DNA from: Enterobacteria phage Kha5h
Sequence record: NC_054905.1
DNA length: 64,000 nt
Strand: one strand, 5' to 3'
Part shown: positions 1 to 64,000 of the stretch, piece after piece
How the letters are laid out: each line of letters begins with the position of its first letter
Numbering within the stretch: the first letter of the stretch is position 1
Notes under the pieces: generated by a model
Seen by the model: only the letters and a program-made list of their open reading frames with translations
Told to the model about the DNA's origin: nothing
Database searches by the model: none
Translations under genes and position numbers: made by a program

Positions 1-224
1 TTTTCATAAATAATAAGCGATGATACCATTCCATAATAGTTTCTAATTTCAATATACATCATACCGATAAGAATTCCGCTATTAACACTAATAACAGTAA
101 AAGGATATCCGCCAGTTAAACCAAGAAGTTCACAAAACTTATTATGAGCTGTATTAGACAGTACCGAAAAATTCTTAATTTCATCAAATTTTTTCAATTG
201 ATAAACAGCATTATTTTTAATCAT
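1..224 (-). CDS. hypothetical protein, N-terminal part only (ORF runs off window start)
   Basis: ATG at 222-224 (minus); frame open to position 1; N-terminus MIKNNAVYQLKKFDEIKNF. Confidence 0.4.
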   Translation of the reverse strand, partial: MIKNNAVYQLKKFDEIKNFSVLSNTAHNKFCELLGLTGGYPFTVISVNSGILIGMMYIEIRNYYGMVSSLIIYE

Positions 225-234
225 GATTTTCTCT

Positions 235-738
235 TTAATCTAAAGTAATAAAGCCTTTTAATTCGGCATGTGATTTGCGGAACATTACTTGGTGCCCGCC
301 AATGATAACTTGGTCATCAGGTACTTCGTATACAGCGAGATAAAATCCTTTAGAAGCTAATTCTTCACGCTCTTCTCGTGTGAACCATCTCATCATATCA
401 TATTCGCTAGCGAAAGCAAAATGATAAAGAGCTATAAACCATCCTGGAATATAGTGATCTACGCCTACATATTCTTCTTTCTCAAAATTAGTATTAATTG
501 CTATATTAGCATTTTTAACTAATAATTTGTCTTCATGCGGCACAGGAATTCTTTTATTATCATTACTATGATGCATAAAATTGGGTCTGTCATAACCTAC
601 GCGTAATAACCACTCTTCACTCCATGAATCTATTATACTCCTGTACGGAGTTATTTGAACACAAAGATTTCGACGTATTGTTATAGCATCTTCATAATTA
701 AGAATACTAAACGATGATTCAACACGATAAATTTTCAT
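235..738 (-). CDS. hypothetical protein (167 aa from MKIYRV)
   Basis: Track ORF 235..777; SD GAGGA 8 nt upstream of ATG at 738; early promoter at 766-795 lies inside the longer track ORF. Confidence 0.55.
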   Translation of the reverse strand: MKIYRVESSFSILNYEDAITIRRNLCVQITPYRSIIDSWSEEWLLRVGYDRPNFMHHSNDNKRIPVPHEDKLLVKNANIAINTNFEKEEYVGVDHYIPGWFIALYHFAFASEYDMMRWFTREEREELASKGFYLAVYEVPDDQVIIGGHQVMFRKSHAELKGFITLD

Positions 739-765
739 TTTATTATCCTCAGTAGCTATGGTGTT

Positions 766-795
766 ATAATACCACAACTAACCGAGGAAGTAAAC
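766..795 (-). promoter_or_regulatory. early promoter (GTTTAC-N18-TATTAT)
   Basis: Hexamers read on minus strand upstream of 235..738. Confidence 0.55.
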
Positions 796-801
796 AACTT
801 T

Positions 802-1485
802 TTATCGTTTTGTTGGAAGAGACAGAGGATCGCACTCTTCCTCTGACGGAGCATCTTCAAGACCCATAGCATAGCGCAAAGCATACTTCATCATCAGGAT
901 GTCTTTCGCACAGTCATGAATAGAATCATGTGCAACGAATCCATCTAAGGTTCCCTTTGGAAGAGGACAAGTGGTCATATCACGAACAAGGAGAAGTGCT
1001 TCAATTCTAGTACGAATGTCGCGTTGATTCCAGAATTTACACGGTTCTAACTTAAATGTATCAAGCTCATTCTCGGAAACGCCGTTAAGACGTTGAATAT
1101 CGCGAATGAGATCGACTAAAATTGGAAAATCAAACGACATTCCACGGCACCAACCTTGAGATTTCCAAGGATCGATATTATGTGCATTGATGTAATCATT
1201 AAATTTTGCAATACCGTCAATAGTGCTTACATCTTCATCTGATGGTGCAATATTTTTTCTAGCTTCAGGTGATTGATTTTTCCACCATTCGATAGTGCTT
1301 TTAGTAAAAAGACGATGTCCTTTTTGGCTTTTTAAATCAAATTTGATTTTAATGCCACGTGAAACTAATTCATCAAACGTTTCAACGACTTCTGGATTAG
1401 GGTCAAAAGCAATTACAGCCAAATCAATAACAGCTGCTTTTTCACCACTTCCCATTGTTTCAAAATCTATAATAAAATCAAACAT
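802..1485 (-). CDS. dexA: exonuclease A (DexA), 3'-5' exonuclease
   Basis: 227 aa, same length as T4 DexA; N-terminal FDFETMG exonuclease-type motif; sits next to dda. Confidence 0.8.
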   Translation of the reverse strand: MFDFIIDFETMGSGEKAAVIDLAVIAFDPNPEVVETFDELVSRGIKIKFDLKSQKGHRLFTKSTIEWWKNQSPEARKNIAPSDEDVSTIDGIAKFNDYINAHNIDPWKSQGWCRGMSFDFPILVDLIRDIQRLNGVSENELDTFKLEPCKFWNQRDIRTRIEALLLVRDMTTCPLPKGTLDGFVAHDSIHDCAKDILMMKYALRYAMGLEDAPSEEECDPLSLPTKR

Positions 1486-1760
1486 TAAACTTTCCTCGCT
1501 AAATCGCGAATTTGACCTACAGTATAATCTTGGATATAAACTTTATTAATAGGCTCATCAATAAATTTTGCCATAGATTCAATATCTTTTTGTATCTCTT
1601 CAAGACTGTATACTATCTTTAAAGCTTTTTCGCGAATAGTAATATTTTCAGGACTAGAATTTTCCTCAATGACAGCTTTAACATTTGTCATAAGAGATTT
1701 AAACTGATGCAAACTTAATTCAATCATTAATAACCGCCTTATAAAGATGGCTAATTTCAC
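1485..1760 (-). CDS. hypothetical small protein (start may be an internal Met)
   Basis: Track ORF; C-terminus resembles neighbour 1720..1980. Confidence 0.45.
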   Translation of the reverse strand: MKLAIFIRRLLMIELSLHQFKSLMTNVKAVIEENSSPENITIREKALKIVYSLEEIQKDIESMAKFIDEPINKVYIQDYTVGQIRDLARKV

Positions 1761-1980
1761 CTAAAACATAATCACTGATTGTGACAGTTTTCACTTCACC
1801 ACAAAAGAATTCTAACGCAATTAAATCTCGTTCAATTTCTTCTAATTGAAGCATTAACTTACCAGATTCAATTTTTACATTTCTACGATTTTTACTATAA
1901 GCTATTTCATAAATTTCGCTCACTTTATCTTGAAGTAGATAAAACTGGTCTTTAGTTATTTCCACGAATAGCTTCCTCAA
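1720..1980 (-). CDS. hypothetical small protein, paralog of 1485..1760
   Basis: Track ORF, 86 aa; shared C-terminal motif I-x-DY-x-x-G-x-I. Confidence 0.45.
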   Translation of the reverse strand: MRKLFVEITKDQFYLLQDKVSEIYEIAYSKNRRNVKIESGKLMLQLEEIERDLIALEFFCGEVKTVTISDYVLGEISHLYKAVIND

Positions 1981-2212
1981 ATTTAATTAGTAATTTACAG
2001 ACACTTTCATCTAGTGTAATTACCGTATCTGTATTACTGTGATATGATTGTTTTTCAATTCGTTTAATTGCTAATATAGTATCACTTATAAGATAAAGCT
2101 TATGAAGGAGCTCAGCTCCTGTTACCATAACATCGAGATTATCTTGCTTATTAGTATGCTTCCTTATACCATCTATTAGACGATTTAAATATTTTGAATT
2201 GATGTTAATCAT
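1952..2212 (-). CDS. hypothetical small protein
   Basis: Track ORF, 86 aa, same size class as the two downstream ORFs. Confidence 0.45.
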   Translation of the reverse strand: MININSKYLNRLIDGIRKHTNKQDNLDVMVTGAELLHKLYLISDTILAIKRIEKQSYHSNTDTVITLDESVCKLLIKFEEAIRGNN

Positions 2213-2218
2213 ATAGCC

Positions 2219-3538
2219 TCACACATAAAATACATCATAACGACCACGAGTTACACCAACATAAAGAAGTTGTTGAGCTAATTCAGCATCTGCATAATGA
2301 ATACAAGGTGTATAAATGAAAGCACGGTCTACAGACATACCCTGAGCTTTATGGAATGTTGATGCAGGAAGTGCTTTCACTTTACTGAACTGTGATTTAG
2401 CATCCCAAAAATCACTCCACGGAGCTTTTCCGCCTTTGTTCCAATTTTTATAAGTTTCTGCCGTTTTACCTAAAAATAAATTAAACTTATATAGCTCTTC
2501 ATCAGATGAAATTATTTTAATCTTTTCACGATAATATTCATCATCGCCGTAAGTTTCTACTGTTAAATCCCAATGACGAATTAAGTATTCTCCAGGAACA
2601 CCACGAGCTTTAACAAACGTTGATGTATACTCTGCTTCTATAATACGAACTAATTGTCCGTTATTAAAAATAATTTCTGACACAGGCTTTCCATCAATTT
2701 TATATGTTTTAATTAATGGTTCCTGCATTACAATAATTTCACCAACAATAAAATCTTTATCAGTTTCAAAAATCTTTTTACGAATAATGCTATTTAACTT
2801 GTCAACAGATTTATTCGTAAATGCCATTACGCGATTTTCAAACAAATCATCTAAAGATTTGACGATTGAAAAATAATTTACCATAAAATCGCGTAAAGCG
2901 GTATCACCAGTAAATCCACGTACTCCATGCCCGTCAACAACTTTATCATAAATCCACTTACCGTTACGAACATCAGTAGCTACATCAATAATAGGAGCAT
3001 TACTGCGTTTAACTTCAGTAAGTTCACACTGATAAAAATCTTTGTGTGTAAAGAATGGACTGATATAAGCAGTATTTTCTCCTGGATCAACAGGTCTAAT
3101 TTGCTTATTATCACCTATTCCAATTATAGTACACCAAGGTGGAATAGTTGAAAGCAGAATTTTAAATAGCTTTCTATCATACATTGACACTTCGTCGCAG
3201 ATTAATACCCTGCATTTAGCTAAATCTGGTACTTCCTTCTGCTCAAAGAGGACATTTTCTTCATATGTTACCGGGTTAATTTTGAGAATACTGTGAATAG
3301 TACTCGCTTCTTTCCCTGATAGTTTTGAAAGAATCTTTTTAGCCGCATGAGTAGGAGCTGCTAAAATAATACCAGTTTCACCCGTAGATATTAAAGCTTC
3401 AATGATGAACTTAGTAAGAGTAGTCTTACCAGTACCAGCAGGTCCATTAATAGTTACATGATGTTTCTTTTCTTTAATAGCATTCATAACAATGTTAAAG
3501 ACATTTTTCTGGCCTTCGGTCAAATCATCAAATGTCAT
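2219..3538 (-). CDS. dda: Dda DNA helicase (SF1)
   Basis: 439 aa; Walker A GPAGTGKT; near-identical to T4 Dda as I recall it. Confidence 0.95.
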   Translation of the reverse strand: MTFDDLTEGQKNVFNIVMNAIKEKKHHVTINGPAGTGKTTLTKFIIEALISTGETGIILAAPTHAAKKILSKLSGKEASTIHSILKINPVTYEENVLFEQKEVPDLAKCRVLICDEVSMYDRKLFKILLSTIPPWCTIIGIGDNKQIRPVDPGENTAYISPFFTHKDFYQCELTEVKRSNAPIIDVATDVRNGKWIYDKVVDGHGVRGFTGDTALRDFMVNYFSIVKSLDDLFENRVMAFTNKSVDKLNSIIRKKIFETDKDFIVGEIIVMQEPLIKTYKIDGKPVSEIIFNNGQLVRIIEAEYTSTFVKARGVPGEYLIRHWDLTVETYGDDEYYREKIKIISSDEELYKFNLFLGKTAETYKNWNKGGKAPWSDFWDAKSQFSKVKALPASTFHKAQGMSVDRAFIYTPCIHYADAELAQQLLYVGVTRGRYDVFYV

Positions 3539-3846
3539 CGGAAAGTCCCTGCAATTGGAATACTAACAATACGCCCAGTATCTAGAATTCGTTGATATAA
3601 TCTTTGTGTATCTACATCAGGCTTAACATGTTTAACTTCTATTTTATTAAACCAAAATTTACGTGGAGTCTCAACTAATCTTGGAATTCCCTTACCTAAA
3701 GCTAGTTGATACTGCTCTTTAAGAGTGGTAAATACTTTGTCAGCAATATTCCATTCAAAAAATACAGCAGGACGATGTTCATCAAGCGGAACTGGCGCCG
3801 TAAATCCGTCTTTGTCTCGGTAAACTATCGCATATACATAAACCAT
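3535..3846 (-). CDS. hypothetical protein (dda.1 position)
   Basis: Track ORF 103 aa; start overlaps upstream stop. Confidence 0.5.
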   Translation of the reverse strand: MVYVYAIVYRDKDGFTAPVPLDEHRPAVFFEWNIADKVFTTLKEQYQLALGKGIPRLVETPRKFWFNKIEVKHVKPDVDTQRLYQRILDTGRIVSIPIAGTFR

Positions 3847-3847
3847 A

Positions 3848-4594
3848 TTATCCTCGGATAAGTTTAAAAATTGAACAATTTAGCGGGTATCCTCTTTTTA
3901 ATTTGAGTTTATCAATAAATGATAAGTTTTGAAACCGCTCTACACCTTGAATAATTTTATCACACATATCATATTGCATTTCTGCTTCTGACAACTTTTT
4001 CACAGTTTTCCAATCCGAGCCTTTAAGAAGAACGTTCAATTTAACAACTTCAGCGCCTTCTGCTATACGAGAACCATCAATACGAGCTTTAAGTGCTATA
4101 ATTCTTAGCTTAATGTCAGAGGTCTGTTTTGATTTAGAAAGCTGAGAAATGTGTTCAATTCGGTTTTCACGTTTTTTCTGTATAGCTTTAATTTGATTAT
4201 AAGTCTTTTTGATTTTAGCCCATTTCTTTTCATCTAAATTTAGTTTATGAACTTTTTTCGCAGATGAACGACCAATTCGCAAAGCAAATAAATCACGCTT
4301 TTCAATCAACTCTTCTAAAGTATAATCAGAACGAAATGTATTATACTTTTTCTTTACTGCAATAACATTCCCTTTAATGTATCCAACGTTATTATCAAAA
4401 CGTTCTAATGATAATTTCTCTCCTTCAATACGATTATCAAAAGGTTCTCCCGAGTAAGCGCAAACTTTTTGATCTAAAATGTTCTTAATGTAATTGAAGT
4501 CTAAGTTAAAATCTTTAGAACGTCTTTTTGCAGATGCCTGAGTATGCTCTAAACGACGTTTAATTTTACGAATTTGGTTATTAGACAGCTTCAT
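3848..4594 (-). CDS. basic protein at the srd locus (possible Srd)
   Basis: 248 aa K/R-rich; position between dda.1 and modA as in T4; early promoter at 4631-4660. Confidence 0.5.
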   Translation of the reverse strand: MKLSNNQIRKIKRRLEHTQASAKRRSKDFNLDFNYIKNILDQKVCAYSGEPFDNRIEGEKLSLERFDNNVGYIKGNVIAVKKKYNTFRSDYTLEELIEKRDLFALRIGRSSAKKVHKLNLDEKKWAKIKKTYNQIKAIQKKRENRIEHISQLSKSKQTSDIKLRIIALKARIDGSRIAEGAEVVKLNVLLKGSDWKTVKKLSEAEMQYDMCDKIIQGVERFQNLSFIDKLKLKRGYPLNCSIFKLIRG

Positions 4595-4630
4595 ATTTTT
4601 CTCACATCTTACGGACGGTTAACTACTTAT

Positions 4631-4660
4631 ACTATAACATTTTTACTTTAACCTGTAAAC
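4631..4660 (-). promoter_or_regulatory. early promoter (GTTTAC-N18-TATAGT)
   Basis: Upstream of the srd-locus gene. Confidence 0.55.
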
Positions 4661-4717
4661 AACTTTATGTAAAAATGCTTTAAAAATTTCATGGTATAAT
4701 GAATCTAAGTCCTTCCA

Positions 4718-5320
4718 TTATAGATTAAATCCTTCAAAATCAAGAGTATAGATAGTGTATGTTGAATACTTTTTGTACTCATATCTATCTGCAATTCTAA
4801 ATACACTTCCAGCTGGTATCATTACTTCTTGTTCATCTGAAACTAATTCCATATTACGATAACGATGGCTATCCGGAAACTTAAAGTTTGGATTGTATTC
4901 TTTACAGCGTAGAGCTTTTATAGCATACTCCTGGAAATTGAATACCATAGGAGCTTTGAATTCAAAAATAACTTGTGTGTTATACTCTAAACCGGAAGCA
5001 AAATGTAGAGCTATATTTTTATCATATGAAGCTGATACTACTTTATCAAATGTAATAATATCAATTCCTTGATTTAACACTTGCTTAGTCTCGACTGGAA
5101 CACCTCTCCAAAGAGGTTTATCGTTTGGAACCAAACGAGATTTGATTATTTCATTTAACCAAGTATGGTCATCTGGTTTGTTGGTAATACAATGAATTAA
5201 AAGTTCAATTTCAGATAAATTAAACCCTTCAGAAAGTAATTCTTCACGAATAGAAGCACGCACCGATGCATCCATTGATTTTATTTTAAAATCTTTTAGT
5301 TGCATTACTGAGTATTTCAT
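4718..5320 (-). CDS. modA: ADP-ribosyltransferase ModA
   Basis: 200 aa; R (LWRGV), S-x-S (SAS) and EQE motifs; tandem with modB. Confidence 0.7.
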   Translation of the reverse strand: MKYSVMQLKDFKIKSMDASVRASIREELLSEGFNLSEIELLIHCITNKPDDHTWLNEIIKSRLVPNDKPLWRGVPVETKQVLNQGIDIITFDKVVSASYDKNIALHFASGLEYNTQVIFEFKAPMVFNFQEYAIKALRCKEYNPNFKFPDSHRYRNMELVSDEQEVMIPAGSVFRIADRYEYKKYSTYTIYTLDFEGFNL

Positions 5321-5940
5321 TCAATTACCTCAATATCATAAACTTTAAATGTTCCAAATGAATCGTGTAATTTTTCTTTTGAAATAGAAGTTATTTTATA
5401 CTTTCCAATTGGAATCATCCATTCTTGTTCATGTACAATCATCATTAAGTTATCAGTTCTTTCTGAATCTAACCCATCAGTATCTTCATACGTGTACTTA
5501 AACTCAGTGTTAGGAGAAGAAAGTATAATATCGCTGATATGGTCAGAATAATTAAAAGCTTTATCAGTTTTTAAACGAAGTATTGTTTCAGTGAAATATT
5601 CAGCATAAGAAAAAGAACACGCTGTATGCAAACTAGTAGTAAATGAATCTACTCTGTTCGTTGAAAACACTTCTCCAACTTGTAAATCTTTAATAAGTTC
5701 TTTTGTCGATTTTGATATACCACGATATAATTGATAAGGCGATTTAGTTAAATGCTTTTTAATGATTTTATTCAACTGCCTATGAAGAGCTTCATTCTTT
5801 TTGGCTTCCATACATTGCCAAAGAACAGACTGCTCGAAGTCAGTAAATTTTTCACAGACTTTTTTATACATATCATGTTGAAAATCAACGCTTTCAGCTT
5901 TTATAGATAACTGTTCAACATCTGCAGGATTAATAATCAT
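5317..5940 (-). CDS. modB: ADP-ribosyltransferase ModB
   Basis: 207 aa; YRGI, STN and EQEW motifs; paralog of ModA. Confidence 0.7.
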   Translation of the reverse strand: MIINPADVEQLSIKAESVDFQHDMYKKVCEKFTDFEQSVLWQCMEAKKNEALHRQLNKIIKKHLTKSPYQLYRGISKSTKELIKDLQVGEVFSTNRVDSFTTSLHTACSFSYAEYFTETILRLKTDKAFNYSDHISDIILSSPNTEFKYTYEDTDGLDSERTDNLMMIVHEQEWMIPIGKYKITSISKEKLHDSFGTFKVYDIEVIE

Positions 5941-5966
5941 GATAGCCTCCGTATACTTCAGAAGCT

Positions 5967-5996
5967 ATCATATCATCGTTAGAAAGGAAAGTAAAC
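5967..5996 (-). promoter_or_regulatory. early promoter (GTTTAC-N18-TATGAT)
   Basis: Upstream of modB. Confidence 0.45.
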
Positions 5997-6007
5997 AACT
6001 TTTTGAA

Positions 6008-6190
6008 TTATTTTGCCCAGGGAGCCCAAGGCGGAGGGTCAAGATGGTATGAAGCTAGTTCTTCTAGAAGAGCATCTGGGGCTTCAATTCCATAATTCTG
6101 TAATACTATACGGTACTCTTTCTTATAATCACTAGAATCATTCTGGATATTCGTAGAATGATTATCTTCTAACATCTCAAATAAATCCAT
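6008..6190 (-). CDS. hypothetical small acidic protein
   Basis: Track ORF 60 aa. Confidence 0.4.
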   Translation of the reverse strand: MDLFEMLEDNHSTNIQNDSSDYKKEYRIVLQNYGIEAPDALLEELASYHLDPPPWAPWAK

Positions 6191-6198
6191 ATTAATTC

Positions 6199-6669
6199 CT
6201 AGCGATAAAAACCAAAGTGACGATTAGCTTCAACAATCTTTCTTTCTTCTTCAGACATTCTCCAGCGTAGTCCAACATCAAAATGAGCCCAGACCATCCT
6301 AACAAATGCATTTATATCTTTAATATCTTCAATAATGAATGTTTTACTTTTAGAAGGTTGACTCGCTAATTTAACTTTATCGTCTTCAAACATGTCAAAA
6401 AGACCATATTCATGAGCTCTTTTATAGCCTTTAATAGTTAAAGCTTCAGAAGAAGAAAACGGTGAATCAGTATTCTGCAAAATATCTTCAGTATGCTTTA
6501 TAATTAGAATAATATTTTCTGGATATTTTCTTTCTTTTATATCTTTAATTAAAATATCCGGATTTTCTGCTAAAGGAATAATTAACGAGCAATTTTTATC
6601 AAGTGTATTTACCGATTTACCTTCTTTAGACATAAATTCTATTGAATAATGTTTTGCTACTTCAATCAT
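6199..6669 (-). CDS. hypothetical protein
   Basis: Track ORF 156 aa. Confidence 0.5.
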
Positions 6670-6826
6670 GGGATTTCCTTTTGCCTACTAATGGACCATC
6701 GGGAATTTTGTTTTCCTGGATATATTTCTCATTTTCTTCCATCATTTTACTACCAATTTTAAGAAGCAAATCCATTGCTTCATTTGCTTTTGCTTTAGCC
6801 TCTTCCAATGTCATATCTTTGCTCAT
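6662..6826 (-). CDS. small ORF (54 aa) below track cutoff
   Basis: Start ATG overlaps upstream stop (ATGA); fills a 150-bp gap; [21 protein letters not shown]... Confidence 0.35.
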
Positions 6827-7026
6827 GATTTATCACCATAGATGTCTCTCATCAATTTAAGCGCTGAGCGTTCTAATTTCTTTTCTTTCTCAACGCTAAT
6901 CATTGATTTCATCCATTCTTCTGATTCATTCTGCATTTCTTTATTTGCTTGTTCAACCCAACCGTCGTCAATGTACATTGAGTTTGGTCTATTGAACCAT
7001 TCAAACATTTTCTTCAGAACTTTCAT
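6823..7026 (-). CDS. hypothetical small protein
   Basis: Track ORF 67 aa. Confidence 0.4.
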
Positions 7027-7486
7027 TTGTTTTACCTAAAACAACAGTAGGAGCATCATCAAATTCATGAATTTTTAGCAAATTTGGATGTAAACTATTC
7101 CATACAGAAGAAATAAAGTATGATAACGCATCTTCACTCGCAATTATAAATTTGTTTCCTTTGTCTATTTTCCAGTTATATACTGAATCGTACGAATAAA
7201 AAGATAAGGGTTTATCATTATATTGTTCTGCGCTAACATTAATGTATTCGGATTTAGTAAATGCTTCAATTGCTCTAAATGGAATATTTGGTACAGTTTC
7301 AATAATTCCGATCTTTTTAAGTTTTATTTCAGCATCTTCTGGAACTGGCATTGAAACGAAATTTTCTACGAGATACATTGGGTCACAATAACCCTTATCA
7401 ATCATTACGGCTACAGTAATTGGAACATCTTTAGCAAACGACATGCTATTACTGCTAATATACATTTCAAACAAAATCGCTTCCAT
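7001..7486 (-). CDS. hypothetical protein at the mrh locus (161 aa from second Met)
   Basis: Track ORF 7001..7498; position between modB and soc. Confidence 0.45.
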
Positions 7487-7494
7487 AATTTTCC

Positions 7495-7836
7495 TCAATC
7501 ACAAGATGTAGATGAACAACTAGAATCACAAGAACTTCCGCATGAATCGCCCGTCCATACATGAACAGGAACATTAGTATCATATGAATCAGAACTAGAT
7601 CGTGTATTCTGTGTGTTAGATGATGTAGTAGGTGTTGACCAGCGCCAAGGATTTTTATAATATTCTTGGGCTTCTTCATAAGTCATAGTAACTGCTTCTA
7701 CTGTTCCATCTCCCATATAAACATACTCAACTACAGTTAAAGGAAGGTAGTCATTTGAAATAGGAACTACACCTTCCCCAGGAGTCGTAGAGAAAAAATC
7801 CGTAAAGAAACTTTTAAACCAATTAAAGATAAACAT
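7495..7836 (-). CDS. hypothetical protein with Ser/Cys-rich C-terminal tail
   Basis: 113 aa; C-terminus [17 protein letters not shown]. Confidence 0.5.
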
Positions 7837-8042
7837 TACAAAAAGCCTCTCTTAAATTCGACTTGCTTCTCGCCATAATCATATCGAATCTCTGCATTAA
7901 ATTCGACAGAACCATCTGCGTACATCATAAATGAATGTACAACAACTTCTGTAGACCATGGCTGTAGTTCATATTTCTTCATTACATGCCGTGAAATGAT
8001 AATATCTAAATCTTCATTTGGTTTAATCCAGCGATTTAACAT
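7836..8042 (-). CDS. hypothetical small protein
   Basis: Track ORF 68 aa; early promoter 8069-8098 upstream. Confidence 0.45.
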   Translation of the reverse strand: MLNRWIKPNEDLDIIISRHVMKKYELQPWSTEVVVHSFMMYADGSVEFNAEIRYDYGEKQVEFKRGFL

Positions 8043-8068
8043 AGTGCTCTCCTCTATAAGATAATTCT

Positions 8069-8098
8069 ATTATACCATACTCATTTTGGAAAGTAAAC
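8069..8098 (-). promoter_or_regulatory. early promoter (GTTTAC-N18-TATAAT)
   Basis: Consensus hexamers directly after the soc terminator. Confidence 0.65.
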
Positions 8099-8112
8099 CG
8101 TTTAAATGAAAA

Positions 8113-8134
8113 AAGGACTCCCGAAGGAGTCCTT
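8113..8134 (-). terminator. tetraloop hairpin after soc
   Basis: AAGGACTCC-CGAA-GGAGTCCTT (UUCG loop on mRNA). Confidence 0.6.
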
Positions 8135-8140
8135 GAATTA

Positions 8141-8377
8141 TTAACCACCTATTTCTGTAGGCGTAAACATTGCAGCATTCTTAGTTTTCCAGTCAGCTGC
8201 ATCAGAAACTACAGTAGAATATGCCGCCTTTTCAGAAGGAAAGGTCTGATAATAAGAATCTGCAATACGATGCTCGTTAGAATAGATTTCAAATGGAACA
8301 GAAACTTCCATACCTTTAACTTCTTTGCCTTCACCTGCTGGATGAGTAAAGGTCTTGATGTTAACGAAACCACCCAT
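8141..8377 (-). CDS. soc: small outer capsid protein Soc
   Basis: 78 aa; VNIKTF and YQTFPSEKAAYSTV match Soc; late promoter TATAAATA upstream; hairpin downstream. Confidence 0.75.
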   Translation of the reverse strand: MGGFVNIKTFTHPAGEGKEVKGMEVSVPFEIYSNEHRIADSYYQTFPSEKAAYSTVVSDAADWKTKNAAMFTPTEIGG

Positions 8378-8408
8378 AATAAACTCCTTTATTGTTTAAT
8401 TACAAGTG

Positions 8409-8416
8409 TATTTATA
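8409..8416 (-). promoter_or_regulatory. late promoter TATAAATA for soc
   Basis: Exact TATAAATA on minus strand ~30 nt upstream of soc ATG. Confidence 0.6.
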
Positions 8417-9263
8417 AACCATTTTCAAACCTCTTTATCATATTTATATAGTTTTCATCGGGATAACCTAGACTAACTGCTAACTTTCTAAAATTGACAT
8501 ATTTAGGTTTGTTGTTATTAATCCATAATTCTCTAAGCTCTTTTTCATAATTCCATTTAAGTTGATTTCTGCGTGCAGTTTTGCTTAAAGTTTTTCCTTT
8601 AGCTTTTAAAGCTTTTTCGGATGATTGTTTTAATTTTTGAATATTTAAAACTTCTTCTATAGATAAATTATTTTCCTTTGAATACCTTATGCAAAAATCT
8701 TTTACTACGGCTATTAGGCAATTTTTGTGAGTACCTAAAATTTCTGGGTTATTTTCTTCAACTAAAATTCCCCAATATCTTCGGTAGCGAGGCATATCCC
8801 TTGAAATCCAGTCATTATACCAAAAATCAAAGTTGGAATACATGAAAGATTTTCTTTTGCGAAGAGTATCTTGGTTTATCCATTGCTCACGTTTATCAGC
8901 CCATAACTTAATAGTAAAGTCTTTCTCTAAGTCAGAAAGCTTCTTAAATTGCGAGCTATTTACTGAGGTCATTCTCTGGAATGCATTCAGCAATCCAAAT
9001 CTTCCAGTTGAACATAAGAGATAGTGAACATATATGTGTTGATATATTGGGAGATATACTCTATTCCAAGGATATATTTTAAAATCACTATACTCAGGAA
9101 ATGCGCATTTAGGAAGTATATGATGGGCTTCTGTTTTAGATTTAATGTGAGTGTTTAACTTATACTTATCTATAATTTTTAAGTACTCATCTAAAAGTTC
9201 CCATTGCGGGAACTTTTCTTTAAGAGCAGATTTGAAATTAATATCCATTATCTTGACGTTCAA
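8412..9263 (-). CDS. HNH-family homing endonuclease (free-standing)
   Basis: AHHILPK ... WNRV ... QHIYVH (H-N-H); basic C-terminal tail; 5' end overlaps 3' end of gene 56. Confidence 0.6.
   Translation of the reverse strand: MNVKIMDINFKSALKEKFPQWELLDEYLKIIDKYKLNTHIKSKTEAHHILPKCAFPEYSDFKIYPWNRVYLPIYQHIYVHYLLCSTGRFGLLNAFQRMTSVNSSQFKKLSDLEKDFTIKLWADKREQWINQDTLRKRKSFMYSNFDFWYNDWISRDMPRYRRYWGILVEENNPEILGTHKNCLIAVVKDFCIRYSKENNLSIEEVLNIQKLKQSSEKALKAKGKTLSKTARRNQLKWNYEKELRELWINNNKPKYVNFRKLAVSLGYPDENYINMIKRFENGL
8441..8448 (-). promoter_or_regulatory. second late-promoter-like TATAAATA
   Basis: Exact octamer inside the 3' end of the HNH gene. Confidence 0.35.
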
Positions 9264-9756
9264 AATTATGTTTGTTCTTCAGATAATAAAGTTTAAAGAT
9301 TTCTTCAGCCGTAAGACCGAGACCTTGGAACATGTTCAGAACGAAATGAAGAATATCAATCATTTCGAATTTAATTTCCAACTGGTCTTGTGGAGACAAA
9401 TCAGTAATTAAAGTTTCACGACGTTCACCATGTTGAGCTTTCCAAGGCTTCCATACAGCAGATGCATCTTTTTCGCCATTGCTCATACCACCAAGAGAAG
9501 TCAATAGTTCGCGGAATTCATCATCAATATAATCTTTCTGATTACGCAGCCAATCAACAACTTCACCCGCAGTAGCCAAATCATCAGGATGACGGTTATA
9601 TTCAGGTTTATCTTTAGCTAAACGAACCTGAAGAGATTTCTGCATATCAAGCATAACTTGCAGCGGGTCTTTTTCATCACCGAGAATATCCCAGTATTCA
9701 TTTTGAGCTTTATCAGCGCCTTCAATCAGTTGACTACATTCGTTGAAATGTGGCAT
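9238..9756 (-). CDS. 56: dCTPase/dUTPase gp56
   Basis: 172 aa; recognised as T4 gp56; MotA-box middle promoter upstream. Confidence 0.85.
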   Translation of the reverse strand: MPHFNECSQLIEGADKAQNEYWDILGDEKDPLQVMLDMQKSLQVRLAKDKPEYNRHPDDLATAGEVVDWLRNQKDYIDDEFRELLTSLGGMSNGEKDASAVWKPWKAQHGERRETLITDLSPQDQLEIKFEMIDILHFVLNMFQGLGLTAEEIFKLYYLKNKHNFERQDNGY

Positions 9757-9792
9757 GTTATTTTTCCTTTCAATTCATGGGTTAGTAGATTA

Positions 9793-9816
9793 ATTATACA
9801 ATAAATATATAAAGCA
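9793..9816 (-). promoter_or_regulatory. middle promoter (MotA box TGCTTTA + TATAAT) for gene 56
   Basis: MotA-box-like sequence 11 nt from -10 on minus strand. Confidence 0.5.
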
Positions 9817-9829
9817 ATAAGGAGGACAT

Positions 9830-10030
9830 ATGGTACAAAAATTAATGGCACTTGTTAATGCCATAAAAGGTAATAAAAAGCGTATAGCTTTTACTATTTC
9901 TGCTATGGTAGGAATTTTACTCTGGAACTTTATTCTATCACCTGTTGCAATTGCGCATGGTATTAATATTCCAGTAGTTACTCTTGATACATTTGTAGAT
10001 TTAGCATTTGCTTTAGTTGGGTTGATTTAA
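9830..10030 (+). CDS. small hydrophobic protein (66 aa), plus strand
   Basis: Strong SD AAGGAGG 4 nt before ATG; predicted TM segments; stop overlaps gene 61 stop (TTAA). Confidence 0.45.
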   Translation: MVQKLMALVNAIKGNKKRIAFTISAMVGILLWNFILSPVAIAHGINIPVVTLDTFVDLAFALVGLI

Positions 10031-11055
10031 ATCTTAGCATATTTAGATAGCCGCATTTTAGCCATCAACCCCTGGGCAATATTATTTTTCATATATTCCA
10101 TAATTTGTTCAGGGGTTGCACCTTCCTTTCTAATCATATCATTGACATCTTTTGATTTCCAGGGAGATTTATCCCAAAACATAACCCTTTCTCCTGCATC
10201 AACTAATTTAGTCATTCGCTTAATAGTGTCAGGATGACGAGGTTCATTATCTAAAACCCACACACGTCTATCTTTAAATGGAACAACTTCTAGGTCTAAT
10301 TGACCACCCGTAATAGCTATACCATTTTCAATAAAAAGTGAATCTATAGGTCCTTCTAGAACATATACATCACCATCTTTAACTCGTTCGACTCCATAGA
10401 TTTTTGTTGCTTCAGGATAAGCTTTGATGGTGATATATTTTTGAGGAGCATCTTTCTTTAATGCACGTCCTTGAAAAGACTCAGCTTTTCCATTAGCATT
10501 ATAAATTGGAATAACAAGACGAGGCTCAGAAATTTCCTTTTTGTATGTTCCTGGTGCTATGCTATTAACTAATTTAGGCCATTCGGTTGTAAACCAAAGA
10601 TATTTCCATTTATCCTTTGGAATACAACGAGCTTTTACATATTTTATAATTGCATGGTCTTCCGCCAGTTTATCTAATCGAACACATGACGGAAGAGATT
10701 TAATTATTTTCTTCTCAGGTTGTTTAGGAAGTTCTTTAGGTTTTTCTACTGGACGACTTTTACCTTTTTCTTTTCTTATTTCAAAGATATACTCACGATA
10801 TAAATCAGGTTCAAACTCCTTTAAATATATTCCGATTGGTGCATGATAGTTACAGTTATAACAATGAATATTTCCTTCATTATTATCACCATAATACCAT
10901 CCACGAGCTTTATTCTGGTCGGTTTTTGAATCTCCACAAACAGGACATCTAAACCGTAATTTAAAAGTTGAACTATTATTTACTTGTGTGAATTTAGGTA
11001 AATGAGCTAATGCACGGTATGCAAACTCATTATCAATCCAAGGTATTGATGACAT
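10027..11055 (-). CDS. 61: DNA primase gp61
   Basis: 342 aa; zinc ribbon CPVCGDSK...CYNCNYH; recognised as T4 gp61. Confidence 0.9.
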   Translation of the reverse strand: MSSIPWIDNEFAYRALAHLPKFTQVNNSSTFKLRFRCPVCGDSKTDQNKARGWYYGDNNEGNIHCYNCNYHAPIGIYLKEFEPDLYREYIFEIRKEKGKSRPVEKPKELPKQPEKKIIKSLPSCVRLDKLAEDHAIIKYVKARCIPKDKWKYLWFTTEWPKLVNSIAPGTYKKEISEPRLVIPIYNANGKAESFQGRALKKDAPQKYITIKAYPEATKIYGVERVKDGDVYVLEGPIDSLFIENGIAITGGQLDLEVVPFKDRRVWVLDNEPRHPDTIKRMTKLVDAGERVMFWDKSPWKSKDVNDMIRKEGATPEQIMEYMKNNIAQGLMAKMRLSKYAKI

Positions 11056-11057
11056 TT

Positions 11058-11222
11058 TTACTCTTCTTTTTCTTTAGATTCCTCTTTTTTCTTTTTAGGA
11101 ATCTGCTCAGGGCCTTTATTTACTACAGCGCCTGACGTTGTTCCAGTAGAGATATTTTCAGGATTACCACCTGAATCTCCAGCGACCATATCTTCTTTAA
11201 TAAATTCTTTATATGTTTTCAT
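11058..11222 (-). CDS. small ORF (54 aa) with internal-protein-like N-terminus
   Basis: MKTYKEFIKE start resembles capsid targeting sequence; Lys/Glu-rich tail; 2 nt from gene 61 ATG. Confidence 0.4.
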   Translation of the reverse strand: MKTYKEFIKEDMVAGDSGGNPENISTGTTSGAVVNKGPEQIPKKKKEESKEKEE

Positions 11223-11268
11223 ATTAACCTCTATTCATAAAAGCATTAAAAATTTGGTCATCAATAGA
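11216..11268. repeat. direct repeat copy A (3' end of 118-aa gene)
   Basis: CATATTAACCT(C)TATTCATAAAAGCATTAAAAATTTGGTCATCAATAGA. Confidence 0.8.
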
Positions 11269-11580
11269 TGGAATAGCAACCTTTTCGGCATCATTTAGCA
11301 AATCATTAATTTCATCAGATAGCATAACACATGTGCCTTTATTTCCTGTAATTGTTACTGCACAATTACGAACGTTTTCTTTATCAAATTTTAGGTTAAT
11401 ATTTTCGTAGTGAAAATCCTTTAATGCCGAATATATCTTTAAAATGAAATTGTCTTTTACTACAATAAACCCAACTTCACTATTAAAACGTGGTTCATGG
11501 AAACTGTAATAAACCTTTTCATCTATAAAATCGTATGAAATTTTTTCCATTTTTAAATATGAAAATTCAGAACTATACAT
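11224..11580 (-). CDS. hypothetical protein (118 aa)
   Basis: Track ORF; C-terminal 12 residues shared with next gene. Confidence 0.55.
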   Translation of the reverse strand: MYSSEFSYLKMEKISYDFIDEKVYYSFHEPRFNSEVGFIVVKDNFILKIYSALKDFHYENINLKFDKENVRNCAVTITGNKGTCVMLSDEINDLLNDAEKVAIPSIDDQIFNAFMNRG

Positions 11581-11626
11581 ATTAACCTTTATTCATAAAA
11601 GCATTAAAAATTTGGTCATCAATAGA
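11574..11626. repeat. direct repeat copy B (3' end of 208-aa gene)
   Basis: One mismatch to copy A over ~50 bp. Confidence 0.8.
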
Positions 11627-12208
11627 AACATTTACTTTAGACTGTTTTTCAGATGGCAATTCATATCCACATATTACAATTTTATGATCAATATTAAAAT
11701 ACACAGAAGCAATATGATTAATGATATTTTCAGTGAAGTCTAAATCGACATCAATATCTTTTTGACCAAAGCCCAAAGGATAAATAATGCGAGTAATTCG
11801 ATTATCTTTAACAAAGATTCCACCGACATACTCTGTACTGCGTTTAAAGTCTACACGCCGACGAAATGAAAAATATTCAGGCTCTCTATGAGCTCGGCTC
11901 ATAGGACACAACGAGTAACTAGAATAAGAGATGTCAAATCCTACACCTTCGATATGAGCCAAAGTGTTATGATTAAACCAATTATAATCGTACGCCAAAT
12001 CCATTAGATTATAATATGTAAAAGGCACCGGATTAACATCATTAGTCACAAGCATATAATTAGCAACTGCTATAATTTCATTGTTTTTAACGAATACAAA
12101 CCGTGATTGATGCGAATGACCTGGACCCGCGTTTTCACGATTAATGATATAACACTGGGCACCTTTATATTTGTATGTATCTTTGCACTTGTGCATTTGA
12201 TAGAGCAT
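11582..12208 (-). CDS. hypothetical protein (208 aa)
   Basis: Track ORF; C-terminus SIDDQIFNAFMNKG duplicated in neighbour. Confidence 0.55.
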   Translation of the reverse strand: MLYQMHKCKDTYKYKGAQCYIINRENAGPGHSHQSRFVFVKNNEIIAVANYMLVTNDVNPVPFTYYNLMDLAYDYNWFNHNTLAHIEGVGFDISYSSYSLCPMSRAHREPEYFSFRRRVDFKRSTEYVGGIFVKDNRITRIIYPLGFGQKDIDVDLDFTENIINHIASVYFNIDHKIVICGYELPSEKQSKVNVSIDDQIFNAFMNKG

Positions 12209-12501
12209 TATTCACCTACCACTTCAGCGATGATATTTTTGTTATTAAAGTTTTTATCGCAATACAGAACATAATTATACTGCATTACACCACCAGACTT
12301 AAGTTGTTTTTGCACTTCAGCTTTCATTTCAGGACGATCGCGCTCAACGATATTCATAATATCCGCTTCAATTTGAGTTTCAACTTCAGTCTGATCTGCA
12401 GTCATAGACCATTCACACAAATCTTTATCATATCCTGCCATAGCAGGCTGAGCAGCGCAAGAAGCTAAAGCAAAAATTGTGGCAAAGATAAATTTTTTCA
12501 T
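12208..12501 (-). CDS. putative lipoprotein (97 aa)
   Basis: Signal peptide with lipobox LASC; early promoter 12530-12559. Confidence 0.55.
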   Translation of the reverse strand: MKKFIFATIFALASCAAQPAMAGYDKDLCEWSMTADQTEVETQIEADIMNIVERDRPEMKAEVQKQLKSGGVMQYNYVLYCDKNFNNKNIIAEVVGE

Positions 12502-12529
12502 GATAATCTCCTCAGTAGTTTATGTTTAT

Positions 12530-12559
12530 ATAGTATCTCAATTTCCAACAAAAGTAAAC
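12530..12559 (-). promoter_or_regulatory. early promoter (GTTTAC-N18-TACTAT)
   Basis: Upstream of lipoprotein gene 12208..12501. Confidence 0.55.
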
Positions 12560-12561
12560 AG

Positions 12562-12819
12562 CTATTTTAAAACTTCTGCGTAATCACATGTTACAAACTG
12601 TTTCTCTAGCTTAACGATTTTACGAAAATACCTTTTATACTGACGAATCTGCCTCTTCGTAGGACGTACAGCAAACTTAATAAATTCCACTAGACCAAAT
12701 GGAGGACTTTCTTCTGCTGGAATATCTAACACCAATTCCCACGTATCTGCAATAAGTGCTTTGAATTGCGTATTTTTCCTGACGTTATACGGAGTAGGTT
12801 TAAATAAAACAATATGCAT
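12562..12819 (-). CDS. hypothetical protein (85 aa from MHIVLF)
   Basis: SD GAGGA 4 nt before ATG at 12819, 1 nt after dmd stop; track ORF is longer. Confidence 0.45.
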   Translation of the reverse strand: MHIVLFKPTPYNVRKNTQFKALIADTWELVLDIPAEESPPFGLVEFIKFAVRPTKRQIRQYKRYFRKIVKLEKQFVTCDYAEVLK

Positions 12820-12820
12820 A

Positions 12821-13003
12821 TTATCCTCGGCAATCCACTTCGCACACTTTCTTGTCATCAATGAAAGCTTTAACTAATGCTTTATTAACTTCAGCATACT
12901 GAGTAGTAGCCCATTGAACGTCATCTTTCATCATTGTGGTTTCTTTAGTAAACATGCTTTCATTCTTAAACCACCCCATAAAAACTACCTTTACCAATTC
13001 CAT
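12821..13003 (-). CDS. dmd: Dmd, antitoxin against host RnlA/LsoA RNases
   Basis: 60 aa MELVKVVFMGWFKNESMFTKE..., recognised as T4 Dmd. Confidence 0.8.
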   Translation of the reverse strand: MELVKVVFMGWFKNESMFTKETTMMKDDVQWATTQYAEVNKALVKAFIDDKKVCEVDCRG

Positions 13004-13032
13004 AACAATCTCCTCATTTAACCAACAAGACT

Positions 13033-13062
13033 ACTATACCATAGTCTCGTCAGCTTGTAAAC
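13033..13062 (-). promoter_or_regulatory. early promoter (GTTTAC-N18-TATAGT) for dmd
   Basis: -35 overlaps gene 41 stop codon. Confidence 0.55.
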
Positions 13063-14489
13063 TAAAATTTTAATTCATTCGCCAAAGCATCTAACTGAGC
13101 TCGAGTCGATTCGTTTCTTTGATAGCGATTCTGTTCAGCCTGAATCTGTTGTGAACCTGCTACCTCACTCACTTCAGTTGGAGTAGAATCTTGTTCAATT
13201 TCTACCCATTTCTGATTTCCCTTTTGAACACCCATCAAAAACTTATTCCACTTATTCTTATCGCCATATCGTGATTTGATTTGCTTAATGAGTTGTTGTT
13301 CAGCAGCTGCTAGCTCCTCGGTTTCAATGACCGCAAGCATAAAATCAGCTGTTGCTGGAAGACCAGCAGATTCTGCAATATCGCTCATGTTAACATCAGA
13401 AGAGTCCCAAGCTTGTTTACCGACCTGTGCTGCAGTCCAAAGAACAGTTTCGGTTTCAACAGCCAGAGCACGCAATTCCTCTGCAATAGCTTTAACAGTT
13501 GTGTAACTATTTTCTGAATAAACTCTGATGCGGCAAGATTTACAAATACCTAGATAGTCGACAATAATGATTGTTGGAACAAAATTCTTTTTGAGCTTTA
13601 ATTCATTTAAAAGTGATCGAAATGTATTAGCATCTGCTCCACCAGTAGGGTACTGTTTAACGATTAAACGACCAAGAGTAGATTTCTCACGCCATTTTTC
13701 CATTTTTCCTTTATACTCGGCGTAAGAAATATGTCCATCATCAATATCGTCAAGAGAAACATCGAGCATATTAGCATCAATACGTTTAGCGCAGACTTCT
13801 TCTGCCATTTCCATGGAGATATAAAGAACGTTATGACCAAGCTGCAAATAATCTGCTGCTAATGAACAAAGTCCTAATGATTTACCAACGTTAACGCCAG
13901 CCATTAAAACGTTCAGTGTTCCAGTCTCAGCTCCGCCTTTAGTAATTTTGTTTAGAATTCTGAGTTTAAATGGAACCTTACGAGCTTTATTCATATAAGA
14001 TAGCCAACGCGCTTCGTAGTCATCCATCCAATCATGACCAACGTAACTATCAAATGAAATTGATAATGCTTGGCGCATGATGTCAGGAATAGCACCTACA
14101 TCTGGCATTTTCTTATTTCGTTTTTCCGGAGGAAGCTCAGCATTAGTTTGAATTTCGATTATTTTAGACGTAGCATTAAACATCGCCCTTTGCTGAACAT
14201 ATTTTTCTGTTTCTTTTACTAACCAACTGTGGTCTTCCGGAGAATCAGCTAGTTTTGAAATAAGTGTTTTTACACCAGAATATTCTGTTTCAGTAAATGA
14301 ACTATTTTCTAATGCAACATTTAACGCATTAATAGATGGAACGCTATGATACTCATTGACATGAGATTTAATTAATTTGAATGTATTTTTAGCTGGACCA
14401 CTTTCAAAATATTCTGAATCCATATATGGCCAAACTTTTGAAAAATAAGCTTGATCAAATATGAGATGAGAAAGAATAATTTCTACCAC
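13062..14489 (-). CDS. 41: replicative DNA helicase gp41
   Basis: 475 aa; DnaB-family Walker A GVNVGKS. Confidence 0.95.
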   Translation of the reverse strand: MVEIILSHLIFDQAYFSKVWPYMDSEYFESGPAKNTFKLIKSHVNEYHSVPSINALNVALENSSFTETEYSGVKTLISKLADSPEDHSWLVKETEKYVQQRAMFNATSKIIEIQTNAELPPEKRNKKMPDVGAIPDIMRQALSISFDSYVGHDWMDDYEARWLSYMNKARKVPFKLRILNKITKGGAETGTLNVLMAGVNVGKSLGLCSLAADYLQLGHNVLYISMEMAEEVCAKRIDANMLDVSLDDIDDGHISYAEYKGKMEKWREKSTLGRLIVKQYPTGGADANTFRSLLNELKLKKNFVPTIIIVDYLGICKSCRIRVYSENSYTTVKAIAEELRALAVETETVLWTAAQVGKQAWDSSDVNMSDIAESAGLPATADFMLAVIETEELAAAEQQLIKQIKSRYGDKNKWNKFLMGVQKGNQKWVEIEQDSTPTEVSEVAGSQQIQAEQNRYQRNESTRAQLDALANELKF

Positions 14490-14498
14490 ACTTACTCC

Positions 14499-14858
14499 TT
14501 AAAAGAATTTAAATTTTTTCTTTGACCTTTTATTAAATGCATCTTGCAGTTGCATTGTAATACATTTTTCTACATGAGGAGCTAACTCAGCTTTTCTTTC
14601 TTGGTCAAGAACAGCAAAGTCCATTACAACCTTTCCATCAACCCAATCCAGTTTAGTTACATACACTATATGTGTAGAACCATCTTCTAGTTTAATGACA
14701 ATCTCCTGGATAACATTTTCCATGGCAGATTTAATTATCTTAAGAGACTCGTTAAAAAGACGTTCTTTTCTTTCTTCCCCCTCCGAAGAGGGGGATTCAT
14801 CGATAATTTCTAGATCTAAGTCTAAATCATCTTTATTCATTAAATTCTTCCATATCAC
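14499..14858 (-). CDS. 40: gp40 head-assembly protein
   Basis: 119 aa; position between 41 and uvsX. Confidence 0.6.
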   Translation of the reverse strand: MIWKNLMNKDDLDLDLEIIDESPSSEGEERKERLFNESLKIIKSAMENVIQEIVIKLEDGSTHIVYVTKLDWVDGKVVMDFAVLDQERKAELAPHVEKCITMQLQDAFNKRSKKKFKFF

Positions 14859-16014
14859 TTAACTGCTCGAGGTCAGTTTCTAAATCAGCTGCTGATTTAC
14901 TTTTACTTTCTGGAGATTTAAATTTTTCAACCTTTGAGTTAATCAATTCATCAACTTCAGCTTCAACAATTTCATTACTATCAATAGCACCTAACTGATA
15001 AGCACGTTTAATAGCATCTCGGAATGGTTGATGCTTAAATAAAGGACCCCAGAATGTAGTGCAGTTGGTATCTTTTGCACGCCAAGATTTTTCTTCGCGA
15101 ATCATCTCGCCAGTTTCTTCGTCAAGAAATTCACGAGCATACCAACCATTCTTAGGTTTTACAACAAATCCTAATTCTAGAGCCATATCTAACAATCCAG
15201 AATAAGGATCGATACCACCGTCAAATTTAACATCAATAAAGAATTTACTTTTTTCTTTAACGGTACGAGATTTTTCTACATTTAGAACAAATTGATACCC
15301 CTGAAGATCAGAACCATCTTTAATCTGGCGTTTACCGATAATGAATACAGTATCAGCCGAATACATTACGCCTGTACCACCTGTCATCACGGTTTTACTA
15401 AACATTTCAATTGTTTCAATTGTATGGTTAACCGCAACACATGGAATATTTTTAATGCTAAAATAAGGAGTAACAATACGGAATAATGACTTCAGTGATT
15501 TAGCACGAGTCATATCTGCCACAGATTTTTCATTCAAGGCATCTTCCGTTTCTTTCTTAGAAGCCATATTACCGATTGAGTCGATGAATACAATAACCTT
15601 TTCACCACGCTCAATAGCTTCAAGCTGGTTCACCATATCAATTTTCAGCTGTTCAACTGACTGAATTGGCGTATGAATTACTCGTTCCGGGTCAACTCCC
15701 ATGGATCGTAAATAAGCTGGAGTAATACCAAATTCGCTATCATAGAATAGACAAACCGCGTCAGGATATTTGTTCAAATATGCCGCAACCATAGTCAAAG
15801 ACATATTTGATTTAAAGTGTTTAGAAGGCCCTGCGAAAATAGTTAAACCAGACTGCATGCCGCCATCAATCGCACCAGAAATAGCAATATTAAGCATTGG
15901 GATTTTTGTACGGATTACATCCTTTTCATTAAAGAATTTAGATGTAGTCAGTTCAGCAGTCATTTTAGAAGTGGAAGCTTTAATCAAACGGGATTTTAAA
16001 TCTGCAATAGACAT
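14833..16014 (-). CDS. uvsX: UvsX recombinase (RecA-like)
   Basis: 393 aa; Walker A GPSKHFKS; acidic C-terminal tail. Confidence 0.95.
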   Translation of the reverse strand: MSIADLKSRLIKASTSKMTAELTTSKFFNEKDVIRTKIPMLNIAISGAIDGGMQSGLTIFAGPSKHFKSNMSLTMVAAYLNKYPDAVCLFYDSEFGITPAYLRSMGVDPERVIHTPIQSVEQLKIDMVNQLEAIERGEKVIVFIDSIGNMASKKETEDALNEKSVADMTRAKSLKSLFRIVTPYFSIKNIPCVAVNHTIETIEMFSKTVMTGGTGVMYSADTVFIIGKRQIKDGSDLQGYQFVLNVEKSRTVKEKSKFFIDVKFDGGIDPYSGLLDMALELGFVVKPKNGWYAREFLDEETGEMIREEKSWRAKDTNCTTFWGPLFKHQPFRDAIKRAYQLGAIDSNEIVEAEVDELINSKVEKFKSPESKSKSAADLETDLEQLSDMEEFNE

Positions 16015-16091
16015 TCATTTTTTCCATAGGCATCATTATATTTTCCTCACTGGTTAAAGATAGAGTAATTATAACACAATAAATTTAGGCA

Positions 16092-16940
16092 TTAATCAAC
16101 TGCTATTGGATGAATAGCATTAAACTTATGAAATGCTTCTGATTTTTCTTTACGTGAAACACACATGCGAAGAACCTTTAATGGCTCGTCTTCTTCACCC
16201 AACGATTTTCGTTTTTCAATATTAGAAGTTTTCCAACGAGCTTGCTCTGGAAACTCTCTATTGATTTGCTCAAGCGCTCTATTATGTTTAGAATTACTGC
16301 GAATTGAACTACACCCGCCAGGAGCTTGTGCTTTTCCAGATACAACCAGATATTTGAACAAGGCCAAATGCGGATAACCTTGACTAATTAAATTGAGAAA
16401 TGCATACATATCTTCGCATAAATCAATTTTTCCATACCCAATTTGTTCTGTAGTAAGTTTTCCGAGGTCATACCATGTATTCGTGAATCCATATGAATTT
16501 TCACGATAATTACCCCAAGATGAAGTAATTTTAAAAATAGGTAGACGAGCATGGCCATGATAATACCCACAATCCATGGCATCCTCAACATATTGAATCA
16601 ATTCATAGAACTGTTCATGAGTCAATTGATTGACTTTATCCACACAACGACGGTCATCTCTTTTTCGCATTGAACTCATACGAATAGTAGTATCATCGTC
16701 AATCATCCAAATTCGTTGACCTGCATACATATCAGTAATTGCTTTACGAGTACCGGCAATTCCGTTTACATCATCAGGAATAGTTATAATTTTAGCTCTA
16801 GACCCATAAGCATCATAATAAGCTTTTTCTTCGTGTTCACGCACTACAATATGGGGTTCATAATCAGTCGGAAACATATTAAGGGCAGAAACTGCCCCTA
16901 CACGCTGATAACTTGGAATTACGAATTGAATCATTTCCAC
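16092..16940 (-). CDS. GT-A fold glycosyltransferase at the beta-gt locus (putative beta-alpha-glucosyltransferase)
   Basis: 282 aa; VIPSYQR and DDD motifs typical of family-2 glycosyltransferases; not T4-type beta-gt. Confidence 0.6.
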   Translation of the reverse strand: MEMIQFVIPSYQRVGAVSALNMFPTDYEPHIVVREHEEKAYYDAYGSRAKIITIPDDVNGIAGTRKAITDMYAGQRIWMIDDDTTIRMSSMRKRDDRRCVDKVNQLTHEQFYELIQYVEDAMDCGYYHGHARLPIFKITSSWGNYRENSYGFTNTWYDLGKLTTEQIGYGKIDLCEDMYAFLNLISQGYPHLALFKYLVVSGKAQAPGGCSSIRSNSKHNRALEQINREFPEQARWKTSNIEKRKSLGEEDEPLKVLRMCVSRKEKSEAFHKFNAIHPIAVD

Positions 16941-17671
16941 TCACCGTTATAATCTTTTTTCACAATATGAGTTTCGCCAGTATTCCACCAATGATCAACC
17001 AAGTAAAAATGACGAGAATATACATGAAGACTTCCAACATTCCATATAATAGAACCTGCTTTATACTGACGAGTTGAATCGCCTGCATTCAAATCAGATA
17101 CTAATTTATCTAATACGTATTTTTGCCATGCATAATCATTACGGAATCCGAAGACCACGTCATTTGAGCGCATGCTTACTACTGCATTGACTTTCTTATC
17201 ACGAATCAGGTACTGTACTGTATTAGTACACATGAAATCTGACATACCATCTTTATTGTAGTCAAATTGCATGGATGGACGAGTATAAATCATGATACCA
17301 CGCCGAGAATCAGGATTTTGACCAAGTTCAGCTAAACACATATCATACTGGGCATAGTTATCTTCTGACCAAATAGCCCAACCATAATTCGAGTTAATTT
17401 CGCCTTTAGAAGATGCTACCTGCTGCCAAATCTTTGGTGTTTCACCTGGAATATCTTTAACAAACAAGCTCTTAGATTTATACCATTCAAGTTCGCGCTG
17501 AATGTATTCATCATTAAGAGCGCCAAAAATAAACGGTTCATCTGCTACAAATGATGCGCCAATAATTTCAATAGTTTTAACACCAGTTTTATCAACTACG
17601 AAATCTTTTTCCTTTAATGCAAGCCCCAAATGAAGACGGATTTCTTCAACTGTCATAGAGTCACTAATCAT
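16931..17671 (-). CDS. 42: dCMP hydroxymethylase gp42
   Basis: 246 aa; thymidylate-synthase-like; recognised as T4 gp42. Confidence 0.9.
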   Translation of the reverse strand: MISDSMTVEEIRLHLGLALKEKDFVVDKTGVKTIEIIGASFVADEPFIFGALNDEYIQRELEWYKSKSLFVKDIPGETPKIWQQVASSKGEINSNYGWAIWSEDNYAQYDMCLAELGQNPDSRRGIMIYTRPSMQFDYNKDGMSDFMCTNTVQYLIRDKKVNAVVSMRSNDVVFGFRNDYAWQKYVLDKLVSDLNAGDSTRQYKAGSIIWNVGSLHVYSRHFYLVDHWWNTGETHIVKKDYNGEWK

Positions 17672-17697
17672 TTAAACCTCAATTGATGCATTCATAT

Positions 17698-17829
17698 TTA
17701 AATTGTAACAGTAATAAACCCCACCCCTATGATAAGAGTTGGAATCATAGCAGGAACTGTTACGCTATAGTATATACTTATTATAACCATCAAGATTAAA
17801 AGCAACACTGTTATAATTTTGCTTTTCAT
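17698..17829 (-). CDS. small hydrophobic peptide (43 aa) below track cutoff
   Basis: ATG overlaps imm stop (ATGA); MKSKIITVLLLILMVIISIYYSVTVPAMIPTLIIGVGFITVTI. Confidence 0.35.
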   Translation of the reverse strand: MKSKIITVLLLILMVIISIYYSVTVPAMIPTLIIGVGFITVTI

Positions 17830-18077
17830 TCTTTCTCTCTGATGATAATTACCTGATTTGGCTGTGCAGACTTTTTAGTTTCACCAGCAATTGACCAAAT
17901 AAATGTAATAAACCAACCAATAATTGACCAGTTAAACAGTAAAGATGTGAAAAAGATTCCTACTGTCGATTTTGACCCACGCATCAAGGCGATAAACCAT
18001 GGAAGCATGTATATAATAATAGCCAACACACCTGAAACTAAAACCATAAAAATTGAACCTGCTACTAAAGTTTCCAT
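17826..18077 (-). CDS. imm: superinfection immunity protein Imm
   Basis: 83 aa, two TM helices; recognised as T4 Imm. Confidence 0.85.
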   Translation of the reverse strand: METLVAGSIFMVLVSGVLAIIIYMLPWFIALMRGSKSTVGIFFTSLLFNWSIIGWFITFIWSIAGETKKSAQPNQVIIIREKE

Positions 18078-18084
18078 GTTTTCC

Positions 18085-18465
18085 TCACTTAGTCAAATTT
18101 TTTACACATGAATTATAAGAATTCACTACATACTCCATCGGAGCATTTTTACCAGTACGCCATTGGTAATTATTAGCCCAATTAGCCCAAATTTCGGCGC
18201 AGTAGTTTTCAATTTTTTCTTCGCGTGTAATTACATCAGAATTACGATATGCTTGAGCAGATTCATCTGGACGAATAGCTTCGTCAAAATTCGCCTGCAT
18301 TTGTTCGACTGTTTGCTTTGGAGCTTCTTTATAACACTTGACATTAGGATTATAAAATTTGCTTGAACAGTTTACAATTTTTCCTACATCAGACTGATTT
18401 ACTACCGGTCCTTGAGCTACACAACCAGTAAGACCTAATGCAATAACCAAAATAGCGATTTTCAT
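18085..18465 (-). CDS. putative lipoprotein (imm.1 position)
   Basis: Signal peptide with lipobox LTGC; 126 aa. Confidence 0.55.
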   Translation of the reverse strand: MKIAILVIALGLTGCVAQGPVVNQSDVGKIVNCSSKFYNPNVKCYKEAPKQTVEQMQANFDEAIRPDESAQAYRNSDVITREEKIENYCAEIWANWANNYQWRTGKNAPMEYVVNSYNSCVKNLTK

Positions 18466-18475
18466 AATAATTTCC

Positions 18476-18724
18476 TCAAATGCAAGTAGTAATTACTCCA
18501 GTAGTGCTTATGCAGGTATTACCCATTTGCACACCTAAAGATCCATTTGTATTCACATGAAGATTATCATCAATTTTAACTGATATTTTACCATTAGTGT
18601 GAATAACGGTGCTAGATTCAATCACAGGTTGAGTATCATTTTCAACACTAACAAATGGAACTGCTGCTAATGCAACTAAACAAACTGCTAAGCATCCCAT
18701 AACAATTTTCATTTTATTCTCCAA
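18476..18724 (-). CDS. small secreted protein
   Basis: 82 aa with N-terminal signal-like hydrophobic segment; conserved promoter-leader upstream. Confidence 0.5.
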   Translation of the reverse strand: MENKMKIVMGCLAVCLVALAAVPFVSVENDTQPVIESSTVIHTNGKISVKIDDNLHVNTNGSLGVQMGNTCISTTGVITTCI

Positions 18725-18746
18725 ATCCGTATTAGTTGATAGTTGT

Positions 18747-18776
18747 ATAGTACCATGGAAGAACAGTCTTGTAAAC
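18747..18776 (-). promoter_or_regulatory. early promoter with conserved 22-bp -10/leader element
   Basis: GTTTAC-N18-TACTAT; element AGTTGATAGTTGTATAGTACCA at 18734-18755. Confidence 0.6.
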
Positions 18777-18862
18777 AGTTTTGTGAAAATTTTTTAGGGA
18801 ATTCTAAAGGTCCAGAATCATCTGTTTTTCATAAGTATAGATTTATATTACTTGTATGAAAA

Positions 18863-18880
18863 AGGGACCCGGAGGTCCCT
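18863..18880 (-). terminator. hairpin after gene 43
   Basis: AGGGACC-CGGA-GGTCCCT. Confidence 0.55.
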
Positions 18881-18892
18881 AGATTTATTCTA

Positions 18893-21589
18893 TCAGCCAA
18901 ACAGGAAGTCTAACGAAGCTTTTTCTTCATAGTCCATGCCAGCCGATTCACACATACCCGCAAGCGGTTTAACAAACGATTTTTGGAACAAAGTTGAGTA
19001 GTCAATCCAAGACAGTACGTCAGAACGAATTTCTTTTGGAAGTTCTGTACCCGACGGCCAAGCAATGCATTTGTCACCAAATGGATTTCCTTCACGCAAT
19101 GGAAGAACCATTACTTTATTTCCATCCAAAATTGGAGCTACACCTAAACCGCTAACAGCTCGACGATAAGTTAGCACACCACGAATATGGAACGGACATT
19201 TAAATCCTGGCCAACCTTTATCATCATATTTCGCTATATCGTTCGCAGTTTTTACTTCAGCAATAACTTTATAGTCAAGTTGACGATATTCTTTCTCGAA
19301 GTTCTTGTAATATTCTTGGACAGACTCTTCACCTTCCTGAAGAATACGACGAATACTTTCTTCGAGAGCTTCTTGAACCGCTTTAGGCGTTGAACTTTGC
19401 TGAGTTTCCATACCCATGATTTTTAGATGCGGTTCAGCAAATCGCTTATCTTCCATATCATAAACGTTCAGAGCATAACGCTTTTTCGCTTTCCAAAATC
19501 CACCAACACCCTTTGAACCAAGCGGAGGGCAAGAAATAGCTTCACGGTCCATATGCATCAGATGCTCGCGGTTATTCATATAATCACATAACTCACGATA
19601 TGCAACATCAATCATAGGTTCCATCTTTTTCTTACCGAACTGATTCATAAATTCAACCAAATCGTTCTGCTCTTTGAATCGGTCAAGACCTACTTTTTCA
19701 ATAACTTTATCTACGCAAACATATACCGAATCAGTATCACCTGCTGCGATGAAATCTTCGCCATTAGTTCCGCACACTTTATTCAGATACTCATTAATTT
19801 TACGAGCAATCCACTGAATACCAACTTGGCCGAAAATTGTGATAGCAGTAGCATTTCGCAAATCATAGTAACGGAAATGAATATTACCAAGAGCACCGTA
19901 AAGGCTGTTAATAAGAATTTTACGGTTCAGCTGATTTGTATTAGCAAGTGTAGCTGCTTTTTCACATTCCTCAATCAGACTATTGAGAACAGATTCAGTA
20001 TAATTCGATAGTTCATTTAAGAAATCATCATTGAACTTAACATATCGTTCAACTTCTGGTTTAGTTGAACAAGACCCTGCGCCTTTCATAATAATCTTTT
20101 TAATAGCTTCGGCATTCATTTCTTCAGCGAACATTTTCTTTTTCCAATCTTTACGCTGGAAAAATACTTTAGCGATTTCCTTTGGAATGATACCTTCTTG
20201 ATGCTTATCGTACATCCATCCATTCGGAGAACAAGAATATTCATCACTCGGTTTAGGAGCTGTTCCTGCGATATATTCATGAATTGGATGAACTTTAAAC
20301 TGACCACGAATAGTCTCAGGACTAATGTTAACCTGACGAATAATGCTCGGATACAGAGACGTCAAGTCAAAACTCATAATATATCGACGAGCAATTGGTT
20401 TAGGTTCAAATACAAATGCACCCGGAAAACTTTGTTTAACGTGCGAACCTTGTTGAGGAATAACCTTGTGTTCACCTTTCAATGAGTTAAAAATAATAGC
20501 ATCCCAAGTTTTAATAGGACTCATTACACCAGAAAAAGGCATTTTAGCGTAATAAGACATACTTAAAACTAGATCGATAAACCCGCGAATTTTATCAATT
20601 GCTTGAACTGATTCTACGTCAATGATGTTATAACTAATGTATCGTTGATGATTAGTCTCACGAAGTTTATTAATAGGACCGTCGTATGGTAATTTACCTT
20701 TTTTGGTTTCATGTTGAGCAACTGATTCCAAAGAGAATGACGGCAAATTAGTAAAAGCAAATTTCTTGTACAAATCTAAATAATCAAGAATAGATACGCC
20801 ATCAATAGAATAAATTTCTTTGCTGCCGTACATATTTTGAATTAGTTTAGATTTTACTCGACCGATTGGAGAGAAGCGTTTCATACTACGTTCACCGAGA
20901 ACCATTTTAACGCGATTCATGATATACGGAACGTCAAATCCCTCAATATTCCAACCAGTAAAAATAGCAGGTCGTTTCTGTTCCCAGAGATTGATATATT
21001 CCATGAGCATATCACGCTCATTATCGAATGGCATATAAATTACTCGGTCAAGAATTTCTTGAGGAACTTCATCACCACCTTCACAGTCAAGCTTAGCAGC
21101 TAACTTTGCATCCCATTTTGATACTGAACCGTACATTGAATTCAAAAGGTCGAAAACATAAAAACGATCATCAATTGAATCGTAATGAGTGATAGCATCA
21201 ATTTCATATTCAGCTTTCATTGGGTCAGGAAATTTATCACCAGTAACCTCAATGTCACAGTTAGCTACACGAACAAATTTTCGGTCATAAACAATTTCTG
21301 AACCGTATGTATCACTGATATAAGCGAGTTTAAAATCGTTCATACCGAGAGCTTCGAGACCGATGTCTTCCATTCGTTTCATCCAATCTCGAGCATCTTT
21401 CATTGATGGAAATTTTTGAGGAGCGCAGTTTTTACCATAGATGTCTTTGTATTTTGACTCTTCCTTACAATGCCTAAACATAGTTGGAAGATATTCTACT
21501 TCACGAGTACGTTCCTTTCCGTTTTCATCAATATAACGTTCAACAATGTTATTTCCAACTGTTTCGATAGAGATATAAAATTCTTTCAT
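18893..21589 (-). CDS. 43: DNA polymerase gp43 (family B)
   Basis: 898 aa; exonuclease and polymerase motifs (DTDS); recognised as T4 gp43. Confidence 0.97.
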   Translation of the reverse strand: MKEFYISIETVGNNIVERYIDENGKERTREVEYLPTMFRHCKEESKYKDIYGKNCAPQKFPSMKDARDWMKRMEDIGLEALGMNDFKLAYISDTYGSEIVYDRKFVRVANCDIEVTGDKFPDPMKAEYEIDAITHYDSIDDRFYVFDLLNSMYGSVSKWDAKLAAKLDCEGGDEVPQEILDRVIYMPFDNERDMLMEYINLWEQKRPAIFTGWNIEGFDVPYIMNRVKMVLGERSMKRFSPIGRVKSKLIQNMYGSKEIYSIDGVSILDYLDLYKKFAFTNLPSFSLESVAQHETKKGKLPYDGPINKLRETNHQRYISYNIIDVESVQAIDKIRGFIDLVLSMSYYAKMPFSGVMSPIKTWDAIIFNSLKGEHKVIPQQGSHVKQSFPGAFVFEPKPIARRYIMSFDLTSLYPSIIRQVNISPETIRGQFKVHPIHEYIAGTAPKPSDEYSCSPNGWMYDKHQEGIIPKEIAKVFFQRKDWKKKMFAEEMNAEAIKKIIMKGAGSCSTKPEVERYVKFNDDFLNELSNYTESVLNSLIEECEKAATLANTNQLNRKILINSLYGALGNIHFRYYDLRNATAITIFGQVGIQWIARKINEYLNKVCGTNGEDFIAAGDTDSVYVCVDKVIEKVGLDRFKEQNDLVEFMNQFGKKKMEPMIDVAYRELCDYMNNREHLMHMDREAISCPPLGSKGVGGFWKAKKRYALNVYDMEDKRFAEPHLKIMGMETQQSSTPKAVQEALEESIRRILQEGEESVQEYYKNFEKEYRQLDYKVIAEVKTANDIAKYDDKGWPGFKCPFHIRGVLTYRRAVSGLGVAPILDGNKVMVLPLREGNPFGDKCIAWPSGTELPKEIRSDVLSWIDYSTLFQKSFVKPLAGMCESAGMDYEEKASLDFLFG

Positions 21590-21591
21590 AG

Positions 21592-21626
21592 ATATTCCTT
21601 AGTTTATAGCCCGAGTTATTAGGCTC
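21592..21626 (-). promoter_or_regulatory. gene 43 translational operator (hairpin + SD)
   Basis: mRNA GAGCCUAAUAACUCGGGCU hairpin (5-bp stem, 8-nt loop) next to AAGGAA SD, matching the T4 gp43 operator as I recall it. Confidence 0.6.
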
Positions 21627-21647
21627 TTGATATATTATACTCCAAAT

Positions 21648-21665
21648 AAGGGGCCGAAGCCCCTT
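21648..21665 (-). terminator. tetraloop hairpin between 21670..21906 and the gene 43 leader
   Basis: AAGGGGC-CGAA-GCCCCTT. Confidence 0.55.
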
Positions 21666-21669
21666 TGCT

Positions 21670-21906
21670 TTAAATTTCTACTGTACAACGCGATATAACG
21701 GACTTGCCATCTTTATTTGTGGTTTTGATAATCGCATGAAATGCGCGTTGGCGTGGGTAAACTAATCGTTGGAATTCTTTTTGGAATTCTATTTGTTTAT
21801 CTTCCGGGAGGTCAAAAACCAGTTGGGTAGAAGACAGACCATATGTTTGTTTTAGATTTTCGAATATTAGAAAAGCTTCGGTAAACTGAATCTCTGATTG
21901 TGTCAT
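21670..21906 (-). CDS. hypothetical protein (78 aa from MTQSEIQF)
   Basis: SD AAGG upstream of ATG at 21906; track ORF extends into regA. Confidence 0.4.
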   Translation of the reverse strand: MTQSEIQFTEAFLIFENLKQTYGLSSTQLVFDLPEDKQIEFQKEFQRLVYPRQRAFHAIIKTTNKDGKSVISRCTVEI

Positions 21907-21916
21907 ATAATTTACC

Positions 21917-22285
21917 TTAATTACCAATCGTATATTTAGGAACGAGTTTCCATTCATGTTTTTGTTTAAAAGAAATAACTCGGAAGTTATTAGTTAAATC
22001 TTTCATAAAAGTTCTTTGACCAGGAACGATTTCAATCAGTCCCCAATCTTCTAACAACCATGCAATCGAATCACGACGAACTTCATCTTCTTCTGTCATT
22101 TCAACTTGACGGCCATCCATACGAAGCATTTCTTTAAAATGAACGATATAGTATAGTCCTTTTTTCTGAAGAATATGACAGGACTGATACAGAACTTTAT
22201 CTTTATTATTAGCAATTCCCATACGAGTCAAAGTTTCTTTTACTTTCAGAAAATCTTCAGGTTTTTTAAGAGTAATTTCAATCAT
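21917..22285 (-). CDS. regA: translational repressor RegA
   Basis: 122 aa; recognised as T4 RegA. Confidence 0.9.
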   Translation of the reverse strand: MIEITLKKPEDFLKVKETLTRMGIANNKDKVLYQSCHILQKKGLYYIVHFKEMLRMDGRQVEMTEEDEVRRDSIAWLLEDWGLIEIVPGQRTFMKDLTNNFRVISFKQKHEWKLVPKYTIGN

Positions 22286-22286
22286 T

Positions 22287-22850
22287 TTACCATTCCAATG
22301 CTAGTTTTTTGAGTTGTTTCTGTTCTTTTACGTTCTTAGTCACTTCTTTTAAAAAATCATCCGTGACTAATCCTTTAAGTTCTTTTAATACTAAAGGTAG
22401 TTTTCCATTTTTAGTAAGAATTGATTTATAGTTAATTGCATCATTTGTATTAACTTGATACCGCTTAGCAAGTAACTTAATAATCAATACTTCGGTGGAA
22501 TCTTCAACTAGTTTTGCCCATTTACCATATCTTTTACCACGAGGAACTGCAGCCATTAGATAATTAAAATGAGCTTCATCACTTAAGCCTGATCCAATTA
22601 AATTCATAGCATATACAGCTGGCATGCACTCTGGAAATTGTGATAATGCATTTTCAACCATGAATTTTGAATAATCTTTTTGAGCAATAGAGCATTTAGT
22701 TTTATTATTAATAGCTCCAATTATTTCAAAAAATTCATTTTCAGCTTTTTCTTTAAAAGTATCAGCAGCAGATTGGACAGCTGTCCAATCTTTAGAATAC
22801 CAAGCAACTTGATGCTCGTTTAATTGAATATCATCTTCAAATAAGCTCAT
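22287..22850 (-). CDS. 62: clamp-loader subunit gp62
   Basis: 187 aa from MSLFEDD; ATG 1 nt after gp44 stop. Confidence 0.85.
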
Positions 22851-22851
22851 A

Positions 22852-23811
22852 TCACTTCCACTGCATTTCACATGCTAATTGAATGAAAAGATAAACTAAA
22901 TGTAATTCAGTGTTAGCTGCAATTCCATGATACTGATTATTTTCACCAACAATTTCGTACATACGAATAATACTTTGTGGAGTTACACGTGAATAGATTT
23001 CTTCGGCAAGTTTACCCACGAACCACGAATAATCGGCTGCATATTTTGGTGCTAAAGCTCTGAGTTGTTTAACATCTTTATTTTTGAGAGACTCAAGAAC
23101 ATCATCAATAGCACCACGATCGTTAGTAACCAGTGATAAAATACCAGCATCCAAAACACCTTTAGATGAATAACTATCGAGCTCGCCAATAGTTTTACGA
23201 AAATCAGGAAAATTCTTTTTAACCAAAGCTGCTACAACTTTCATATCAGCTATAGCAATACCTTCATGTTTACAGATTTCAGTCAATCGACGAATCATCT
23301 GCTTCATCATTTCAATTTTATCTTCATCGGTCGGTTGACCGAATGTAATAACTCGGCAGCGTGACTGAAGTGGTTTAATAATACCATCAATATTGTTAGC
23401 AGTAATAATAATACTACAGTTTGAACTATAAGCTTCCATAAAGGAACGAAGATGTCGCTGAGATTCTGCTAAACCTGAACGGTCAAATTCATCAATAACA
23501 ATTACCTTTTGACGACCATCAAATGAAGCGGCGCTGGCAAAATTAGTCAAAGGACCACGAACGAAATCAATTTTACAGTCTGATCCATTCACAAACATCA
23601 TATCAGCATTTACATCATGACACAATGCTTTTGCTACAGTTGTTTTACCTGTTCCTGGAGAAGGAGAATGAAGAATAATATGTGGAATCTTACCTTTACT
23701 TGTAATAGATTTAAAGGTTTCTTTATCAAAGGCGGGAAGAATACATTCATCGATAGTAGATGGACGATATTTCTGTTCAAGAATGTGTTCTTTTTCATTT
23801 ACGGTAATCAT
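22852..23811 (-). CDS. 44: clamp-loader ATPase gp44
   Basis: 319 aa from MITVNEK; Walker A GTGKTT; AAA+. Confidence 0.9.
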
Positions 23812-23845
23812 AATTTCCTCATTCAAGTTTTAGTGTAAATTATAA

Positions 23846-23859
23846 AGGGCCGAAGCCCT
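23846..23859 (-). terminator. tetraloop hairpin between genes 44 and 45
   Basis: AGGGC-CGAA-GCCCT. Confidence 0.5.
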
Positions 23860-23862
23860 CTA

Positions 23863-24549
23863 TTAAAAATCGTGGGTAGAATCAGCTTCAAGAGCTACTA
23901 CATAATTCGCGTGTTCACCTTCAAATTTAGCAGCGCCTTGTTTACCTTTTGCCCAGAGCAGAAGTTTATAATTTCCTGGTTGCATTTTCATATTTGCCAT
24001 ATTGATAATGAAATTAAATGTATTTTCACCATCATAATCACCAAGAGTCAAAGAATATTTAACACGGGTCAGAGCAGAATCTTCTACTTTATTAAAACCG
24101 TTAATTACGATTTTACCTTCTTTTACCGTGATAGCAATTGTATCAATTTGCAGACCACGAGATACACGCAACAGTTGTTGAAGGTCTTCAGCTTTAATTT
24201 CAGTAACAACAGATGCTACCGGGAATGGAATTGGTTTATTAGGAGCAACTACTGTACTCGGATCGGCTGCTGGCCAAAAAATTGTTGAACGAGCATCAGC
24301 AATTTTAATATTTCCATCTTCTGACTGGGAAATTTCTGCATCATCATTAACTAGCGACAGAATACCGAGAAAACCGTTCAAATCGTAAATTGCTACATCA
24401 AAATCAATAACGTCAGAAATATTTGCTTCCGCATAAGTTGTACCATTAACTGCGCGAGTCATAATAAATTGACCGGATTTAAGCATAATACCAGAGTTAA
24501 TAGTAGCGAAATTTTTAAGCAGAGCAGTAGTATCTTTAGACAGTTTCAT
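23863..24549 (-). CDS. 45: sliding clamp gp45
   Basis: 228 aa; MotA-box promoter upstream; hairpin downstream. Confidence 0.85.
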   Translation of the reverse strand: MKLSKDTTALLKNFATINSGIMLKSGQFIMTRAVNGTTYAEANISDVIDFDVAIYDLNGFLGILSLVNDDAEISQSEDGNIKIADARSTIFWPAADPSTVVAPNKPIPFPVASVVTEIKAEDLQQLLRVSRGLQIDTIAITVKEGKIVINGFNKVEDSALTRVKYSLTLGDYDGENTFNFIINMANMKMQPGNYKLLLWAKGKQGAAKFEGEHANYVVALEADSTHDF

Positions 24550-24578
24550 GTAATTTCCTTCAATTCAAATGAGATTTA

Positions 24579-24603
24579 ATTTTATAACTAATTTAATAAA
24601 GCA
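24579..24603 (-). promoter_or_regulatory. middle promoter (MotA box + TAAAAT) for gene 45
   Basis: TGCTTTA then 12 nt then TAAAAT on minus strand. Confidence 0.5.
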
Positions 24604-24604
24604 A

Positions 24605-24994
24605 TTAACGATTAAAATCAGCTGCGATTGTTTCGGCAACAATTTGAGCAGCAACAATCAGACGTTCATCTGCATTGCCGCAATATTCATCTTCAAGGCG
24701 TTCACCACATGAAGTCATAATAAATTTAGCACCGGCGTTTAGGGATTCTGCAGTATGTTTGCGCATTAGTTCAATCCATTTATTACTTACTTCACGATCG
24801 ATAGCTTCATAATACGCATGACGAGCAGGTGCAGATTTAATTTTGTTCTGAATAACTTCCATTGCGTTATCAGAAAGAGACAAAACCCATGCTCGACGAA
24901 TTTTATTTTGGTTTTGTGGATTTGATTCAGAACGCACGTGTTTTGGCTGAATATCTTTTACATCAACAGTATAATTCACAGTAATTTTAGTCAT
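24605..24994 (-). CDS. rpbA: RNA polymerase-binding protein RpbA
   Basis: 129 aa; position upstream of 45. Confidence 0.7.
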
Positions 24995-25003
24995 AATACA
25001 CCT

Positions 25004-25192
25004 TTAGTCATAATAATCAGTAACAGTCCAAGCTTCATTTCTATTGGACATTATTTTTGTATATTCTGCTTTAAATGCATTCCTAAGCATAGATTCAGTA
25101 ACTATATGCTCTTCATTAGAAAAATTATTTCTCAGAATATATCGTTTTATTTCAGGAAAAGTTAATAGATGCTGTCCAGTTGAATATTCCAT
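25004..25192 (-). CDS. hypothetical small protein
   Basis: Track ORF 62 aa; SD GGAGG; MotA-box promoter 25210-25233. Confidence 0.45.
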   Translation of the reverse strand: MEYSTGQHLLTFPEIKRYILRNNFSNEEHIVTESMLRNAFKAEYTKIMSNRNEAWTVTDYYD

Positions 25193-25209
25193 GTTTTTCC
25201 TCCATAGAG

Positions 25210-25233
25210 ATTATACTCTAATAAATTAAAGCA
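25210..25233 (-). promoter_or_regulatory. middle promoter (MotA box + TATAAT)
   Basis: TGCTTTA then 12 nt then TATAAT; upstream of 25004..25192 and rpbA. Confidence 0.5.
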
Positions 25234-25247
25234 TAATCTCTTATAAA

Positions 25248-26930
25248 TTAAACCATTACAGTAAATCGACCAACTTTCTTCATTTGAAGATGCTGACCGT
25301 ATGCTTGCGGGTCATGGTCTCTATGTGAAATAACAAAAACATTAGTATTTTTTAAACTATCTAAAATAGTTGAAATAGCTTTTACACCTTCAACGTCGGT
25401 CGCTGAATCAAAAACTTCATCAAGAATTAGTGTGTTTATTTTAACACCTGAAACTTTTTCAGCAATATCACGCCAAGTAAATAAAAGAGCAATATCAATT
25501 CGCGCTTTTTCACCTTGACTGAATGAAGCATAACTAAAATCTTCACGACCACGGGATTTAATTGTCTCATTAAATTCTTCATCTAATGTAAACACATAAT
25601 CCGCTTCCATTATTTTAAGATAATGGTTAATCTGCTTATTAAATAATGGAATGTACTTTTTAATAATAGCACCTTTAATACCAGAATCTTTGAGCATATC
25701 AGTCAAAATTCCTCTGTGGTATTTTTCCATTACTAAATTAGTTTTTGTCTTAACAATTTTATCAAGTTCTTCTTGAAGCAGTGCTATTTCATCAGCATGG
25801 TCAATAAACTCAGAAGATGCTTTTTCTATAGCCGCTTTAACCTTTTTAGCTTTATCTACTGTCGTGATTAGAGATTGCTTTTTATTGCGAATATCATTTG
25901 CCAACGACTGTTGGGTTTTAATATTATCTCGGTATTCATCAACAAGAACTTTTAAATTATCACGATGTGTTGAAAGCTGTTCAAACGAATGCGTACATTC
26001 AGAAACTTTATCTTTAATTTTAGAAACAACTTTATCACCTGAACTTAATTGTGACAAGCAGGTTGGACATAATCCACCTTCGTGATACATATTAATGACT
26101 TTATTATACGAGTCAATTTTTGATTTAATTAAAACTGCTTCTTGACCGATTTTATTAAATGCATCAGTTGGGTCTTCATCCAAAACAATATTAACTAATC
26201 TTTCATTAGCTTCTTCTATTTCCGATTTTAGCGTTCTAGCTTCTTTTGCCAAATCATCATACATATTTTGTAGACGAGTAAGGTTGTCACCAGTTAATTT
26301 TTTCTGGCGTTCAACGTTATCATTATATATTTTAATTTGTTGGATAATACTATCTTTTTTAACATCAAGCACTTGGTTCTGCGAATTTAATTCACGTATT
26401 AGTGCTTTATTAAGCTTATCCATTTCAGCTAATGTTCCTACCTCAAGCAGGTCTTCCACAAGCTTTCTTCGTGCAGGGGTCGACAAACCCATGAAAGGGG
26501 TATACCCTGCTGTACCAAGGACAACAATCTGCTTGAAACTGGCATATGACATTCCGATAAGCTGTTCAAATTCTGCTTGGAAATCTTTACTGCTGGCAGA
26601 TTCATTAAGACGTGTACCGTTAACGGTGATTTCGAAAACGTTTGGTTTTTGTCCTCTTTTGATATAATACTTTTTCTCATCATATTCCATCCACAGTTCA
26701 ACTAAAAGTTCTTTCTTATTTGTGCTGTTTATTAATTGACCTTTCTTTACATCACGAAATGGCTTGCCAAAAAGCCCAAATGTGATGGCTTCTAACATAG
26801 TAGACTTACCACCGCCATTTCGTCCAGTAATAAGAGTTTTTTGAACCTTATCTAGTTGAATGTCAATAGGATTTCCACCTACTGACATTATATTTTGATA
26901 CCTAACTCGGTTTAGTTTAAAATTCTTCAC
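25248..26930 (-). CDS. 46: recombination nuclease subunit gp46 (Rad50/SbcC-like)
   Basis: 560 aa; Walker A GRNGGGKST; coiled coil with CPTC zinc hook. Confidence 0.9.
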   Translation of the reverse strand: MKNFKLNRVRYQNIMSVGGNPIDIQLDKVQKTLITGRNGGGKSTMLEAITFGLFGKPFRDVKKGQLINSTNKKELLVELWMEYDEKKYYIKRGQKPNVFEITVNGTRLNESASSKDFQAEFEQLIGMSYASFKQIVVLGTAGYTPFMGLSTPARRKLVEDLLEVGTLAEMDKLNKALIRELNSQNQVLDVKKDSIIQQIKIYNDNVERQKKLTGDNLTRLQNMYDDLAKEARTLKSEIEEANERLVNIVLDEDPTDAFNKIGQEAVLIKSKIDSYNKVINMYHEGGLCPTCLSQLSSGDKVVSKIKDKVSECTHSFEQLSTHRDNLKVLVDEYRDNIKTQQSLANDIRNKKQSLITTVDKAKKVKAAIEKASSEFIDHADEIALLQEELDKIVKTKTNLVMEKYHRGILTDMLKDSGIKGAIIKKYIPLFNKQINHYLKIMEADYVFTLDEEFNETIKSRGREDFSYASFSQGEKARIDIALLFTWRDIAEKVSGVKINTLILDEVFDSATDVEGVKAISTILDSLKNTNVFVISHRDHDPQAYGQHLQMKKVGRFTVMV

Positions 26931-27190
26931 AAAAGATTCCTTTTAATGTATCTTTTAGACCATTCTATCATATCATCATAATCTAAAAAGTATTCATCAA
27001 ATTCAGCCATGCAAACAACACCTTGTGCTGTTTTTGATGTAATATAAATTATTCCAACATATCTAGAATCTTCTTCGGTATAATCAATGTTTGCTATGAA
27101 TTCATCATTAATGTCAAATGTCGAAAACTTCACAGTATGCATCCTTAATACAAGATACAGCCATATCTCGTAATGATTTAGGTGTGTCAT
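26927..27190 (-). CDS. hypothetical small protein
   Basis: Track ORF; true start probably internal. Confidence 0.4.
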   Translation of the reverse strand: MTHLNHYEIWLYLVLRMHTVKFSTFDINDEFIANIDYTEEDSRYVGIIYITSKTAQGVVCMAEFDEYFLDYDDMIEWSKRYIKRNLL

Positions 27191-27377
27191 TATCTAAAAT
27201 GTTGAAGTTAAAAGATACAGCCCAGTCAGTGCAGACTGTAACCTTTTTAATACAATTATCTTCAACCTCTAGCGGTTCAAACCAATATTCAATAATTTCT
27301 TTATGACCAATATCATCTTTTACTTCGCATTCAAAATGCTGACTCATCATAACATTTTTAAATTCATCAAAAGTCAT
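27114..27377 (-). CDS. hypothetical small protein
   Basis: Track ORF 87 aa. Confidence 0.45.
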   Translation of the reverse strand: MTFDEFKNVMMSQHFECEVKDDIGHKEIIEYWFEPLEVEDNCIKKVTVCTDWAVSFNFNILDNDTPKSLRDMAVSCIKDAYCEVFDI

Positions 27378-28393
27378 TGTGTTGCCTCTACATATAGCTG
27401 ATTTGCATATTGAATAAGTGCTTCACGGTCAGAATCAGTGATGTCTGGAATTGCATTAATGTATTCTTCCATCAACGTCTGAAGAGATTGAACTTCAACT
27501 TCTTCACTATCATCTGACTCGACAGAGTTATCAATCTTTGACACAACTCGTAACGAATGCACAACTTTTTCTAGTTCAGATTCGAACTTCGTTAGATTTT
27601 TGTCTACTTCAGTTACTATAACACGTACTGATAGATTTGTAAAATCTTTATAGTCAATTTTTCCTTTAAATGGATAATGAATTCTACGATGCCAGGTAGT
27701 ATTGTTTGGAATAAATTCCATTCGTTCTGTTTCTGTATCAAACATCCAGAACCCACGAGGGTCATTCTCGTCACCTGCAGTTAGTGTCCATGGTGTCCCA
27801 ATATATCTGACGTTTGCAGCCTCAGAAATAGTATGGAAGTGACCAGACCACACTTCTTTATAAGTCTTAAGGAAATCAGGTTCAAGACCGTGAGATTTCA
27901 TTCCTTTATAAAAATAAAATCCATTCAGTTCCCAGTGACCAACACAAAAAGAAGCAGATGAAGTTTTGATGTGCTCAAGAATTTCACCAGTATTTTCTTC
28001 ACACATCCAAGGAATTAAATCAATTAAACATCCGTCAAAATCTACTGTTGTAGGCTTATCATATACTTTAACATTGGGATATTTAGCCAAAAGCTCAGTA
28101 GAAGCATTTGGATGCATTACATTTTTGTAGTGGAGATCGTGATTTCCTACAATAGTATGTAATGTGATTCCAGCATCATCAAGCATTTGAACTATTTCGC
28201 GAGCGAACTCCATAGTTTTATGCGTGATTGCTTTTCGCACATCAAAAATATCGCCGTATTGAATCCATGTAGTAATTCCATTTTTCTTAGAATATTCTAT
28301 TGCTTGTTTAATTCCATCAATTTGAATACCGCGAATCCACTCATCATCAGCTTTAACGCCTAAATGCCAATCACCTAAATTTAAAATTTTCAT
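27374..28393 (-). CDS. 47: recombination nuclease subunit gp47 (Mre11/SbcD-like)
   Basis: 339 aa; phosphoesterase motifs DWHLG, GNHD. Confidence 0.9.
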   Translation of the reverse strand: MKILNLGDWHLGVKADDEWIRGIQIDGIKQAIEYSKKNGITTWIQYGDIFDVRKAITHKTMEFAREIVQMLDDAGITLHTIVGNHDLHYKNVMHPNASTELLAKYPNVKVYDKPTTVDFDGCLIDLIPWMCEENTGEILEHIKTSSASFCVGHWELNGFYFYKGMKSHGLEPDFLKTYKEVWSGHFHTISEAANVRYIGTPWTLTAGDENDPRGFWMFDTETERMEFIPNNTTWHRRIHYPFKGKIDYKDFTNLSVRVIVTEVDKNLTKFESELEKVVHSLRVVSKIDNSVESDDSEEVEVQSLQTLMEEYINAIPDITDSDREALIQYANQLYVEATQ

Positions 28394-28530
28394 ATATCAA
28401 GAACCGTCATTGAAATGCAAAATAAAATTATTGAAATAAATCCATCTGGAGTGCTAAAGAACCCAATCCAACATGCTCTAGTGAATAGATAAAATGCAAG
28501 AAAAAGTATCACATATCCAAGAAATATCAT
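28390..28530 (-). CDS. small hydrophobic peptide (46 aa) below track cutoff
   Basis: Stop TGA overlaps gp47 ATG; MIFLGYVILFLAFYLFTRACWIGFF... Confidence 0.35.
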   Translation of the reverse strand: MIFLGYVILFLAFYLFTRACWIGFFSTPDGFISIILFCISMTVLDI

Positions 28531-28554
28531 TATATCAAACTCCGTATAAAGCTA

Positions 28555-28570
28555 AAGGGCCGAAGCCCTT
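28555..28570 (-). terminator. tetraloop hairpin after alpha-gt
   Basis: AAGGGC-CGAA-GCCCTT; stop codon inside stem. Confidence 0.55.
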
Positions 28571-29772
28571 TATTTTGTAATAATGTCAAATTGCTCTTTA
28601 AAGCAGAAGCTTGAATCTTGATGCTGATACAAAAATTCATACGCTTTTTCTCGCTCACGGTCATAAAGAGCTCGGTCAGATGACAGTTCTTTAATACGCT
28701 CGAATGTTGATTCCATATCATTTTCATCAAACCAAACGATACCGCTATCATGCGAAATTAGCGGAGTATTATCAACACGGAATTTTAAATTTTCGCCAGT
28801 AGATTTCCAAAATACCGGAATTGTTCCACATGCACCAAGCTCGAGATGAGTATATTCTAAAGAACGCTGTAGATATTTTTTATCCAACTTACTCAACTGA
28901 TAACCAAATCCGGATTTACTCATACGTTCAAGCATTTCGCTATTTACATAACGGTCAAGAATTTGCGTTGGCAAATTAGGAGCAATTTTAATTTGGTCTA
29001 CTTGATGAAGACGATAATACTCGTATGGAATTCCTTTTTCTTTAATAGGAATGAACGCTGGAGAACGTTCCAGACCTTCCATAATAGTACTTAGTCCTGC
29101 AGGTTTAAGATGTTTTTCGTGAAAATCAAACATCTGATAAAAACCTTTCCATGTAGTCGTACGACCAATCCAACGGTTGATATTCATGTTAATTTCAGAA
29201 ACATCTTTCCAGTAAGTTGACCGAACCTTCGCAATATCCATAGGAGGCTGAAAGTTATATACTGTCGGTGCTTCTTCAATATCATCAAACAGAGAAACAG
29301 TTTCTGGATACCATTCTTTCATCAGAACTTTATTAAAATCACCATTATCAGAATGGCTAAAAATAACATCAGCTCGACGAACAGTTTCTTCTAATCCCAA
29401 ATTTCGGCGCAAAGAAAGAGAAGAATGGTCATGTTGATAAACTACAACACGAACAGAAGGTTTAATGTTATCAATAATTTTTTTATAGTTATTAATCGTG
29501 TCTTCTTCAACCGAAGTAGCAGGAACTGAATTGATAATTAGAATATCACAATCATTTACCAGCTTAAGTGTTTTATCATATTCTTTTGCCAATAAAACCG
29601 GAATTGAAAATGATTTATAATCATGCGCGCAATTACGAGTAAATGATTTATCTTTAGCATAAACCAAAGTCACTTCATGACCATTTTTAATAAACCAATC
29701 ACGTTGCTCGAGTGAGAATTTTGTTACACCACAACCTTCAAGACCTCGAGCCATAAAAATACATACTTTCAT
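28570..29772 (-). CDS. a-gt: DNA alpha-glucosyltransferase
   Basis: 400 aa; recognised as T4 alpha-gt; MotA-box promoter upstream. Confidence 0.9.
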   Translation of the reverse strand: MKVCIFMARGLEGCGVTKFSLEQRDWFIKNGHEVTLVYAKDKSFTRNCAHDYKSFSIPVLLAKEYDKTLKLVNDCDILIINSVPATSVEEDTINNYKKIIDNIKPSVRVVVYQHDHSSLSLRRNLGLEETVRRADVIFSHSDNGDFNKVLMKEWYPETVSLFDDIEEAPTVYNFQPPMDIAKVRSTYWKDVSEINMNINRWIGRTTTWKGFYQMFDFHEKHLKPAGLSTIMEGLERSPAFIPIKEKGIPYEYYRLHQVDQIKIAPNLPTQILDRYVNSEMLERMSKSGFGYQLSKLDKKYLQRSLEYTHLELGACGTIPVFWKSTGENLKFRVDNTPLISHDSGIVWFDENDMESTFERIKELSSDRALYDREREKAYEFLYQHQDSSFCFKEQFDIITK

Positions 29773-29796
29773 TTAATATCCTCTTTGTTTTGGTTT

Positions 29797-29820
29797 ATTT
29801 TACCAAAAATTTATAAAGCA
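29797..29820 (-). promoter_or_regulatory. middle promoter (MotA box + TAAAAT) for alpha-gt
   Basis: TGCTTTA then 11 nt then TAAAAT. Confidence 0.5.
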
Positions 29821-29824
29821 ATAT

Positions 29825-29840
29825 AGGAGCCGAAGCTCCT
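29825..29840 (-). terminator. tetraloop hairpin upstream of the alpha-gt promoter
   Basis: AGGAGC-CGAA-GCTCCT. Confidence 0.5.
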
Positions 29841-30015
29841 ATCCGCATAATACGCCACACAGAGGCTCGTTAGAACTTTTAAATTTTATGCGCTTATATG
29901 TTATAGTTCCTTCTGCTTTAGCTTTATCATGAGACTCTTTAAAGCGTCTCATCATTTCCTCTTTAGAGGAACGAATTTTATTATAATCTATTTCAGAAGT
30001 CTGGGTGTTCATCTT

Positions 30016-30222
30016 TCATAACTGCCACCATTTTTTGACTTGATAAGAATCAACCCACACTTTCATATTAGGGTCTGCTCTTACAATAGGAGGATTAACT
30101 TCTTTAATTGAACTATCATGGTATTCTTTTTCAGAAATTTTCACACAAAGATGACCATTCAAAGATTCAGTAAATCCTGCATTAATTTTAAGACGCTTGA
30201 ATTTTACGTGTGTAAGCATCAA
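30016..30222 (-). CDS. hypothetical small protein
   Basis: Track ORF 68 aa. Confidence 0.4.
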   Translation of the reverse strand: MMLTHVKFKRLKINAGFTESLNGHLCVKISEKEYHDSSIKEVNPPIVRADPNMKVWVDSYQVKKWWQL

Positions 30223-30505
30223 TCATATCCTCAATTTGCGATCTAGTAGTCTTCCAAAGAATACTGATGAGTTCATCGTTATATGGCTGTTTTAGAATAT
30301 CCCGACTTTTCTTGATAGCATATTCGTATTGAGCAAAATTATTATTTTCAGCTGCAATCTGAGCGTGCTTATAAAGACGATTCAGTTCACGTTTGTTTTT
30401 AGACAATAACTTATTTGCTTTTCTTTCTGCTTCAAGACGGTTCTTTTCTTCAATAGAAGAAATAAGCTTTTCCACTTCATCATTAATTTCGGGTTTATCA
30501 GTCAT
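30188..30505 (-). CDS. hypothetical protein, coiled-coil
   Basis: Track ORF 105 aa. Confidence 0.45.
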   Translation of the reverse strand: MTDKPEINDEVEKLISSIEEKNRLEAERKANKLLSKNKRELNRLYKHAQIAAENNNFAQYEYAIKKSRDILKQPYNDELISILWKTTRSQIEDMIDAYTRKIQAS

Positions 30506-30506
30506 A

Positions 30507-30725
30507 TTATTTCTCTAATATAAAATAAAAATCATCATCTGTTAAATGATACCGATAGTTTAATTCTACACCATTAGATTTAAAAGCGGTATCATACGGA
30601 TTTTCTGGATCAATATCAATGTCAAGAGCTAAAACTTCCCTGAGATACATTTTAAGTAAATAGGGAATAGCTTCAACTTCAGGTATTTCTTCCAAGAATC
30701 CGGAGAGGTTAATCGTTAGCCTCAT
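30507..30725 (-). CDS. hypothetical small protein
   Basis: Track ORF 72 aa. Confidence 0.45.
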
Positions 30726-31266
30726 ATAAAAAATCCAAACTAGGAGAATCGTCTACAACACTTTTCTTTTCAGCCCCCGGTGTTCTATAGGTTGATTCTT
30801 CGTAATGCGTCATTTTATCGTAGATGTCTTGAATAAAAGTTTCATCTACTAACGCAACCATATCGTCGTCACGACTGTCATAGACATTGTGAACGAAGTA
30901 ACTATATTTCTTTGCAACTTCCTTACGTTCTTTTTTAATACGCTGGACGAATGCATTAAAACAAGCTTGAGTTATATACGCATGTGGGTTTTTATATTTC
31001 GTTTCATCAAAATTATGAAGCCCCTTAATAGAAGCTTCTATACCATCTGCAATCATTTCTTGTTTCCAAGACTGGGTGTATCCTGAAAAGTTGAAACGTT
31101 TAGATAAGCCTTCTGCAATAAGCATAATGGCTAATCCGATAGTATCATTCTGACGAACTACTTTATTTGGGTCTTTATTATTTGCTAATTCTGTTTTCCA
31201 ATCAATAATAGCTTGTAAAAGCTCTTTATTGTTTACGTAATTATATTTAGGCTTAGTTTCTGACAT
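30709..31266 (-). CDS. 55: late sigma factor gp55
   Basis: 185 aa from MSETKPKY; SD AGAGG upstream; track ORF begins at an upstream GTG. Confidence 0.9.
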
Positions 31267-31344
31267 TTTCACCTCTTAGCTCAATTCATAGATCTATTAT
31301 ATCATAATATTTGAAGATCTATCTTAAAGCATAGAGGATATCAG

Positions 31345-31614
31345 TTATCTAAGTAAACAGTATGCTTGGAACACTTTTTCCATCATCTTTTTAAATTCAT
31401 GAATATCTATGTAATGACTAGTTAAATCAGCATGATATAAAAAGTCTAAAAACTTTTCATGTGTACTAACATATTCACTTTCATTTAATTCAGAAACATG
31501 GCTTTCCCAATATCCAACACCAGTCTTATTTGGGAAAAATGAAATTTTCATGTATTGGTCAACATAGAAAATGCCACAATTTTCAATAGTAATAGAAATA
31601 TTAATAAATTTCAT
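31345..31614 (-). CDS. hypothetical protein
   Basis: Track ORF 89 aa. Confidence 0.45.
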   Translation of the reverse strand: MKFINISITIENCGIFYVDQYMKISFFPNKTGVGYWESHVSELNESEYVSTHEKFLDFLYHADLTSHYIDIHEFKKMMEKVFQAYCLLR

Positions 31615-31826
31615 ACATTCATCAACTTAGCCGCTCCAAGAGCTGCATCTAGTGAATCAAATTGGTCAACATATTCAATCAATTCGCCGTAATTGGCATA
31701 TAACCACCATTGGCTAAATTCATACTCAAGGATGAATCCGTTTCCTTCAATTTGAGTTAAACCAATGCCATTTGTATTTACTTCATACCCAGCAAGACGT
31801 AAATCGTTAATAAGAGCTTCGTTCAT
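31611..31826 (-). CDS. hypothetical small protein
   Basis: Track ORF 71 aa. Confidence 0.45.
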   Translation of the reverse strand: MNEALINDLRLAGYEVNTNGIGLTQIEGNGFILEYEFSQWWLYANYGELIEYVDQFDSLDAALGAAKLMNV

Positions 31827-31828
31827 AA

Positions 31829-32155
31829 TTATACCTTAGTAATTTTCAGGTCTGCAAATTTTTTCTTGCGTTGATTTTTCATGCGACGAATAGTTTTATC
31901 GGAAATTTCATGCTTTTGATAAGCTTTAGATTCTACGCCAAAAGCTTTAACATCAAATTCCGACAAGATATATTGAACCAGCAATTCACGGACAGTATTA
32001 CGTCCAATCTTCTGATCATTCTGTTTCATCGTCTGATGAAGCTCTTTTTCCCATTTATCCAAAATTTGAGGAGTTACAATATCGCCTTTTTCTAGCAAAG
32101 AAACTACTTTATCATATGCGTAAGAATTAATGACGTTTTTAATTTGAATAGTCAT
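31829..32155 (-). CDS. hypothetical protein
   Basis: Track ORF 108 aa. Confidence 0.45.
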   Translation of the reverse strand: MTIQIKNVINSYAYDKVVSLLEKGDIVTPQILDKWEKELHQTMKQNDQKIGRNTVRELLVQYILSEFDVKAFGVESKAYQKHEISDKTIRRMKNQRKKKFADLKITKV

Positions 32156-32193
32156 ACATTATCCTCAATTGCATTAAAATTTTATTATCCAAA

Positions 32194-32209
32194 AAGGGCC
32201 GAAGCCCTT
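32194..32209 (-). terminator. tetraloop hairpin
   Basis: AAGGGC-CGAA-GCCCTT. Confidence 0.5.
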
Positions 32210-32408
32210 AGCTAAACCGTTTGGCACCCTTCCAGCCTTCATACATCATTGCGGCTGATATTAATATTGCTCCTGAGCAACTTGAATATTTGTGATTCCA
32301 AAACCAGTTTAGAAAAACTTCGTCATCAATACCTTGGGCTATCATATTTTCAAAGAACTGACGACGAGCTTCGGCAATTCGCTGCGATAATTTAGATTCA
32401 GGATTCAT
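32208..32408 (-). CDS. hypothetical small protein
   Basis: Track ORF 66 aa. Confidence 0.4.
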   Translation of the reverse strand: MNPESKLSQRIAEARRQFFENMIAQGIDDEVFLNWFWNHKYSSCSGAILISAAMMYEGWKGAKRFS

Positions 32409-32624
32409 TTAAATTTTCCAGTTACCATTTTCATCAATAAATTTAATCCAGTCATTTACTGACCACTTAGTTGTATCGCCTTTTGGAGTAACATTTAAAG
32501 TGTATAACCCCTGCTTAAAAAGCATTCGTTTGATATTCATATTTTCCTCAGCTGTAACGATAACACTCGTTTGATTTGCGCTTAGCAACTCGTTGAGATG
32601 TATTATAATCAAAATCATCGTCAA
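32409..32624 (-). CDS. hypothetical small protein
   Basis: Track ORF 71 aa. Confidence 0.4.
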   Translation of the reverse strand: MTMILIIIHLNELLSANQTSVIVTAEENMNIKRMLFKQGLYTLNVTPKGDTTKWSVNDWIKFIDENGNWKI

Positions 32625-32880
32625 TGTAAACTGATTTTTTCAACTTTCTTACTTCACCACGTAATTGGCGATTTAGCTCATCTTTAACTTCTGAATCAAT
32701 ACCTTTCATTCTACGCCATTTATCTGAGCGAAAAATGTTTTCAACCATATCTTTATGACTTACCCCATCAGGAGCTTTACGCTTTCCGAAATAGTCATAA
32801 TCACGCACTTTTAAGTCTTTACGACGATACGTTTTACCCATGGAGTTTAATTTCCTTAGCAACTGAACTAAATGCAGCAC
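32548..32880 (-). CDS. hypothetical basic protein (start probably internal)
   Basis: Track ORF; overlaps both neighbours. Confidence 0.4.
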   Translation of the reverse strand: MLHLVQLLRKLNSMGKTYRRKDLKVRDYDYFGKRKAPDGVSHKDMVENIFRSDKWRRMKGIDSEVKDELNRQLRGEVRKLKKSVYIDDDFDYNTSQRVAKRKSNECYRYS

Positions 32881-33016
32881 GATCGCAAATCATGCGTTTA
32901 TGTAACTTGAGTATAATATAGCAAACTTCAAAACTATTTACATGAGTAACACGAACAGCATTACCATTAATGAGATAATACTGTCCCTTTTTAATTTCTT
33001 TATCAACCATAACCAT
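32834..33016 (-). CDS. hypothetical small protein
   Basis: Track ORF 60 aa; early promoter 33047-33076. Confidence 0.4.
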   Translation of the reverse strand: MVMVDKEIKKGQYYLINGNAVRVTHVNSFEVCYIILKLHKRMICDRAAFSSVAKEIKLHG

Positions 33017-33046
33017 ATCAATTCCTCAAAGGTAATTCATATGTTA

Positions 33047-33076
33047 ATAATACCACGGTTTGAACTTGTTGTAAAC
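33047..33076 (-). promoter_or_regulatory. early promoter (GTTTAC-N18-TATTAT)
   Basis: Upstream of 32834..33016; follows the nrdH hairpin. Confidence 0.55.
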
Positions 33077-33155
33077 AACTTTGTGAAAAATATTTTAGGG
33101 AATGACAAGAAGGGAACGATAGCTTAGAATGGTAATATACAGAATGTAAGAAAGA

Positions 33156-33176
33156 AAGGCCCAGAGGGCCCGCCTT
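33156..33176 (-). terminator. hairpin after nrdH
   Basis: GGCCC-AGA-GGGCC core. Confidence 0.5.
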
Positions 33177-33483
33177 AGTCTTCTATGATATCTCTATCAT
33201 ATCCAAGTGAAATGAGAGTTTCTTTGAAGTGTTTAATGTTCTTTTGTCTAGAATCATTAATGAAAATGACTGGATAACGAATGTTAAGAGATGTGAATCC
33301 AGCGCGTTTAGCAAGAGATACAATCAGCGGACGATCATACTCAATCTTACCATTATTTGTAAGAACTTTATAGAAAGTAAAAGGAGCATTGAGCTCCTTT
33401 AGAAGTTTTGTAACTGATTGACATCCAGGACAACGACCTACTTCATCTGGAATTCCATAGACTTCAATCTTGTTTTGTTTCAC
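33175..33483 (-). CDS. nrdH: glutaredoxin-like NrdH
   Basis: 102 aa; CPGC redox motif. Confidence 0.8.
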   Translation of the reverse strand: MKQNKIEVYGIPDEVGRCPGCQSVTKLLKELNAPFTFYKVLTNNGKIEYDRPLIVSLAKRAGFTSLNIRYPVIFINDSRQKNIKHFKETLISLGYDRDIIED

Positions 33484-33485
33484 AA

Positions 33486-33698
33486 CTATTCCTTACTAAG
33501 AGCAGCATTCAGCTTGTTAGTAATTTTATCTAGACGCTTATTGAACTCGCTAGAAGATAAGCCCTTTTCTGGAGAAATCAAACTAATCACGAAAAATATA
33601 GCAATAAAAGGAATAAGGAAAATAGCTCCAACTGCCATAAACAGAAAGAATGTTACAGTTGTAAGAAAATCAGCTAAACTTTTACGAAATTTATACAT
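33486..33698 (-). CDS. small membrane protein
   Basis: 70 aa with one TM helix. Confidence 0.45.
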   Translation of the reverse strand: MYKFRKSLADFLTTVTFFLFMAVGAIFLIPFIAIFFVISLISPEKGLSSSEFNKRLDKITNKLNAALSKE

Positions 33699-33813
33699 AT
33701 TTTACCCTTAATTGATTAACCAAGCATTGATAAGCACTAAACTATATTGCGAATAAAATTCTGGACCAAAATGAAAAATCATATCATTTATAGTATCCAT
33801 AATGTAATTCAAT

Positions 33814-34284
33814 TTAATCATGTGTCCACACCCCATCGGTATTTGACCAAAGTCGCTGATTATCTGATCCTCGCCACAGCTTTTTGGTCGGAAGATTTTT
33901 CTCATACTTCCCATCAATAATAACATCAACATATTTAAGCATTTCTAGTTGTTTAATATCTTCAAATTTATATCCTGTCCACAACCAAATGCTTTTATTG
34001 GGATAAAGATTTTTTACTGTTTGAACAATGCAATGAATAACATCTCGGTTATCAGGATAGAGAGGGTCACCTCCAGTTATAGTCAATCCTTCTATATAAT
34101 CATTATTCAAACATTCAATTAATTGCTCTAGTGTTTCACCAGTGAATGGAATACCATTTCTAGCATTCCATGTTGATTTATTATAACACCCTTCACATTT
34201 ATGCAAACAACCTGTAACGAAAAGAACGACTCTGCAACCAGGGCCATTCACAAAATCGCAAGGATAAAATCTATCATAATTCAT
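33814..34284 (-). CDS. nrdG: anaerobic ribonucleotide reductase activase NrdG
   Basis: 156 aa; radical-SAM cysteine cluster CLHKCEGC. Confidence 0.9.
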   Translation of the reverse strand: MNYDRFYPCDFVNGPGCRVVLFVTGCLHKCEGCYNKSTWNARNGIPFTGETLEQLIECLNNDYIEGLTITGGDPLYPDNRDVIHCIVQTVKNLYPNKSIWLWTGYKFEDIKQLEMLKYVDVIIDGKYEKNLPTKKLWRGSDNQRLWSNTDGVWTHD

Positions 34285-36098
34285 TGGTGTTTAACCCTAT
34301 GCATGATTTCTTTATTTTTACCGAGATTAAATCCGCGTTCGTTCGGATTTCCCAAATAACCACATGTTCTTCTTATGGTATTCATCTTTTTAGGATCAGT
34401 TTCTCCACAAACTGAACAAACAAATCCGTTTTCAGTAGGAGTCATTTCATGGGTACTTCCACATGTAAAACACTTATCTACTGGCATATTAACACCAAAA
34501 TAATCTAAATGCTGCGCAGCATAATCCCATACAGCCTCAAGTCCTTTTAGGTTGTTTTTCATATCTGGAAGTTCAACATAAGAAATGTGACCACCCGTCG
34601 CAATGAAATGATACGGTGCTTCACGAGAAATCTTTTCAAACGGAGTGATATTTTCTTCTACTGAAACGTGGAAACTATTAGTGTACCAGCCTTTATCGGT
34701 AACATCTTTTACGCTTCCATATTTTTCTGTGTCGAGTTTACAGAAACGATAACACAAGTTTTCAGCAGGAGTAGAATATAAACTAAAAGCAAATCCAGTT
34801 CTTTCGGACCACTGTTTAAGATGAGCATTCATTTTAGTTAAAATTTCTTGTCCAATATCACGACCAACAAGAATATTCAATTCATGAATACCGATGTATC
34901 CTAAAGACACTGAACTTCTGCCGTTTTTAAATAACTCAATTATATCGTCATCAGGTTTAAGACGAACCCCGAATGCACCTTCTTGGTATAGAATAGGAGC
35001 AACAGTCGCTTTAACTCCTTTTAAGGAACTAATTCTACACATCAAAGCTTCAAAACACAAATCCATTCGTTCATTGAACAATTCGATAAATTTCTGTTCA
35101 TTGAACTGCGTTCCAATATAAGAATCTAATGCGATGCGAGGAAGATTCAATGTTACAACACCAAGATTATTACGTCCATCAAGAATTTCATTACCAGTCG
35201 AATCTTTCCATACGCTCAAGAAACTACGGCATCCCATCGGAGAAACAGGAATAGATGAACCAGTGATAGCTTTATTATTCTTAGCTGAAATAATATCAGG
35301 ATACATCCTTTTGCTTGCGCACTCTAGAGCAAGTTGCTTAATGTCGTAATTCGGATCGTCTTTATAAAGATTAACGCCTTCTTCAACGAACATAACAAGC
35401 TTAGGGAAAATAGGAGTTATCCCATCACGACCGAGACCTTTAATACGATTTTTCAGAATTGCTTTCTGAATCATTCGTTCAGTCCAGTCAGTTCCTGTAC
35501 CAAATGTAATTGTTACAAAAGGTGTTTGTCCGTTTGAACTAAAGAGAGTATTTACTTCATATTCATAAGCTTGGAATGCATCGTATACATCTTTTTCTGT
35601 TTTAGACTGGGCATAATTCAACGCATCAGCGATTTGCCATTTTTCTGCATCCTCAATATGTTTTGCATAGGTGCGTTTAACATAAGGAGAAAGTACTTTA
35701 TCTACATTAGCAAAAGTCGTTCCGCCATATTGGTGAGAAGCAACCTGTGCAGTAATTTGTGCCATAATTGCAGTAGCAACGCCAATTGATTTAGGAGTTT
35801 CAATCTGCGCATTACCTAGCTTAAATCCATTTTCAAGCATTCCTTTTAAATCTACTAAACAACAATTAGTAAATGGAAGAGCAGGGGAATAATCAATATC
35901 GTGGAAATGAATAATTCCGCTTTCATGCGCTTTCATAATAAAAGACGGGACCATATTTTTGGCAATGTGTTTAGACACAATACCAGCCATAAGGTCCCGT
36001 TGAGTTGGAAAAACACGAGAATCTTTATTAGCATTCTCGTTTAAAAGGTCTTTATTAGTTTTATGAATCAATCCTTCAATTTCTTTTTCAATTGTCAT
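34281..36098 (-). CDS. nrdD: anaerobic ribonucleoside-triphosphate reductase NrdD
   Basis: 605 aa uninterrupted; C-terminal glycyl-radical and CxxC zinc motifs. Confidence 0.95.
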   Translation of the reverse strand: MTIEKEIEGLIHKTNKDLLNENANKDSRVFPTQRDLMAGIVSKHIAKNMVPSFIMKAHESGIIHFHDIDYSPALPFTNCCLVDLKGMLENGFKLGNAQIETPKSIGVATAIMAQITAQVASHQYGGTTFANVDKVLSPYVKRTYAKHIEDAEKWQIADALNYAQSKTEKDVYDAFQAYEYEVNTLFSSNGQTPFVTITFGTGTDWTERMIQKAILKNRIKGLGRDGITPIFPKLVMFVEEGVNLYKDDPNYDIKQLALECASKRMYPDIISAKNNKAITGSSIPVSPMGCRSFLSVWKDSTGNEILDGRNNLGVVTLNLPRIALDSYIGTQFNEQKFIELFNERMDLCFEALMCRISSLKGVKATVAPILYQEGAFGVRLKPDDDIIELFKNGRSSVSLGYIGIHELNILVGRDIGQEILTKMNAHLKQWSERTGFAFSLYSTPAENLCYRFCKLDTEKYGSVKDVTDKGWYTNSFHVSVEENITPFEKISREAPYHFIATGGHISYVELPDMKNNLKGLEAVWDYAAQHLDYFGVNMPVDKCFTCGSTHEMTPTENGFVCSVCGETDPKKMNTIRRTCGYLGNPNERGFNLGKNKEIMHRVKHQ

Positions 36099-36568
36099 TT
36101 TAAACTCTTTCTAAGCTGCTTCTTAAATGAAGCTATTAATTGTGTTTTAGTGTCAGATTCATTATATTCAAATCCTCTTTGAAGCATCTCAGCCATCATT
36201 TCCTCTTTTCCTAAACGAGAAAATTCCTTTGATTTATCTCCAACGAAGTTAGGGTGAATATTATTTTGGGTGTAATCGGATTTTAAATAAGTAAGTAAAT
36301 TTTCTAGCCATTCAAGATAATCAACGCCTTGTCCCTTTAAGCCAGAACGATTAAATTTATGCTTCATTTGACCTTCCGCAGCATTGCAGAGATTACAGAG
36401 CAATCCACGTACCTTTCCTGCTTTTGGTCCATTTAATTCATGGTCATGGTCAAGGTGATTAGCTTGAACATCAGGATTTAGTTCTCGTTGGCAAATTAAG
36501 CATTTACCGTTTTGTGCATTATAAAATTTTTGTTTTTCTTCTTTATATAATTTGCCAGTCAATAACAT
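36095..36568 (-). CDS. 49: endonuclease VII (gp49)
   Basis: 157 aa; recognised as T4 endo VII; zinc-binding CLIC...CNLC. Confidence 0.9.
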   Translation of the reverse strand: MLLTGKLYKEEKQKFYNAQNGKCLICQRELNPDVQANHLDHDHELNGPKAGKVRGLLCNLCNAAEGQMKHKFNRSGLKGQGVDYLEWLENLLTYLKSDYTQNNIHPNFVGDKSKEFSRLGKEEMMAEMLQRGFEYNESDTKTQLIASFKKQLRKSLK

Positions 36569-36617
36569 AATAAAACCCTTACCTTAAATAGATAAGGGTA
36601 TTTATTATTTTCAAGTA

Positions 36618-37082
36618 TTAAAACGCTCGGTCAGAAAAAGAAATTTGAGTTTCAAGCCATTCAATATATTCTGCCGCGGCTTGCATTAAATTTCCTTCAT
36701 AATCATCAATATCTTTTTTCAACGCCGATTTAGATAATGCATATGAAATTCGTTCACCCTGAAATCCAGCTTTAGGTTTATGAAGAACTTGATCAATTCG
36801 TTCTACAACTTCTTCAATTTCGCCATTTTCTGCGGATTCAGTATTCCACAAGCACCAATACGTAATTGGCTTATCATAGATGTTAATAATCTTTCCATCA
36901 GAAAGTTCAATTTCAATAATTCCAGTATCAGGTTCTATATCATCTTCGCATTCTTTTGCAAGTTCACGAACTTTAAAGACAGTACCTGCACTAAGTTCCG
37001 GCCAGTAATTACACAGCCCTTTATCAGCACGATTAATTCTAAACCACTTATCTACTGCAATCATGTCCCATCTCCATATCAA
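36618..37082 (-). CDS. hypothetical protein
   Basis: Track ORF 154 aa. Confidence 0.5.
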   Translation of the reverse strand: MIWRWDMIAVDKWFRINRADKGLCNYWPELSAGTVFKVRELAKECEDDIEPDTGIIEIELSDGKIINIYDKPITYWCLWNTESAENGEIEEVVERIDQVLHKPKAGFQGERISYALSKSALKKDIDDYEGNLMQAAAEYIEWLETQISFSDRAF

Positions 37083-37187
37083 TTAAGTCATTTATTGTTG
37101 GTTCATTATATACTGTTTCTTCATCAGTGTAAACCGGTTCTTCCGGCTCTGGCTCTACAGTTTCCCATCTAGCCGCCCACCAGGGTT

Positions 37188-37508
37188 TTATAGCGTAATC
37201 CATTCTCGTACTATCTGAGTTACTACACGTTCATGGGGCTCGACTAGTTCAACAGTCGGAACTGCATAATACCAGTCAGAATGATAAGAACCTGACCGAG
37301 ATTCATTTACCGCTACATGTACATTATGTTTTGGACTAAAGTAAACACACTGACGATATTGACATTTACCATCTTGCACCCAGTCTTCTATTTCGACAGG
37401 TTTAAGATAATCGGAAAAATCGAAATCATAGTTTTCCGAAAATGCATCATGGTCTTCAATGATTTCGCTCAGAACTGCATCAACATCTAATTTATTTTCA
37501 ATAGTCAT
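37188..37508 (-). CDS. hypothetical protein
   Basis: Track ORF 106 aa. Confidence 0.45.
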   Translation of the reverse strand: MTIENKLDVDAVLSEIIEDHDAFSENYDFDFSDYLKPVEIEDWVQDGKCQYRQCVYFSPKHNVHVAVNESRSGSYHSDWYYAVPTVELVEPHERVVTQIVREWITL

Positions 37509-37691
37509 TTTTCACCAATTAATTTCGCAATTTATTAAGTTCTTCATCATCAATCCAGGATTCTAGTCCTGATGGCAGGGCACATTCAATTTCCCAAAGA
37601 AGTTCTTCAATTTTCTGAAGACGTTCTAGTTCTTCGGCTGGAATAGTAACCATTGACGGAGCTCGTGATACATTAATATCGTAAATCATAT

Positions 37692-37907
37692 TTACCCCAA
37701 TTTAACCATACAATCGCCGTATTTCCACTTAGAAATAGACTTTTCACCATTAGAATAATAAACTTCGAGTTTAGCACGATTATTTTTAATTTGAATAACC
37801 TTTGCTGTCATCAAAGTTCCATACCCATAATAAACTGCAACTTCATCACCTACATATACCGCGCTTCCGCGGTAATCGTGAATATAGTCAGTTCCTTCGA
37901 GCATCAT
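37692..37907 (-). CDS. hypothetical small protein
   Basis: Track ORF 71 aa. Confidence 0.45.
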   Translation of the reverse strand: MMLEGTDYIHDYRGSAVYVGDEVAVYYGYGTLMTAKVIQIKNNRAKLEVYYSNGEKSISKWKYGDCMVKLG

Positions 37908-38167
37908 TTAAAATATTCTCGCAGTTGGTCAAATCCACCAATATGACTTCCATCAGGAGCAAATACCTGGGGCATTGTCAAGCCGATTTGAGTATCACGA
38001 CCTAGTTTAGTCAGAAGCTCAGCGATTTTCTCATCATCAAAAACACCTTTTTCCGGCATAATGTTGATAAATTCAAACGGCTGTTTCTTCACGGTCAAAA
38101 GACGTTTTGCATTATCGCAATACACACATTTATGAATGTTGCTATCATAACCATATACTTTAAACAT
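37904..38167 (-). CDS. nrdC: thioredoxin/glutaredoxin NrdC
   Basis: 87 aa; active site CVYC; recognised as T4 NrdC. Confidence 0.85.
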   Translation of the reverse strand: MFKVYGYDSNIHKCVYCDNAKRLLTVKKQPFEFINIMPEKGVFDDEKIAELLTKLGRDTQIGLTMPQVFAPDGSHIGGFDQLREYFK

Positions 38168-38168
38168 A

Positions 38169-38411
38169 TTATTCCTTAATTCCTAGTACTTGTTTAAAAG
38201 TCTCGTCGTAATCAAGACTTTGGCCCGTTTGTTCTTTATGTTTGTATATAATATCACTTACTTCTGATAGCATATTTTTATATGAACGAGTTAAAGCAGA
38301 TTTAAGCACGCTGTATCTATCAGGAAATTTACCATGTTCATTATAATAAGCTATTGCTAATTCACGGACTGCCTTTTCAGCAGCTTCCATATATTCTTTA
38401 CGCTTGGTCAT
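38169..38411 (-). CDS. hypothetical small protein
   Basis: Track ORF 80 aa. Confidence 0.45.
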
Positions 38412-38413
38412 TT

Positions 38414-38803
38414 TTAATCCAAAATATTATTAGGCATTGGTTGAACACTCACAAGTTCTTTAAAGAACTCAGTAGAGTCAGGCAATTTAACCATTTCCGG
38501 AGCATGCTTACTGAATTTATGTTTACATTGACGGCATTTATATTCAAGCTCTGGTTTACGCCAGTTAATCAACTGAACTTGTTCAGTACCGCATTCAGGG
38601 CAATTAGGAACGTTTTTAGAAGCTCTTTCACGTCGTTCAACCATAGCCATAATAGCATCCCATGCTGGAGGTTTAAAATCTAAATCGTCGCAGCCGTGAA
38701 TCTTTCCACGCATTTCCATATCATCTTCCTCACCAGCCATAATAATTTTAATTAAACTGGAATTACTTGAAGCTGCAATGTCTTCTAATAAACGCTTTTT
38801 CAT
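38414..38803 (-). CDS. zinc-ribbon protein
   Basis: 129 aa; CPECG...CRQC. Confidence 0.5.
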
Positions 38804-39729
38804 TTCAATACCTCAATAGCATTACGTAAACCATTTGCTTTTGCATTAAGAGCTTTTAACAATTTGGTGTGTTCTGTAATTTGGGCTTCAACTTCAATCA
38901 AACGGGCATTGAGATATTCACGTTCTTCACTCAGATTATCAACCTTTTCTACTTTAGGTTCTTTTACAACTGTCTTATATGTATTAGGGTTCTTCAGTTT
39001 AATTAGAATGCGTGAACTGTATAACATTGAACCATTATCTTCGGTTTCGTCATACATTTCCACTACGTCCATAATTTTTAACATCATGCGGAGTTTATAA
39101 GACAACGAACGAATAGTTTTGTTGTGCTTATTAATTTCTTTAGCTGTCATGGTGCCAAGATTACGTGAGTAATAATAAGGAACCTGGATATTAATTAATA
39201 CTGATGAACCACCTGGCTTGTGTGTTACTTCATCAGCAATAACCCAGTCCTTAACATGAACTGTATTTGTACGGTCATCGCCCGCGGTAAATAGTTTGCG
39301 AGCATGCTTAAAAAGCATATTCACTTGGTCATTGAATTGACAAGCAAATTTATCAGCAAATTTAGTTTCAGGAATGGTAGAAAACCAATCAGCCAAATGA
39401 GTCTTTTTAACATCATTAACAATAGTAAATTCAACCAAATCGGTTATAGATGTCTCAGATTTAATGAAGCTCGGCTTCATAAAGTTTTTAATGTTCTCAT
39501 GAGCTACAGTAGAAGATAACATACGAGAACGTTTAAACCATTCAAGCAAATTGCCTAACGAATGAGAATAAGCGTTTTGAGTATCTTTACAGATATGATT
39601 TTCCTGACCAACATATTGAAGGAAATCACGAAGAATATTATTGATTACTGCTCTGTGCCCGATCTGATAATTACGGTGTTTAGTAATAAGACTGTCAAAA
39701 TAATCAATATAATGTTTACGAGTTTTCAT
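38800..39729 (-). CDS. coiled-coil-tailed protein, paralog family member 1
   Basis: 309 aa; C-terminal heptad-repeat region. Confidence 0.55.
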   Translation of the reverse strand: MKTRKHYIDYFDSLITKHRNYQIGHRAVINNILRDFLQYVGQENHICKDTQNAYSHSLGNLLEWFKRSRMLSSTVAHENIKNFMKPSFIKSETSITDLVEFTIVNDVKKTHLADWFSTIPETKFADKFACQFNDQVNMLFKHARKLFTAGDDRTNTVHVKDWVIADEVTHKPGGSSVLINIQVPYYYSRNLGTMTAKEINKHNKTIRSLSYKLRMMLKIMDVVEMYDETEDNGSMLYSSRILIKLKNPNTYKTVVKEPKVEKVDNLSEEREYLNARLIEVEAQITEHTKLLKALNAKANGLRNAIEVLK

Positions 39730-39781
39730 ATTCTTCTCACTTGGTTAATGGTTTATACTCCGAGCCATCCTTGGCTTTAAA

Positions 39782-40783
39782 TTACTTAATTAACTGTAAA
39801 GCTTGTTCAAGACGATCAAGACGATTAACGGATTCTTCCCAAATCTTTTTAGCCTGCTCATATTCTTTCTGCGCTTTATTAGAAATTTCTAGAACTTCTT
39901 TATAAGCTTTTTCTAATGCAATAACTTCTGGACGAATTTCTACCGGTTCAGGTGAATCATCAAGACATTCCATTAGTTCCTCAAGGGTAGTTTCTTCTTT
40001 AGGAGTATTCACAATTTCATCACATTTTTGTTGGTAAATTTCTTTACTAGTAGGTGAATAAGCACATTTCACTTCACGAAGACTAATTACAATTTTATAT
40101 CCTTCCCATCCGCATATATTCTTAAAAGGATATGTATGAATATTTTCTACTGTTTCCATACAAAGTAATGCAGTCTCTAACTGACGAGTTATAGTGCTAG
40201 CAATTGAGAAAAATTTATTAATATTCTTTTGGTTAGCGTTTGGTGTAAAAAATCCATAATTCACAAAAATAGCTACTTTATTTTCATCAAGCTCATATTC
40301 TTTTACGATAATCATATCAGAAGCCAAAGGATGAATTTGACGATAATCGCCATAACATAATTTAGAAGCTGATTTTAGAATTTGTCCTTTGAAAAGTCTG
40401 AAATTACTAATCCAACGACGAGTAAAAATATTCTCAGGGTCTTCTTTATTATTAAGATGATAAGAATTAACATCACCGAACCAATTATATCCTACTACAT
40501 CTTTAGTTCGTTTAATTTCTTTCCCAAAATTACCAAGAATATCCCGATTAACCAAATATGAAAGAAGACGAGACTCTTTAAAGGTTTTCTTGATAACATC
40601 TTTATCTACACGGCTAGAAATTTTACGAATTTCATGAATAAATTTAGCAGAAGAAACAATACTTGCATCAACACTATTGAGCCATTGGTTGATAATAGAA
40701 AGAACGCTATTTTGGCCAAACATCGGTATAGCTTTATCATCAATAACGCTATTGAATGATTTGATATATTCGTTACGAGTCAT
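39782..40783 (-). CDS. coiled-coil-tailed protein, paralog family member 2 (333 aa from MTRNEY)
   Basis: SD GAGGAG 7 nt before ATG at 40783; early promoter 40812-40841 lies inside the longer track ORF. Confidence 0.55.
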   Translation of the reverse strand: MTRNEYIKSFNSVIDDKAIPMFGQNSVLSIINQWLNSVDASIVSSAKFIHEIRKISSRVDKDVIKKTFKESRLLSYLVNRDILGNFGKEIKRTKDVVGYNWFGDVNSYHLNNKEDPENIFTRRWISNFRLFKGQILKSASKLCYGDYRQIHPLASDMIIVKEYELDENKVAIFVNYGFFTPNANQKNINKFFSIASTITRQLETALLCMETVENIHTYPFKNICGWEGYKIVISLREVKCAYSPTSKEIYQQKCDEIVNTPKEETTLEELMECLDDSPEPVEIRPEVIALEKAYKEVLEISNKAQKEYEQAKKIWEESVNRLDRLEQALQLIK

Positions 40784-40811
40784 AATAATCTCCTCAGTAG
40801 AAAGTAAGAAC

Positions 40812-40841
40812 ATTATACCACATCCTTGTGGCAATGTAAAC
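40812..40841 (-). promoter_or_regulatory. early promoter (GTTTAC-N18-TATAAT)
   Basis: Upstream of coiled-coil paralog 2; -35 overlaps stop of paralog 3. Confidence 0.6.
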
Positions 40842-41845
40842 TAGTTCAGTGCATTTAGTGCATTGTTCAGTTTAGAACGTTGCTTCGTAAGATTTTTGAC
40901 TTTTTCTTGAGCTTTTTCCAGCATCTTTTCAGCTTCTAACACTTCATTAGTTGCTTTAACGAGTTCATCATCTACTGCCTTGATAGACTTCTCAATCGCA
41001 TCCGTGTGCCATTTTTCAACAGGTTTAAGACTCGGATTTTCAACAGGAAGAAAATTCACTTTATTGAATTTCCATGCATCATTATTACCTGAACTATACA
41101 TCCAAAATTTAGGATCGTTTGATGAGTAATTAGTTTGGGGTTCAGGTTTTTTCTCTTGTGTAACTTCGTCCTTTCTCAAAAAATCATATTTAAATGAAAC
41201 GATCATATCAAGTTCATATGTTGTCGTATCTAATTTAAATCGTTCGAAATGCTGCGAAATCTTAGACTGAACAGCAGCAACAACATCCATATACTTAAAT
41301 GCTTCTGTCAACTGTGATTTAAGGCATTCACAAATTGAAAGAGAATTTTTAGTATTAGGCTTAAAGCTAATTCGCGCAGTTCTATTATTTTCCTTTAATG
41401 GTCTTACTTCCATCTGAAGAGTATAACCATCAAATTTAAGATTCTTTAAGTTAATATCAGAGCCTTTTAATCGACTAGCAGTAGACAAAATTTGCTTTAA
41501 TTGTCTACGGAACAGAGCAATAAATCTCCATTCAATACGATAATGATTTGGATTGAAAAATCCAGATGATAAATCGACCTTACTTTGACCAACGCCTTGA
41601 ACAAATAGAGGATTTTTATAATCAATAGTTTTACAGAAATCGGTGAGCTGCTCACGAGCAGTCATTTGTGTAATATATCCAGCTTTATCAAAATGACGTA
41701 ACCATTCACTGCTATTCATATACTTAAAGTGAATATCACGATTAACTTTATCAGGGTCTAAATTATTTTGGCACAAAAATGTCATAACATCACGAGTATA
41801 GCTGGCATTACGAACCATATCTTCAATTTGAGAACGAGTTTTCAT
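40841..41845 (-). CDS. coiled-coil-tailed protein, paralog family member 3
   Basis: 334 aa; C-terminal coiled coil. Confidence 0.55.
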   Translation of the reverse strand: MKTRSQIEDMVRNASYTRDVMTFLCQNNLDPDKVNRDIHFKYMNSSEWLRHFDKAGYITQMTAREQLTDFCKTIDYKNPLFVQGVGQSKVDLSSGFFNPNHYRIEWRFIALFRRQLKQILSTASRLKGSDINLKNLKFDGYTLQMEVRPLKENNRTARISFKPNTKNSLSICECLKSQLTEAFKYMDVVAAVQSKISQHFERFKLDTTTYELDMIVSFKYDFLRKDEVTQEKKPEPQTNYSSNDPKFWMYSSGNNDAWKFNKVNFLPVENPSLKPVEKWHTDAIEKSIKAVDDELVKATNEVLEAEKMLEKAQEKVKNLTKQRSKLNNALNALN

Positions 41846-41853
41846 AGTGTTCC

Positions 41854-42765
41854 TTAAGATTTAAGTAAATCAACAATTTTAATTAATTTTTCACGCTCGG
41901 ATTTAGCTTTACTACTCAGTCCAGATAGTCTGAAAATTTCATCATCATATTGCTGAATAGAAATATTCAGCTCTTCAATCTGCTTATTAAAATAATCAAT
42001 TTGTTCAGAATGTTTTTCGTTACTACGAACTGGTACAGGTTTTGTAGGTAATTTAGATGAACTGGATTCATCCGGGCGATAAATTAAAATACAACTTGAA
42101 CCAATCGGGCATTTAGCACCAGACGAATATTCTAATGTTCCAGCTTCTTTTAAAACTTCAAAAGCTAAACAGAGATGATGCCCCATATTAACATAATCTG
42201 TAGAGCGAGCTCTGATGTAATAATCATCTCCGCGAATACTAAATTTAAAGCATTTAAGGTCTTCTGTATTATTGGTCTTAAAAATCATTTGTTTATCTAG
42301 ACCTTTAGCTAATCGAGCGCCTAATGCTAATAATCGTCGTTGATTTTCCCACAAATCCGCAATCATTTGGTCAAATGATAATTTCGGCATTAGTCGACCA
42401 TAAAGGTCGTATCCTTTATTATAATTACGAAGGATTTCACTCGCATTAATACGAGACAACGCTCCAATTTTATTAAGGGCTTTCATAATACGATTAGATA
42501 AACTCATTCCAGACCCGTTTGTTCGCTGTAAATGTTTTTCTAATCCAAATCCAATATCAACTTTAAATTTATCTAAAATTTCAGCATGAACATCTTTATC
42601 AATAACATTCAAATCCAAAGTTGGGTTAAATCTATGAAAAAATTTATCTGGCTCTCCACGACGAAGTACAGTCCATTCATTCATCATTTTCTTATTAACT
42701 AAAGATTTAATTACTGCATTGACATTATTAATTACTACTGACATATTTTCCTCACTCAATTTCAA
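41854..42765 (-). CDS. coiled-coil-tailed protein, paralog family member 4
   Basis: 303 aa; C-terminal coiled coil. Confidence 0.55.
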   Translation of the reverse strand: MKLSEENMSVVINNVNAVIKSLVNKKMMNEWTVLRRGEPDKFFHRFNPTLDLNVIDKDVHAEILDKFKVDIGFGLEKHLQRTNGSGMSLSNRIMKALNKIGALSRINASEILRNYNKGYDLYGRLMPKLSFDQMIADLWENQRRLLALGARLAKGLDKQMIFKTNNTEDLKCFKFSIRGDDYYIRARSTDYVNMGHHLCLAFEVLKEAGTLEYSSGAKCPIGSSCILIYRPDESSSSKLPTKPVPVRSNEKHSEQIDYFNKQIEELNISIQQYDDEIFRLSGLSSKAKSEREKLIKIVDLLKS

Positions 42766-43159
42766 TTTTACTAAATATACAGAATAAGATGGAACAGACT
42801 ATATAAGCACCACACACAGATTGAACTAATACCATTCCAAAGAACCAAATAATATTATCAAACAATGTCTGTTTTACGTCGAAAGGACGTAAACTTACAG
42901 TAATATTATCACCTTTTTCTATTGAAGAATACATCTCTGGGGAAATATATTCACTAAATCTATAACCGTCTTTGAGTTCATATACAGCAATAAATGATAA
43001 ACTAGACCCCTTTCCTTGAGTTCCTGTAAGAGTATTAACTACAGTAACATCATAATCTTTATAATGCATATAATCATTAATTGCGTAATAACCATATGCA
43101 ATTACTATACATAAACAACATATCAATAAATTCAATCTTTTAATTATCAACTGTTTCAT
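42752..43159 (-). CDS. membrane protein (two TM helices)
   Basis: Track ORF 135 aa. Confidence 0.5.
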   Translation of the reverse strand: MKQLIIKRLNLLICCLCIVIAYGYYAINDYMHYKDYDVTVVNTLTGTQGKGSSLSFIAVYELKDGYRFSEYISPEMYSSIEKGDNITVSLRPFDVKQTLFDNIIWFFGMVLVQSVCGAYIVCSILFCIFSKIEIE

Positions 43160-43214
43160 AATAATCTCAATTAAAAGGGCTTAGAACCATTATACCATCC
43201 TTGGTATAAAGCGG

Positions 43215-43742
43215 TTATGCGAGTACCGTCTTTAACCGTTCTTCAAACTTCCGAAGAGTATTTTGGCGTTCAGCTCTTTGCTTTTTGTAAGTTTCAATAC
43301 GCTCTGAAATGAGAGTGTATCGTTCATTTACTGATTCTTTCATAAAATCAGGAATTTCACGAGAAGCTTTAATCTCGTCAAATTTATCAATAACAGCTTG
43401 CTCTTCAGCAATTAAGTTATCATACATCAAAATATCTTTCTTGATGAACTCAATATCTTCTTGAGTTACACGAGATAATTTAGATGCTTTATCCTTTTTG
43501 TACTGTTCGTTAGTATCACGAGACCAGTGTAATGTACGATTTTTATTCGTATTCTTGTAAATTTCTACAATACCGATCTCGTCAATAATAACGATCCAAT
43601 TCCAACGGGATTTGTAAATTTGTCCTCCATCAACAGTGATTTCACCTCCAATTGAGATGTCATTAAAGAACTTGCTTTGTGCTTCTGATTTAAATTTACC
43701 ATCGTTGTAATTTACCAGGTTGAAAATATCTTTAGCGTTCAT
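43215..43742 (-). CDS. hypothetical protein with C-terminal coiled coil (175 aa from MNAKDIF)
   Basis: SD GGAGG before ATG at 43742; the track ORF's N-terminus translates the conserved promoter leader. Confidence 0.5.
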   Translation of the reverse strand: MNAKDIFNLVNYNDGKFKSEAQSKFFNDISIGGEITVDGGQIYKSRWNWIVIIDEIGIVEIYKNTNKNRTLHWSRDTNEQYKKDKASKLSRVTQEDIEFIKKDILMYDNLIAEEQAVIDKFDEIKASREIPDFMKESVNERYTLISERIETYKKQRAERQNTLRKFEERLKTVLA

Positions 43743-43770
43743 TTTGTGTTCCTCCGTAGTTGATAGTTGT

Positions 43771-43800
43771 ATAGTACCACAGAGGAACGGTCTTGTAAAC
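43771..43800 (-). promoter_or_regulatory. early promoter with conserved 22-bp element
   Basis: GTTTAC-N18-TACTAT; element at 43758-43779. Confidence 0.6.
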
Positions 43801-43802
43801 AA

Positions 43803-44117
43803 CTAAAAGAAACTTCTTTCACAATTTTTTCCACTGAACCACGCACTCACTGCTTTCTTAGTCTCAGGAGCAGTGTTATCCATAAACCATTCAAAGGCAG
43901 CCTTTTTATGATTCTGGAGGGCTTCTCGGGCTTTAATCTGCTCACGGTCTATTAACACTAACATATGAGCCTTTCTTGTCACCATGGGCTTCTTATGATT
44001 TTTTGAATACTCCCAATCATTTGTCCATCGCATCGTTGTTGCGAACTGAAATACTGCTTCTTTAATTTTAGTTTCGTAAATTTCACGAGCCTTTGAGTAT
44101 AACATCACTACCTCCAT
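43803..44117 (-). CDS. hypothetical protein
   Basis: Track ORF 104 aa. Confidence 0.45.
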   Translation of the reverse strand: MEVVMLYSKAREIYETKIKEAVFQFATTMRWTNDWEYSKNHKKPMVTRKAHMLVLIDREQIKAREALQNHKKAAFEWFMDNTAPETKKAVSAWFSGKNCERSFF

Positions 44118-44206
44118 TCACCAGTTTAATTCTAGTCATCTTTTTGATGGCAGTCCATATAATCTATTTCTGAACTGCCTTTTTGTCATAGAAGTCCTCT
44201 TATGAA

Positions 44207-45187
44207 TTATTTCAGAAGAGTAACCTCAGCAATTTCTTCCCAACCGTTTTTGTCGGTCATAATAAAGTCAGCAAGATAAAGTGCAGTACGCAGTGAAACA
44301 TTGCGTAAACGATTAACATTGACTTTCATCCATGATAATGCTTTATAAGTTTCTTCATCAGAAAGACCGCGCTTTTGCATCATGTCAGTTGAAAGAATAA
44401 CATCTTCAACCCTGACCATAATTTCTTCATTAGTGTGAACACCCAAATCTAAATAAACTGAGCGGGAAACTAATGCTTGTAAATGTGGAGCAAGTTTAGT
44501 ACCACGGTCTAATTCGCGGTCAATGTCAACGTTTGTGATAAAAACAATCGTTCCTTTAAATTCAAACTCACGCTCAATGCCTTTTTCTTCTAAGTAAGAA
44601 GATGCAGTGCTCCAGCAGACTTTACGGGTCTCTCCAGTGTCCAGAGCAGCTTTCAAAAGATTAAGAATGTCCATATCAGAGAAAACATCCACATCATCAA
44701 TCAAAAGGACAGAATTCTCTTCACGATTATTCCAGAGCTGTTCATAAAGACCGATACCAGAGATTTTACCGTTAATGCTTTTATATTCAATGTATCCAAT
44801 ATCATTTGCTTTATTTAAAGCTTTATCTAAAGAATACGTTTTACCAATGCCTGCCGCACCAGAGATAATTAATGAACGAATGTTTCCGTTAATAATACCA
44901 TTCGTCATCATTCCCATAACATTAAATCTTTTATTAATGCGGGTTTTCATATCTTCATATGATTCTTTAACTTCTTCAACTTTTACACCATCATATGAAA
45001 TGTCTGATTTGTAAACCCAAACACCGCGACGCTTACCGTCAATTTCAACAAAAACTTTACCATCTCCTTGTGCATCCACCGGAGCATTATCTGGGAACCA
45101 TTCACCTAAGAGCTCAAAAGTTCCAGAGATTTCTTTACCGAAGTAGATACCCTTATTGATAGTTACAGTTTTCATTTTATTCTCCAA
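44207..45187 (-). CDS. AAA+/P-loop ATPase
   Basis: 326 aa; Walker A GAAGIGKT, Walker B LLIDDVD, sensor-like FITN. Confidence 0.6.
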   Translation of the reverse strand: MENKMKTVTINKGIYFGKEISGTFELLGEWFPDNAPVDAQGDGKVFVEIDGKRRGVWVYKSDISYDGVKVEEVKESYEDMKTRINKRFNVMGMMTNGIINGNIRSLIISGAAGIGKTYSLDKALNKANDIGYIEYKSINGKISGIGLYEQLWNNREENSVLLIDDVDVFSDMDILNLLKAALDTGETRKVCWSTASSYLEEKGIEREFEFKGTIVFITNVDIDRELDRGTKLAPHLQALVSRSVYLDLGVHTNEEIMVRVEDVILSTDMMQKRGLSDEETYKALSWMKVNVNRLRNVSLRTALYLADFIMTDKNGWEEIAEVTLLK

Positions 45188-45209
45188 ATCCGTATCAGTT
45201 GATAGTTGT

Positions 45210-45239
45210 ATAGTACCATAAAGCTTTATGCCTGTAAAC
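45210..45239 (-). promoter_or_regulatory. early promoter with conserved 22-bp element (AAA+ ATPase gene)
   Basis: GTTTAC-N18-TACTAT; element at 45198-45219. Confidence 0.6.
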
Positions 45240-45272
45240 CGTTTTGTGAAAAATTTTTGAAATAAAAAAAAA

Positions 45273-45290
45273 GGGAGCCCGAAGGCTCCC
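45273..45290 (-). terminator. tetraloop hairpin after the nucleotidyltransferase gene
   Basis: GGGAGCC-CGAA-GGCTCCC, preceded by A-tract. Confidence 0.6.
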
Positions 45291-45292
45291 TA

Positions 45293-46306
45293 TCATTTAT
45301 AATAACTTCGGTGGTTTTCAAGATAGACCTTCTCAAGGAAGTCATCCCAGAAACTCATGTCTACTGTTTTAGGCATACCGTTCTTAGAAGCTTCAGTAGA
45401 TGCTGCTTCTACTTGATCGACCACATCTTCCAAAAACTCTTGAACTGTTTTAAATGGATGTTTACCCAACTTCACGTCGAGAATAAATGGAGCATCTTGA
45501 AGTGGATAGACTAAGTCACCAGTTTTGTAAATTTCCAATAGTTGGAGTCCACCACGACAAGCATGACTCAAAGCTTTCCAGTCAATACCTTCATTGGCTT
45601 CGGCCTTACGAGCACGTTCACCATATTCAGCATCTAATTTGTTCAGTGACTGCTTAAGCTCAATAAGAGAAAGCGTTGTCTGATATTTACGACCCAACAC
45701 AGTGTAGAACGTTTGTGGGCCTGTTTTCTCATGATTATGGAACACCCATTCACAGAATTCGTTTTCTGGAAGACGATGCTTAATATCTTCAACTTTAGTG
45801 CGACGCTGCTTAATAGAACCATCTTCTTGGTAATCAATCCACTGCTCAGGGATTTGATTAACTACTTTCAATACATCACGTAATGCAGCCAAACGAGAAC
45901 CTTTGACACCGTATTTAGAAGCTTGCTTGCGGACATATCCTAAATATGATTTCATGTTAGTCGTATAAAAACGAGAACGGTTGTCTTGAATAAACTTCCA
46001 CACATCAGGCAAATCAGATTTAACCACTAGTTCAGGTGGAGTGTGAAGCATATCTAATGCTACGGTTTCACCATCTGCTGCTAATTTAAAGAAATATTTA
46101 AGACTGTATAGTTCATGGTCAATATCATCTTTAGTGTTTTTAGATGATGTGTTGTTAGTGTTTTTACTCATATGCTCTTTAACATTTCCGATAAGAATAT
46201 CGCGAGCAGGAGGAACAAAGATTTCTTTAAAATCTACATCAGATTCTGGAGTAGAAGTTCCATAAAGATGACTACCAAAATAGCTTTTCATTACTGTTTT
46301 CATCAT
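45293..46306 (-). CDS. nucleotidyltransferase-fold protein (Pol-beta superfamily)
   Basis: 337 aa; FGSHLYG-x8-SDVDF matches GS...DxD motif; hairpin terminator downstream. Confidence 0.6.
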   Translation of the reverse strand: MMKTVMKSYFGSHLYGTSTPESDVDFKEIFVPPARDILIGNVKEHMSKNTNNTSSKNTKDDIDHELYSLKYFFKLAADGETVALDMLHTPPELVVKSDLPDVWKFIQDNRSRFYTTNMKSYLGYVRKQASKYGVKGSRLAALRDVLKVVNQIPEQWIDYQEDGSIKQRRTKVEDIKHRLPENEFCEWVFHNHEKTGPQTFYTVLGRKYQTTLSLIELKQSLNKLDAEYGERARKAEANEGIDWKALSHACRGGLQLLEIYKTGDLVYPLQDAPFILDVKLGKHPFKTVQEFLEDVVDQVEAASTEASKNGMPKTVDMSFWDDFLEKVYLENHRSYYK

Positions 46307-46764
46307 TCAGCCTTATATTCAATAACAGGACATACTTTAGCTTTACGCGCTTTTAAAAATTCGACGATAACCGATTTCTTGGGTTGAATAGGAGGTAAAC
46401 CTTTATACGCCCTATCAATATTTTCTACGTGTAAAGCATAATCCTTTTTCCATTTATAATCTTTATATTTTTCACGCAAATGTGCAGGAATAACAAATGA
46501 ACCGATAATAAGTAAAACAACCAAAAGCGCAAGTATAAATGCCGATGGAAGAAGAGTCCATAAACTACCGAAAATAAGCCAACGTTGTAGGCTTTCTGCA
46601 CAAATAATTGTTAGCCCTACGAGTATAGCACATCCAAAAATAGAAACGAAAAATGTAGGAATGGCAATAGACCAAAAATATGCGCATAGTGTCTTAGGTC
46701 GTTGCCATTCATCGTTAAACAATTTGAATAATTTATAATGCCAAGAGTTTTCATTAATAATCAT
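46303..46764 (-). CDS. membrane protein
   Basis: 153 aa, two TM helices. Confidence 0.5.
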   Translation of the reverse strand: MIINENSWHYKLFKLFNDEWQRPKTLCAYFWSIAIPTFFVSIFGCAILVGLTIICAESLQRWLIFGSLWTLLPSAFILALLVVLLIIGSFVIPAHLREKYKDYKWKKDYALHVENIDRAYKGLPPIQPKKSVIVEFLKARKAKVCPVIEYKAE

Positions 46765-46766
46765 AA

Positions 46767-47288
46767 TTATCCTTTCATTGAAGGTGTAACAGTTGTTAAA
46801 TACTTAATCATAGCCTCAGCTTCTGATTTTGATAGTGAAATTTCTTCACCGTTTTGGCGAATAGAAACAAAATCTGGATGACGATCACCACCAGCTTTTA
46901 AAACACACATATAAGTATCAGCTTCGCCTTCAATATTTGAAATGATTGAAGCAGTTCCACACGAATGTGGTTTTTGATAAATCAATACAGCTTTTCTTCC
47001 ACCATTTGACTGTTCATAGGCTTTTAATACATCAAACAAATCAGTTCTTTTATCAATAGCTAAAATGTTATTTTCATCTTCAATGTTAAATCCTTCGGAT
47101 ACTTCATAAAGCGTTACCCATAAATCGCCAATATCAATAACAGCATTTACTTTTCCACGGCTTTCAAGAGTATGACAAATTTTCTTGATTTCGTCATAAC
47201 TCATTTTAATAATATCATCTCCTTGACTAAGAAAGATGTCATTTTTAAATTCAACACGAATTAAACCACTTCCACTTGAAATAAACAT
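46767..47288 (-). CDS. hypothetical protein, paralog of 47295..47849
   Basis: 173 aa; shared C-terminal motif. Confidence 0.5.
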   Translation of the reverse strand: MFISSGSGLIRVEFKNDIFLSQGDDIIKMSYDEIKKICHTLESRGKVNAVIDIGDLWVTLYEVSEGFNIEDENNILAIDKRTDLFDVLKAYEQSNGGRKAVLIYQKPHSCGTASIISNIEGEADTYMCVLKAGGDRHPDFVSIRQNGEEISLSKSEAEAMIKYLTTVTPSMKG

Positions 47289-47294
47289 ATTTCC

Positions 47295-47849
47295 TCACTT
47301 TGAAATCATAGTTGGAATGACAGAATCAAGATAAGTCTTTAGTGCAATAGCTTCGTCTTTGGTAAATGTGACAATATGTGCTCGAGAATCATCATTTTGG
47401 CGAACAAGTACGACATCGCCATCTTCATAAGAAGTCTTGACATCCAAAGTCGTAGTATAGTTTGCAGCTACTGGATTAATAATGTTAGCACCGCGATCTT
47501 TAGCCCATTGAAGTTTAGCCTTTTCGGGTGTTTCGGCTGTTTCAGATTCTAAGAATTCTTTCACCTTGGCAACGAATGTTGCCCAATTGTTGATAGAAAG
47601 ACACATAAATTCAGTTTCAATATTACCGCCGTAAAGGCCACGATAAAAACGAACTTGGAGGTCACCTGTAATATTAGTTACACCGGTAACTCCTGAGGGA
47701 GCATAAGATAAAATCGCAGCCAGTTCCATAGGAAGAATAGTAATACTATCGTCTTCCTGCGTCAGAACGTATACATTACCGCGTTTTTCGATAACTAGGT
47801 CACCGAACAAATCAGTTGTTTCAATTACAGCTTTCATATTATTTACCAA
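47295..47849 (-). CDS. hypothetical protein
   Basis: Track ORF 184 aa. Confidence 0.5.
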   Translation of the reverse strand: MVNNMKAVIETTDLFGDLVIEKRGNVYVLTQEDDSITILPMELAAILSYAPSGVTGVTNITGDLQVRFYRGLYGGNIETEFMCLSINNWATFVAKVKEFLESETAETPEKAKLQWAKDRGANIINPVAANYTTTLDVKTSYEDGDVVLVRQNDDSRAHIVTFTKDEAIALKTYLDSVIPTMISK

Positions 47850-48024
47850 TTAAAGTTTCAATATAAGAATCAAGATTTACTTTAGCTTCTTCCATAAGAG
47901 TTTTGTATTTAATCTTGTTAGCATGTCCGGAGAAAGCTGATTCATCAATAATTGTTGATGTATGAACAGCTTTACTATACGTCTCAATTAATTCTCTTAA
48001 TTTAAAAGCCTGCTCACTTGTCAT
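47839..48024 (-). CDS. hypothetical small protein
   Basis: Track ORF 61 aa; early promoter 48157-48186. Confidence 0.4.
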   Translation of the reverse strand: MTSEQAFKLRELIETYSKAVHTSTIIDESAFSGHANKIKYKTLMEEAKVNLDSYIETLIGK

Positions 48025-48156
48025 TACATACTCCTCTGAATCATATCAATAATGTTGTTTACCAAATTATAAGTAAACATTGGGTAATTATATTGAATCA
48101 TCACATACACAACAAACAAAACTTTCATTCTCTTCTCCTTGGCAGTTGACAAGATT

Positions 48157-48186
48157 ACTATACCATAACCTTGCCAACTTGTAAAC
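48157..48186 (-). promoter_or_regulatory. early promoter (GTTTAC-N18-TATAGT)
   Basis: Upstream of 47839..48024. Confidence 0.55.
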
Positions 48187-48351
48187 CATTAAATGACGTT
48201 TTCGATAAAATTCTGAAGCTTTGTATGAGCATCAACCATGATTTTCAATTCTTCTTTAGCGAAAGCCGTACCTCTTTCCCGAGCAGAATACTCATAGTCA
48301 GAAACTGCATTAGCATATTCTTCAATTAGTTTCATTAAAAACATCTGCTTT

Positions 48352-48546
48352 TCAGTTTTCATTATTCCACCTAATCATTTCAAGATATTGAACTAATTTA
48401 GCTTTAGATTTGTCCAAATCCTTTTTAGCTGCTTCTATACCGTCGTATGAATATCCTTCACAATGCTCAACTGCTAATTGGTATGAATCTATTTCAATAT
48501 CATGCGCTAATTTAATGATTTTTTCAAACTGTTCGCGTGTTAGCAT
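48352..48546 (-). CDS. hypothetical small protein
   Basis: Track ORF 64 aa. Confidence 0.4.
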   Translation of the reverse strand: MLTREQFEKIIKLAHDIEIDSYQLAVEHCEGYSYDGIEAAKKDLDKSKAKLVQYLEMIRWNNEN

Positions 48547-48548
48547 AA

Positions 48549-48788
48549 TTAAACTCTCGTATTATGATCGATAATTTCATCAAGAAACATATCTAACGCT
48601 TCTAAAGCATTATCAACTTTAGCTTCAAGTTCATCAATGCCTTTATTTGCAATGCCTGATGAAAACCAAGCAAAGTCACTAAGTTCCTCATCTGCTTTAC
48701 GAATTAAAGCTACCAATTCCTTAATTTTATCCGCTTGTTCGATACTAATCATTATTCCACCACATATGAAAGAGAGAATATTGCACAT
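48549..48788 (-). CDS. hypothetical small protein
   Basis: Track ORF 79 aa. Confidence 0.4.
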
Positions 48789-48985
48789 GCCATGTGAGTT
48801 GCAACTTCATCACACATATTATAACGTTTCTTAAGAAATTCTACAAGTTCTTCACTAGTAACTTCATCCATGTCGACGAAAAAATCACCATTAATGATGA
48901 CGTAGATATTTCCTTCTTGATTGAGTGCTTCAATTTTCATGATGTTCTCCTCTTTATCCGATAGTTGTATAGTATCACAGCTCAA
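48752..48985 (-). CDS. hypothetical small protein
   Basis: Track ORF 77 aa; early promoter 48969-48998. Confidence 0.4.
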
Positions 48986-48998
48986 ACGGAAAGTAAAC
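48969..48998 (-). promoter_or_regulatory. early promoter with partial conserved element
   Basis: GTTTAC-N18-TACTAT; follows hairpin 49014-49031. Confidence 0.55.
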
Positions 48999-49013
48999 CG
49001 GTAAAATGAAAAA

Positions 49014-49031
49014 AGTCTCCCGAAGGAGACT
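49014..49031 (-). terminator. tetraloop hairpin after rI.-1
   Basis: AGTCTCC-CGAA-GGAGACT. Confidence 0.6.
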
Positions 49032-49035
49032 AATG

Positions 49036-49422
49036 TTATTCGAGGGAAAGAAGATACTTACTCTGGTAAAACATTCCAGTAATATCATCTATCGTGCTTT
49101 GAATGGCTGGAGGCATTTCTTTATAAATGCTGTTAGATTGGTCTAGTATGCGATCAATCATTTTAATTGTGTCGGTAGGAAGTTTACTGGCATCTGGAAT
49201 TGAAGGCGTGTATTTTCTACCAGAATACCCCAAATATTGCTCACCAAATTTATCAATCAAATCTGGCAACTCGGAGAAAATAAAATCGTATGCTTTGTGT
49301 CTAGCATAACTTTTAGTTTCAAAATGTGCAGAATGAAAATAAGCTTGTGCAGCCATTAATAAACCTAAGTATTCATCTGCCTTTGAAGGTTTTCCACTTT
49401 GTGAAAAGTCGCTGAATTTCAT
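49036..49422 (-). CDS. hypothetical protein (rI.-1 position)
   Basis: Track ORF 128 aa. Confidence 0.5.
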
Positions 49423-49712
49423 TCAGTCTCCAATTTAATGTTCATAATTCTAGCGTATGATTGTGCCATCTCCGCGCCTCGTTCTATACATTCAAAATCA
49501 GAAGAGCACGGGTCATTTTTATAGGTCGTTCTCATAAAACTATAGAATTGTTCAGACGATTCTACGCTTTTATTTTCAAAAAGTGTATAAACGTGCCTAA
49601 TACCAGATTCCATAAATTTATCAAAATGAGGATCGACATTCGCTTCAATCGATGGAGATAAAACAAATGACAATCCTAGCATGGCAAAAAGTGCCGTTGC
49701 TTTTAAGGCCAT
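49419..49712 (-). CDS. rI: lysis inhibition regulator RI
   Basis: 97 aa; signal-anchor MALKATALFAMLGLSFVLSPSIEA; recognised as T4 RI. Confidence 0.85.
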   Translation of the reverse strand: MALKATALFAMLGLSFVLSPSIEANVDPHFDKFMESGIRHVYTLFENKSVESSEQFYSFMRTTYKNDPCSSDFECIERGAEMAQSYARIMNIKLETE

Positions 49713-49724
49713 AAAGGCCTCCTA

Positions 49725-49937
49725 TCATTTTTGTCCTGTATTTACTTTATGCCGATGCACGGCCTTAACTTTATCAAGGTATTTTTCAAAATTTCGCAAT
49801 CTAGTATAGTCTGCCGGAGATTGGTTGAGTGATACTTCTCGACGCAAAGCTGAAATGATATTTCCAACTTCCCTACGAATTTCATCTAATTGAAGCACAG
49901 TAAGATTGCGAAGTTGCTTTTCAGTTAATTGTAGCAT
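49725..49937 (-). CDS. hypothetical small protein
   Basis: Track ORF 70 aa. Confidence 0.45.
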
Positions 49938-49979
49938 ATATACCCCTTTAGTTAGATAAACCTATTTATAACTTTTGCA

Positions 49980-50561
49980 CTAACCAAGCTTTTTAGTTAA
50001 TTCATTCCAATGTTTTCTGCACAAAGAAACATAAATTTCATCACCAATACAGATTTGATTACCTTCTTTAACTGGTGTTCCATCTTCCATTAATCGAGCT
50101 GTCATAATCGCTTTTTTGCCGCAATGACAAACTGCCTTTAGTTCAATAAGTTTATCTGCAATCGCTAAAAGTTCTTTAGAACCTTCAAACAATTTTCCAG
50201 CGAAATCAGTCCTTAATCCATAAGCCATAACAGGAACATTATATGTATCAACAATTCGGCTTAATTGGTGCACCTGTTCAGTTTTTAAAAACTGAGCTTC
50301 ATCTACAAATACGCAATGAATATCTTTTTGTGCTTCAGCCCATTTATAGAACTCGAAAATATCCATATCATCTGTAATAATATTCGCTTCCTGTTTAATT
50401 CCAATGCGAGAAACAACTTCACAGACAGAATCGCGAGTATCAATAGCAGGCTTAAGAACTAATACACTCATTCCACGTTCTTTATAATTATGTGCAGCAG
50501 TCAAAAGAGAAGCAGATTTTCCAGCATTCATTGCTGCATAAGTAAAAATTAAACTCGCCAT
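49980..50561 (-). CDS. tk: thymidine kinase
   Basis: 193 aa; P-loop AAMNAGKS; C-terminal zinc-binding cysteines. Confidence 0.9.
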   Translation of the reverse strand: MASLIFTYAAMNAGKSASLLTAAHNYKERGMSVLVLKPAIDTRDSVCEVVSRIGIKQEANIITDDMDIFEFYKWAEAQKDIHCVFVDEAQFLKTEQVHQLSRIVDTYNVPVMAYGLRTDFAGKLFEGSKELLAIADKLIELKAVCHCGKKAIMTARLMEDGTPVKEGNQICIGDEIYVSLCRKHWNELTKKLG

Positions 50562-50570
50562 ATCACCTTC

Positions 50571-50756
50571 TTAAAGCGTATTCACATAAGCTATTAATTC
50601 ATTTTCTTTCTTATCAAACCGATCAGCAAATTCTTCCTGCTGTTCGGGAGATAGCGGGCCGTATTCATCATAAAAGGTGTTTGCTTCTGCATGCTCATCT
50701 AGAAGTTCATGGATAAGCTCAAACAATTTATCTTTTTGTTCTTTGCTTAGGCTCAC
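50571..50756 (-). CDS. hypothetical small acidic protein (GTG start)
   Basis: Track ORF 61 aa. Confidence 0.4.
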   Translation of the reverse strand: MSLSKEQKDKLFELIHELLDEHAEANTFYDEYGPLSPEQQEEFADRFDKKENELIAYVNTL

Positions 50757-50929
50757 AGTATGTCAATCCCCAAAAGTTTTAAAATGACTCGTTTCTGATT
50801 CATAACCGCTACGATTGAATGACCGTTGGGGTCTTTTTGACCCGATCCAATTATAAATCCTTTTTGTGCAGAAAGTTCAATCAAAACATCAAGTTCACGT
50901 AATAATTGATATTTTAAATCATCATTCAT
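50753..50929 (-). CDS. small ORF (58 aa) below track cutoff
   Basis: ATG overlaps upstream stop, TGA overlaps downstream GTG start; fills a 170-bp gap. Confidence 0.3.
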   Translation of the reverse strand: MNDDLKYQLLRELDVLIELSAQKGFIIGSGQKDPNGHSIVAVMNQKRVILKLLGIDIL

Positions 50930-51153
50930 TTTGGTTTACCTTCTTTAACGAAATCAGGATAAGGATAAAATCCCGAATAAAATCCTTCACCTTTATGATT
51001 GATGCATCCTTTATTAGAACAATAGCACCAATAATCGAAATCACAAGCCATTTCATCATTACATAAAGCAAAAACAACAGGCCACTTACACTTTTCACAG
51101 TGGGCATTTTTAAGAATACTAGTTTGGCTCATAACCATGTAACCTTTAAGCAA
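50926..51153 (-). CDS. cysteine-rich small protein
   Basis: 75 aa with 8 Cys (CEKC...C...CYC...C). Confidence 0.45.
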   Translation of the reverse strand: MLKGYMVMSQTSILKNAHCEKCKWPVVFALCNDEMACDFDYWCYCSNKGCINHKGEGFYSGFYPYPDFVKEGKPK

Positions 51154-51341
51154 TATTCTTCTACATGTTGTTTACGACCTTTCTTATCAATAAAGGTATA
51201 TTCAACGAATGTTCCAATGTAGTCTTTATCTACATCATGTGGACTATTAATTGGACATTTAGTACGGCAAATGCGTTCCCATTGACGAATAATTTCCACT
51301 TTGTTTTTAGGATCAAACGGATGTGGGTAATGTACTTTCAT
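51129..51341 (-). CDS. hypothetical small protein
   Basis: Track ORF 70 aa. Confidence 0.4.
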   Translation of the reverse strand: MKVHYPHPFDPKNKVEIIRQWERICRTKCPINSPHDVDKDYIGTFVEYTFIDKKGRKQHVEEYCLKVTWL

Positions 51342-51792
51342 AATCCACCACTATTAAATCAATATCAGGAGTAAACATGTCGATTAATTTAGAAACCTTA
51401 TCCCAATCGCCGCCAGCAATACCACAACCTATGCGTGGAATGTAAATTACTGGTTTAAACAAAAGGGTTTCTGCCTGTAGATTTAATTCTATCATGCAGT
51501 TTACTAAAGCACCATAATCAAGATTAGGACCTGGTTCGTATTGCGTATACAGGTTATAGCATATACCAAAACCATTAGGTTTATGTTTAAAAACAATAGA
51601 CATATCGCCTAATTTATCACGAGAACCGTACTCAGTAGTGGTTTTATCTATTTCTAAAATTTTGGGATAGGCTCTTGCTAATTGACCAGCTACACCACTG
51701 CCCATTGTATGAAAACAGTTACACCCATGCGCAATAATATTACCTTCAAGAAAGAGGGCGACAATATCGCCCTTGATATATTTTACAATCAT
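51313..51792 (-). CDS. macro-domain protein (ADP-ribose binding/processing)
   Basis: 159 aa; GSGVAGQLA and IGCGIAGG loops resemble the two Gly-rich macro-domain loops. Confidence 0.6.
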   Translation of the reverse strand: MIVKYIKGDIVALFLEGNIIAHGCNCFHTMGSGVAGQLARAYPKILEIDKTTTEYGSRDKLGDMSIVFKHKPNGFGICYNLYTQYEPGPNLDYGALVNCMIELNLQAETLLFKPVIYIPRIGCGIAGGDWDKVSKLIDMFTPDIDLIVVDYESTLPTSV

Positions 51793-52130
51793 CTAGTACT
51801 CAATCCTCGATTATAAGAATCTACCAAACGGTCAACCATTGAATGACAAGCGGCTTTATCTTTTTCCTCCGCAACTGAACATTCTAAGGTATTCCACTTT
51901 TTAGCATATCGTTTTAACAATGTATCGTTTTTGTATCTGCTTGATTTATCTCTTTCTCCGTCTTTATATGCATATATTAATTTCTGCGCAAATTCAGCTT
52001 GGCATGCTTTATTTTTCCCGCAATAATCCGCTGCAGTACGGTTTACATACTCTCTAATTTCAGTATATGATGTATCTGCTAACGCAGAAAATGAAATTAA
52101 TCCTATACATAAAACCAAAATTTTAGTCAT
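51789..52130 (-). CDS. secreted small protein
   Basis: 113 aa; signal peptide MTKILVLCIGLISFSALA; 4 Cys. Confidence 0.5.
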   Translation of the reverse strand: MTKILVLCIGLISFSALADTSYTEIREYVNRTAADYCGKNKACQAEFAQKLIYAYKDGERDKSSRYKNDTLLKRYAKKWNTLECSVAEEKDKAACHSMVDRLVDSYNRGLSTR

Positions 52131-52668
52131 TTACTATTTCCAAAAGTTTATTATTTTTAAGGTAATTAGCCTTTTCTAGGACTTCAGAAGCATATTTAGA
52201 ACCTGCTTTAACATTCCATCCCGAATTATAAGAGGATATTGCTTTTCTTATATCGCCCTTATGTATATTTAACCAATAAGAAAGTTCAATGTACGCCCAG
52301 GAAGCTGAATTGGACCGTTTATTCAACATTCTTTTTATTTCAGCATCGGTCATATTATAACCAAGTTCCTTAACTCTTGCTCGCATTGTCGGCAAATAAT
52401 TTTGGAACATTCCGTAGGCATGATGCTTTGGTTTAGATTTTAAATTAACTCCGGCAGAGCTTTCTTGCCATAAAATAGCAGCCATTATATGACCTAATCC
52501 GCTCTTGTGGATATTTTTGTGTGTTTTATATTTTCCATCCTTAGAAAATTGTTCCCCGAATTGATACGCGTAACGCATGTTATCGAGTTGGACATTACTG
52601 AAAGTATGCTCGGAGCTATGTGCCATCATTGAAATGGCCAATAGACCAGCGAGTAGTGCTTTTCTCAT
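52123..52668 (-). CDS. secreted lytic transglycosylase-like protein (SLT domain)
   Basis: 181 aa; signal peptide; LWQESS, GMFQ and YNSGW motifs. Confidence 0.6.
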   Translation of the reverse strand: MRKALLAGLLAISMMAHSSEHTFSNVQLDNMRYAYQFGEQFSKDGKYKTHKNIHKSGLGHIMAAILWQESSAGVNLKSKPKHHAYGMFQNYLPTMRARVKELGYNMTDAEIKRMLNKRSNSASWAYIELSYWLNIHKGDIRKAISSYNSGWNVKAGSKYASEVLEKANYLKNNKLLEIVND

Positions 52669-52675
52669 GTTTACC

Positions 52676-53137
52676 TCATTGAGTTTTAATTACTGCTTTA
52701 GAAGCCTTTCCTGGTAAACGACGACTGTTGATAATTGCCATCCTGCATTGAAGTGACGGGTTTTTGAACTTCTCATTAGGCTTACAAACTGTAAATCCAA
52801 GCCAAAGATTTCCATCTGTGATTTCTAAACGTCCAGGACGATATTCAATCCCATCAATAAAATCCTCGTCAATGTCAGGACGCGGAGGCATACTCAGGAA
52901 TTCATTAACTTCTAAAACATGGTCTTTTATTTTATGGAATAATTCAAAAACGTATGTCTCATCAATCTCCCGTTGAATTGCGCGATCAAGAAGATGCTGA
53001 GAATATTTTAGATGAAACGATGAGACTCCTGCTGCTTTTGATGCCTCACGAATCTCATTGTTAATTTGACGAAACTCCGACTCAAAGTGACGACGAAGCT
53101 TATTTCGACGGATAAAAACTTCTGTGTTGATAGTCAT
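52676..53137 (-). CDS. regB: endoribonuclease RegB
   Basis: 153 aa; recognised as T4 RegB; early promoter 53165-53194. Confidence 0.9.
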   Translation of the reverse strand: MTINTEVFIRRNKLRRHFESEFRQINNEIREASKAAGVSSFHLKYSQHLLDRAIQREIDETYVFELFHKIKDHVLEVNEFLSMPPRPDIDEDFIDGIEYRPGRLEITDGNLWLGFTVCKPNEKFKNPSLQCRMAIINSRRLPGKASKAVIKTQ

Positions 53138-53164
53138 GTTATTCTCCTCTTAACTGATAGAAAA

Positions 53165-53194
53165 ATTATACCACAGTCAAGAGGAAAAGTAAAC
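53165..53194 (-). promoter_or_regulatory. early promoter (GTTTAC-N18-TATAAT) for regB
   Basis: Consensus hexamers upstream of regB. Confidence 0.6.
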
Positions 53195-53196
53195 AA

Positions 53197-53517
53197 TTAT
53201 TCTTTAAATCTAATCAATTTATTCATAGACTTTGAAACTTCTGCACGAACCTCATGTAGGTTTTTAAGCTGTTCAAGACGCTGCTCATAGTAAGCAATTT
53301 CATCTTCTTCGAGACAGTCCTGCGAATCTTCTTTAAGATAACGTGCATAGTCCTGGAAAGCTTTACGGACTACTTCCTGGAAGTCATCAAGACTTTGAAT
53401 TTTCTTAGGAGCAACAGATACACGACGAGGGGCAGTATAATACTCATAACCAAACCCTGCGCTTAATTGAGCCATTAATATTTTTCCTCTGGTTGGAACA
53501 CAGCACGACAAGCCCAC
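53197..53517 (-). CDS. hypothetical protein
   Basis: Track ORF 106 aa. Confidence 0.45.
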
Positions 53518-53777
53518 ATACTGGCTTCTTTGAGTTTCGTTTTAGCAATAGTTAACTGATCGAGGCTTTCAGCATAATTCTTCGCGAATTCACAGTCTTC
53601 ACAATTATCTAGTGCTTCCCAGAATTCATCATATAAAGCGTCAAAGATAAGTCCTAAACGAACTTCAGCGTCTTTGATAGCATTCACTTTACCGATTTTC
53701 TCTTCAGTATGTGGCTTATAACCCTTAATATCTTCAATCATATTTGACTTCCTCACCAGTACATAAATCATATTCAA
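53475..53777 (-). CDS. hypothetical protein
   Basis: Track ORF 100 aa. Confidence 0.45.
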
Positions 53778-53955
53778 CTAAACGAATAGGTTCATGAATG
53801 CCATATCCTTGAACAGAAATTTCTGTCGTAGGATAAATTCCATCAATATCACCCATATTCCATGCTTCATTAAATTGTTGTTCGCCTGAATTACTAAACC
53901 ATTCGGCGAAAGCATTTAGCACATCTTTAGAACCTTCAATAATTATCTTTGCCAT
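53734..53955 (-). CDS. hypothetical small protein
   Basis: Track ORF 73 aa. Confidence 0.4.
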   Translation of the reverse strand: MAKIIIEGSKDVLNAFAEWFSNSGEQQFNEAWNMGDIDGIYPTTEISVQGYGIHEPIRLVEYDLCTGEEVKYD

Positions 53956-54317
53956 TACAAACTCTCAGTAAAGGTACGAGCGATAACGTCGCGCTGCTGT
54001 TCCGGAGTCAGAGAGTTAAAGCGAACTGCATAACCGGATACACGGATGGTCAGCTGCGGATATTTTTCCGGATGCTTAACTGCATCTTCCAGAGTTTCGC
54101 GACGCAGAACGTTAACGTTCAGGTGTTGACCACCTTCAATTTTAACTGTAGGCTGTGGTTCAATTTCAATTTCACGGGCATGCAAACCGTAGAAAATTTC
54201 TGGGTCTACAAAAGAGTCCTCTTTAAAGGTTTTAGAGACAATAATTCGTGCTTGAATACCATCTTCAAAATAAATAGTACCTTTATGTGTGCCTTCAAGA
54301 ATTTGATATGCTTTCAT
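53955..54317 (-). CDS. autonomous glycyl radical cofactor (GrcA/YfiD-like)
   Basis: 120 aa; C-terminal ~60 aa including [25 protein letters not shown] near-identical to E. coli GrcA as I recall it. Confidence 0.75.
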
Positions 54318-54323
54318 ATAACC

Positions 54324-54704
54324 TCAATTAGAAAATAAATTTATCCAAGATTGTTCTTTAATTAAAAATGGCTCAGAATCATATGCCATTAAACTTTGGG
54401 TAATTAGTCCTTTAAAAGGCCCATCAATAAATTCCATGGTAAAATATGGAATTTTATTCATTAATCTTGCATTAGGAGCAGTACACAAAACTCTGCATCC
54501 TTTGAATACGCCTTTTTGTAATTTGTATTGCTTAGGATAAAATTCGCTCAAGACGTTGTTATTTGCCAAAATTTCAAAATGATTCACCAATTTATTTTTA
54601 ATAGTTTTTGGCGAAAAATAAAGATATTCGAAAAGTTGCGTGTCTGTCATCATTGCATTCCGATTATGAAAAACTGTGGACGAGTAATACCACCAATGCA
54701 ACAC
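54324..54704 (-). CDS. hypothetical protein (start probably internal)
   Basis: Track ORF 126 aa. Confidence 0.45.
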   Translation of the reverse strand: MLHWWYYSSTVFHNRNAMMTDTQLFEYLYFSPKTIKNKLVNHFEILANNNVLSEFYPKQYKLQKGVFKGCRVLCTAPNARLMNKIPYFTMEFIDGPFKGLITQSLMAYDSEPFLIKEQSWINLFSN

Positions 54705-55237
54705 TTGCTATTACAACAGTAATGTACAGTTTCAATATGAATATTGTAAATTTTATCCATATCAGGAGATTTAACAGGCTCATCAATTATATACAAAATC
54801 CGCGAAAGCGATAAACCTCTGAACTTGCTTCCTTTATTACCGATAAAACTACGGACAGAATCGGTAAATAAGCGGAATCGAATATCATCGCTAGAATAAC
54901 GAGAAAATTCTTTTTTAATGTGGCCCGCAGAAATTTTAGCGTAAGCTGAAGTATTAGAAAGAACAATAACTGTTCCACCATCATACAGCCAATTAGCAGC
55001 AAAGTTAGTCACAGCAGTTGATTTACCGGATTGTCTGCCACCATCTAATCGAAGTGTGCAATACTGCTTGAGTAAGTCTTCAAATGGTGGGATATAATCG
55101 TTTTTACAAATTTCTTCTACTCTAGCATCAGAATGGTGTGTAAAAGCATTCATCAGGGATAGATAAGGACCAGTTAAAAATGTTCTCATTTTATTCTCTC
55201 TAAATTTGGGCCATTCCATGGCGCATGAATTGTCCAT
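54650..55237 (-). CDS. small P-loop NTPase
   Basis: Walker A GGRQSGKST, Walker B-like ILYIIDEP; C-terminal CCNSKCC. Confidence 0.5.
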   Translation of the reverse strand: MDNSCAMEWPKFRENKMRTFLTGPYLSLMNAFTHHSDARVEEICKNDYIPPFEDLLKQYCTLRLDGGRQSGKSTAVTNFAANWLYDGGTVIVLSNTSAYAKISAGHIKKEFSRYSSDDIRFRLFTDSVRSFIGNKGSKFRGLSLSRILYIIDEPVKSPDMDKIYNIHIETVHYCCNSKCCIGGITRPQFFIIGMQ

Positions 55238-55342
55238 TTCTGTATTTACCCATTACCGCACTTGGGCTCGACCTTATTACAGGTTGGCGGGAATCCCTCA
55301 TAGAATCATGAGGTCCAGCTTGTTCCCATATTTCTTATTTGC

Positions 55343-55816
55343 TTATTTGAATGATTTGACGTACTGAATAGAACCTTTACTATTCACGAAAGCGATTTTA
55401 CCATTTTTATTATACATGGTAGCAGTACGCTGATAGCCATAAGTTTGTTTACCAGATTGATAACCAACTAATGCGAAATTATCTTCACCCATTTTATTCT
55501 GTTTAGCGCGAATACGTTCATGACCGTGTGCCATAAGAACCTTAGCATCACCAGTTGAAATTGATCTACGAGTTTTTTCATCTTCAACTGTATTAACAAA
55601 GTCGTCAAATGAATCAAATTTAGCATGGGATTTATTATACAGTTTTCCATCTACTGCATAATTATATCCCTGTACATCCATCTCAACTTCTGTACCATCA
55701 TCCAATACAGCAGTGATTTTTTGACCTTTTTTAAATTTCAAAAGATCAGTAAAAGATTCAGCAATAATTTGAGAATTAATAGCTGCTTCAGTGATAAATT
55801 CTTGATATGTTTTCAT
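55343..55816 (-). CDS. internal-protein-like packaged protein
   Basis: 157 aa; N-terminus MKTYQEFITEA matches capsid targeting sequence of T4 internal proteins. Confidence 0.55.
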   Translation of the reverse strand: MKTYQEFITEAAINSQIIAESFTDLLKFKKGQKITAVLDDGTEVEMDVQGYNYAVDGKLYNKSHAKFDSFDDFVNTVEDEKTRRSISTGDAKVLMAHGHERIRAKQNKMGEDNFALVGYQSGKQTYGYQRTATMYNKNGKIAFVNSKGSIQYVKSFK

Positions 55817-55825
55817 ATGTTTCCT

Positions 55826-56242
55826 TTAAATGTAAATATTTTTGCCGTAATACTTGTACCAGTGTGGCTTCATTAAAATTTTTTCATCGAGTCGTTGTTG
55901 ACTCAATTTAATAGCTGATTTGCATGGATTATAATCATTTTTCCATTCTGCTGGAATATCGCTGATGTCAGGAACTTCAGTATCTTTTATACTAAACCCA
56001 CGTTTTAAGCATTCCGTTATAATGTCTGATTGACGCTTTCGCAAAAATTCTAACTTATCGTAAAAGAACGTAACATGACCAGAGCCTAAAATAAACTCGG
56101 AAGATATTTTAAAATCTTTAACCCGCTTACCATTTGCCACATGTTTACGAACTATACCAAAAACACGCGGCAATTCACGATACTCAGCCATAAGATGTTG
56201 GTCGGTCAGTTCAGAAACAAGTGTTAAATTGATACGAGTCAT
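55826..56242 (-). CDS. denV: endonuclease V (pyrimidine-dimer glycosylase) DenV
   Basis: 138 aa from [12 protein letters not shown]; SD GGAGG 5 nt upstream. Confidence 0.9.
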
Positions 56243-56269
56243 AATTTCCTCCAAGTAGTTGATGAATGT

Positions 56270-56299
56270 ATAGTATCAAAGTCCTTGGAGGAAGTAAAC
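56270..56299 (-). promoter_or_regulatory. early promoter with variant conserved element, for denV
   Basis: GTTTAC-N18-TACTAT; element variant at 56257-56278. Confidence 0.55.
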
Positions 56300-56300
56300 A

Positions 56301-57541
<1,241 letters not shown>

Positions 57542-57560
<19 letters not shown>

Positions 57561-58030
57561 TCGGTGATAAAATTATTTAAATTTTGAGTATATTTCTTTT
57601 CATCAAAAATCTTTTGCTGCCTACGTAAACGCCATGGCATTTCAATGAACGTGTACCATATCCCAGATAATATTGCTGCTGTAAAAATATTAACAAGTAT
57701 GGTTAAAATAATCCAATCTCCCGTTCTGTCTACTGGACTTTCTCCAAAGAAGCAAAATACAAATGATGTCACAGGAAAACTAATAATATACCACAGAATC
57801 ATAATCTTATCTGTGAACCAATCAGTGTTCGTTAATTTAGCGCGACCATTATGAATACACACGAATTTATCATCTGTTGCAGTAGATGGCTTAACTGGTT
57901 GATATCCCATTCTAAACTCCCTAATCAGCAAATTTTTCATATCTTCGGAACAGCCATTCCAGTCAACTCTATCAACTGAAATGCCATCATCCCCATCATC
58001 TAAATCATACCAGCGAGTTTTTAAAATCAT
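57542..58030 (-). CDS. membrane protein (e.2 position)
   Basis: 162 aa; TM helices; C-terminus FITECRKLK. Confidence 0.5.
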
Positions 58031-58401
58031 TTGATTTTCCTACAATCATTCACGAATTCTTTCATTGATTCATTTTCAATATAAGACATGTAGTTATTAT
58101 ATTCTTTTAATTGTATTTTGTAATCCTTTTTTCTTTGCCAATTTATTTTAAAATTATCATAATGAAAATATAAAATAATACCAAAGAATGAAAATAATGA
58201 AATCGCTATAGTATAATGAAGTTCACTCCAAACTTCTATTATATCTACTATACCGCTGACATTACTGCGGATGTTTAAAATAATACAGTCAATCATTAAT
58301 CCAATAAGACTACCAGCAAGAGCTGCAGCCAACGCCACAGCAAAAATTAAAAATGACTCAGAAAAAGAATATTTGACTTTATTTAGTTTTGGCTTTTGCA
58401 T
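58027..58401 (-). CDS. membrane protein (e.3 position)
   Basis: 124 aa; TM helices; C-terminus FVNDCRKIK. Confidence 0.5.
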   Translation of the reverse strand: MQKPKLNKVKYSFSESFLIFAVALAAALAGSLIGLMIDCIILNIRSNVSGIVDIIEVWSELHYTIAISLFSFFGIILYFHYDNFKINWQRKKDYKIQLKEYNNYMSYIENESMKEFVNDCRKIK

Positions 58402-58796
58402 CGTGATTCCTTAACAAATTTCATAATTTCGTTAAATTCATGCATATCTAATTTAAGCTGGTGTTCCTTTTTAATCTTTTTACACTGAGCTTTCCATTCA
58501 CGTACACGTTTACGATAATGCCTTCCTTGATACCAATATCCTACCCAATTTACAGGTACCAATAAAAATGGAACTACTAATGGAAGAATTAATACTAACA
58601 AAAATATTACGCCAGATTCAATATCAGTCATAAAGTCTATAACCATTCCAACAACCAATAGAATTACAAATGATATAGCTGTCACAGGACCTATTAATAC
58701 ATCAGTAGGAATTAGCTGACGCTTTAGTTCATACTTCACAGGTTTACTTGGAAGGTATAGTGATGGCTTTGACATATTCTCTACATTCCTTAACAA
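58383..58796 (-). CDS. membrane protein (e.4 position)
   Basis: 137 aa; TM helices; C-terminus FVKESRCKSQN. Confidence 0.5.
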   Translation of the reverse strand: MLRNVENMSKPSLYLPSKPVKYELKRQLIPTDVLIGPVTAISFVILLVVGMVIDFMTDIESGVIFLLVLILPLVVPFLLVPVNWVGYWYQGRHYRKRVREWKAQCKKIKKEHQLKLDMHEFNEIMKFVKESRCKSQN

Positions 58797-59349
58797 ATTT
58801 TTCTAATAATAAATCGCTTTCAAAATTAGGATTTTCCACGAATTTATCAAAAAGATCATCAACGATAGTTAAGATATTCTTTTTATTAAGAATACGCTTA
58901 TTTTCATATTTTGTTTCAGAGTCAACTATAAGAGTAAAGAAATATTTCTTTCCCTGAAATTTTACCGTAGTATCAATATAGAACAAATTTGACTTTTGTA
59001 AATTACGTTTAAACCATGCGTCACTTAAACTGTAAACGCCAAGATAATCATAATCGTCATTTAAATAACAAACTGTCCATTCAGGAGAAATGAAATCAGT
59101 AAATTCAACATCAAAATCACACGTCAATGAATGAATTGATTCAATACTTTTAATGAGTATTCCAGGACGTATTAAAGACTTTTTACCTTTATAAAATCCA
59201 GAAAGACTTTCATCAGTTTCGTATGAAGACCCCCAATAGTAATTACGTCCTTCTGCCATACGTTTAAGAGCATTTAGTAATTGATCTGGAACATCAACCT
59301 GTCTTTGGAACTCTTCAAACATTGAATTGAAATCACTTTGCATTTTCAT
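58744..59349 (-). CDS. hypothetical protein (e.5 position)
   Basis: 201 aa; contains FVKECRE near C-terminus. Confidence 0.5.
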   Translation of the reverse strand: MKMQSDFNSMFEEFQRQVDVPDQLLNALKRMAEGRNYYWGSSYETDESLSGFYKGKKSLIRPGILIKSIESIHSLTCDFDVEFTDFISPEWTVCYLNDDYDYLGVYSLSDAWFKRNLQKSNLFYIDTTVKFQGKKYFFTLIVDSETKYENKRILNKKNILTIVDDLFDKFVENPNFESDLLLEKFVKECREYVKAITIPSK

Positions 59350-59369
59350 TCCTATTTACTCCAAGTAAT

Positions 59370-59385
59370 AGGGGCCGAAGCCCCT
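59370..59385 (-). terminator. tetraloop hairpin between e.6 and e.5
   Basis: AGGGGC-CGAA-GCCCCT. Confidence 0.55.
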
Positions 59386-59390
59386 TATCA

Positions 59391-59984
59391 TTATTTCAGA
59401 GAATTAATGTATTCCTGAACATCGGCAGAGGTAGTTTCAACCCCAGAAATATTACCGTTAAAGGTTTCAACTCGGGCAAGAGTATCTTCAATATCAACCT
59501 TAGTCAGTGCTGCAATTTCAACTACATCATCAGCAGTACTAATTCCGAGGGCATTCGCTGCGCGAGTTTCACGGATATATTCCAATTTAACCGCAAGTTC
59601 TTGACGAGCATCATCCAATTCAACTACTTTCTTGGCGATTTCAATTCGCATTTCAGCATACCCATCAGCTTTAGTAGTCAGCTGTTCAGCTGTTCGACGA
59701 TATAGCAAGCCGAGTTTAGCATGCATTGTTACATCTTGACCTTCAGAAAGAAGCTTGCGAATTTCACGCTCTTTTGATTCAGCCTGTTTATTCTTTTCAA
59801 TAACAAGTTCACGAATACGTTTTTCTTCATTAATAGATTTAACAGAAGCAGTTTTTAGATCTTTAATTTTATCAAGTAGTTTTGCTGCTGCAGCAGTATA
59901 CTGTTCTTCAACAGATAGATTTTTAGCCATAGCAGAACCAAGTTTAGTGCGAATAAACTCAACAATTTTCTTCAAAGTGTTCAT
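59391..59984 (-). CDS. coiled-coil protein (e.6 position)
   Basis: 197 aa, mostly helical heptad repeats; hairpin terminator downstream. Confidence 0.5.
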
Positions 59985-60027
59985 AGTATTTCCTTAGGTT
60001 GATTAAGATTTAAAATCCGTGAGAGTA

Positions 60028-60204
60028 TTATACTCCGGATAGTTTGTAAACTATTTCAACATCGCCTTTTGCTGCTTTATAACCTTCAGCCCAAGATATA
60101 ACCGAGTTTTTATCTGAAGATTCAAATTCTGGCATTGGGCTTTCGCCAATGTTCACACAATATGTTTCTTCATTTTCGTCGAACCAAATAATTAAAGTAG
60201 TCAT
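60028..60204 (-). CDS. small ORF (58 aa) below track cutoff
   Basis: SD GGAG 6 nt before ATG at 60204; MTTLIIWFDENEETYCVNIG... Confidence 0.35.
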   Translation of the reverse strand: MTTLIIWFDENEETYCVNIGESPMPEFESSDKNSVISWAEGYKAAKGDVEIVYKLSGV

Positions 60205-60272
60205 TTATTTCTCCGTTTCTATATTTGTTTTGATAAGTCTATAATAACACCGTCCTTGGTGTTTGTACACAA

Positions 60273-60536
60273 TTATTTCATATTATTGAAATATTCTTCT
60301 GCGATTTCGTCGTTATCATGGTAAACTTTAGAAGACAGTTTAACATAACCTTCAGCAGTGAACATGTTAATCACAACCTTTACAGTATACCACTGACCGT
60401 CTTCATTACCCATTACTGCATAAGTTTCAAACATCGGATGATCAGGACCGATAACTTTAATATCATTCACCGTACGACCAAAATCTTCTGAAACGCATTT
60501 CATAAAGAAGTTGAACAGTTCGCCGTAATTATCCAT
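60273..60536 (-). CDS. hypothetical protein (87 aa from MDNYGELF)
   Basis: SD GGAG upstream; the track ORF's N-terminus translates the conserved promoter leader. Confidence 0.45.
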   Translation of the reverse strand: MDNYGELFNFFMKCVSEDFGRTVNDIKVIGPDHPMFETYAVMGNEDGQWYTVKVVINMFTAEGYVKLSSKVYHDNDEIAEEYFNNMK

Positions 60537-60579
60537 TTCGTTCTCCAAGTTGTTTTCTGTATCAGTAGTTGATAGTTGT

Positions 60580-60609
60580 ATAGTACCATGGAAGGACAAG
60601 GATGTAAAC
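60580..60609 (-). promoter_or_regulatory. early promoter with conserved 22-bp element
   Basis: GTTTAC-N18-TACTAT; element at 60567-60588. Confidence 0.6.
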
Positions 60610-60744
60610 CGTTTTGTGAAAAAATTTTTTAAAAAGTTTTAGGGAATTCTAGGGCAGGGAGGGGCAATTAAAAGATAGGATAATATATTATAAAGGGTAG
60701 AAACTAAATGATGCCTAGAGAGGCCTGGAAAGGCCTAGATACCA

Positions 60745-60774
60745 AAAAGCCCCAACCTTTCGGCTAGGGCTAAG
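60745..60774 (-). terminator. hairpin element downstream of internal-protein-like gene
   Basis: AAAAGCCCCAACCTTTCGGCTAGGGCTAAG; GAAA loop on mRNA. Confidence 0.5.
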
Positions 60775-60778
60775 AATG

Positions 60779-61252
60779 TTATTTGATTTGTTTAGCAGAC
60801 CAAATGCGGTCTTTAATAATTTTTTGAATGTCTTCAACATACTCAAGAGAGTGAGCATGTGGGTTATCTTTGAAACTATAAGCACGAGCCAGTTTTTGGC
60901 CTTCAGTTTTGATTACTAAAAGCTCTTTAAGGATAGCTTCATATCTGGAGATAATTCCTTTAACAATATTTTTCTCTTGTGCGACTTTAGGATCTGCTTT
61001 AGGAGCAGGTTTACCCGAAGCCTTTGCAAAAGCAGCGCCAGTAGCAACTAAACTTTTCCAAGCCATACTAACTGCATTCCCTGTAAATCCTTCGGCTTTC
61101 ATATCACGAGCAAATTGGAATCGTGATTCATCGGAAGCATCTTTATAGGAATATTTACCCGCGGCAATGGCTGCTTTTGCGACAGCTTGAATTTCGGTGC
61201 TAGATGCTTCATTTAACACCGCTTCATTTAAAAATTGAGCATATGATTTCAT
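60779..61252 (-). CDS. internal-protein-like packaged protein
   Basis: 157 aa; N-terminus MKSYAQFLNEA; late promoter upstream; hairpins on both sides. Confidence 0.55.
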   Translation of the reverse strand: MKSYAQFLNEAVLNEASSTEIQAVAKAAIAAGKYSYKDASDESRFQFARDMKAEGFTGNAVSMAWKSLVATGAAFAKASGKPAPKADPKVAQEKNIVKGIISRYEAILKELLVIKTEGQKLARAYSFKDNPHAHSLEYVEDIQKIIKDRIWSAKQIK

Positions 61253-61288
61253 CTTATTTCCTGTTTTAATTCGTGGTTTTAATATACT

Positions 61289-61296
61289 TATTTATA
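61289..61296 (-). promoter_or_regulatory. late promoter TATAAATA for internal-protein-like gene
   Basis: Exact octamer 37 nt upstream of ATG at 61252. Confidence 0.55.
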
Positions 61297-61298
61297 CT

Positions 61299-61330
61299 AA
61301 AAAGCCCCAACCTTTCGGTCGGGGCTAAGC
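61299..61330 (-). terminator. hairpin element upstream of internal-protein-like gene (near-copy of 60745-60774)
   Basis: AAAAAGCCCCAACCTTTCGGTCGGGGCTAAGC. Confidence 0.5.
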
Positions 61331-61640
61331 CTTGCGGCAACCTTGTCGGGGTTCCACCTGCTAAGGCAAGTGTTTGTACGAAACGCCGGGATTCGAACCC
61401 GGTTATTAAGCAGTTGACGCTACTCAATATTTTTAAAAGGCCATATCTCGACCATATCCGAACGTTCCGTCAAAAACGCTACTCGGCTTACGGCAAAGAT
61501 ATTTCCTCGAATCGATAATTCGGTGCGCCGTTTTTGCTGTGATATAAGGGGGCATTAACAAAACATAAAGATTTGTTAATGCCAGTCCTTAAACAGGGAA
61601 CATCAGTCCGACGACTTACCGGTAGCGACCCGGTTTCTTA
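61330..61640 (-). ncRNA. candidate stable small RNA region (possible T4 species 1/2 RNA equivalents)
   Basis: GC-rich, ORF-poor block next to tRNA cluster; isolated tRNA-like T-arm CCGGGATTCGAACCCGG at 61386-61402. Confidence 0.3.
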
Positions 61641-61988
61641 ATATTCTTTTAAAGCATCAATTTGTTCACGGCGTTTACGCCATAAATCAATTGCTTCATA
61701 CGCAGATTCAGCATTTCGAATTAGCCGGCATTTATGTAAAGACTTATGATTTTGATATTGTGTAGATAACGGAATTTTATCTAAAAGGTCTTTACGTTCA
61801 AAGTATTCGTAACCATCTAAGCCAAATGAACGATTTTTAAGAAATTGCCAATGACCAAATTCGTTTTCGACATAAACATAATCTGCATGCTGATAAAGTA
61901 AATTAATTACACGTTCAGAAATAACAGTATCATTATGATTAAAATAGAATGTTAAATCATGAACTACTAAGTAAACATTGCCTTTCAT
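61638..61988 (-). CDS. hypothetical protein (116 aa from MKGNVY)
   Basis: SD GAGGAAA before ATG at 61988; longer track ORF would overlap tRNA-Arg. Confidence 0.5.
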   Translation of the reverse strand: MKGNVYLVVHDLTFYFNHNDTVISERVINLLYQHADYVYVENEFGHWQFLKNRSFGLDGYEYFERKDLLDKIPLSTQYQNHKSLHKCRLIRNAESAYEAIDLWRKRREQIDALKEY

Positions 61989-62006
61989 ATTTTCCTCACT
62001 TATAAT

Positions 62007-62083
<77 letters not shown>

Positions 62084-62087
62084 TATT

Positions 62088-62162
62088 TGGCGGACATGCA
62101 TGGATTCGAACCATGGACCAATTGATTAACAGTCAACTGCTCTACCACTGAGCTACACATCC
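62088..62162 (-). tRNA. tRNA-Asn (anticodon GUU)
   Basis: Hand-folded cloverleaf; anticodon loop CUGUUAA; CCA encoded. Confidence 0.75.
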
Positions 62163-62166
62163 AAAT

Positions 62167-62253
62167 TGGTGGGGAGTGATGGAGTCGAACCACCCGAGTC
62201 GCAATGACAATGGATTTACAGTCCACACCGCTACCTCTACGGGATAACTCCCC
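62167..62253 (-). tRNA. tRNA-Tyr (anticodon GUA), long variable arm
   Basis: Acceptor GGGGAGU/ACUCCCC; anticodon loop CUGUAAA; CCA encoded. Confidence 0.75.
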
Positions 62254-62265
62254 TAATTCATAATT

Positions 62266-62340
62266 TGGTGGCCCTGGGTGGAATTGAACCACCATCTGGC
62301 GATTATGAGTCGCTTGCTTGAACCTTCCAGCTACAGGGCC
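62266..62340 (-). tRNA. tRNA with CAU anticodon (Ile or Met)
   Basis: Acceptor GGCCCUG/CAGGGCC; anticodon loop CUCAUAA; sits where T4 has tRNA-Ile. Confidence 0.75.
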
Positions 62341-62341
62341 T

Positions 62342-62417
62342 TGGTGCTGATTGACGGAATCGAACCGCCGACCTTCTCATTACAAGTGAGTTGCTCTACC
62401 TACTGAGCTAAATCAGC
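62342..62417 (-). tRNA. tRNA-Thr (anticodon UGU)
   Basis: Acceptor GCUGAUU/AAUCAGC; anticodon loop CUUGUAA. Confidence 0.8.
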
Positions 62418-62422
62418 AAAAC

Positions 62423-62512
62423 TGGCGGAGGCGATAGGATTTGAACCTATGAGTCGCCGGAGCGACTGCCGGTTTTCAAGACCGGTGCATTAAACCACTC
62501 TGCCACGCCTCC
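62423..62512 (-). tRNA. tRNA-Ser (anticodon UGA), long variable arm
   Basis: Acceptor GGAGGCG/CGCCUCC; anticodon loop CUUGAAA. Confidence 0.8.
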
Positions 62513-62514
62513 AG

Positions 62515-62588
62515 TCTCCATACAAGGATTTGAACCTTGGACCTCCTGATCCCAAATCAGGCGCTCTACCAAACTGAGCTACACGGAG
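62515..62588 (-). tRNA. tRNA-Pro (anticodon UGG), CCA not encoded
   Basis: Acceptor CUCCGUG/UAUGGAG; 2 nt from tRNA-Ser 5' end (dimeric precursor as in T4). Confidence 0.75.
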
Positions 62589-62597
62589 TAATTAAAT

Positions 62598-62671
<74 letters not shown>

Positions 62672-62676
62672 AAATT

Positions 62677-62763
62677 TGGTGCGAGAAGTGGGACTCGAAC
62701 CCACAAGGAAATCATTCCGCAGCATTTTAAGTGCTGTGCCTTTACCAATTTGACCATTCTCGC
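62677..62763 (-). tRNA. tRNA-Leu (anticodon UAA), long variable arm
   Basis: Acceptor GCGAGAA/UUCUCGC; anticodon loop UUAAAAU. Confidence 0.8.
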
Positions 62764-62764
62764 G

Positions 62765-62837
62765 CTGGGAATAAAGGACTCGAACCTTTGCATCTAGCAG
62801 TCAAAGTGCTATGCCTTACCAACTTGGCTAATTCCCA
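62765..62837 (-). tRNA. tRNA-Gln (anticodon UUG), CCA not encoded
   Basis: Acceptor UGGGAAU/AUUCCCA; 1 nt from tRNA-Leu 5' end (dimeric precursor as in T4). Confidence 0.75.
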
Positions 62838-62916
62838 ATTATTAACAAAGGCTCTCAAACAAGAACCCTTGATGATAGAGGGTATTAATCAGTGCGGTAT
62901 GAGTTAATAATAACAA

Positions 62917-62941
62917 ATAATTCTTAAAGCAAATTAAACAT
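62917..62941 (-). promoter_or_regulatory. middle promoter (MotA box + TATTAT) reading into the tRNA cluster
   Basis: TGCTTTA then 12 nt then TATTAT, about 80 nt upstream of tRNA-Gln. Confidence 0.45.
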
Positions 62942-63439
62942 TTTAACAGTCGGCAAAACAATTTCTTTTTCTATATAAGAGTATTTAACACTCTCAACTA
63001 CACGCAGAAAATCATAATCATAATATTCAGAAGCACTGCCTAAAATATTAATAAGTCCTTCAAACACTTTATTACCATTCACAAAGAATAAGTCAAATAC
63101 ACGTTCTTCATCTTCTTCAGATTTATTACCAAGGTCAACTTCTATATCAAAGACCTTTTTAATGAATTCTGGATAAAGCTGGTCTGAGAACAGTCCTTCA
63201 ACCAAGTATTCATAAATAAAAAGCGATTGCTCGCTGAACAAGCCATTACCACAATAACGTTCAACTTTTGTGCTAGAATGTCTGCTTTTAAACTTCTTTA
63301 AAAGATATTGGAATTGTAAGATTTCATGCTCTTCTACACCAAACAGTGTTTTAGTTTTATAGTTGTCACCATCATTTTCCCAGGTAGTGACATCAATTAC
63401 GTAACCCTGCGGAATTGTAGTACCTAAACAAATATTCAT
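62924..63439 (-). CDS. hypothetical protein
   Basis: Track ORF 171 aa. Confidence 0.5.
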   Translation of the reverse strand: MNICLGTTIPQGYVIDVTTWENDGDNYKTKTLFGVEEHEILQFQYLLKKFKSRHSSTKVERYCGNGLFSEQSLFIYEYLVEGLFSDQLYPEFIKKVFDIEVDLGNKSEEDEERVFDLFFVNGNKVFEGLINILGSASEYYDYDFLRVVESVKYSYIEKEIVLPTVKMFNLL

Positions 63440-63729
63440 TTACTCACCATATTAATGTAAGTATATTCAATACATTCAAGACCCAAAGGATTCTTGAAAA
63501 TATCATATTCAAGAGGACCTTTTTCTGTTTCAATAAAGAAATCAAAATTTACTGTATTAAATTTACGGTCTTCCTTCAATAATTTAACTTGAGAAGATGA
63601 ACGGTCAACATAAACCTTTTCAACTTCAAAACATGTTAAAACGCCATAATCATCAATCAAGGCTTTAGCCGCGTCTTGATCATATTTATATCCATTTTCA
63701 ATGGACGATACTTTAGCATAAAGAATCAT
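63436..63729 (-). CDS. hypothetical protein
   Basis: Track ORF 97 aa. Confidence 0.5.
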   Translation of the reverse strand: MILYAKVSSIENGYKYDQDAAKALIDDYGVLTCFEVEKVYVDRSSSQVKLLKEDRKFNTVNFDFFIETEKGPLEYDIFKNPLGLECIEYTYINMVSK

Positions 63730-63732
63730 TAT

Positions 63733-64000
63733 TTACCCTTCATCAACAATAGTATGAGTGTGGGCATTTACAATTTGCCACCAATCAAAGCGATTAGAAC
63801 CATACATTGGTTTATTTTCATTTTCTTTAATAATATCACGAAGTTCATCTTCGGTAGCGGCTTTCGCGATTAAATCAGCATATCCACCACGAGGATAATA
63901 ATTATCACCTGCAAAAAGTAAAAAGTTTGGTTTAATATTATTGAACTCTTCAAGAGTAATAACTTTTCCTGATGGTAGTTGAACAATCTCTACATATTTA
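63733..64000 (-). CDS. hypothetical protein, C-terminal part only (ORF enters from beyond window end)
   Basis: Open frame from 64000 to TAA at 63733-63735; C-terminus ...DWWQIVNAHTHTIVDEG. Confidence 0.5.
   Translation of the reverse strand, partial: KYVEIVQLPSGKVITLEEFNNIKPNFLLFAGDNYYPRGGYADLIAKAATEDELRDIIKENENKPMYGSNRFDWWQIVNAHTHTIVDEG

Follow-up and report, generated by a model that had tools for sequence, protein, structure and literature searches.

The endonuclease gene and its signals at the 56/soc junction

The stretch of DNA analysed here (hereafter the window) comprises 64,000 nucleotides of Enterobacteria phage Kha5h (NC_054905.1). It is a section of a T4-like phage genome, matched best (about 98%) by Yersinia phages fPS-2 and PYPS2T and by Escherichia phage Pu-Krd-SF5. 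On the minus strand of the window the gene order runs from gene 56 through an open reading frame for a putative homing endonuclease to soc. The genes and signals of the locus are as follows:

9793..9818, minus strand: middle-promoter-like site upstream of gene 56 (MotA-box-like ATTGCTTTA, 11 nt, TATAAT; matched by eye only)
9238..9756, minus strand: gene 56 (dCTPase), upstream of the endonuclease gene (Pfam dUTPase_2, PHROG 173)
9238..9279, minus strand: gene 56 tail (KNKHNFERQDNGY plus stop), which travels with the endonuclease cassette; no difference from T4 in the 35 nt compared
9238..9248, minus strand: overlap ATGGATATTAA of the endonuclease start and the gene 56 end, 11 nt
8412..9248, minus strand: putative Mob-type HNH homing endonuclease gene, 278 aa, ATG at 9248, TAA at 8412-8414
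9193..9217, minus strand: terminator-like stem-loop AAAAGTTCCC-GCAAT-GGGAACTTTT, 10-bp stem, 31 nt past the AUG; a counterpart of the internal terminators in mobE and segF
8441..8448, minus strand: second TATAAATA motif, within the ORF, not conserved among alleles
8409..8416, minus strand: late promoter TATAAATA of soc, containing the endonuclease TAA stop; right border of the cassette, conserved in all relatives
8141..8377, minus strand: soc (small outer capsid protein), RB69-like allele, downstream (Pfam Soc, 9e-19)

The endonuclease had been described as an ORF of 283 aa at 8412-9263, and such a frame is present when it is read at its longest, from a TTG at 9263 on the minus strand. All annotated relatives, however, start the endonuclease at the ATG at 9248, which gives a protein of 278 aa with the N-terminus MDINFK, and 278 aa is the better gene model. 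The overlap that had been noted between the 5' end of the frame and the last codons of gene 56 exists with either start, spanning 11 nt when counted from the ATG and 26 nt when counted from the TTG. The GC content of the endonuclease gene is 30%, as against 38% for gene 56, and the product of the downstream soc allele is only 46% identical to T4 Soc. When the endonuclease ORF was compared with seven other alleles, dN/dS was 0.06-0.11 (about 0.07) at dS values of up to 0.87. Because dN/dS lies in this range, we take the ORF to be real and, as judged from codon changes, under strong purifying selection, encoding a protein that is not decaying.

The stem-loop near the start of the gene has a folding energy of -13.3 kcal/mol (z -3.4), to be set beside -13.1 for the segF hairpin and -16.7 kcal/mol for the mobE hairpin. 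It is found in all HNH-bearing alleles, with the stem unchanged in each. In phage ACG-C40 (L050, about 2700-2725) the loop is reverse-complemented from GCAAT to ATTGC, with the stem intact and QW in the protein replaced by LR. Because this flip of the loop changes two amino acids and keeps the structure, it points to selection on the hairpin itself. The fPS-2 annotation calls the hairpin a terminator. Our local terminator scan of the window did not call it, and its U tract consists of only 4 U, partly inside the stem. In the endonuclease-free phage PhiZZ6, no such hairpin occurs between 56 and soc. Another candidate structure, in which TTTATTATCT and AGATAATGGA would pair to sequester the start codon, was rejected, as the pairing is lost in alleles L031 and L037 (by eye).

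The endonuclease gene is promoterless. The fPS-2 record annotates a 'predicted middle promoter' upstream of its gene g030c, in the intergenic region corresponding to that of the middle-promoter-like site in the window. By analogy with known phage endonuclease genes, gene 56 probably supplies transcription to the endonuclease gene, and probably coupled translation as well. Experiments have documented the same regulatory layout for mobE (PMC2790892). For segF it is described in a review (PMC2988022), which also gives the 11-bp overlap of segF with gene 56.

At the other end of the gene, two TATAAATA motifs had been placed in the 3' end of the ORF. Both copies are present, but the first straddles the stop codon and the second is unconserved. 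Because the second copy reads TATAAACA in fPS-2, SmallBear, KM16 and DK-13, it is probably a fortuitous by-product of the codons for Y-I-N, and we rejected it as a functional late promoter. The count of TATAAATA in the 64-kb window is 7, against 10.7 expected by chance on both strands, and so does not exceed chance. All 7 exact copies lie on the minus strand, which is the transcribed strand.

The nuclease domain, the C-terminal module and the Mob family

The following parts of the protein were delimited:

8934..9206, minus strand: N-terminal nuclease domain, aa 15-105
9006-9134, minus strand: beta-beta-alpha core, aa 39-81
9123-9125, 9120-9122, 9063-9065, 9036-9038 and 9024-9026, minus strand: codons of the invariant residues H42, H43, N62, H71 and H75, respectively; P46 is also invariant
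8415..8573, minus strand: presumed DNA-binding helical module at the C-terminus, aa 226-278, common to other Mob and Seg endonucleases

The HNH assignment had originally been read from the strings AHHILPK, WNRV and QHIYVH. These strings are present in the protein, and they contain the residues (H42, H43, P46, N62, H71 and H75) that are invariant in an alignment of 55 homologue N-terminal domains. Alignment with HNH and mob-type endonucleases, the check that had been proposed for the assignment, therefore finds the catalytic residues aligned and unvarying. A confident AlphaFold2 model of the N-terminal domain, built from the 55-sequence alignment (pLDDT 91.8), has beta-beta-alpha topology, with a strand at 39-43 (EAHHI), a strand at 63-67 and a helix at 68-81. 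In this model H42 and H43 lie in the first strand, with the His-His pair at its end as in the HNH superfamily, N62 directly precedes the second strand, and H71 and H75 fall in the helix; the superfamily has a conserved Asn in strand 2 and a His (or Asn) in the helix that follows. The His-His pair of HNH nucleases provides the general base and a metal ligand, and the N-x8-H-x3-H spacing of our protein is that of the colicin E9 DNase.

At the level of families, the protein matches PHROG 655 ('homing endonuclease', 5e-33) and phrog_12434 ('HNH endonuclease', 5e-10), and relatives' records annotate the gene as an HNH or homing endonuclease. A tblastn search returned 242 distant relatives in phage records; the matches listed are in T4-like phages, with labels such as mobC, mobE or Mob-like. 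An exhaustive HMMER search found 713 representative homologue clusters; such an exhaustive search of representatives was needed, as a word-indexed protein search gave just 3-6 relatives. Neither Pfam nor NCBIfam contains a model that matches the endonuclease protein, and the Pfam HNH models matched none of the 92 homologues in alignment A2. This silence of Pfam and NCBIfam shows a gap in the models, not a failure of the motif; the PHROG families labelled HNH and homing endonuclease do match.

No relative of the nuclease domain was found by sequence search of the PDB, including a search with the N-domain profile, and a Foldseek comparison of the N-domain model with the PDB gave nothing significant. 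In BFVD, by contrast with the PDB, the model had fold matches among MobD-like, MobE and Mob-like proteins, T4 MobC and 'HNHc domain' proteins. Among the T4 paralogues MobD is closest in sequence (25% over 259 aa, E 2.7e-9, C-terminal region included), followed by MobB (8e-4) and MobE (3e-3). The N-terminal domain has no similarity to that of SegF, with its GIY-YIG motif.

The C-terminal ~50 residues are a module that occurs on HNH and GIY-YIG endonucleases alike. This module is 47-52% identical to the C-termini of other endonucleases, namely the GIY-YIG proteins P0016 and P0026 and fPS-2 g030c, and it aligns with the C-terminus of T4 MobD and weakly with that of SegF (E 0.069). A full-length AlphaFold2 model, made from a 6-sequence alignment, was poor (pLDDT 49.6) and was excluded from the fold search; within it the C-terminal module was predicted as three helices, with pLDDT 73-87.

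From these motif and model comparisons we conclude that the protein is a predicted Mob-type free-standing HNH homing endonuclease, for which the proof at the level of fold is modest. Like other Mob-type genes, the gene stands free between conserved genes, in the same orientation as they are, and is patchy in close relatives. It resembles MobD and MobE in having an HH...N...H...H motif in the N-terminal domain followed by a variable, presumed DNA-binding C-terminal region. It resembles mobE further in being a promoterless cassette that overlaps or abuts the upstream gene, has a stem-loop about 30 nt past the AUG and contains, at its 3' end, the promoter of the downstream gene. In contrast to MobD and MobE, the protein has HH and N separated by a longer insert (PKCAFPEYSDFKIYPW versus PRCMGGxDDxx), is only about 25% identical to MobD, and is encoded at the 56/soc locus by a gene that is absent from T4. 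For MobE itself, cutting in vitro could not be shown (PMC2790892).

Weak Mob-like matches elsewhere in the window, at 33.4 and 34.3 kb, fall in an ORF at 33175-33483 and at the start of the nrdG ORF, and we rejected them as further mob genes. The second match is spurious, the nrdG-like N-terminus MNYDRFY resembling a Mob N-terminus, MNYDRIY. By homology to T4, the nrdG ORF (33814-34284) and the nrdD ORF (34281-36098) overlap by 4 nt, and the phage of the window therefore lacks mobC, which T4 has between nrdG and nrdD.

Patchy distribution and apparent spread of the cassette

Of about 784 phage records that share its flanks, 29 (about 22 isolates) contain the endonuclease cassette, in a single copy each and always between 56 and soc. 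An HNH gene at the 56/soc junction is borne out, and the slot is the one that the GIY-YIG gene segF has in T4, as the original prediction had said. An identical insert in all relatives, which would have spoken against the prediction, is not what we see, the cassette being absent from most close relatives. The carriers include members of Tequatrovirus, Moonvirus (KM16) and Gaprivervirus (DK-13). Other contents of the junction are exemplified by PhiZZ6, SfPhi01, T2, T4 and Mosigvirus: segF was found in 50 records, the T2-type junction was matched in 352, and the Mosigvirus-type junction in at least 66 at >=95% identity.

Two comparisons bear on how the cassette came to be where it is. Citrobacter phage PhiZZ6 has 0 differences from the window over 9300-9699, in the gene 56 body, yet lacks the endonuclease gene and has two small ORFs in its place. 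Conversely, the cassette is 97-99.6% identical across phages in which the flanking genes share only 67-76% identity. For Klebsiella phage SmallBear, identity to the window is 97.2% in the endonuclease gene but 75.6% in the gene 56 body, 69% in gene 61 and 67% in soc; for PhiZZ23, it is 98.9% in the endonuclease gene and 71% in the gene 56 body. Because the cassette is near-identical while its flanks are strongly diverged, these comparisons indicate that it has apparently spread horizontally in recent times. Taken together, distribution, cassette-versus-flank identity, dN/dS and GC are, at the level of sequence, what is standard for a homing endonuclease gene that is active and spreads laterally.

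We consider it likely, then, that the ORF belongs to the T4 Mob (HNH) family of free-standing homing endonuclease genes and that it spreads by gene conversion in mixed infections. By analogy with MobE and SegF, the gene would be transcribed on the gene 56 message; ribosomes re-initiating at the stop of gene 56 would translate it at a low level, and the internal hairpin, as a weak terminator, might damp expression further. When a relative without the gene (that is, with a T2/PhiZZ6-type junction) co-infects, its DNA would be nicked or cut near the 56/soc junction, and repair from the endonuclease-bearing genome would bring in the gene along with the final ~40 nt of gene 56, if the MobE and SegF precedents hold.

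An alternative is that the gene is a fixed, immobile relic, kept since its deletion would remove the soc late promoter and the hairpin, and that its protein no longer cuts. A dN/dS of 0.06-0.11 over the whole ORF, with all motif residues invariant, is hard to reconcile with this idea, as retention of the promoter would constrain the last few codons only; the near-identity of the cassette across phages with very diverged flanks likewise favours recent transfer. The idea does draw on the fact that the soc promoter overlaps the endonuclease stop codon, an overlap by which a clean deletion of the gene is disfavoured. It also draws on one allele (L031, of phage vB_EcoM_005) with a 5-nt frameshift insertion and a rearrangement just past the hairpin, and on the many T4 mob genes that are without demonstrated activity (Table 1, PMC2988022). 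On this evidence we regard a relic as improbable.

A further alternative accepts an active nuclease and gives it a main role other than its own homing, as a weapon or exclusion factor, or as an enzyme recruited to recombination, to replication or to the evasion of host defence; spread of the gene would then be a side effect. Strong purifying selection would fit any useful function, and there are precedents for such roles: marker exclusion by SegF at the 56/soc locus is documented, and SegB is reported in a 2026 paper (PMC13096335) to help evade a host defence. The T4 annotation also places oriA within gene 56. No sequence feature separates the gene from one engaged in ordinary homing, however, and its sporadic distribution at a single locus with sharp cassette borders is the classic homing pattern, so that we hold a different main role to be very unlikely and prefer ordinary homing.

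The junction as a whole is variable. We observed at least eight alternative contents between 56 and soc. The junction may be empty, or may hold segF, the HNH gene, or up to three small ORFs, which are of several unrelated kinds (examples are L019 3522-4087, L060 (T2) 497-897 and L002 1418-1788). In endonuclease-free alleles, the first small ORF begins at a TAATG that overlaps the gene 56 stop. Escherichia phage vB_EcoM_005 (MK295203; L031 2400-3520) has a tandem partial duplication of the gene 56/HNH region, in which a shortened and diverged gene 56 precedes the first ~18 HNH codons; these are joined just past the hairpin to codon ~47 of a second gene 56 copy, after which comes the HNH gene. 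The 5-nt frameshift insertion lies in the second HNH copy, likewise just past the hairpin. Either the hairpin-adjacent site is prone to rearrangement or the assembly is faulty.

A second variable slot lies between gene 56 and the primase gene 61, with the following contents:

Window: 9757-10030, with one 66-aa ORF at 9830-10030, plus strand
fPS-2 and PYPS2T: an extra Mob-type HNH gene (fPS-2 g030c, L004 2759-3409), its C-terminal module 47% identical to that of the protein studied here
T4 and ACG-C40: dam (T4 dam, L005 3347-4126)
DK-13: another homing endonuclease gene, adjoining the primase gene (L053 3296-4045)

A start codon and gene 56 tail shared with segF

The left border of the cassette lies inside gene 56, never more than ~70 nt from the stop codon of that gene. 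The alleles compared have in common a strongly conserved block of 29 nt, GAAGAAATCTTTAAACTTTATTAYCTGAA, which apart from Y is unchanged in four sequences set side by side. On its 3' side, the last 13 codons of gene 56 differ between HNH-bearing and endonuclease-free alleles. HNH-bearing phages end gene 56 with KNKHNFERQDNGY, a peptide that every HNH allele keeps, whereas T2, PhiZZ6 and most endonuclease-free phages end it with KNAENFARQDRGY; between the window and the T2/PhiZZ6 type, 14 nt and 4 aa differ. Because the window equals PhiZZ6 through the gene 56 body and the left border is always within about 70 nt of the stop, a target near the gene 56 tail appears plausible, if appreciably less than probable.

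T4 has the same arrangement around segF. The segF gene and the HNH gene share one ATG (ATGGATATTAA) in the last codons of gene 56, with an identical 11-nt overlap; both proteins begin MDI, and the TAA that ends each gene falls within the late promoter of soc. T4 and the window have exactly the same nucleotides over the final 68 nt of gene 56, while the rest of the gene is about 76% identical. The likeness to T4 SegF thus takes in the slot, the orientation, the start codon, the overlap, the gene 56 tail, the stop in the soc late promoter, an internal 5' hairpin (-13.1 kcal/mol in segF, -13.3 in the HNH gene) and a weakly similar C-terminal module. The catalytic domains, in contrast, are unrelated, being GIY-YIG in SegF and HNH in our protein. 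Because the HNH gene and segF share both a start codon and a gene 56 tail, one endonuclease cassette has probably replaced the other by recombination within the shared tail, at a landing pad that was adapted beforehand, as far as can be judged from these alignments.

It had been suggested that this locus reflects independent endonuclease invasions at a recombination hotspot. That an unrelated endonuclease sits in the segF slot agrees with the suggestion; the common ATG, the 68-nt identical tail and the TAA stops in the soc promoter do not, and on these comparisons 'independent invasions' appears too strong a description. A full form of the idea would have the HNH gene and segF as two wholly independent insertions that converged on the only usable ATG. 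The unrelated nuclease domains fit this reading, as do the distant segF alleles L037 and L041, which keep the ATGGNTATTAA start and have different tails of their own, and the native Mosigvirus tail already contains GATAATGG, so that the ATG would be available to any incomer. Convergence on a start codon does not, however, explain 100% identity of T4 and the window over 68 nt, synonymous sites included, against ~76% elsewhere in gene 56. This identity indicates that the tail is shared by descent through recombination and not by convergence, and we find two fully independent insertions doubtful.

The origin of the tail may lie outside the endonuclease-bearing phages. In Mosigvirus phages such as MM02, gene 56 ends with a native tail, KNQHNFERQDNGY, there is no insert, and gene 56 directly abuts soc; of the records with this type of junction, the tail itself was read in MM02, L009 and L017 only. 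In L009, L017 and L068 (MM02 and relatives), gene 56 and the soc promoter are 41-45 nt apart. Because nearly the same tail is native to insert-free Mosigvirus, the tail is not specific to endonuclease-bearing genomes, and it therefore offers no proof of a target or immunity site. The idea that the tail is an endonuclease-specific immunity allele is weakened by these near-identical tails at empty junctions. The KNQHNFERQDNGY tail may instead be the source of a co-converted flank, or a naturally resistant allele, and the endonuclease-type tail may be flanking DNA of Mosigvirus-like origin that was co-converted with the cassette.

A degenerate-pattern scan of IMG/VR for the tail yielded no new 56/soc loci, its three matches being unrelated contigs with a similar C-terminal peptide. 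These contigs (L062, L063 and L065; 45-71 kb) encode proteins ending NFERQD.GY*, like the gp56 C-terminus, and had no other match to the 56/soc-locus genes tested. This suggests that the tail peptide could be an old variant in the wider pyrophosphohydrolase family.

We put forward, tentatively, that 56/soc is a contested landing pad, at which SegF and HNH genes displace each other behind a shared start and a Mosigvirus-like tail. The tail would be the immunity determinant, segF-bearing T4 and the HNH phages would be cross-immune, and T2-type phages would be sensitive to both; the T4 segF allele would derive from an HNH-bearing ancestor, or the reverse. Experiments have shown that SegF targets gene 56 of T2 and causes marker exclusion (PMC2988022). 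The sharing of one slot by endonuclease families in T4 relatives is an already known phenomenon (PMC2988022). That review cites Sandegren et al. 2005 for SegH and Hef in place of mobC and mobE in T4 relatives. The likeness to our case is that endonuclease genes of different families occupy one intergenic slot and target the same neighbouring gene; the locus given there differs from 56/soc.

In GenBank records the gene is already labelled by homology as an HNH or homing endonuclease. Only two of its features go beyond the routine: the start and tail that it has in common with segF, and the conserved hairpin, of which an inverted-loop variant occurs. For annotation, the analysis means that current Pfam and NCBIfam HNH models miss a whole Mob-like subfamily (713 representative clusters). 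For the biology of these phages, it adds a Mob-family member at the T4 locus that, through SegF and gene 56, gave the first explanation of endonuclease-driven marker exclusion. It also offers a natural isogenic test pair, PhiZZ23 with the gene and PhiZZ6 without it, from the same isolation host, Citrobacter rodentium DBS100. With two catalytically unrelated endonucleases behind one start codon and flank, the locus is a compact system for competition and replacement among homing endonucleases, and the same system bears on how far homing endonucleases carry flanking host sequence between phage genera.

Follow-up and report, generated by a model that had tools for sequence, protein, structure and literature searches.

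dam.1, a conserved and predicted late gene for a small membrane protein between gene 56 and the primase gene of T-even-type phages

The late genes soc, 49 and e of phage T4, which are classical late-promoter genes, lie inside its early region, each with its own TATAAATA promoter; their late transcripts have been mapped experimentally, and T is the lysis-timing holin of this phage by established T4 genetics. The late sigma factor of T4, gp55, recognises the octamer TATAAATA at positions -13 to -6 as its promoter (PMC2988020; PMC1524935). In a list of 50 T4 late promoters, 32 match this octamer perfectly and nine carry A at -13 (PMC2988020), a base that is poorly conserved among T4 relatives (PMC2988020; PMC1524935). 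T4 also has dam between genes 56 and 61, as an earlier note on the DNA studied here had stated and as the T4 record confirms.

Here we report on dam.1, a small plus-strand gene in a 64,000-nucleotide stretch of Enterobacteria phage Kha5h (the window), which is the early/replication region of a T4-like phage of the genus Tequatrovirus in the standard T4 orientation. The minus strand carries nearly all genes of the window. Taken as a whole, the data make it likely that dam.1 is a conserved late gene encoding a single-pass inner-membrane microprotein. What is new is the evidence for a conserved late gene that was left out of the T4 reference annotation, and for a single conserved transmembrane helix in its product. 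The results do not overturn current understanding; the gene, ordinary though little studied, belongs to the small number of conserved membrane microproteins of T4 without a phenotype.

The dam.1 locus and its relation to dam

The locus comprises dam.1, its Shine-Dalgarno sequence and two minus-strand neighbours, from one of which it diverges while converging on the other:

9238..9756, minus strand: gene 56 (dCTPase/dUTPase, 172 aa), the divergent neighbour, assigned by PHROG 173 (E 7.8e-47) and by synteny with T4 and RB51
9819-9825, plus strand: Shine-Dalgarno sequence AAGGAGG, 4 nt 5' of the dam.1 ATG
9830..10030, plus strand: dam.1 coding sequence, ATG at 9830 and TAA at 10028-10030, 66 aa and stop, PHROG 2024
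10027..11055, minus strand: gene 61 (DNA primase, 342 aa), the convergent neighbour, PHROG 47 (E 1.5e-105)

The 66-aa plus-strand ORF, its near-consensus Shine-Dalgarno sequence and the TTAA in which its stop overlaps that of gene 61 (10027-10030) had all been described in the earlier note and were found exactly where it had placed them. Its further claim, that this is the only convincing plus-strand gene of the window, was borne out by a scan of seven further plus-strand ORFs, all 60 aa or longer, namely the longest ones and those that occupy a gap or compete with a minus-strand ORF: PHROG matches were obtained for 0/7, and these candidates were set aside as having no family support, two of them also overlapping minus-strand ORFs that do match a PHROG. 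A 66-codon ORF is by itself not unusual in the AT-rich DNA of the window, where plus-strand ORFs of 60-100 codons are common.

Sequence comparison identifies the ORF, which encodes the 66-aa protein MVQKLMALVNAIKGNKKRIAFTISAMVGILLWNFILSPVAIAHGINIPVVTLDTFVDLAFALVGLI, as the Tevenvirinae gene dam.1. It is not novel, because it has already been catalogued as dam.1, as RB32ORF030w / RB51ORF032, as RB69ORF029w and as PHROG 2024, a family of unknown function to which residues 2-66 match over profile positions 1-65 of 65 (E 1.4e-31). Phage RB51, which is 95.9% identical to the window over 60 kb, carries dam.1 annotated as 'RB32ORF030w, similar to RB69ORF029w'. In T4 the gene is found at NC_000866 17738..17938(+), within a 309-nt 'gap' between dam and 61, and its product is 97% identical to the window protein, with two amino-acid differences. 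The T4 and window copies are alike in length, in position between 56 (or dam) and 61, in lying on the plus strand, and in their overlapping stops, Shine-Dalgarno sequence and upstream ATAAATA. They differ in the upstream neighbour, which is gene 56 directly here and dam in T4, and in what the dam.1 promoter region overlaps, namely the MotA promoter of 56 here and the upstream region of dam in T4. The RB69-type copy is about 55% identical to the window protein.

A tblastn search of the phage collection with the dam.1 product matched 691 records, 685 of which cover at least 80% of the query. Of these records, 501 reach at least 90% identity, and the other 190 hold Mosigvirus/Gaprivervirus copies with 44-57%; all named family members retrieved come from enterobacterial T-even-type phages. 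The exact window protein is present on 259 contigs, always under the name 'hypothetical protein'; in some records ORFs of the family carry wrong labels ('DNA packaging ATPase', 'dCTP pyrophosphatase'). The T4T record HM137666 names the ORF dam.1 (T4Tp032), a number of more recent T4 and T2 records list it as a hypothetical protein, and the T4 reference records NC_000866 and AF158101 leave it unannotated. These records thus omit a gene that is conserved and selected in eight T-even-type genera, and proteomic, CRISPRi and transcriptomic studies built on them therefore miss dam.1.

The absence of dam from the 56-61 interval of this phage, also claimed in the earlier note, was confirmed by a tblastn search with T4 Dam (259 aa) against the whole window (best E 0.68), and a gene of this size cannot fit between 56 and dam.1, because their starts are separated by only 73 nt (9757-9829). 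In RB51, a complete relative of 168 kb, no Dam homolog was found anywhere (best E 0.87) and no methyltransferase is annotated. The link that the earlier note had implied between the ORF and the missing dam does not hold: T4 has the ORF beside dam, Shigella phage SH_GT annotates both genes, and T4T has dam.1. The ORF is indeed present in dam-positive phages (T4, T2 and others), an observation that the note itself had named as speaking against its reading and which rules out the ORF as a filler or substitute for dam. T4-type Dam at 90% identity or more was found in about 182 records, compared with the 501 that carry dam.1 at this level. When phages with and without dam are compared, homology ends just upstream of the dam.1 ribosome-binding site, and the slot between 56 and dam.1 may be empty or hold dam, alone or with one more ORF, a homing endonuclease, or small unrelated genes. 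The contents of the slot vary and dam.1 stays; dam is therefore best described as an optional cassette in a recombination-prone slot, not a fixed component of the 56-61 interval, and dam.1 as belonging to the primase side of the junction. By these comparisons dam.1 is independent of dam and occurs with or without it.

Conservation of the dam.1 reading frame

That dam.1 is a real protein-coding gene is almost certain. Its frame is intact, at 63-74 codons, in all eight genera from which it was fetched. Pairwise dN/dS is 0.08-0.15 among Tequatrovirus copies and 0.08-0.4 when genera are compared, a distance at which synonymous sites have become saturated (dS >1), and differences between copies are most frequent at the third codon position, followed by the first and then the second. 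This conservation is not borrowed from another frame, because only the stop of dam.1 overlaps gene 61; by these measures, dam.1 is under purifying selection as a protein. The arrangement of the locus has been kept as well. Gene 61 is convergent with dam.1 in 8/8 genera examined, with the plus strand and the convergence on the gene 61 3' end maintained in Tequatro-, Mosig-, Gapriver-, Dhaka-, Marfa-, Gelderland- and Kanagawavirus. The primase gene and the small ORF that abuts it overlap at their stops by 4 nt in Tequatrovirus, Mosigvirus, Gaprivervirus UPEC01 (copy 2), Marfavirus, Dhakavirus, Kosakonia phage 305 and PEi20; in Q7622 they share 24 nt, and in CGG4-1 they do not overlap.

A profile search added a second subfamily (MGT[LI]FYQIWKL...), with about 20% identity to the window protein, which is encoded at the same place and in the same orientation in Dhakavirus IME08, Marfavirus, Klebsiella T4-like phages, Gelderlandvirus CGG4-1 and Kanagawavirus (Q7622, Kosakonia 305 and PEi20). 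In Gaprivervirus this subfamily is represented by a second tandem copy, intact in some genomes and decayed in others. Subfamily 2 shares with the window protein its size, place and orientation, a W-N...P....G...P core, a basic N-terminus, a single transmembrane segment and TATAAATA upstream, whereas its C-terminal segment is polar (EH..S) instead of hydrophobic and acidic, and its transmembrane segment contains Asp. Trp32, Asn33, Pro38 and Gly44 are invariant in both subfamilies, and Pro48, Val50 and Gly64 are nearly so. The signal for translation is equally constant: a Shine-Dalgarno sequence of the GGAGG/GGAG type is positioned at the same place in the other 10 promoter-bearing comparisons, and a weaker one (GGTGG) is found only in the promoterless second Gaprivervirus copy.

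A predicted late promoter opposite the middle promoter of gene 56

The region upstream of dam.1, and the beginning of the gene itself, contain candidate transcription signals on both strands:

9800..9807, plus strand: predicted gp55-type late promoter AATAAATA, which is the TATAAATA consensus with A at -13
9813, plus strand: predicted late transcription start, giving a 17-nt leader with a strong Shine-Dalgarno sequence (placed from the motif at -13 to -6 and the geometry in PMC1524935)
9793..9819, minus strand: MotA-type middle promoter for gene 56, composed of TAT-TGCTTTA (MotA box 9819->9810), an 11-nt spacer and TATAAT (9798->9793)
9845..9864, minus strand: terminator-like hairpin and T-run (9864->9845) inside dam.1 codons 6-12, a candidate terminator for gene 61 transcripts

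As in T4-type late genes, whose promoters require no -35 sequence, a TATAAATA-type element is found directly upstream of dam.1, at the predicted -13 to -6. ATAAATA stands 15-22 nt 5' of the ATG in 10/11 of the lineage or context comparisons that have an upstream region of their own. Its spacing is kept in three unrelated Tequatrovirus contexts and in five other genera, and the DNA that flanks it is unalignable between genera and also between the three upstream contexts within Tequatrovirus. Marfa, IME08, Q7622 and Kosakonia 305 carry the full octamer as a perfect TATAAATA; the window and Mosigvirus have AATAAATA at this place, T4 has GATAAATA, and Gaprivervirus and PEi20 share CATAAATA. The intergenic space of Kosakonia phage 305, 22 nt in all, consists of the late motif and the Shine-Dalgarno sequence, and nothing else. 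The heptamer is also depleted about three-fold in the window, with 13 occurrences when both strands are counted, whereas shuffles predict 40.3 +/- 6.7, and 7/13 of these are located 13-36 nt 5' of a Shine-Dalgarno sequence and ATG, preceding dam.1, soc, endonuclease VII (gene 49), lysozyme e and two small ORFs of unknown function; record X01416 annotates the late promoter of soc. No conserved sigma-70 promoter for dam.1 was found in the window, T4, Mosigvirus or the other genera.

From the conserved (N)ATAAATA motif we infer late transcription of dam.1, starting at about 9813, which corresponds to a position near 17722 in T4; use of this promoter appears quite likely. Some observations count against it: in Gelderlandvirus CGG4-1 there is no more than a near-match, TATTAAATA; Tequatro-, Mosig- and Gaprivervirus have A, G or C at -13 in place of T; and the hidden Markov model scan of RB69 by Nolan et al. 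lists no late promoter at the dam.1 site. Conservation of the motif could also partly reflect overlapping minus-strand promoters. Compared with soc, 49 and e of T4, dam.1 has a similarly short leader and a motif within the same 13-36 nt of the Shine-Dalgarno sequence and ATG; those three genes lie on the minus strand like their neighbours, whereas dam.1, for which late transcription is predicted, lies on the opposite strand. If it is indeed late, dam.1 is among the very few late genes that run against the direction of the early replication cluster.

The earlier note had described a MotA-box promoter for gene 56 lying on the other strand over the dam.1 ribosome-binding region. The promoter is present on the minus strand, but it abuts the Shine-Dalgarno sequence and does not lie over it. 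The sequence at 9819->9793 fits the pattern of MotA-dependent promoters, in which an (a/t)3TGCTTtA box stands about 12 bp upstream of a TAnnnT -10 sequence, and this middle promoter probably also supplies the oriA primer. Record X01416 labels its T4 counterpart, TTGCTTA-N-TATAAT between dam and 56, 'mot-box of promoter P(M) 16.53'. In the window the minus-strand promoter covers both the predicted plus-strand promoter and its start site, and the late core at 9800-9807 (+) is positioned inside its 11-nt spacer, so that two RNA polymerase complexes cannot sit there together. Simple temporal sharing may suffice, since one promoter is of the middle mode and the other, as predicted here, of the late mode. 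The overlap is absent in T4, where dam intervenes and the late core coincides in part with a putative early promoter of dam.

A terminator scan of the locus found no plus-strand terminator 3' of dam.1, and late transcripts should therefore run antisense into gene 61. Sense/antisense interference, which the earlier note had raised, is a possible side-effect at this locus; antisense effects cannot account for the conservation of dam.1, because this is at the amino-acid level. The minus-strand hairpin within dam.1 is found in the window and in T4, that is in Tequatrovirus only and not in the other genera, and it was rejected as a conserved element of the dam.1 unit.

Predicted topology and possible function of Dam.1

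Our reading of the topology of Dam.1 builds on the profile of charge and hydrophobicity across the family. Residues 1-18, for which a helix is predicted, include five Lys/Arg and lack acidic residues. No segment other than residues ~19-41 is hydrophobic in all lineages, and this one is so only marginally; it is Gly/Ala/Ser-rich in Mosigvirus and Asp-bearing in subfamily 2. The one convenient tryptic peptide of the protein is LMALVNAIK. A published prediction for RB69ORF029w likewise gives one transmembrane segment (residues 21-41) and no signal peptide (PMC1524935 supplement). The earlier note had counted two hydrophobic segments. Both are present in the window protein (19-42 and 47-66), but the second does not keep this character across the family: in Tequatrovirus the last 18 residues are hydrophobic and include two Asp, and in subfamily 2 and Kanagawavirus they are polar. 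An AlphaFold model built from a 32-sequence alignment (mean pLDDT 79) has helices at 2-12, 16-42 and 52-63, the last of which is too short to cross a bilayer, and the two hydrophobic segments of the window protein are probably not two membrane spans. We therefore favour a single-pass protein in the N-in/C-out orientation, which the models make likely; the orientation follows from the positive-inside rule and the basic N-terminus. The mean Kyte-Doolittle value of 2.05 for the Tequatrovirus C-terminal segment counts against a single pass, and given this hydrophobic segment a helical hairpin is possible for the Tequatrovirus subfamily.

Searches for relatives of Dam.1 returned little beyond the family itself. 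Pfam (E up to 10) and NCBIfam gave no matches, a PDB profile search gave only noise (E ~0.8), and HMMER against 1.84 billion representative proteins gave nine matches, all of them family members or long repetitive proteins and none a credible relative from outside the family. Foldseek comparison of the AlphaFold model with BFVD retrieved family members only, and hhalign of the family profile against the T4-type RI and Imm of the window revealed no similarity. Searches of the available literature found no paper mentioning RB69ORF029w, RB32ORF030w or dam.1 and no ribosome-profiling or TSS-mapping study of T4, and a T4 multi-omics paper does not discuss the dam.1 locus.

A late, translated dam.1 has to be weighed against readings in which the ORF is not the functional element. 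One of these would make it a chance ORF in intergenic or gene 61 3' UTR DNA, or a filler that replaced dam, with no product. The commonness of plus-strand ORFs of this length in the AT-rich window and the silence of the T4 reference records would fit such a view, but it is already contradicted by the comparative data, since dN/dS is well below 1, the frame is intact in 685/691 records and in eight genera, the ORF stands beside dam in T4, T2 and others, and it is annotated in T4T and most modern records; we regard it as extremely improbable. Another reading takes a plus-strand late antisense RNA as the functional product, pairing with the 3' end or UTR of the gene 61 mRNA or occluding the MotA promoter of 56, with the ORF incidental. 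The convergent overlapping stops, the missing plus-strand terminator after the ORF, the position of the ORF wholly between the gene 61 stop and the minus-strand terminator-like hairpin, and the late core within the MotA-promoter spacer are all in keeping with this, as is the finding that T4 transcribes both strands of some sites at different times (PMC2988020). However, it accounts neither for conservation at the amino-acid level over saturated synonymous sites (dS >1), nor for a Shine-Dalgarno sequence and ATG that are kept everywhere, nor for motifs invariant across subfamilies of only 20% identity, and the overlap with the MotA promoter is absent in dam-positive phages such as T4. We consider it very unlikely that the RNA is the functional product, although an antisense side-effect could coexist with a function of the Dam.1 protein.

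Among readings that accept the protein, the timing and the activity of Dam.1 are at issue. It may be an early or middle gene product, for instance a membrane protein of the Imm or Sp kind that acts in superinfection exclusion or against host defence; a sigma-70 promoter would then drive its gene, and ATAAATA would be kept for other reasons. Most small membrane proteins in this region of T4-type phages are early (imm, sp and ac), and a weak TTCATG-N17-TACAAT can be read at 9775-9803; but this sequence falls below the scan threshold and is not conserved in T4, Mosigvirus or the other genera, T4 early and middle transcription is all of the opposite polarity (PMC2988020), and the late motif is the sole conserved upstream element besides the Shine-Dalgarno sequence, so that early or middle expression seems unlikely. 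A holin- or pinholin-like pore former that accumulates late and permeabilises the inner membrane would match the small size, hydrophobicity and predicted lateness of Dam.1, and its one conserved transmembrane segment (~19-41), whose marginal hydrophobicity, Gly/Ala/Ser content in Mosigvirus and Asp in subfamily 2 recall SAR-type domains; the orthologue of phage OE5505 (UniProt A0A482MZV5 / P0025) is even labelled 'Holin'. This label is an unvalidated submitter or pipeline name in one entry among hundreds, the rest being 'hypothetical protein', and no Pfam, NCBIfam or PHROG holin matches the family. Dam.1 has a single conserved transmembrane segment and no charged basic C-terminal cytoplasmic tail: its basic residues are N-terminal, and in the C-terminal part there is one Arg in the Kanagawavirus copies and none elsewhere. 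Nor is it part of a lysis cassette, its neighbours being dCTPase and primase, with e at ~56.6 kb in the window and the t and spanin genes of RB51 located away from dam.1, and the T holin is already encoded in these phages (RB51 t). The T4 RI antiholin, class II/III holins and pinholin S21-68 are like Dam.1 in size class, in a marginal N-proximal transmembrane segment, in predicted late expression and in a short periplasmic portion; Dam.1 differs from them in having no sequence or profile similarity to them, no charged C-terminal tail and no lysis cassette, and the resemblance is one of kind only. A pore-forming role thus appears quite improbable.

Returning to dam.1 as a late gene for a single-pass protein, we propose a model in which gp55-RNA polymerase transcribes it in the late period from the (N)ATAAATA element at 9800-9807, starting near 9813, and in which the leader of about 17 nt carries its strong Shine-Dalgarno sequence to the ribosome. 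The product would insert in the inner membrane with its basic amphipathic N-terminal helix (five K/R in the first 18 residues) remaining cytoplasmic. The one marginally hydrophobic transmembrane helix (~19-41) would bear the invariant Trp32-Asn33 and Pro38, and a periplasmic tail of about 24 residues would include the invariant Gly44, the near-invariant Pro48 and a short acidic helix. Judging only from this timing and location, Dam.1 may act at the envelope of the cell in the late phase of infection. Its likeliest class would be that of accessory factors for the timing of lysis or the integrity of the envelope, dispensable in the laboratory, and we put this role forward tentatively; that dam.1 does not adjoin t, e, rI or spanin genes, and that its product shows no similarity to RI or Imm, count against it. 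A broader proposal, which we hold to be doubtful, is that Dam.1 is an overlooked late envelope factor common to the enterobacterial T-evens, for example a partner or modulator of the T holin/RI lysis-inhibition system or a protector of the inner membrane in head assembly, and that, with the dam.1 promoter back-to-back with the oriA/56 middle promoter, late transcription could also silence the latter and run antisense into the primase gene.

Gene content around dam.1

Comparison of the window with its relatives indicates that the stretch separating gene 56 from dam.1 (window 9757-9829 and its equivalents) is an insertion hot spot, whose contents are listed below.

Contents of this stretch
Window, RB51: empty
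T4: dam
T2-like phages: dam and another insert of about 540 bp
Yersinia phages fPS-2/PYPS2T: homing endonuclease
IME08: MobE
Marfa: two hypothetical genes

Downstream of gene 56, T4 carries the GIY-YIG gene segF, whereas the window has in the same place an HNH-type homing endonuclease gene that shares 26 nt with the 3' end of gene 56. An additional ORF of the RB32ORF033c type adjoins 61.2 in the window and is absent from T4; the two share a C-terminal SIDDQIFNAFMN(R/K)G, and thus the additional ORF is apparently a partial duplication.

8412..9263, minus: HNH-type homing endonuclease, 283 aa, PHROG 655
11224..11580, minus: RB32ORF033c-type ORF, 118 aa
11582..12208, minus: 61.2
9845-9864, minus: terminator-like hairpin, ATGGCATTAACAAGTGCCAT then TAATTTTTGT, within dam.1 codons 6-12

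The last of these features is kept in T4 and is not present in other genera; transcripts of gene 61 would stop at this predicted hairpin, about 165 nt beyond the stop codon.

Late-promoter heptamers and plus-strand genes

The late-promoter core heptamer ATAAATA is depleted about three-fold in the window, with 13 copies on both strands against 40.3 +/- 6.7 expected; examples on the minus strand lie at 8409-8415, 36599-36605 and 57081-57100. Seven of the 13 stand 13-36 nt upstream of a Shine-Dalgarno sequence and ATG, and the genes behind them are soc, gene 49, e and dam.1, plus two small uncharacterised ORFs (49725..49937 and 60779..61252); this suggests that the latter two are late genes as well.

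In RB51 (NC_012635), 45.2 and 46 are separated by a second plus-strand gene of the early region, which encodes a mobB-like homing endonuclease (31961..32674); at this site in the window there is just a gap of 55 nt (25193-25247). Dam.1 is therefore the sole supported plus-strand gene in the window, as the earlier note had proposed.

The dam.1 family in relatives and in the databases

Two dam.1-family genes stand in tandem in Gaprivervirus, subfamily 1 followed after 8 nt by subfamily 2, and the second copy has no ATAAATA of its own. This copy lies at 1701..1901 in UPEC01 (locus L008) and at 2701..2901 in loci L013 and L014; it is decayed in L006, L007 and L016, some genomes carrying it frameshifted or truncated, and a homing endonuclease separates it from the primase gene in DK-13.

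In T4 the dam.1 ORF is intact (NC_000866 17738..17938, plus strand; 3239..3439 of locus L001) despite being unannotated in the reference records NC_000866.4 and AF158101.6, and it will be missed by work that relies on this annotation. It is annotated in T4T (HM137666) and in several newer T4 and T2 records. The functional names borne by dam.1-family ORFs in several GenBank/UniProt entries are evidently mistaken transfers or unvalidated. These ORFs appear as 'DNA packaging ATPase' in the UPEC01, SAKp28, EI and MY02 records, as 'dCTP pyrophosphatase' in those of CGG4-1 and dhaeg, and as 'Holin' in the OE5505 entry.

Follow-up and report, generated by a model that had tools for sequence, protein, structure and literature searches.

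Why do two adjacent genes of a T4-type phage end in almost the same 49 nucleotides, and what can the shared end do for the genes that carry it? The question arises from the stretch of phage DNA analysed here (64,000 nucleotides, hereafter the window), which carries on its minus strand the T4-type gene row of primase 61, 61.1, a 118-aa ORF, a 208-aa ORF, sp, 61.4/tifA, dmd, and helicase 41 (Table 1). Positions 11000-12300 are 99.9% identical to Shigella phage Sf22, a Tequatrovirus, and the window is a Tequatrovirus close to that phage. The region with dmd, tifA, and adfA has been suggested as a possible anti-TA island (Srikant et al. 2022, 10.1101/2022.04.14.488369). The two genes with the common end, which appear in our ORF list as the preliminary description gave them, lie in tandem in a slot between 61.1 and sp, and the stop codon of sp overlaps the start codon of the 208-aa gene (TAATG).

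Several features of the surrounding genes should be mentioned in their own right. The longest ORF of 61.4/tifA (12562-12861, 99 aa, TTG start) overlaps the end of dmd (12821-13003) by 41 nt. In related records the product has 85 aa (258 bp), and the real start is therefore probably an internal ATG. Of the TAATATG joints (stop, T, start) in the whole window, 22 are on the minus strand, which is rich in genes, and two on the plus strand; minus-strand examples are at 11220, 11578, and 12817. Apparently this is the joint by which the genome ordinarily couples the translation of adjacent genes. In the 3' end of gene 61, an inverted repeat (10066-10118) with 14-nt arms, CAACCCCTGGGCAA and TTGTTCAGGGGTTG, and a 25-nt loop lies 36 nt beyond the stop of a convergent plus-strand ORF of 66 aa (9830-10030), for which it may be a terminator or an RNA structure. 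Finally, in the records OP870145, OP197928, NC_054934, OK272476, and others, the 61.1, 118-aa, or AdfA genes bear the label "major capsid (domain-containing) protein", evidently through an error of annotation transfer.

Table 1. Genes, repeat copies, and recombination interval of the slot between sp and 61.1, in window coordinates
Feature	Position	Strand	Remarks
Primase 61	10027-11055	minus	
Gene 61.1, 54 aa	11058-11222	minus	Start codon and SD inside the downstream repeat copy
Downstream repeat copy	11220-11268	minus	Last codons of the 118-aa gene (…SIDDQIFNAFMNRG), TAA, T, ATG of 61.1
118-aa gene (phrog_4122)	11224-11580	minus	Dispensable cassette
358-bp unit	11269-11626	minus	118-aa gene body and one repeat copy; present or absent among natural Tequatrovirus
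Upstream repeat copy	11578-11626	minus	Last codons of adfA (…SIDDQIFNAFMNKG), TAA, T, ATG of the 118-aa gene
Crossover interval (25 nt) within the upstream copy	11590-11614	minus	Informative sites 11615 (T4/S1P5QW-type up to here) and 11589 (AR1-type onward)
adfA (T4 gene 61.2 homolog), 208 aa	11582-12208	minus	Full-length match to Pfam PF23813
sp (spackle)	12208-12501	minus	Upstream edge of the variable slot

A repeat search finds a single direct-repeat family at the locus, consisting of two copies of 49 nt that are identical at 48 of 49 positions (98%) and spaced 358 bp from start to start, in agreement with the near-identical direct repeat of about 50 bp, with one mismatch and the same spacing, that had been noticed before. 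The chance expectation of such a 49-nt pair in a 64-kb window is approximately 1e-16. Each copy, written in the coding direction (minus strand) as TCTATTGATGACCAAATTTTTAATGCTTTTATGAATA(G/A)AGGTTAATATG, consists of 13 codons common to both genes and a variable R/K codon, the stop TAA, a single T, and the start codon (ATG) of the gene that follows. The encoded residues are S I D D Q I F N A F M N x, then G, so that the common tail comprises 14 residues, 13 of which are identical, instead of the 12 duplicated codons of the preliminary description, and the identity extends beyond the stop codon for 4 nt (T and ATG) rather than for about 10 bp. The sole mismatch (plus-strand C at 11231 and T at 11589) falls in the variable codon, which is AGA (Arg) in the 118-aa gene and AAA (Lys) in the 208-aa gene. 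The SD of the 118-aa gene (AAGG) lies within the last two codons of the 208-aa gene, and the SD of 61.1 (GAGG) within the last two codons of the 118-aa gene. The final 12 nt of the unit serve as SD, stop, and start all at once. On either side of the repeat, identity ends abruptly.

The 208-aa protein matches the Pfam family AdfA (PF23813) with 449 bits against a cut-off of 27 (E 2e-135; residues 1-208 on profile positions 1-211) and phrog_3781 over its full length, which identifies it as a bona fide AdfA, the anti-DarT factor A (T4 gp61.2). AdfA neutralises DarT1, a toxin to which it binds, only with a His at residue 164 in RB69 numbering (LeRoux lab, PMC11257639). In the motif NIINHIAS of the window AdfA, His165 aligns with this residue, and the allele would thus be of the DarT1-neutralising type. 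Neither sequence comparison nor Foldseek against the PDB (best E 0.13) finds a relative of AdfA with a solved structure, and the AlphaFold2 (AF2) models (pLDDT 72 for AdfA and 60 for the 118-aa protein) were used for the secondary structure of the tail only.

The 118-aa protein also scores above the PF23813 cut-off (34 bits), covering only profile positions 113-211, the C-terminal half, and the match vanishes entirely when the 14-aa tail is removed. Its Cys73 aligns with the His/Arg specificity position of AdfA, and the His is absent. With a match that hangs on the tail and a different residue at the specificity position, it would be inappropriate to class the 118-aa gene as AdfA, which it resembles mainly through the tail.

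The tail itself is found far beyond this locus. The peptide S(I/V)DDQIFNAFM(N/K)(R/K)(G/D) ends three gene families: (i) AdfA, of 208-216 aa, in Tequatrovirus and Mosigvirus; (ii) the 118-125-aa family, in Tequatrovirus, Gaprivervirus, and an unclassified metagenomic T4-like contig (locus L026); and (iii) a 122-167-aa family (phrog_8539), in Dhakavirus and Gaprivervirus. Four named genera of the Tevenvirinae (Tequatro-, Mosig-, Dhaka-, and Gaprivervirus) thus carry it, as does one T4-like contig of no assigned genus; 13 loci were all that a pattern scan of IMG/VR returned. In every examined genome that carries one, the tail genes start immediately after sp. Among 13 tails, 8 of the 14 variable coding columns are third codon positions, and the tail of the 125-aa member in L026 differs from that of the window at 7 nt, all of them synonymous. 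Because the variation is mostly synonymous, the constraint lies on the peptide and not on an RNA or DNA element, and the tail is under purifying selection at the protein level. AF2 models the tail of both proteins as a short C-terminal helix that follows a beta-rich body and a linker, a prediction of low confidence (tail pLDDT about 55-60). Being the most conserved part of all genes in the slot, the tail is probably functional.

The body of the 122-167-aa family is not significantly similar to that of AdfA or the 118-aa family (P about 0.1); a short N-terminal motif and the tail are common. The motif reads K-N-P-N-A-Q-A-Y in the 145/167-aa proteins (residues about 14-21; loci L013, L021, and others) and K-F-P-N-A-Q-C-Y in RB69-type AdfA (about 15-22), and stands at an equal distance from the start in both. 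With the profile comparison not significant, this hints that the 122-167-aa family may be a highly diverged positional ortholog of AdfA. A separate observation concerns L026 (3367-3390), where the tail ends in AGAGGCTAA, at once followed by a second AGAGGCTAA and then TG; in this 9-nt tandem duplication, the second copy provides the next gene with its SD and its TAATG start.

How stable is the tandem arrangement in nature? Junction-specific megablast queries against 50,697 phage records found both genes (adfA→118 junction) in approximately 156 records, AdfA alone in approximately 167 genomes, T4 among them, and the 118-aa gene alone, as in T2 (sp→118 junction), in approximately 141 records. 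The adfA-tail-61.1 query was covered to at least 80% in 323 records, a figure that includes the both-gene class through joined BLAST pieces. The site is empty in a small number of genomes, such as RB3 and RB9; the count of roughly 13-30 is a rough range only, since joined BLAST pieces do not let the RB9-type query separate empty from T2-type sites cleanly. It had been predicted from the repeat that recombination between its copies would delete the 118-aa gene, and nature bears this out: the AdfA-only genomes join AdfA directly to 61.1 and are exactly 358 bp shorter (spans of 943 and 1301 bp), and one of them has the chimeric tail described below. In all Tequatrovirus genomes examined, K (AAA) goes with the 118-aa gene downstream and R (AGA) with 61.1. 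Since the variant tracks the downstream gene, the last 12 nt of the repeat travel with the initiation region of that gene.

The T2-type and empty sites keep only a 14-nt copy of the repeat end, TAGAGG(T/C)TA(A/G)TATG, right after the sp stop. This 14-mer is located at 1725-1736 in RB9 (locus L003) and at 2082-2093 in T2 (locus L002), where the 118-aa gene is bracketed by it. These two states are not accounted for by tail-by-tail exchange. Simple microhomology deletions (at TGAATA or TGAATAA) were considered as the origin of the T2- and RB9-type junctions and rejected, as by inspection they do not reproduce the exact junctions.

Two recombination joints can be placed inside the repeat. The first is in the window. 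The body of its 118-aa gene is AR1-type, with 3/309 differences from AR1, and its adfA is T4/S1P5QW-type, with 40/416 and 76/165 differences from AR1 and 11/416 and 2/166 from S1P5QW. The window is therefore a mosaic, with the switch inside the upstream repeat copy (Table 1). The second joint was found with a synthetic query, the chimeric tail predicted for a tail-by-tail exchange in an AR1/ESh33-type genome, which starts with GAC GAT as in the adfA tail and ends with AGA GGT TAA T ATG AAA as at the 118→61.1 junction. Phage vB_EcoM-101112UKE3-1 (MZ234013) matches this query in a single piece; it is AdfA-only, and its tail is exactly as predicted. Its adfA departs from that of PaulHMueller over the last 189 nt, and from that of ESh33 over the last 138 nt, at the K/R codon alone, and its 61.1 differs from that of ESh33 at 1 of 165 positions. 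Judged from these comparisons, the 101112UKE3-1 and AR1/ESh33 genome types are related by one reciprocal exchange in the 11590-11614 interval, which may have been either a deletion or an insertion. Each joint could have arisen by allelic exchange between co-infecting genomes and not inside a single genome. The phage REP3 (OQ174502; locus L027, 667-1302) was also considered as a chimeric-tail case and rejected, because it is a different mosaic that switches to T4-type about 25 nt upstream of the tail. REP3 is an AdfA-only Tequatrovirus, and its RB69-like AdfA has Arg at the specificity position, which would make it of the "non-neutralising" type.

Could the identity of the two copies be due to constraint only; that is, to purifying selection on the peptide and on the ribosome-binding site, stop, and start, with no exchange between the copies? 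This explanation draws on the near-invariance of the peptide over three families, four named genera, and one contig, and on the triple role of the last 12 nt. However, synonymous sites vary freely between genera (the seven in L026), yet the two window copies have all 13 shared codons in common, for which the chance is about 4e-4 given the amino acids and the codon usage of the window. Given this value, constraint on the peptide alone is insufficient for the DNA identity. Moreover, genus-specific changes are common to both paralogs. In Gaprivervirus, where a 145/167-aa gene is followed by a 117/118-aa gene, both tails have GCC and AAG CGA (…AFMKR-), and in Tequatrovirus both have GCT and AAT A(G/A)A. 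The paralogous tails of one genome are 1-3 nt apart in Tequatrovirus and VR20 and 8 nt apart in TH57, and the tails of the 118-family orthologs are 7-9 nt apart between Tequatrovirus and Gaprivervirus. The gene bodies display the reverse pattern, the orthologs being 43% identical without the tail (E 5e-23) and the paralogs not significantly similar. With two recombination joints mapped inside the repeat as well, identity by constraint without exchange is improbable.

These observations indicate that the tails have been homogenised by recombination or gene conversion, in a form of concerted evolution, although the sites informative on gene conversion are few, with 2-3 in Tequatrovirus and approximately 6 between the genera. 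To judge from TH57, homogenisation is intermittent and not uniform, and paralogous tails are mostly, not always, the closer ones. The preliminary description had offered recent gene conversion or a shared functional tail, and each was partly right: the peptide is conserved over families, and the identity of the DNA needs recombination or conversion in addition.

A recent partial tandem duplication would make the 118-aa gene a young copy of the 3' half of adfA together with the start codon of 61.1, and the shared end a remnant of that event. The lengths fit, since 118 aa is approximately Met plus AdfA residues 92-208, and the duplicated ATG would have given an instant start codon. There is also a weak similarity between the bodies: in a profile-profile comparison without the tails (hhalign), residues 22-79 of the 118-aa protein align with AdfA 112-174, collinear with the tail (P 0.0017), and homology of the bodies is plausible but weak. 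Against a recent event, the genes are barely alignable outside the tail, the Pfam match is lost with it, and the family is old, with the orthologs in Gaprivervirus and the 125-aa member in a distant phage. Given this age, any duplication would be ancient and the identity of the tails cannot be residual, which leaves a young duplication very unlikely.

The 118-aa family can also be delimited. An exhaustive HMMER search of 1.84 billion representative proteins gave three clusters at 50% identity (118, 119, and 125 aa) and AdfA at E 2.5e-4. Its additions were one further subfamily and one spurious repetitive protein. The latter (P0024, 459 aa), the sole match of the 118-aa profile outside the T-even-type phages, is highly repetitive, with units of about 52 aa, and is almost certainly spurious. 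Among the sequences searched, the family is thus small and met only in T-even-type phages. T2 is stated to lack an adfA homolog naturally (PMC11257639). By our comparisons, the 118-aa family is a distinct, tail-sharing relative of AdfA, and T2 carries the 118-aa gene alone. It should be mentioned that the T2 record MH751506 gives this gene (locus L002, 1725-2081; the counterpart of 11224-11580 in the window) the name "gp61.2".

The repeat might instead be an RNA or DNA element, such as a regulatory RNA, a target of a nuclease or site-specific recombinase, or a transcription signal, selected as such and not for its peptide. A 6-bp inverted repeat (UCUAUU/AAUAGA) inside the 118→61.1 copy can indeed sequester part of the SD, but the hairpin is broken in the adfA copy, and the predicted folds of the junctions are no better than those of shuffled sequences (z -0.5, +1.5, and -1.0). 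No terminator-like site was found in 10900-13200 and no promoter-like match in the repeat copies, the count for the region being at background. As variation between genera is, in addition, concentrated at synonymous positions, an element of this kind is highly improbable. That the repeat was collapsed or expanded in sequencing or assembly has next to no probability, as nothing specific favours it, the tandem arrangement recurs in the approximately 156 independently sequenced phages, and the intervening 118-aa ORF is intact and conserved.

We therefore consider it likely that adfA and the 118-aa gene, a partial relative, have the repeat as their common 3' end, and that this end is selected for its peptide, homogenised by exchange, and serves as an in-frame recombination linker. 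The locus would work as follows. Tandem genes with a common 3' end fill the variable slot between sp and 61.1 in the dmd-tifA-adfA island, each copy of the repeat providing the selected C-terminal peptide, a stop, and the SD and start for whichever gene comes next. Conservation of the peptide would keep the DNA of the tails similar enough for the homologous-recombination machinery of T4, and exchange and gene conversion between the copies would homogenise them further. A few tens of bp of homology are enough for efficient recombination in T4. Deletions and amplifications at the neighbouring dmd-tifA locus need no more than microhomologies of 6-10 bp (10.1101/2022.04.14.488369). Exchange between the copies, within a genome or between co-infecting genomes, would add or remove the 358-bp unit precisely, and the linker would in this way shuffle the 118-aa cassette and alleles of adfA. 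With SD-TAA-T-ATG at the end of the linker, each product keeps both ORFs intact and the downstream gene coupled. By analogy with the mini-circles proposed for other T4-type loci (PMC2839356), an excised 358-bp circle could re-enter any tail-bearing gene. In this scheme we infer the UvsX-type enzymology, the direction of single events, and the biochemical role of the tail.

A wider reading is possible, although we hold it only tentatively and think it somewhat more probably wrong than right. The tail may be a portable binding or anchoring helix that defines a wider AdfA-like superfamily (AdfA and the 118-125-aa and 122-167-aa families), with the 118-aa gene a counter-defence factor and the tail at the same time the functional core of the protein and a recombination linker. 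If so, the bodies, which evolve fast, would set the specificity for different DarT variants or for other toxins, the function of the tail would be invariant, phages described as being without adfA, such as T2, would carry an AdfA-like gene, and the linker would let phages swap toxin specificities in frame.

The findings matter in several ways. Approximately one-third of the sequenced T4-like coliphages, T2 included, have an unstudied 118-aa gene tied to AdfA by a near-invariant C-terminal peptide, and this gene lies in an anti-toxin island (dmd, tifA, and adfA) that is under active mining for counter-defence genes. For binding assays of AdfA with DarT, the tail is an obvious part to mutate. 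The locus also illustrates, on a small scale and in nature, how phages can mix counter-defence cassettes without dedicated recombinases. What is new is the in-frame coding linker, the common three-way polymorphism, the tail-sharing relative of AdfA in T2-like phages, and the tail as the most conserved part of these genes; current understanding is not overturned by them.

How does this locus compare with known systems? With AdfA itself, the 118-aa gene has the C-terminal tail in common and adjoins adfA in the anti-TA island, whereas its product matches the profile in the C-terminal half only and carries a Cys in place of the specificity residue. As in the concerted evolution of tandem paralogs, the tails of paralogs are mostly more alike within a genome than those of orthologs between lineages, the difference being that the conversion tract is only the 49-nt tail and the rest of the genes is essentially unalignable. 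The laboratory evolution of T4 (10.1101/2022.04.14.488369) is alike in its deletion and amplification at short repeats, but the 49-nt repeat is far longer than the microhomologies of 6-10 bp used there. The closest described mechanism is the modular shuffling mediated by PeSLs in T4-type phages, in which the dispensable ORFs of hyperplastic regions have short conserved sequences on either side (Arbiol et al. 2010, PMC2839356; PMC4122927). The PeSL is an intergenic unit of about 100 bp with a sigma-70-like early promoter and a stem-loop terminator, and the mechanism proposed for it is homologous recombination between flanking copies, possibly via a small circle (PMC2839356). As with PeSLs, relatives differ at our locus by the precise gain or loss of an ORF (the 358 bp), with one chimeric linker left (101112UKE3-1). 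Unlike the PeSL, the linker of adfA and the 118-aa gene is a 49-nt coding tail and coupling joint with no promoter and no terminator, and because it is without a promoter of its own, an inserted gene would join the existing operon for its expression. The locus is thus explained by known processes, selection on a C-terminal peptide and homologous recombination in a hyperplastic anti-defence region, and is not categorically new; it differs from the PeSL system in that the linker is itself part of the genes that it joins.

Follow-up and report, generated by a model that had tools for sequence, protein, structure and literature searches.

The 54-codon open reading frame (ORF) located directly 5' of the primase gene 61 in the DNA of Enterobacteria phage Kha5h (sequence record NC_054905.1, of which a stretch of 64,000 nucleotides, here referred to as the window, was analysed) is a real, already annotated and conserved gene, namely gene 61.1 of T4-type phages, and its product combines a leader resembling the capsid-targeting sequence (CTS) of internal head proteins with a segment homologous to the maturation junction and the so-called N-fist of the capsid protein gp23. 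Judging from these sequence features, the 61.1 product is probably cut like a head protein and is perhaps packaged. The gene itself was known, whereas its CTS-like leader and its relationship to the junction and N-fist of gp23 appear to be new: neither is described in the literature that was searched, where automated 'major capsid' labels are the only hint, and the function of 61.1 is discussed in none of the papers searched.

The 61.1 ORF extends from ATG to TAA across positions 11058..11222 of the minus strand, inside the interval between genes 41 and 61 and on the same strand as the latter, and encodes MKTYKEFIKEDMVAGDSGGNPENISTGTTSGAVVNKGPEQIPKKKKEESKEKEE, a product of 54 aa with a computed molecular weight of 5901 Da (5.9 kDa). 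A preliminary description of this DNA had reported a sub-cutoff ORF filling the gap between gene 61 and a gene encoding a 118-aa protein, which is borne out by the coordinates of these neighbours (10027-11055 and 11224-11580, respectively). The arrangement is compact, with a single nucleotide separating the TAA of the 118-aa gene (11224-11226) from the ATG of 61.1, and two nucleotides separating the TAA of 61.1 from the ATG of gene 61. A Shine-Dalgarno sequence, GAGG, can be read off the minus strand at 11228..11231, 5 nt 5' of the 61.1 ATG, and since it falls within the final codons of the 118-aa gene, translational coupling of 61.1 is likely. The gene-end/RBS cassette seen at the start of 61.1 is repeated at positions 11578-11626.

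The 61.1 stretch is 100% identical to that of Shigella phage Sf22 (Tequatrovirus), in which the counterpart is annotated as gp206, 'similar to T4 gp61.1'. Compared to 61.1 of T4 itself (T4p034), 52 of the 54 residues are identical, the changes being Y4F and T26I, while the DNA differs at six nucleotides, four of which are synonymous. Furthermore, the phrog_1823 profile matches the ORF over residues 1-54 (profile positions 1-54) with an E-value of 7e-34. The ortholog comparison that had been proposed in the preliminary description shows the frame to be conserved, with relatives of 61.1 being present in 1,431 phage records (tblastn). In an alignment of 50 sequences, which spans genera whose remaining sequence has fully diverged, no variation is seen at G15, D16, G19, I24, G27 and G31, and conservation reaches at least 90% at E10, V13, A14, G18, T29, G37 and P38. 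The gene is under long-term conservation at the protein level, and it still carries the label 'hypothetical', although considerably more than a thousand T4-like genomes conserve it.

The first ten codons of 61.1 (11193..11222, minus strand) encode MKTYKEFIKE, a CTS-like leader that ends in I-K-E and is identical at eight of its ten positions to MKTYQEFITE, the N-terminus of an IPIII-like internal protein encoded within the window. A six-frame scan of the window for the pattern M[KR][TS][YF].[ED][FL][ILV].E at the start of ATG-initiated ORFs returned just three, i.e., 61.1 and two genes for internal head proteins, located at 55343-55816 (phrog_3155, E=1e-101) and 56301-56582 (phrog_3499, E=1e-46). 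These three ORFs mutually share seven to eight of their eleven N-terminal residues, while the first 30 coding nucleotides of 61.1 are identical at 26 positions to those of the 157-aa internal-protein gene. On these comparisons, the N-terminal resemblance of 61.1 to internal proteins is more than chance. A review of the work of Mullaney and Black states that the first ten residues of IPIII are enough for encapsidation, that positions 4 and 7 of this CTS serve chiefly for targeting and positions 8 and 10 for processing, and that Asp at position 10 blocks cleavage in T4 (PMC9026906). The 61.1 product possesses both the targeting residues, Y4 (F4 in T4 61.1) and F7, and the processing residues, I8 and E10, and the preliminary description was thus right to recognise the internal-protein targeting motif in MKTYKEFIKE, given the match at eight of ten positions and the retention of all four residues mapped by mutagenesis.

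Since ten CTS residues suffice to package foreign proteins, some packaging of 61.1 and a cut after Glu10 are reasonable to expect. The protease gp21 prefers I/L-x-E and has been shown to cleave the disordered LPE loop of a cytoplasmic CD-NTase, thereby triggering CBASS (PMC12991175). The I8-K9-E10 motif of 61.1, which places the predicted gp21 cut between positions 11193 and 11192 of the minus strand, resides in a segment for which AF2 predicts no fold, as fits a gp21 substrate motif. Among 133 family members, P1 is Glu in ~95% and P3 is I, L, M or V in 98%, irrespective of whether the part upstream of the site comprises 10 or ~110 residues; Asp occupies P1 in six or seven of them. One such case is phage JC221, the 61.1-like protein of which has Asp at P1 while its own gp23 retains Glu, and covariation of the P1 residue between 61.1 and gp23 was rejected on this ground.

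The CTS match of the N-terminal motif stands, but the similarity reaches further than the internal proteins, with residues 7-38 of 61.1 being homologous to gp23 residues 62-93, i.e., the gp21 site plus the N-fist. In a BLASTP comparison with Sf22 gp23, residues 2-38 of 61.1 align without gaps to gp23 residues 57-93 (43% identity, E=1e-8), and Glu10 of 61.1 is aligned with Glu65 of gp23. Maturation of gp23 removes its first 65 residues, with gp21 cutting after Glu65. The PDB chains of mature gp23* (5VF3, 8T9R) do not contain the part that precedes the junction, in keeping with the loss of 65 residues. Codons 11-38 of 61.1 (11109..11192, minus strand) encode DMVAGDSGGNPENISTGTTSGAVVNKGP, which BLASTP, HMM and PDB profile searches identify as a copy of the N-fist (gp23 66-91/93). 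The N-fist comprises residues 66-91 of gp23* (PMC7136217) and is disordered inside the unexpanded prohead, from where it shifts to the outer surface on expansion, then touching four subunits and helping to form the Soc site (PMC9958956, PMC9546572, PMC7136217); gp23 residues 66-105 within the unexpanded prohead are disordered and probably touch the core (PMC9546572).

This homology is specific. A module HMM of 32 columns, covering P4-P1 and the 28 residues that follow and built from the 61.1 family, was searched against 5,402 six-frame segments and matched solely 61.1-family proteins and the gp23 proteins of RB49, JC221, JM10 and Sf22, the latter with E-values of 3e-10 to 1e-8 and the next match at E=0.6-0.9. 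Similarly, among 177,635 distinct PDB sequences the ORF alone returned T4 gp23 as its best match (E=0.0085), while the family profile returned gp23 chains only (E=2.6e-8). The gp23 paralogue gp24, which is without an N-fist, gave no match in the 61.1 profile searches. A low-complexity artefact was considered and rejected, since the limitation of the matches to gp23 (besides the family itself among the 5,402 segments) argues for specific homology rather than a compositional effect. Comparison with the gp23 structures (PDB 5VF3, 6UZC, 7VS5 and others) shows that the likeness extends without gaps over 32-37 residues, that the cleavage Glu is in register, that the junction pattern L-x-E|A-E-(I/V)-(G/A)-G-D...GP of gp23 is present in 61.1, and that both segments are disordered when unassembled. 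There are also clear differences: 61.1, with 54 aa as opposed to the ~500 residues of gp23, does not possess the HK97-fold body, it reads SGG/AGG where gp23 reads HGY, and beyond the GP motif it continues as a Lys-rich tail where gp23 continues as the N-arm.

The similarity is confined to gp23 residues 59-94, and 61.1 returned no Pfam match at E<=0.1. With only ~35 residues in common and neither an HK97 body nor a Pfam match, 61.1 cannot be a capsid subunit. The homology to gp23 does explain the label 'major capsid (domain-containing) protein' that many homologues bear in GenBank and UniRef, and which is a mis-annotation; hundreds of database entries of the 61.1 family carry the wrong name.

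In the gp23 sequence AQAFGSFLTE, positions 4, 7, 8 and 10 of the CTS correspond to Phe, Phe, Leu and Glu, and for this reason the CTS, the end of the gp23 propeptide and the 61.1 leader look like variants of a single recognition element. Lineage covariation between the N-fist of gp23 and its 61.1 counterpart was assessed across the T4/Sf22/JM10, RB49 and JC221 lineages and was rejected, as 12-18 of 28 positions are identical in every pairing and no 61.1 protein prefers the gp23 of its own phage, a comparison that covers just three gp23 lineages. The gp23 of JM10 is nearly identical to that of T4, and a gp23 gene was not found in the 110-160 kb region of the Aeromonas 65.2 genome. This lack of covariation gives no indication of ongoing gene conversion, and the 61.1 and gp23 segments seem, from their sequences, to be independently held to a common motif.

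Members of the 61.1 family are positioned between the helicase gene 41 and the primase gene 61 in RB49 (58 aa), KP15 (162 aa), Aeromonas 65.2 (146 aa), Vibrio VH7D (159 aa) and a metagenomic T4-like contig, so that this synteny spans Krischvirus, Slopekvirus, Ishigurovirus and Schizotequatrovirus. Even between phages separated by very great evolutionary distances, the gene has not left the replication gene cluster, and head components are usually encoded elsewhere. Long forms of ~155 aa (phrog_2086) are found in 519 phage records, Mosigvirus JM10 included, and consist of an N-domain of ~105 residues, followed by the gp23-like module and a basic tail. The N-domain is predicted by AF2 to be a helical bundle (pLDDT ~90), while the module is predicted to be disordered (pLDDT <50). 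The N-domain had no Pfam match and no PDB fold at Z>=5, and its BFVD matches were family members only; it defines 2,003 clusters at 50% identity, with varied C-terminal extensions. One distant N-domain relative adjoins the gene for the small subunit of ribonucleotide reductase (RNR).

The long forms of KP15 (KP15_24), Escherichia phage JM10, Aeromonas 65.2 and Vibrio VH7D share with 61.1 both their placement between genes 41 and 61 and the module itself, which in these proteins is C-terminal and reads as an aliphatic-x-E site, (D/E/A)MVAGD(S/A)GG....IAsG.TtGAVtN.GP and a basic tail; in 61.1 of the window, the ten-residue CTS-like leader replaces their helical N-domain. Three long forms carry the gp23 junction itself (YLTE|AEVAGD, YIKE|AEVAGD and LLGE|AEIAGD), and a 251-aa member (P0143) has I/L-x-E on both sides of the module, in a polyprotein-like arrangement, its second site being embedded in an FKQFVE.LE cassette. 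The 61.1 protein of RB49 begins with MIGFKQFVEE, and a search of the 50-100 kb region of the RB49 genome for recurrent N-termini, as would mark a lineage-specific CTS, returned none beyond gp24. Since the module is C-terminal in the ~155-aa proteins of many genera, the N-terminal placement seen in T-even and RB49-type phages is, on sequence comparison, derived. The capsid-targeting-like N-terminus described earlier applies to these phages, but not to the many genera in which the module is internal, following a domain of ~105 residues.

The Gly/Ser-rich middle and Lys/Glu-rich tail of the product are as the preliminary description had them. Codons 39-54 (11061..11108, minus strand) encode this charged tail, EQIPKKKKEESKEKEE, with its run of Lys residues; across the family the tail averages 14 aa and 50% K+R, its basic character being kept while its sequence is not. 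Alignment places the frameshift point of T6-type relatives in an A-rich run, AAAAAGAAAAAAGAGGA, at 11082..11098 of the minus strand, and the 61.1 proteins of these relatives end in a longer and strongly basic tail, KKKKRNLKKKKSKNVINTLD, the coding sequence of which overlaps the start of gene 61. The mature peptide of the T4/Sf22 type (residues 11-54) has a net charge of -2 and a pI of 5.0, as compared to +6 and a pI of 10 for the T6-type variants, and most long forms are also basic. An AF2 model of the 61.1 product of the window shows no fold (pLDDT 65, pTM 0.24), and the product is predicted to be a disordered mini-protein.

In a multi-omics time course of T4, 61.1 RNA is early, and the 61.1 protein was not detected in the time-resolved proteome; for its neighbours 61.2, sp, 61.4 and dmd, RNA and protein alike are early, while ipII and ipIII are early as RNA and late as protein (PMC9697503 supplement). 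The late promoter sequence TATAAATA does not occur on the minus strand upstream of 61.1 before position 49963, while two such sites (57081 and 57094) are situated just upstream of the internal-protein genes of the window. A promoter scan found sigma-70-like sites at a frequency not above shuffled expectation; no terminator-like site was detected on the coding strand from gene 41 to gene 61, and the region 10000-13100 gave no Rfam match at E<=0.1. In a CRISPRi-ART screen of T4, knock-down of 61.1 was scored 'Not Fit' (score -0.84, p=0.93), as was that of gene 61 itself (PMC11879866 supplement). On the laboratory host, T4 can thus do without the gene.

As regards the virion, a mass-spectrometry study of the T4 head mapped 13 gp21 sites in nine head proteins, and 61.1 is not mentioned in its account of processed head proteins. 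The near-atomic T4 head papers that were searched do not contain the terms 'unassigned', 'unidentified' or 'extra density' (PMC9546572, PMC7136217). Early RNA, the lack of a late promoter, absence from reported virion mass spectrometry and the acidity of the mature peptide all speak against the packaged and injected peptide envisaged in the preliminary description; of its small internal protein, a genuine conserved gene and a CTS-like leader are what stand. A classical head component is also disfavoured by the early-only expression, the synteny with the replication cluster, the variants with Asp at P1 and the lack of virion evidence.

In the reading that we prefer, both the scaffolding core and gp21 recognise 61.1, which is cut after Glu10 and, in part, carried into proheads; we offer this reading tentatively, as a possibility we favour without holding it to be probable, because every step after sequence recognition is one that we infer. 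The protein would be made from the early polycistronic message of the 41-61 region, and as it displays the same determinants as the N-terminal region of gp23 and the leaders of internal proteins, the same partners, i.e., the scaffolding core and gp21, may recognise it. A fraction would then be carried into proheads, and some entry is likely by analogy with the foreign proteins that ten CTS residues encapsidate, provided that the early-made protein persists. A gp21 cut after Glu10, be it in the prohead or in the cytoplasm, would free a 44-aa peptide mimicking the N-terminus of gp23*, and would yield the semi-tryptic peptide DMVAGDSGGNPENIS(T/I)GTTSGAVVNK. The freed peptide might compete for, or cap, sites that bind the gp23 N-terminus, or it might travel with the DNA.

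If the product were never packaged, its disordered peptide might imitate the gp23 N-terminus within the cytoplasm and so bind some factor, of the host or of the phage, that otherwise responds to gp23 or to gp21 activity, be it as a preferred competing gp21 substrate that blunts CBASS CD-NTase tripwires or by occupying GroEL/gp31, EF-Tu/Lit or another capsid sensor, and 61.1 would then represent a further anti-defence gene of the dmd-tifA-adfA island. In support of such a decoy, 61.1 lies in the proposed island near dmd (anti-RnlA), tifA (61.4, anti-ToxN) and adfA (61.2, anti-DarT), Pfam matches AdfA and Dmd among its neighbours, and other genes of the island have been called 'attractive anti-toxin candidates' (PMC9391042). 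Its early transcript and its dispensability on the laboratory host are as in accessory counter-defence genes, the cleavage of a disordered CD-NTase loop by gp21 is a known trigger of CBASS (PMC12991175), the gp23 N-terminus directs fusion proteins to GroEL, and EF-Tu binding is stabilised by ~100 residues at the N-terminus of gp23. However, the position of 61.1 is kept in Vibrio and Aeromonas T4-like phages that are without dmd, tifA and adfA, which looks like a core function and less like host-specific counter-defence, and something that mimics a trigger ought to set a sensor off, not silence it; on balance we regard this explanation as somewhat unlikely. A link to Gol/Lit was considered and set aside: the Gol region, described as 29 residues long and situated within the first quarter of gp23, presumably lies just downstream of residue 93, and on that basis we assume that it does not overlap the 61.1-like segment. 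A related proposal, in which 61.1 and the long forms are capsid-junction mimics that act as a sacrificial or competing substrate of the prohead protease, or as a sensor for it, could account for protection of the phage from gp21-triggered CBASS tripwires or for a coupling of the end of replication to head maturation; it strikes us as very unlikely, though if true it would mean that a phage mimics its own capsid protein as a regulatory or counter-defence device.

The strict 41-61 synteny across distant genera would also suit a family that works with the helicase-primase, for example through its helical N-domain and a Lys-rich DNA-binding tail, the gp23-like stretch then being either a shared linear motif of ancient origin or a linker, open to proteolysis, that serves as a late off-switch. 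Early polycistronic expression uninterrupted by a terminator-like site, the distant N-domain relative adjoining the RNR small subunit and the lack of lineage covariation with gp23 are in agreement with this, but T-even and RB49-type phages have dropped the N-domain and kept the gp23-like module together with a leader, indicating that the module itself carries the conserved function. In addition, the motif was found in no protein other than gp23 (PDB; 5,402 segments), and knock-down is without fitness cost, though the same 'Not Fit' result for gene 61 qualifies this point, and we consider an accessory role of this kind unlikely. It is less likely still that 61.1 is a classical internal protein, packaged in many copies via its CTS, processed, injected with the DNA and active in the next host: all four functionally mapped CTS residues are present, and internal-protein genes share with 61.1 the early-class RNA in the T4 dataset and dispensability in the laboratory, but 61.1 has no late promoter and is unreported in virion mass spectrometry, and its mature T4/Sf22-type peptide is acidic and disordered. 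Fragments of the scaffold leave through capsomer openings of 14-17 A (PMC9546572), by which an unfolded peptide of 4.6 kDa would probably exit as well, and the family is not hypervariable, what it conserves being the gp23-like segment and not a cargo domain. Finally, the tight coupling of 61.1 to its neighbours, the failure to detect the T4 protein, the neutral knock-down and a tail that tolerates frameshifts might all be expected if there were no protein function, with 61.1 being a spacer or translational-coupling device for the primase or a decaying remnant of the long form; conservation of the peptide from Enterobacteria to Vibrio and Aeromonas phages makes this highly improbable.

Recognition of 61.1 as a copy of the gp23 maturation junction that stands on its own makes it amenable to direct testing. 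If it is processed or packaged, then CTS-type, head-targeted products reach beyond the hypervariable internal-protein loci, and the CTS would correspond, in essence, to P10-P1 at the end of the gp23 propeptide. If, alternatively, it is cytoplasmic, 61.1 becomes a candidate modulator of gp21-dependent events, protease-triggered CBASS immunity included.

Among known systems, the CTS-targeted internal proteins (IPI-III, Alt) share with 61.1 the MKT(Y/F)xEF(I/L)xE leader, ending in an I/L-x-E gp21 site, and their non-essentiality in the laboratory. They are, however, folded and basic, whereas the 'cargo' of 61.1 is a 44-aa disordered copy of a gp23 segment. The gene 61.1 belongs to the early replication cluster, at a distance of 44 kb from theirs, and has no late promoter, and its product has never been reported from virions. 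The head proteins of giant phages, i.e., gp50, gp53 and gp54 of SPN3US and those of phiKZ, possess long N-terminal propeptides that are removed by proteases resembling T4 gp21, and the SPN3US-type layout, with an N-terminal part of 100-130 residues, a Glu-specific cleavage motif and a retained part (PMC5694885), is like that of the long forms of 61.1; the likeness is one of layout only, these giant-phage proteins being proven virion components that are encoded with late genes. As for dmd, tifA and adfA, 61.1 lies within the same early gene block (dmd-tifA-sp-adfA) and resembles them in its early transcription unit, small size and laboratory dispensability, but it has no sequence relationship to any of them, is far more widely conserved and remains beside the primase gene where the island is absent. 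Taken together, these comparisons depict 61.1 as an unusual candidate among CTS- or propeptide-bearing substrates of gp21-type proteases, in that its apparent cargo is a copy of the new N-terminus of the capsid protein, its gene belongs to the early replication cluster and its long form is widespread.

A capsid-protein name, i.e., 'major capsid protein' or 'major capsid domain-containing protein', is attached in the databases to many 61.1 homologues of 50-165 residues, including those in the records of phages PEC04, UPEC01, Roth77, BL02, PF-CE2 and Phynn, among others, while the UniRef names of P0002, P0023 and P0044 (members of the 61.1 family) are similarly affected. These labels are mis-annotations, which arise from a 30-residue similarity to the major capsid protein gp23. 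One further 61.1 homologue is labelled 'methyltransferase'. Of the gp23 records themselves, that of Escherichia phage JM10 (L013, PP400777.1; locus 15885-17408) carries a gp23 gene which extends up to the terminus of the linear sequence. No CDS is annotated for this gene, and a misc_feature spans the whole record instead; the N-terminal part of gp23, MTTIKTKAQLVDKW..., is still encoded.

In the final ten residues of the gp23 propeptide of phage Sf22 (residues 56-65, AQAFGSFLTE; L002:2215-2244), the equivalents of residues 4, 7, 8 and 10 of the capsid-targeting sequence (CTS), the ten-residue leader of internal proteins, are Phe, Phe, Leu and Glu, respectively. Based on this match, the CTS of internal proteins may have been copied from the end of the gp23 propeptide; no such statement was found in the literature searched.

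The helical N-domain (~105 residues) of the long-form 61.1 proteins defines a very large uncharacterized phage family, comprising 2,003 clusters at 50% identity and exemplified by P0096 (model mfaf23c225df2), L010:2658-3533 and L015:6001-6756, for which neither a Pfam model nor a PDB fold match was found. The C-terminal extensions vary between its members, one of which is adjoined by the small subunit of RNR, while a 251-residue member retains the 41-61 synteny and possesses two I/L-x-E sites, one on each side of its N-fist-like module.

Within 61.1 itself, codons 43-48 constitute an A-rich run (window positions 11082-11098, minus strand) that is a frameshift hotspot. The 62-residue T6-type relatives (P0002 and P0004) possess the tail KKKKRNLKKKKSKNVINTLD, which overlaps the start of gene 61, and the pI of the predicted mature peptide is 10 in this type as compared to 5 in the T4/Sf22 type. 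Upstream of 61.1, a 118-codon ORF (11224-11580, minus strand) is flanked by a 49-nt direct repeat (11220-11268 and 11578-11626; 98% identical, spacing 358 nt). The repeat comprises the upstream gene's final 12 codons (...SIDDQIFNAFMN[RK]G) together with its stop codon, a ribosome binding site and an ATG. This ORF, which is paralogous to 61.2/AdfA (anti-DarT) but truncated, covering positions 113-211 of the PF23813 profile, looks like the product of a partial tandem duplication or an insertion, in either case via the common gene-end/RBS cassette. It is absent from T4, where 61.1 directly adjoins 61.2.

Two internal head protein genes with CTS leaders are located on the minus strand at 55343-55816 (157 residues, phrog_3155; leader MKTYQEFITE) and 56301-56582 (93 residues, phrog_3499), with two copies of the late-promoter consensus TATAAATA (57081-57088 and 57094-57101, minus strand) ~500 bp upstream. 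Their sizes differ from those of T4 IPIII and IPII (193 and 100 residues, respectively), which fits the hypervariability for which internal-protein loci are known.
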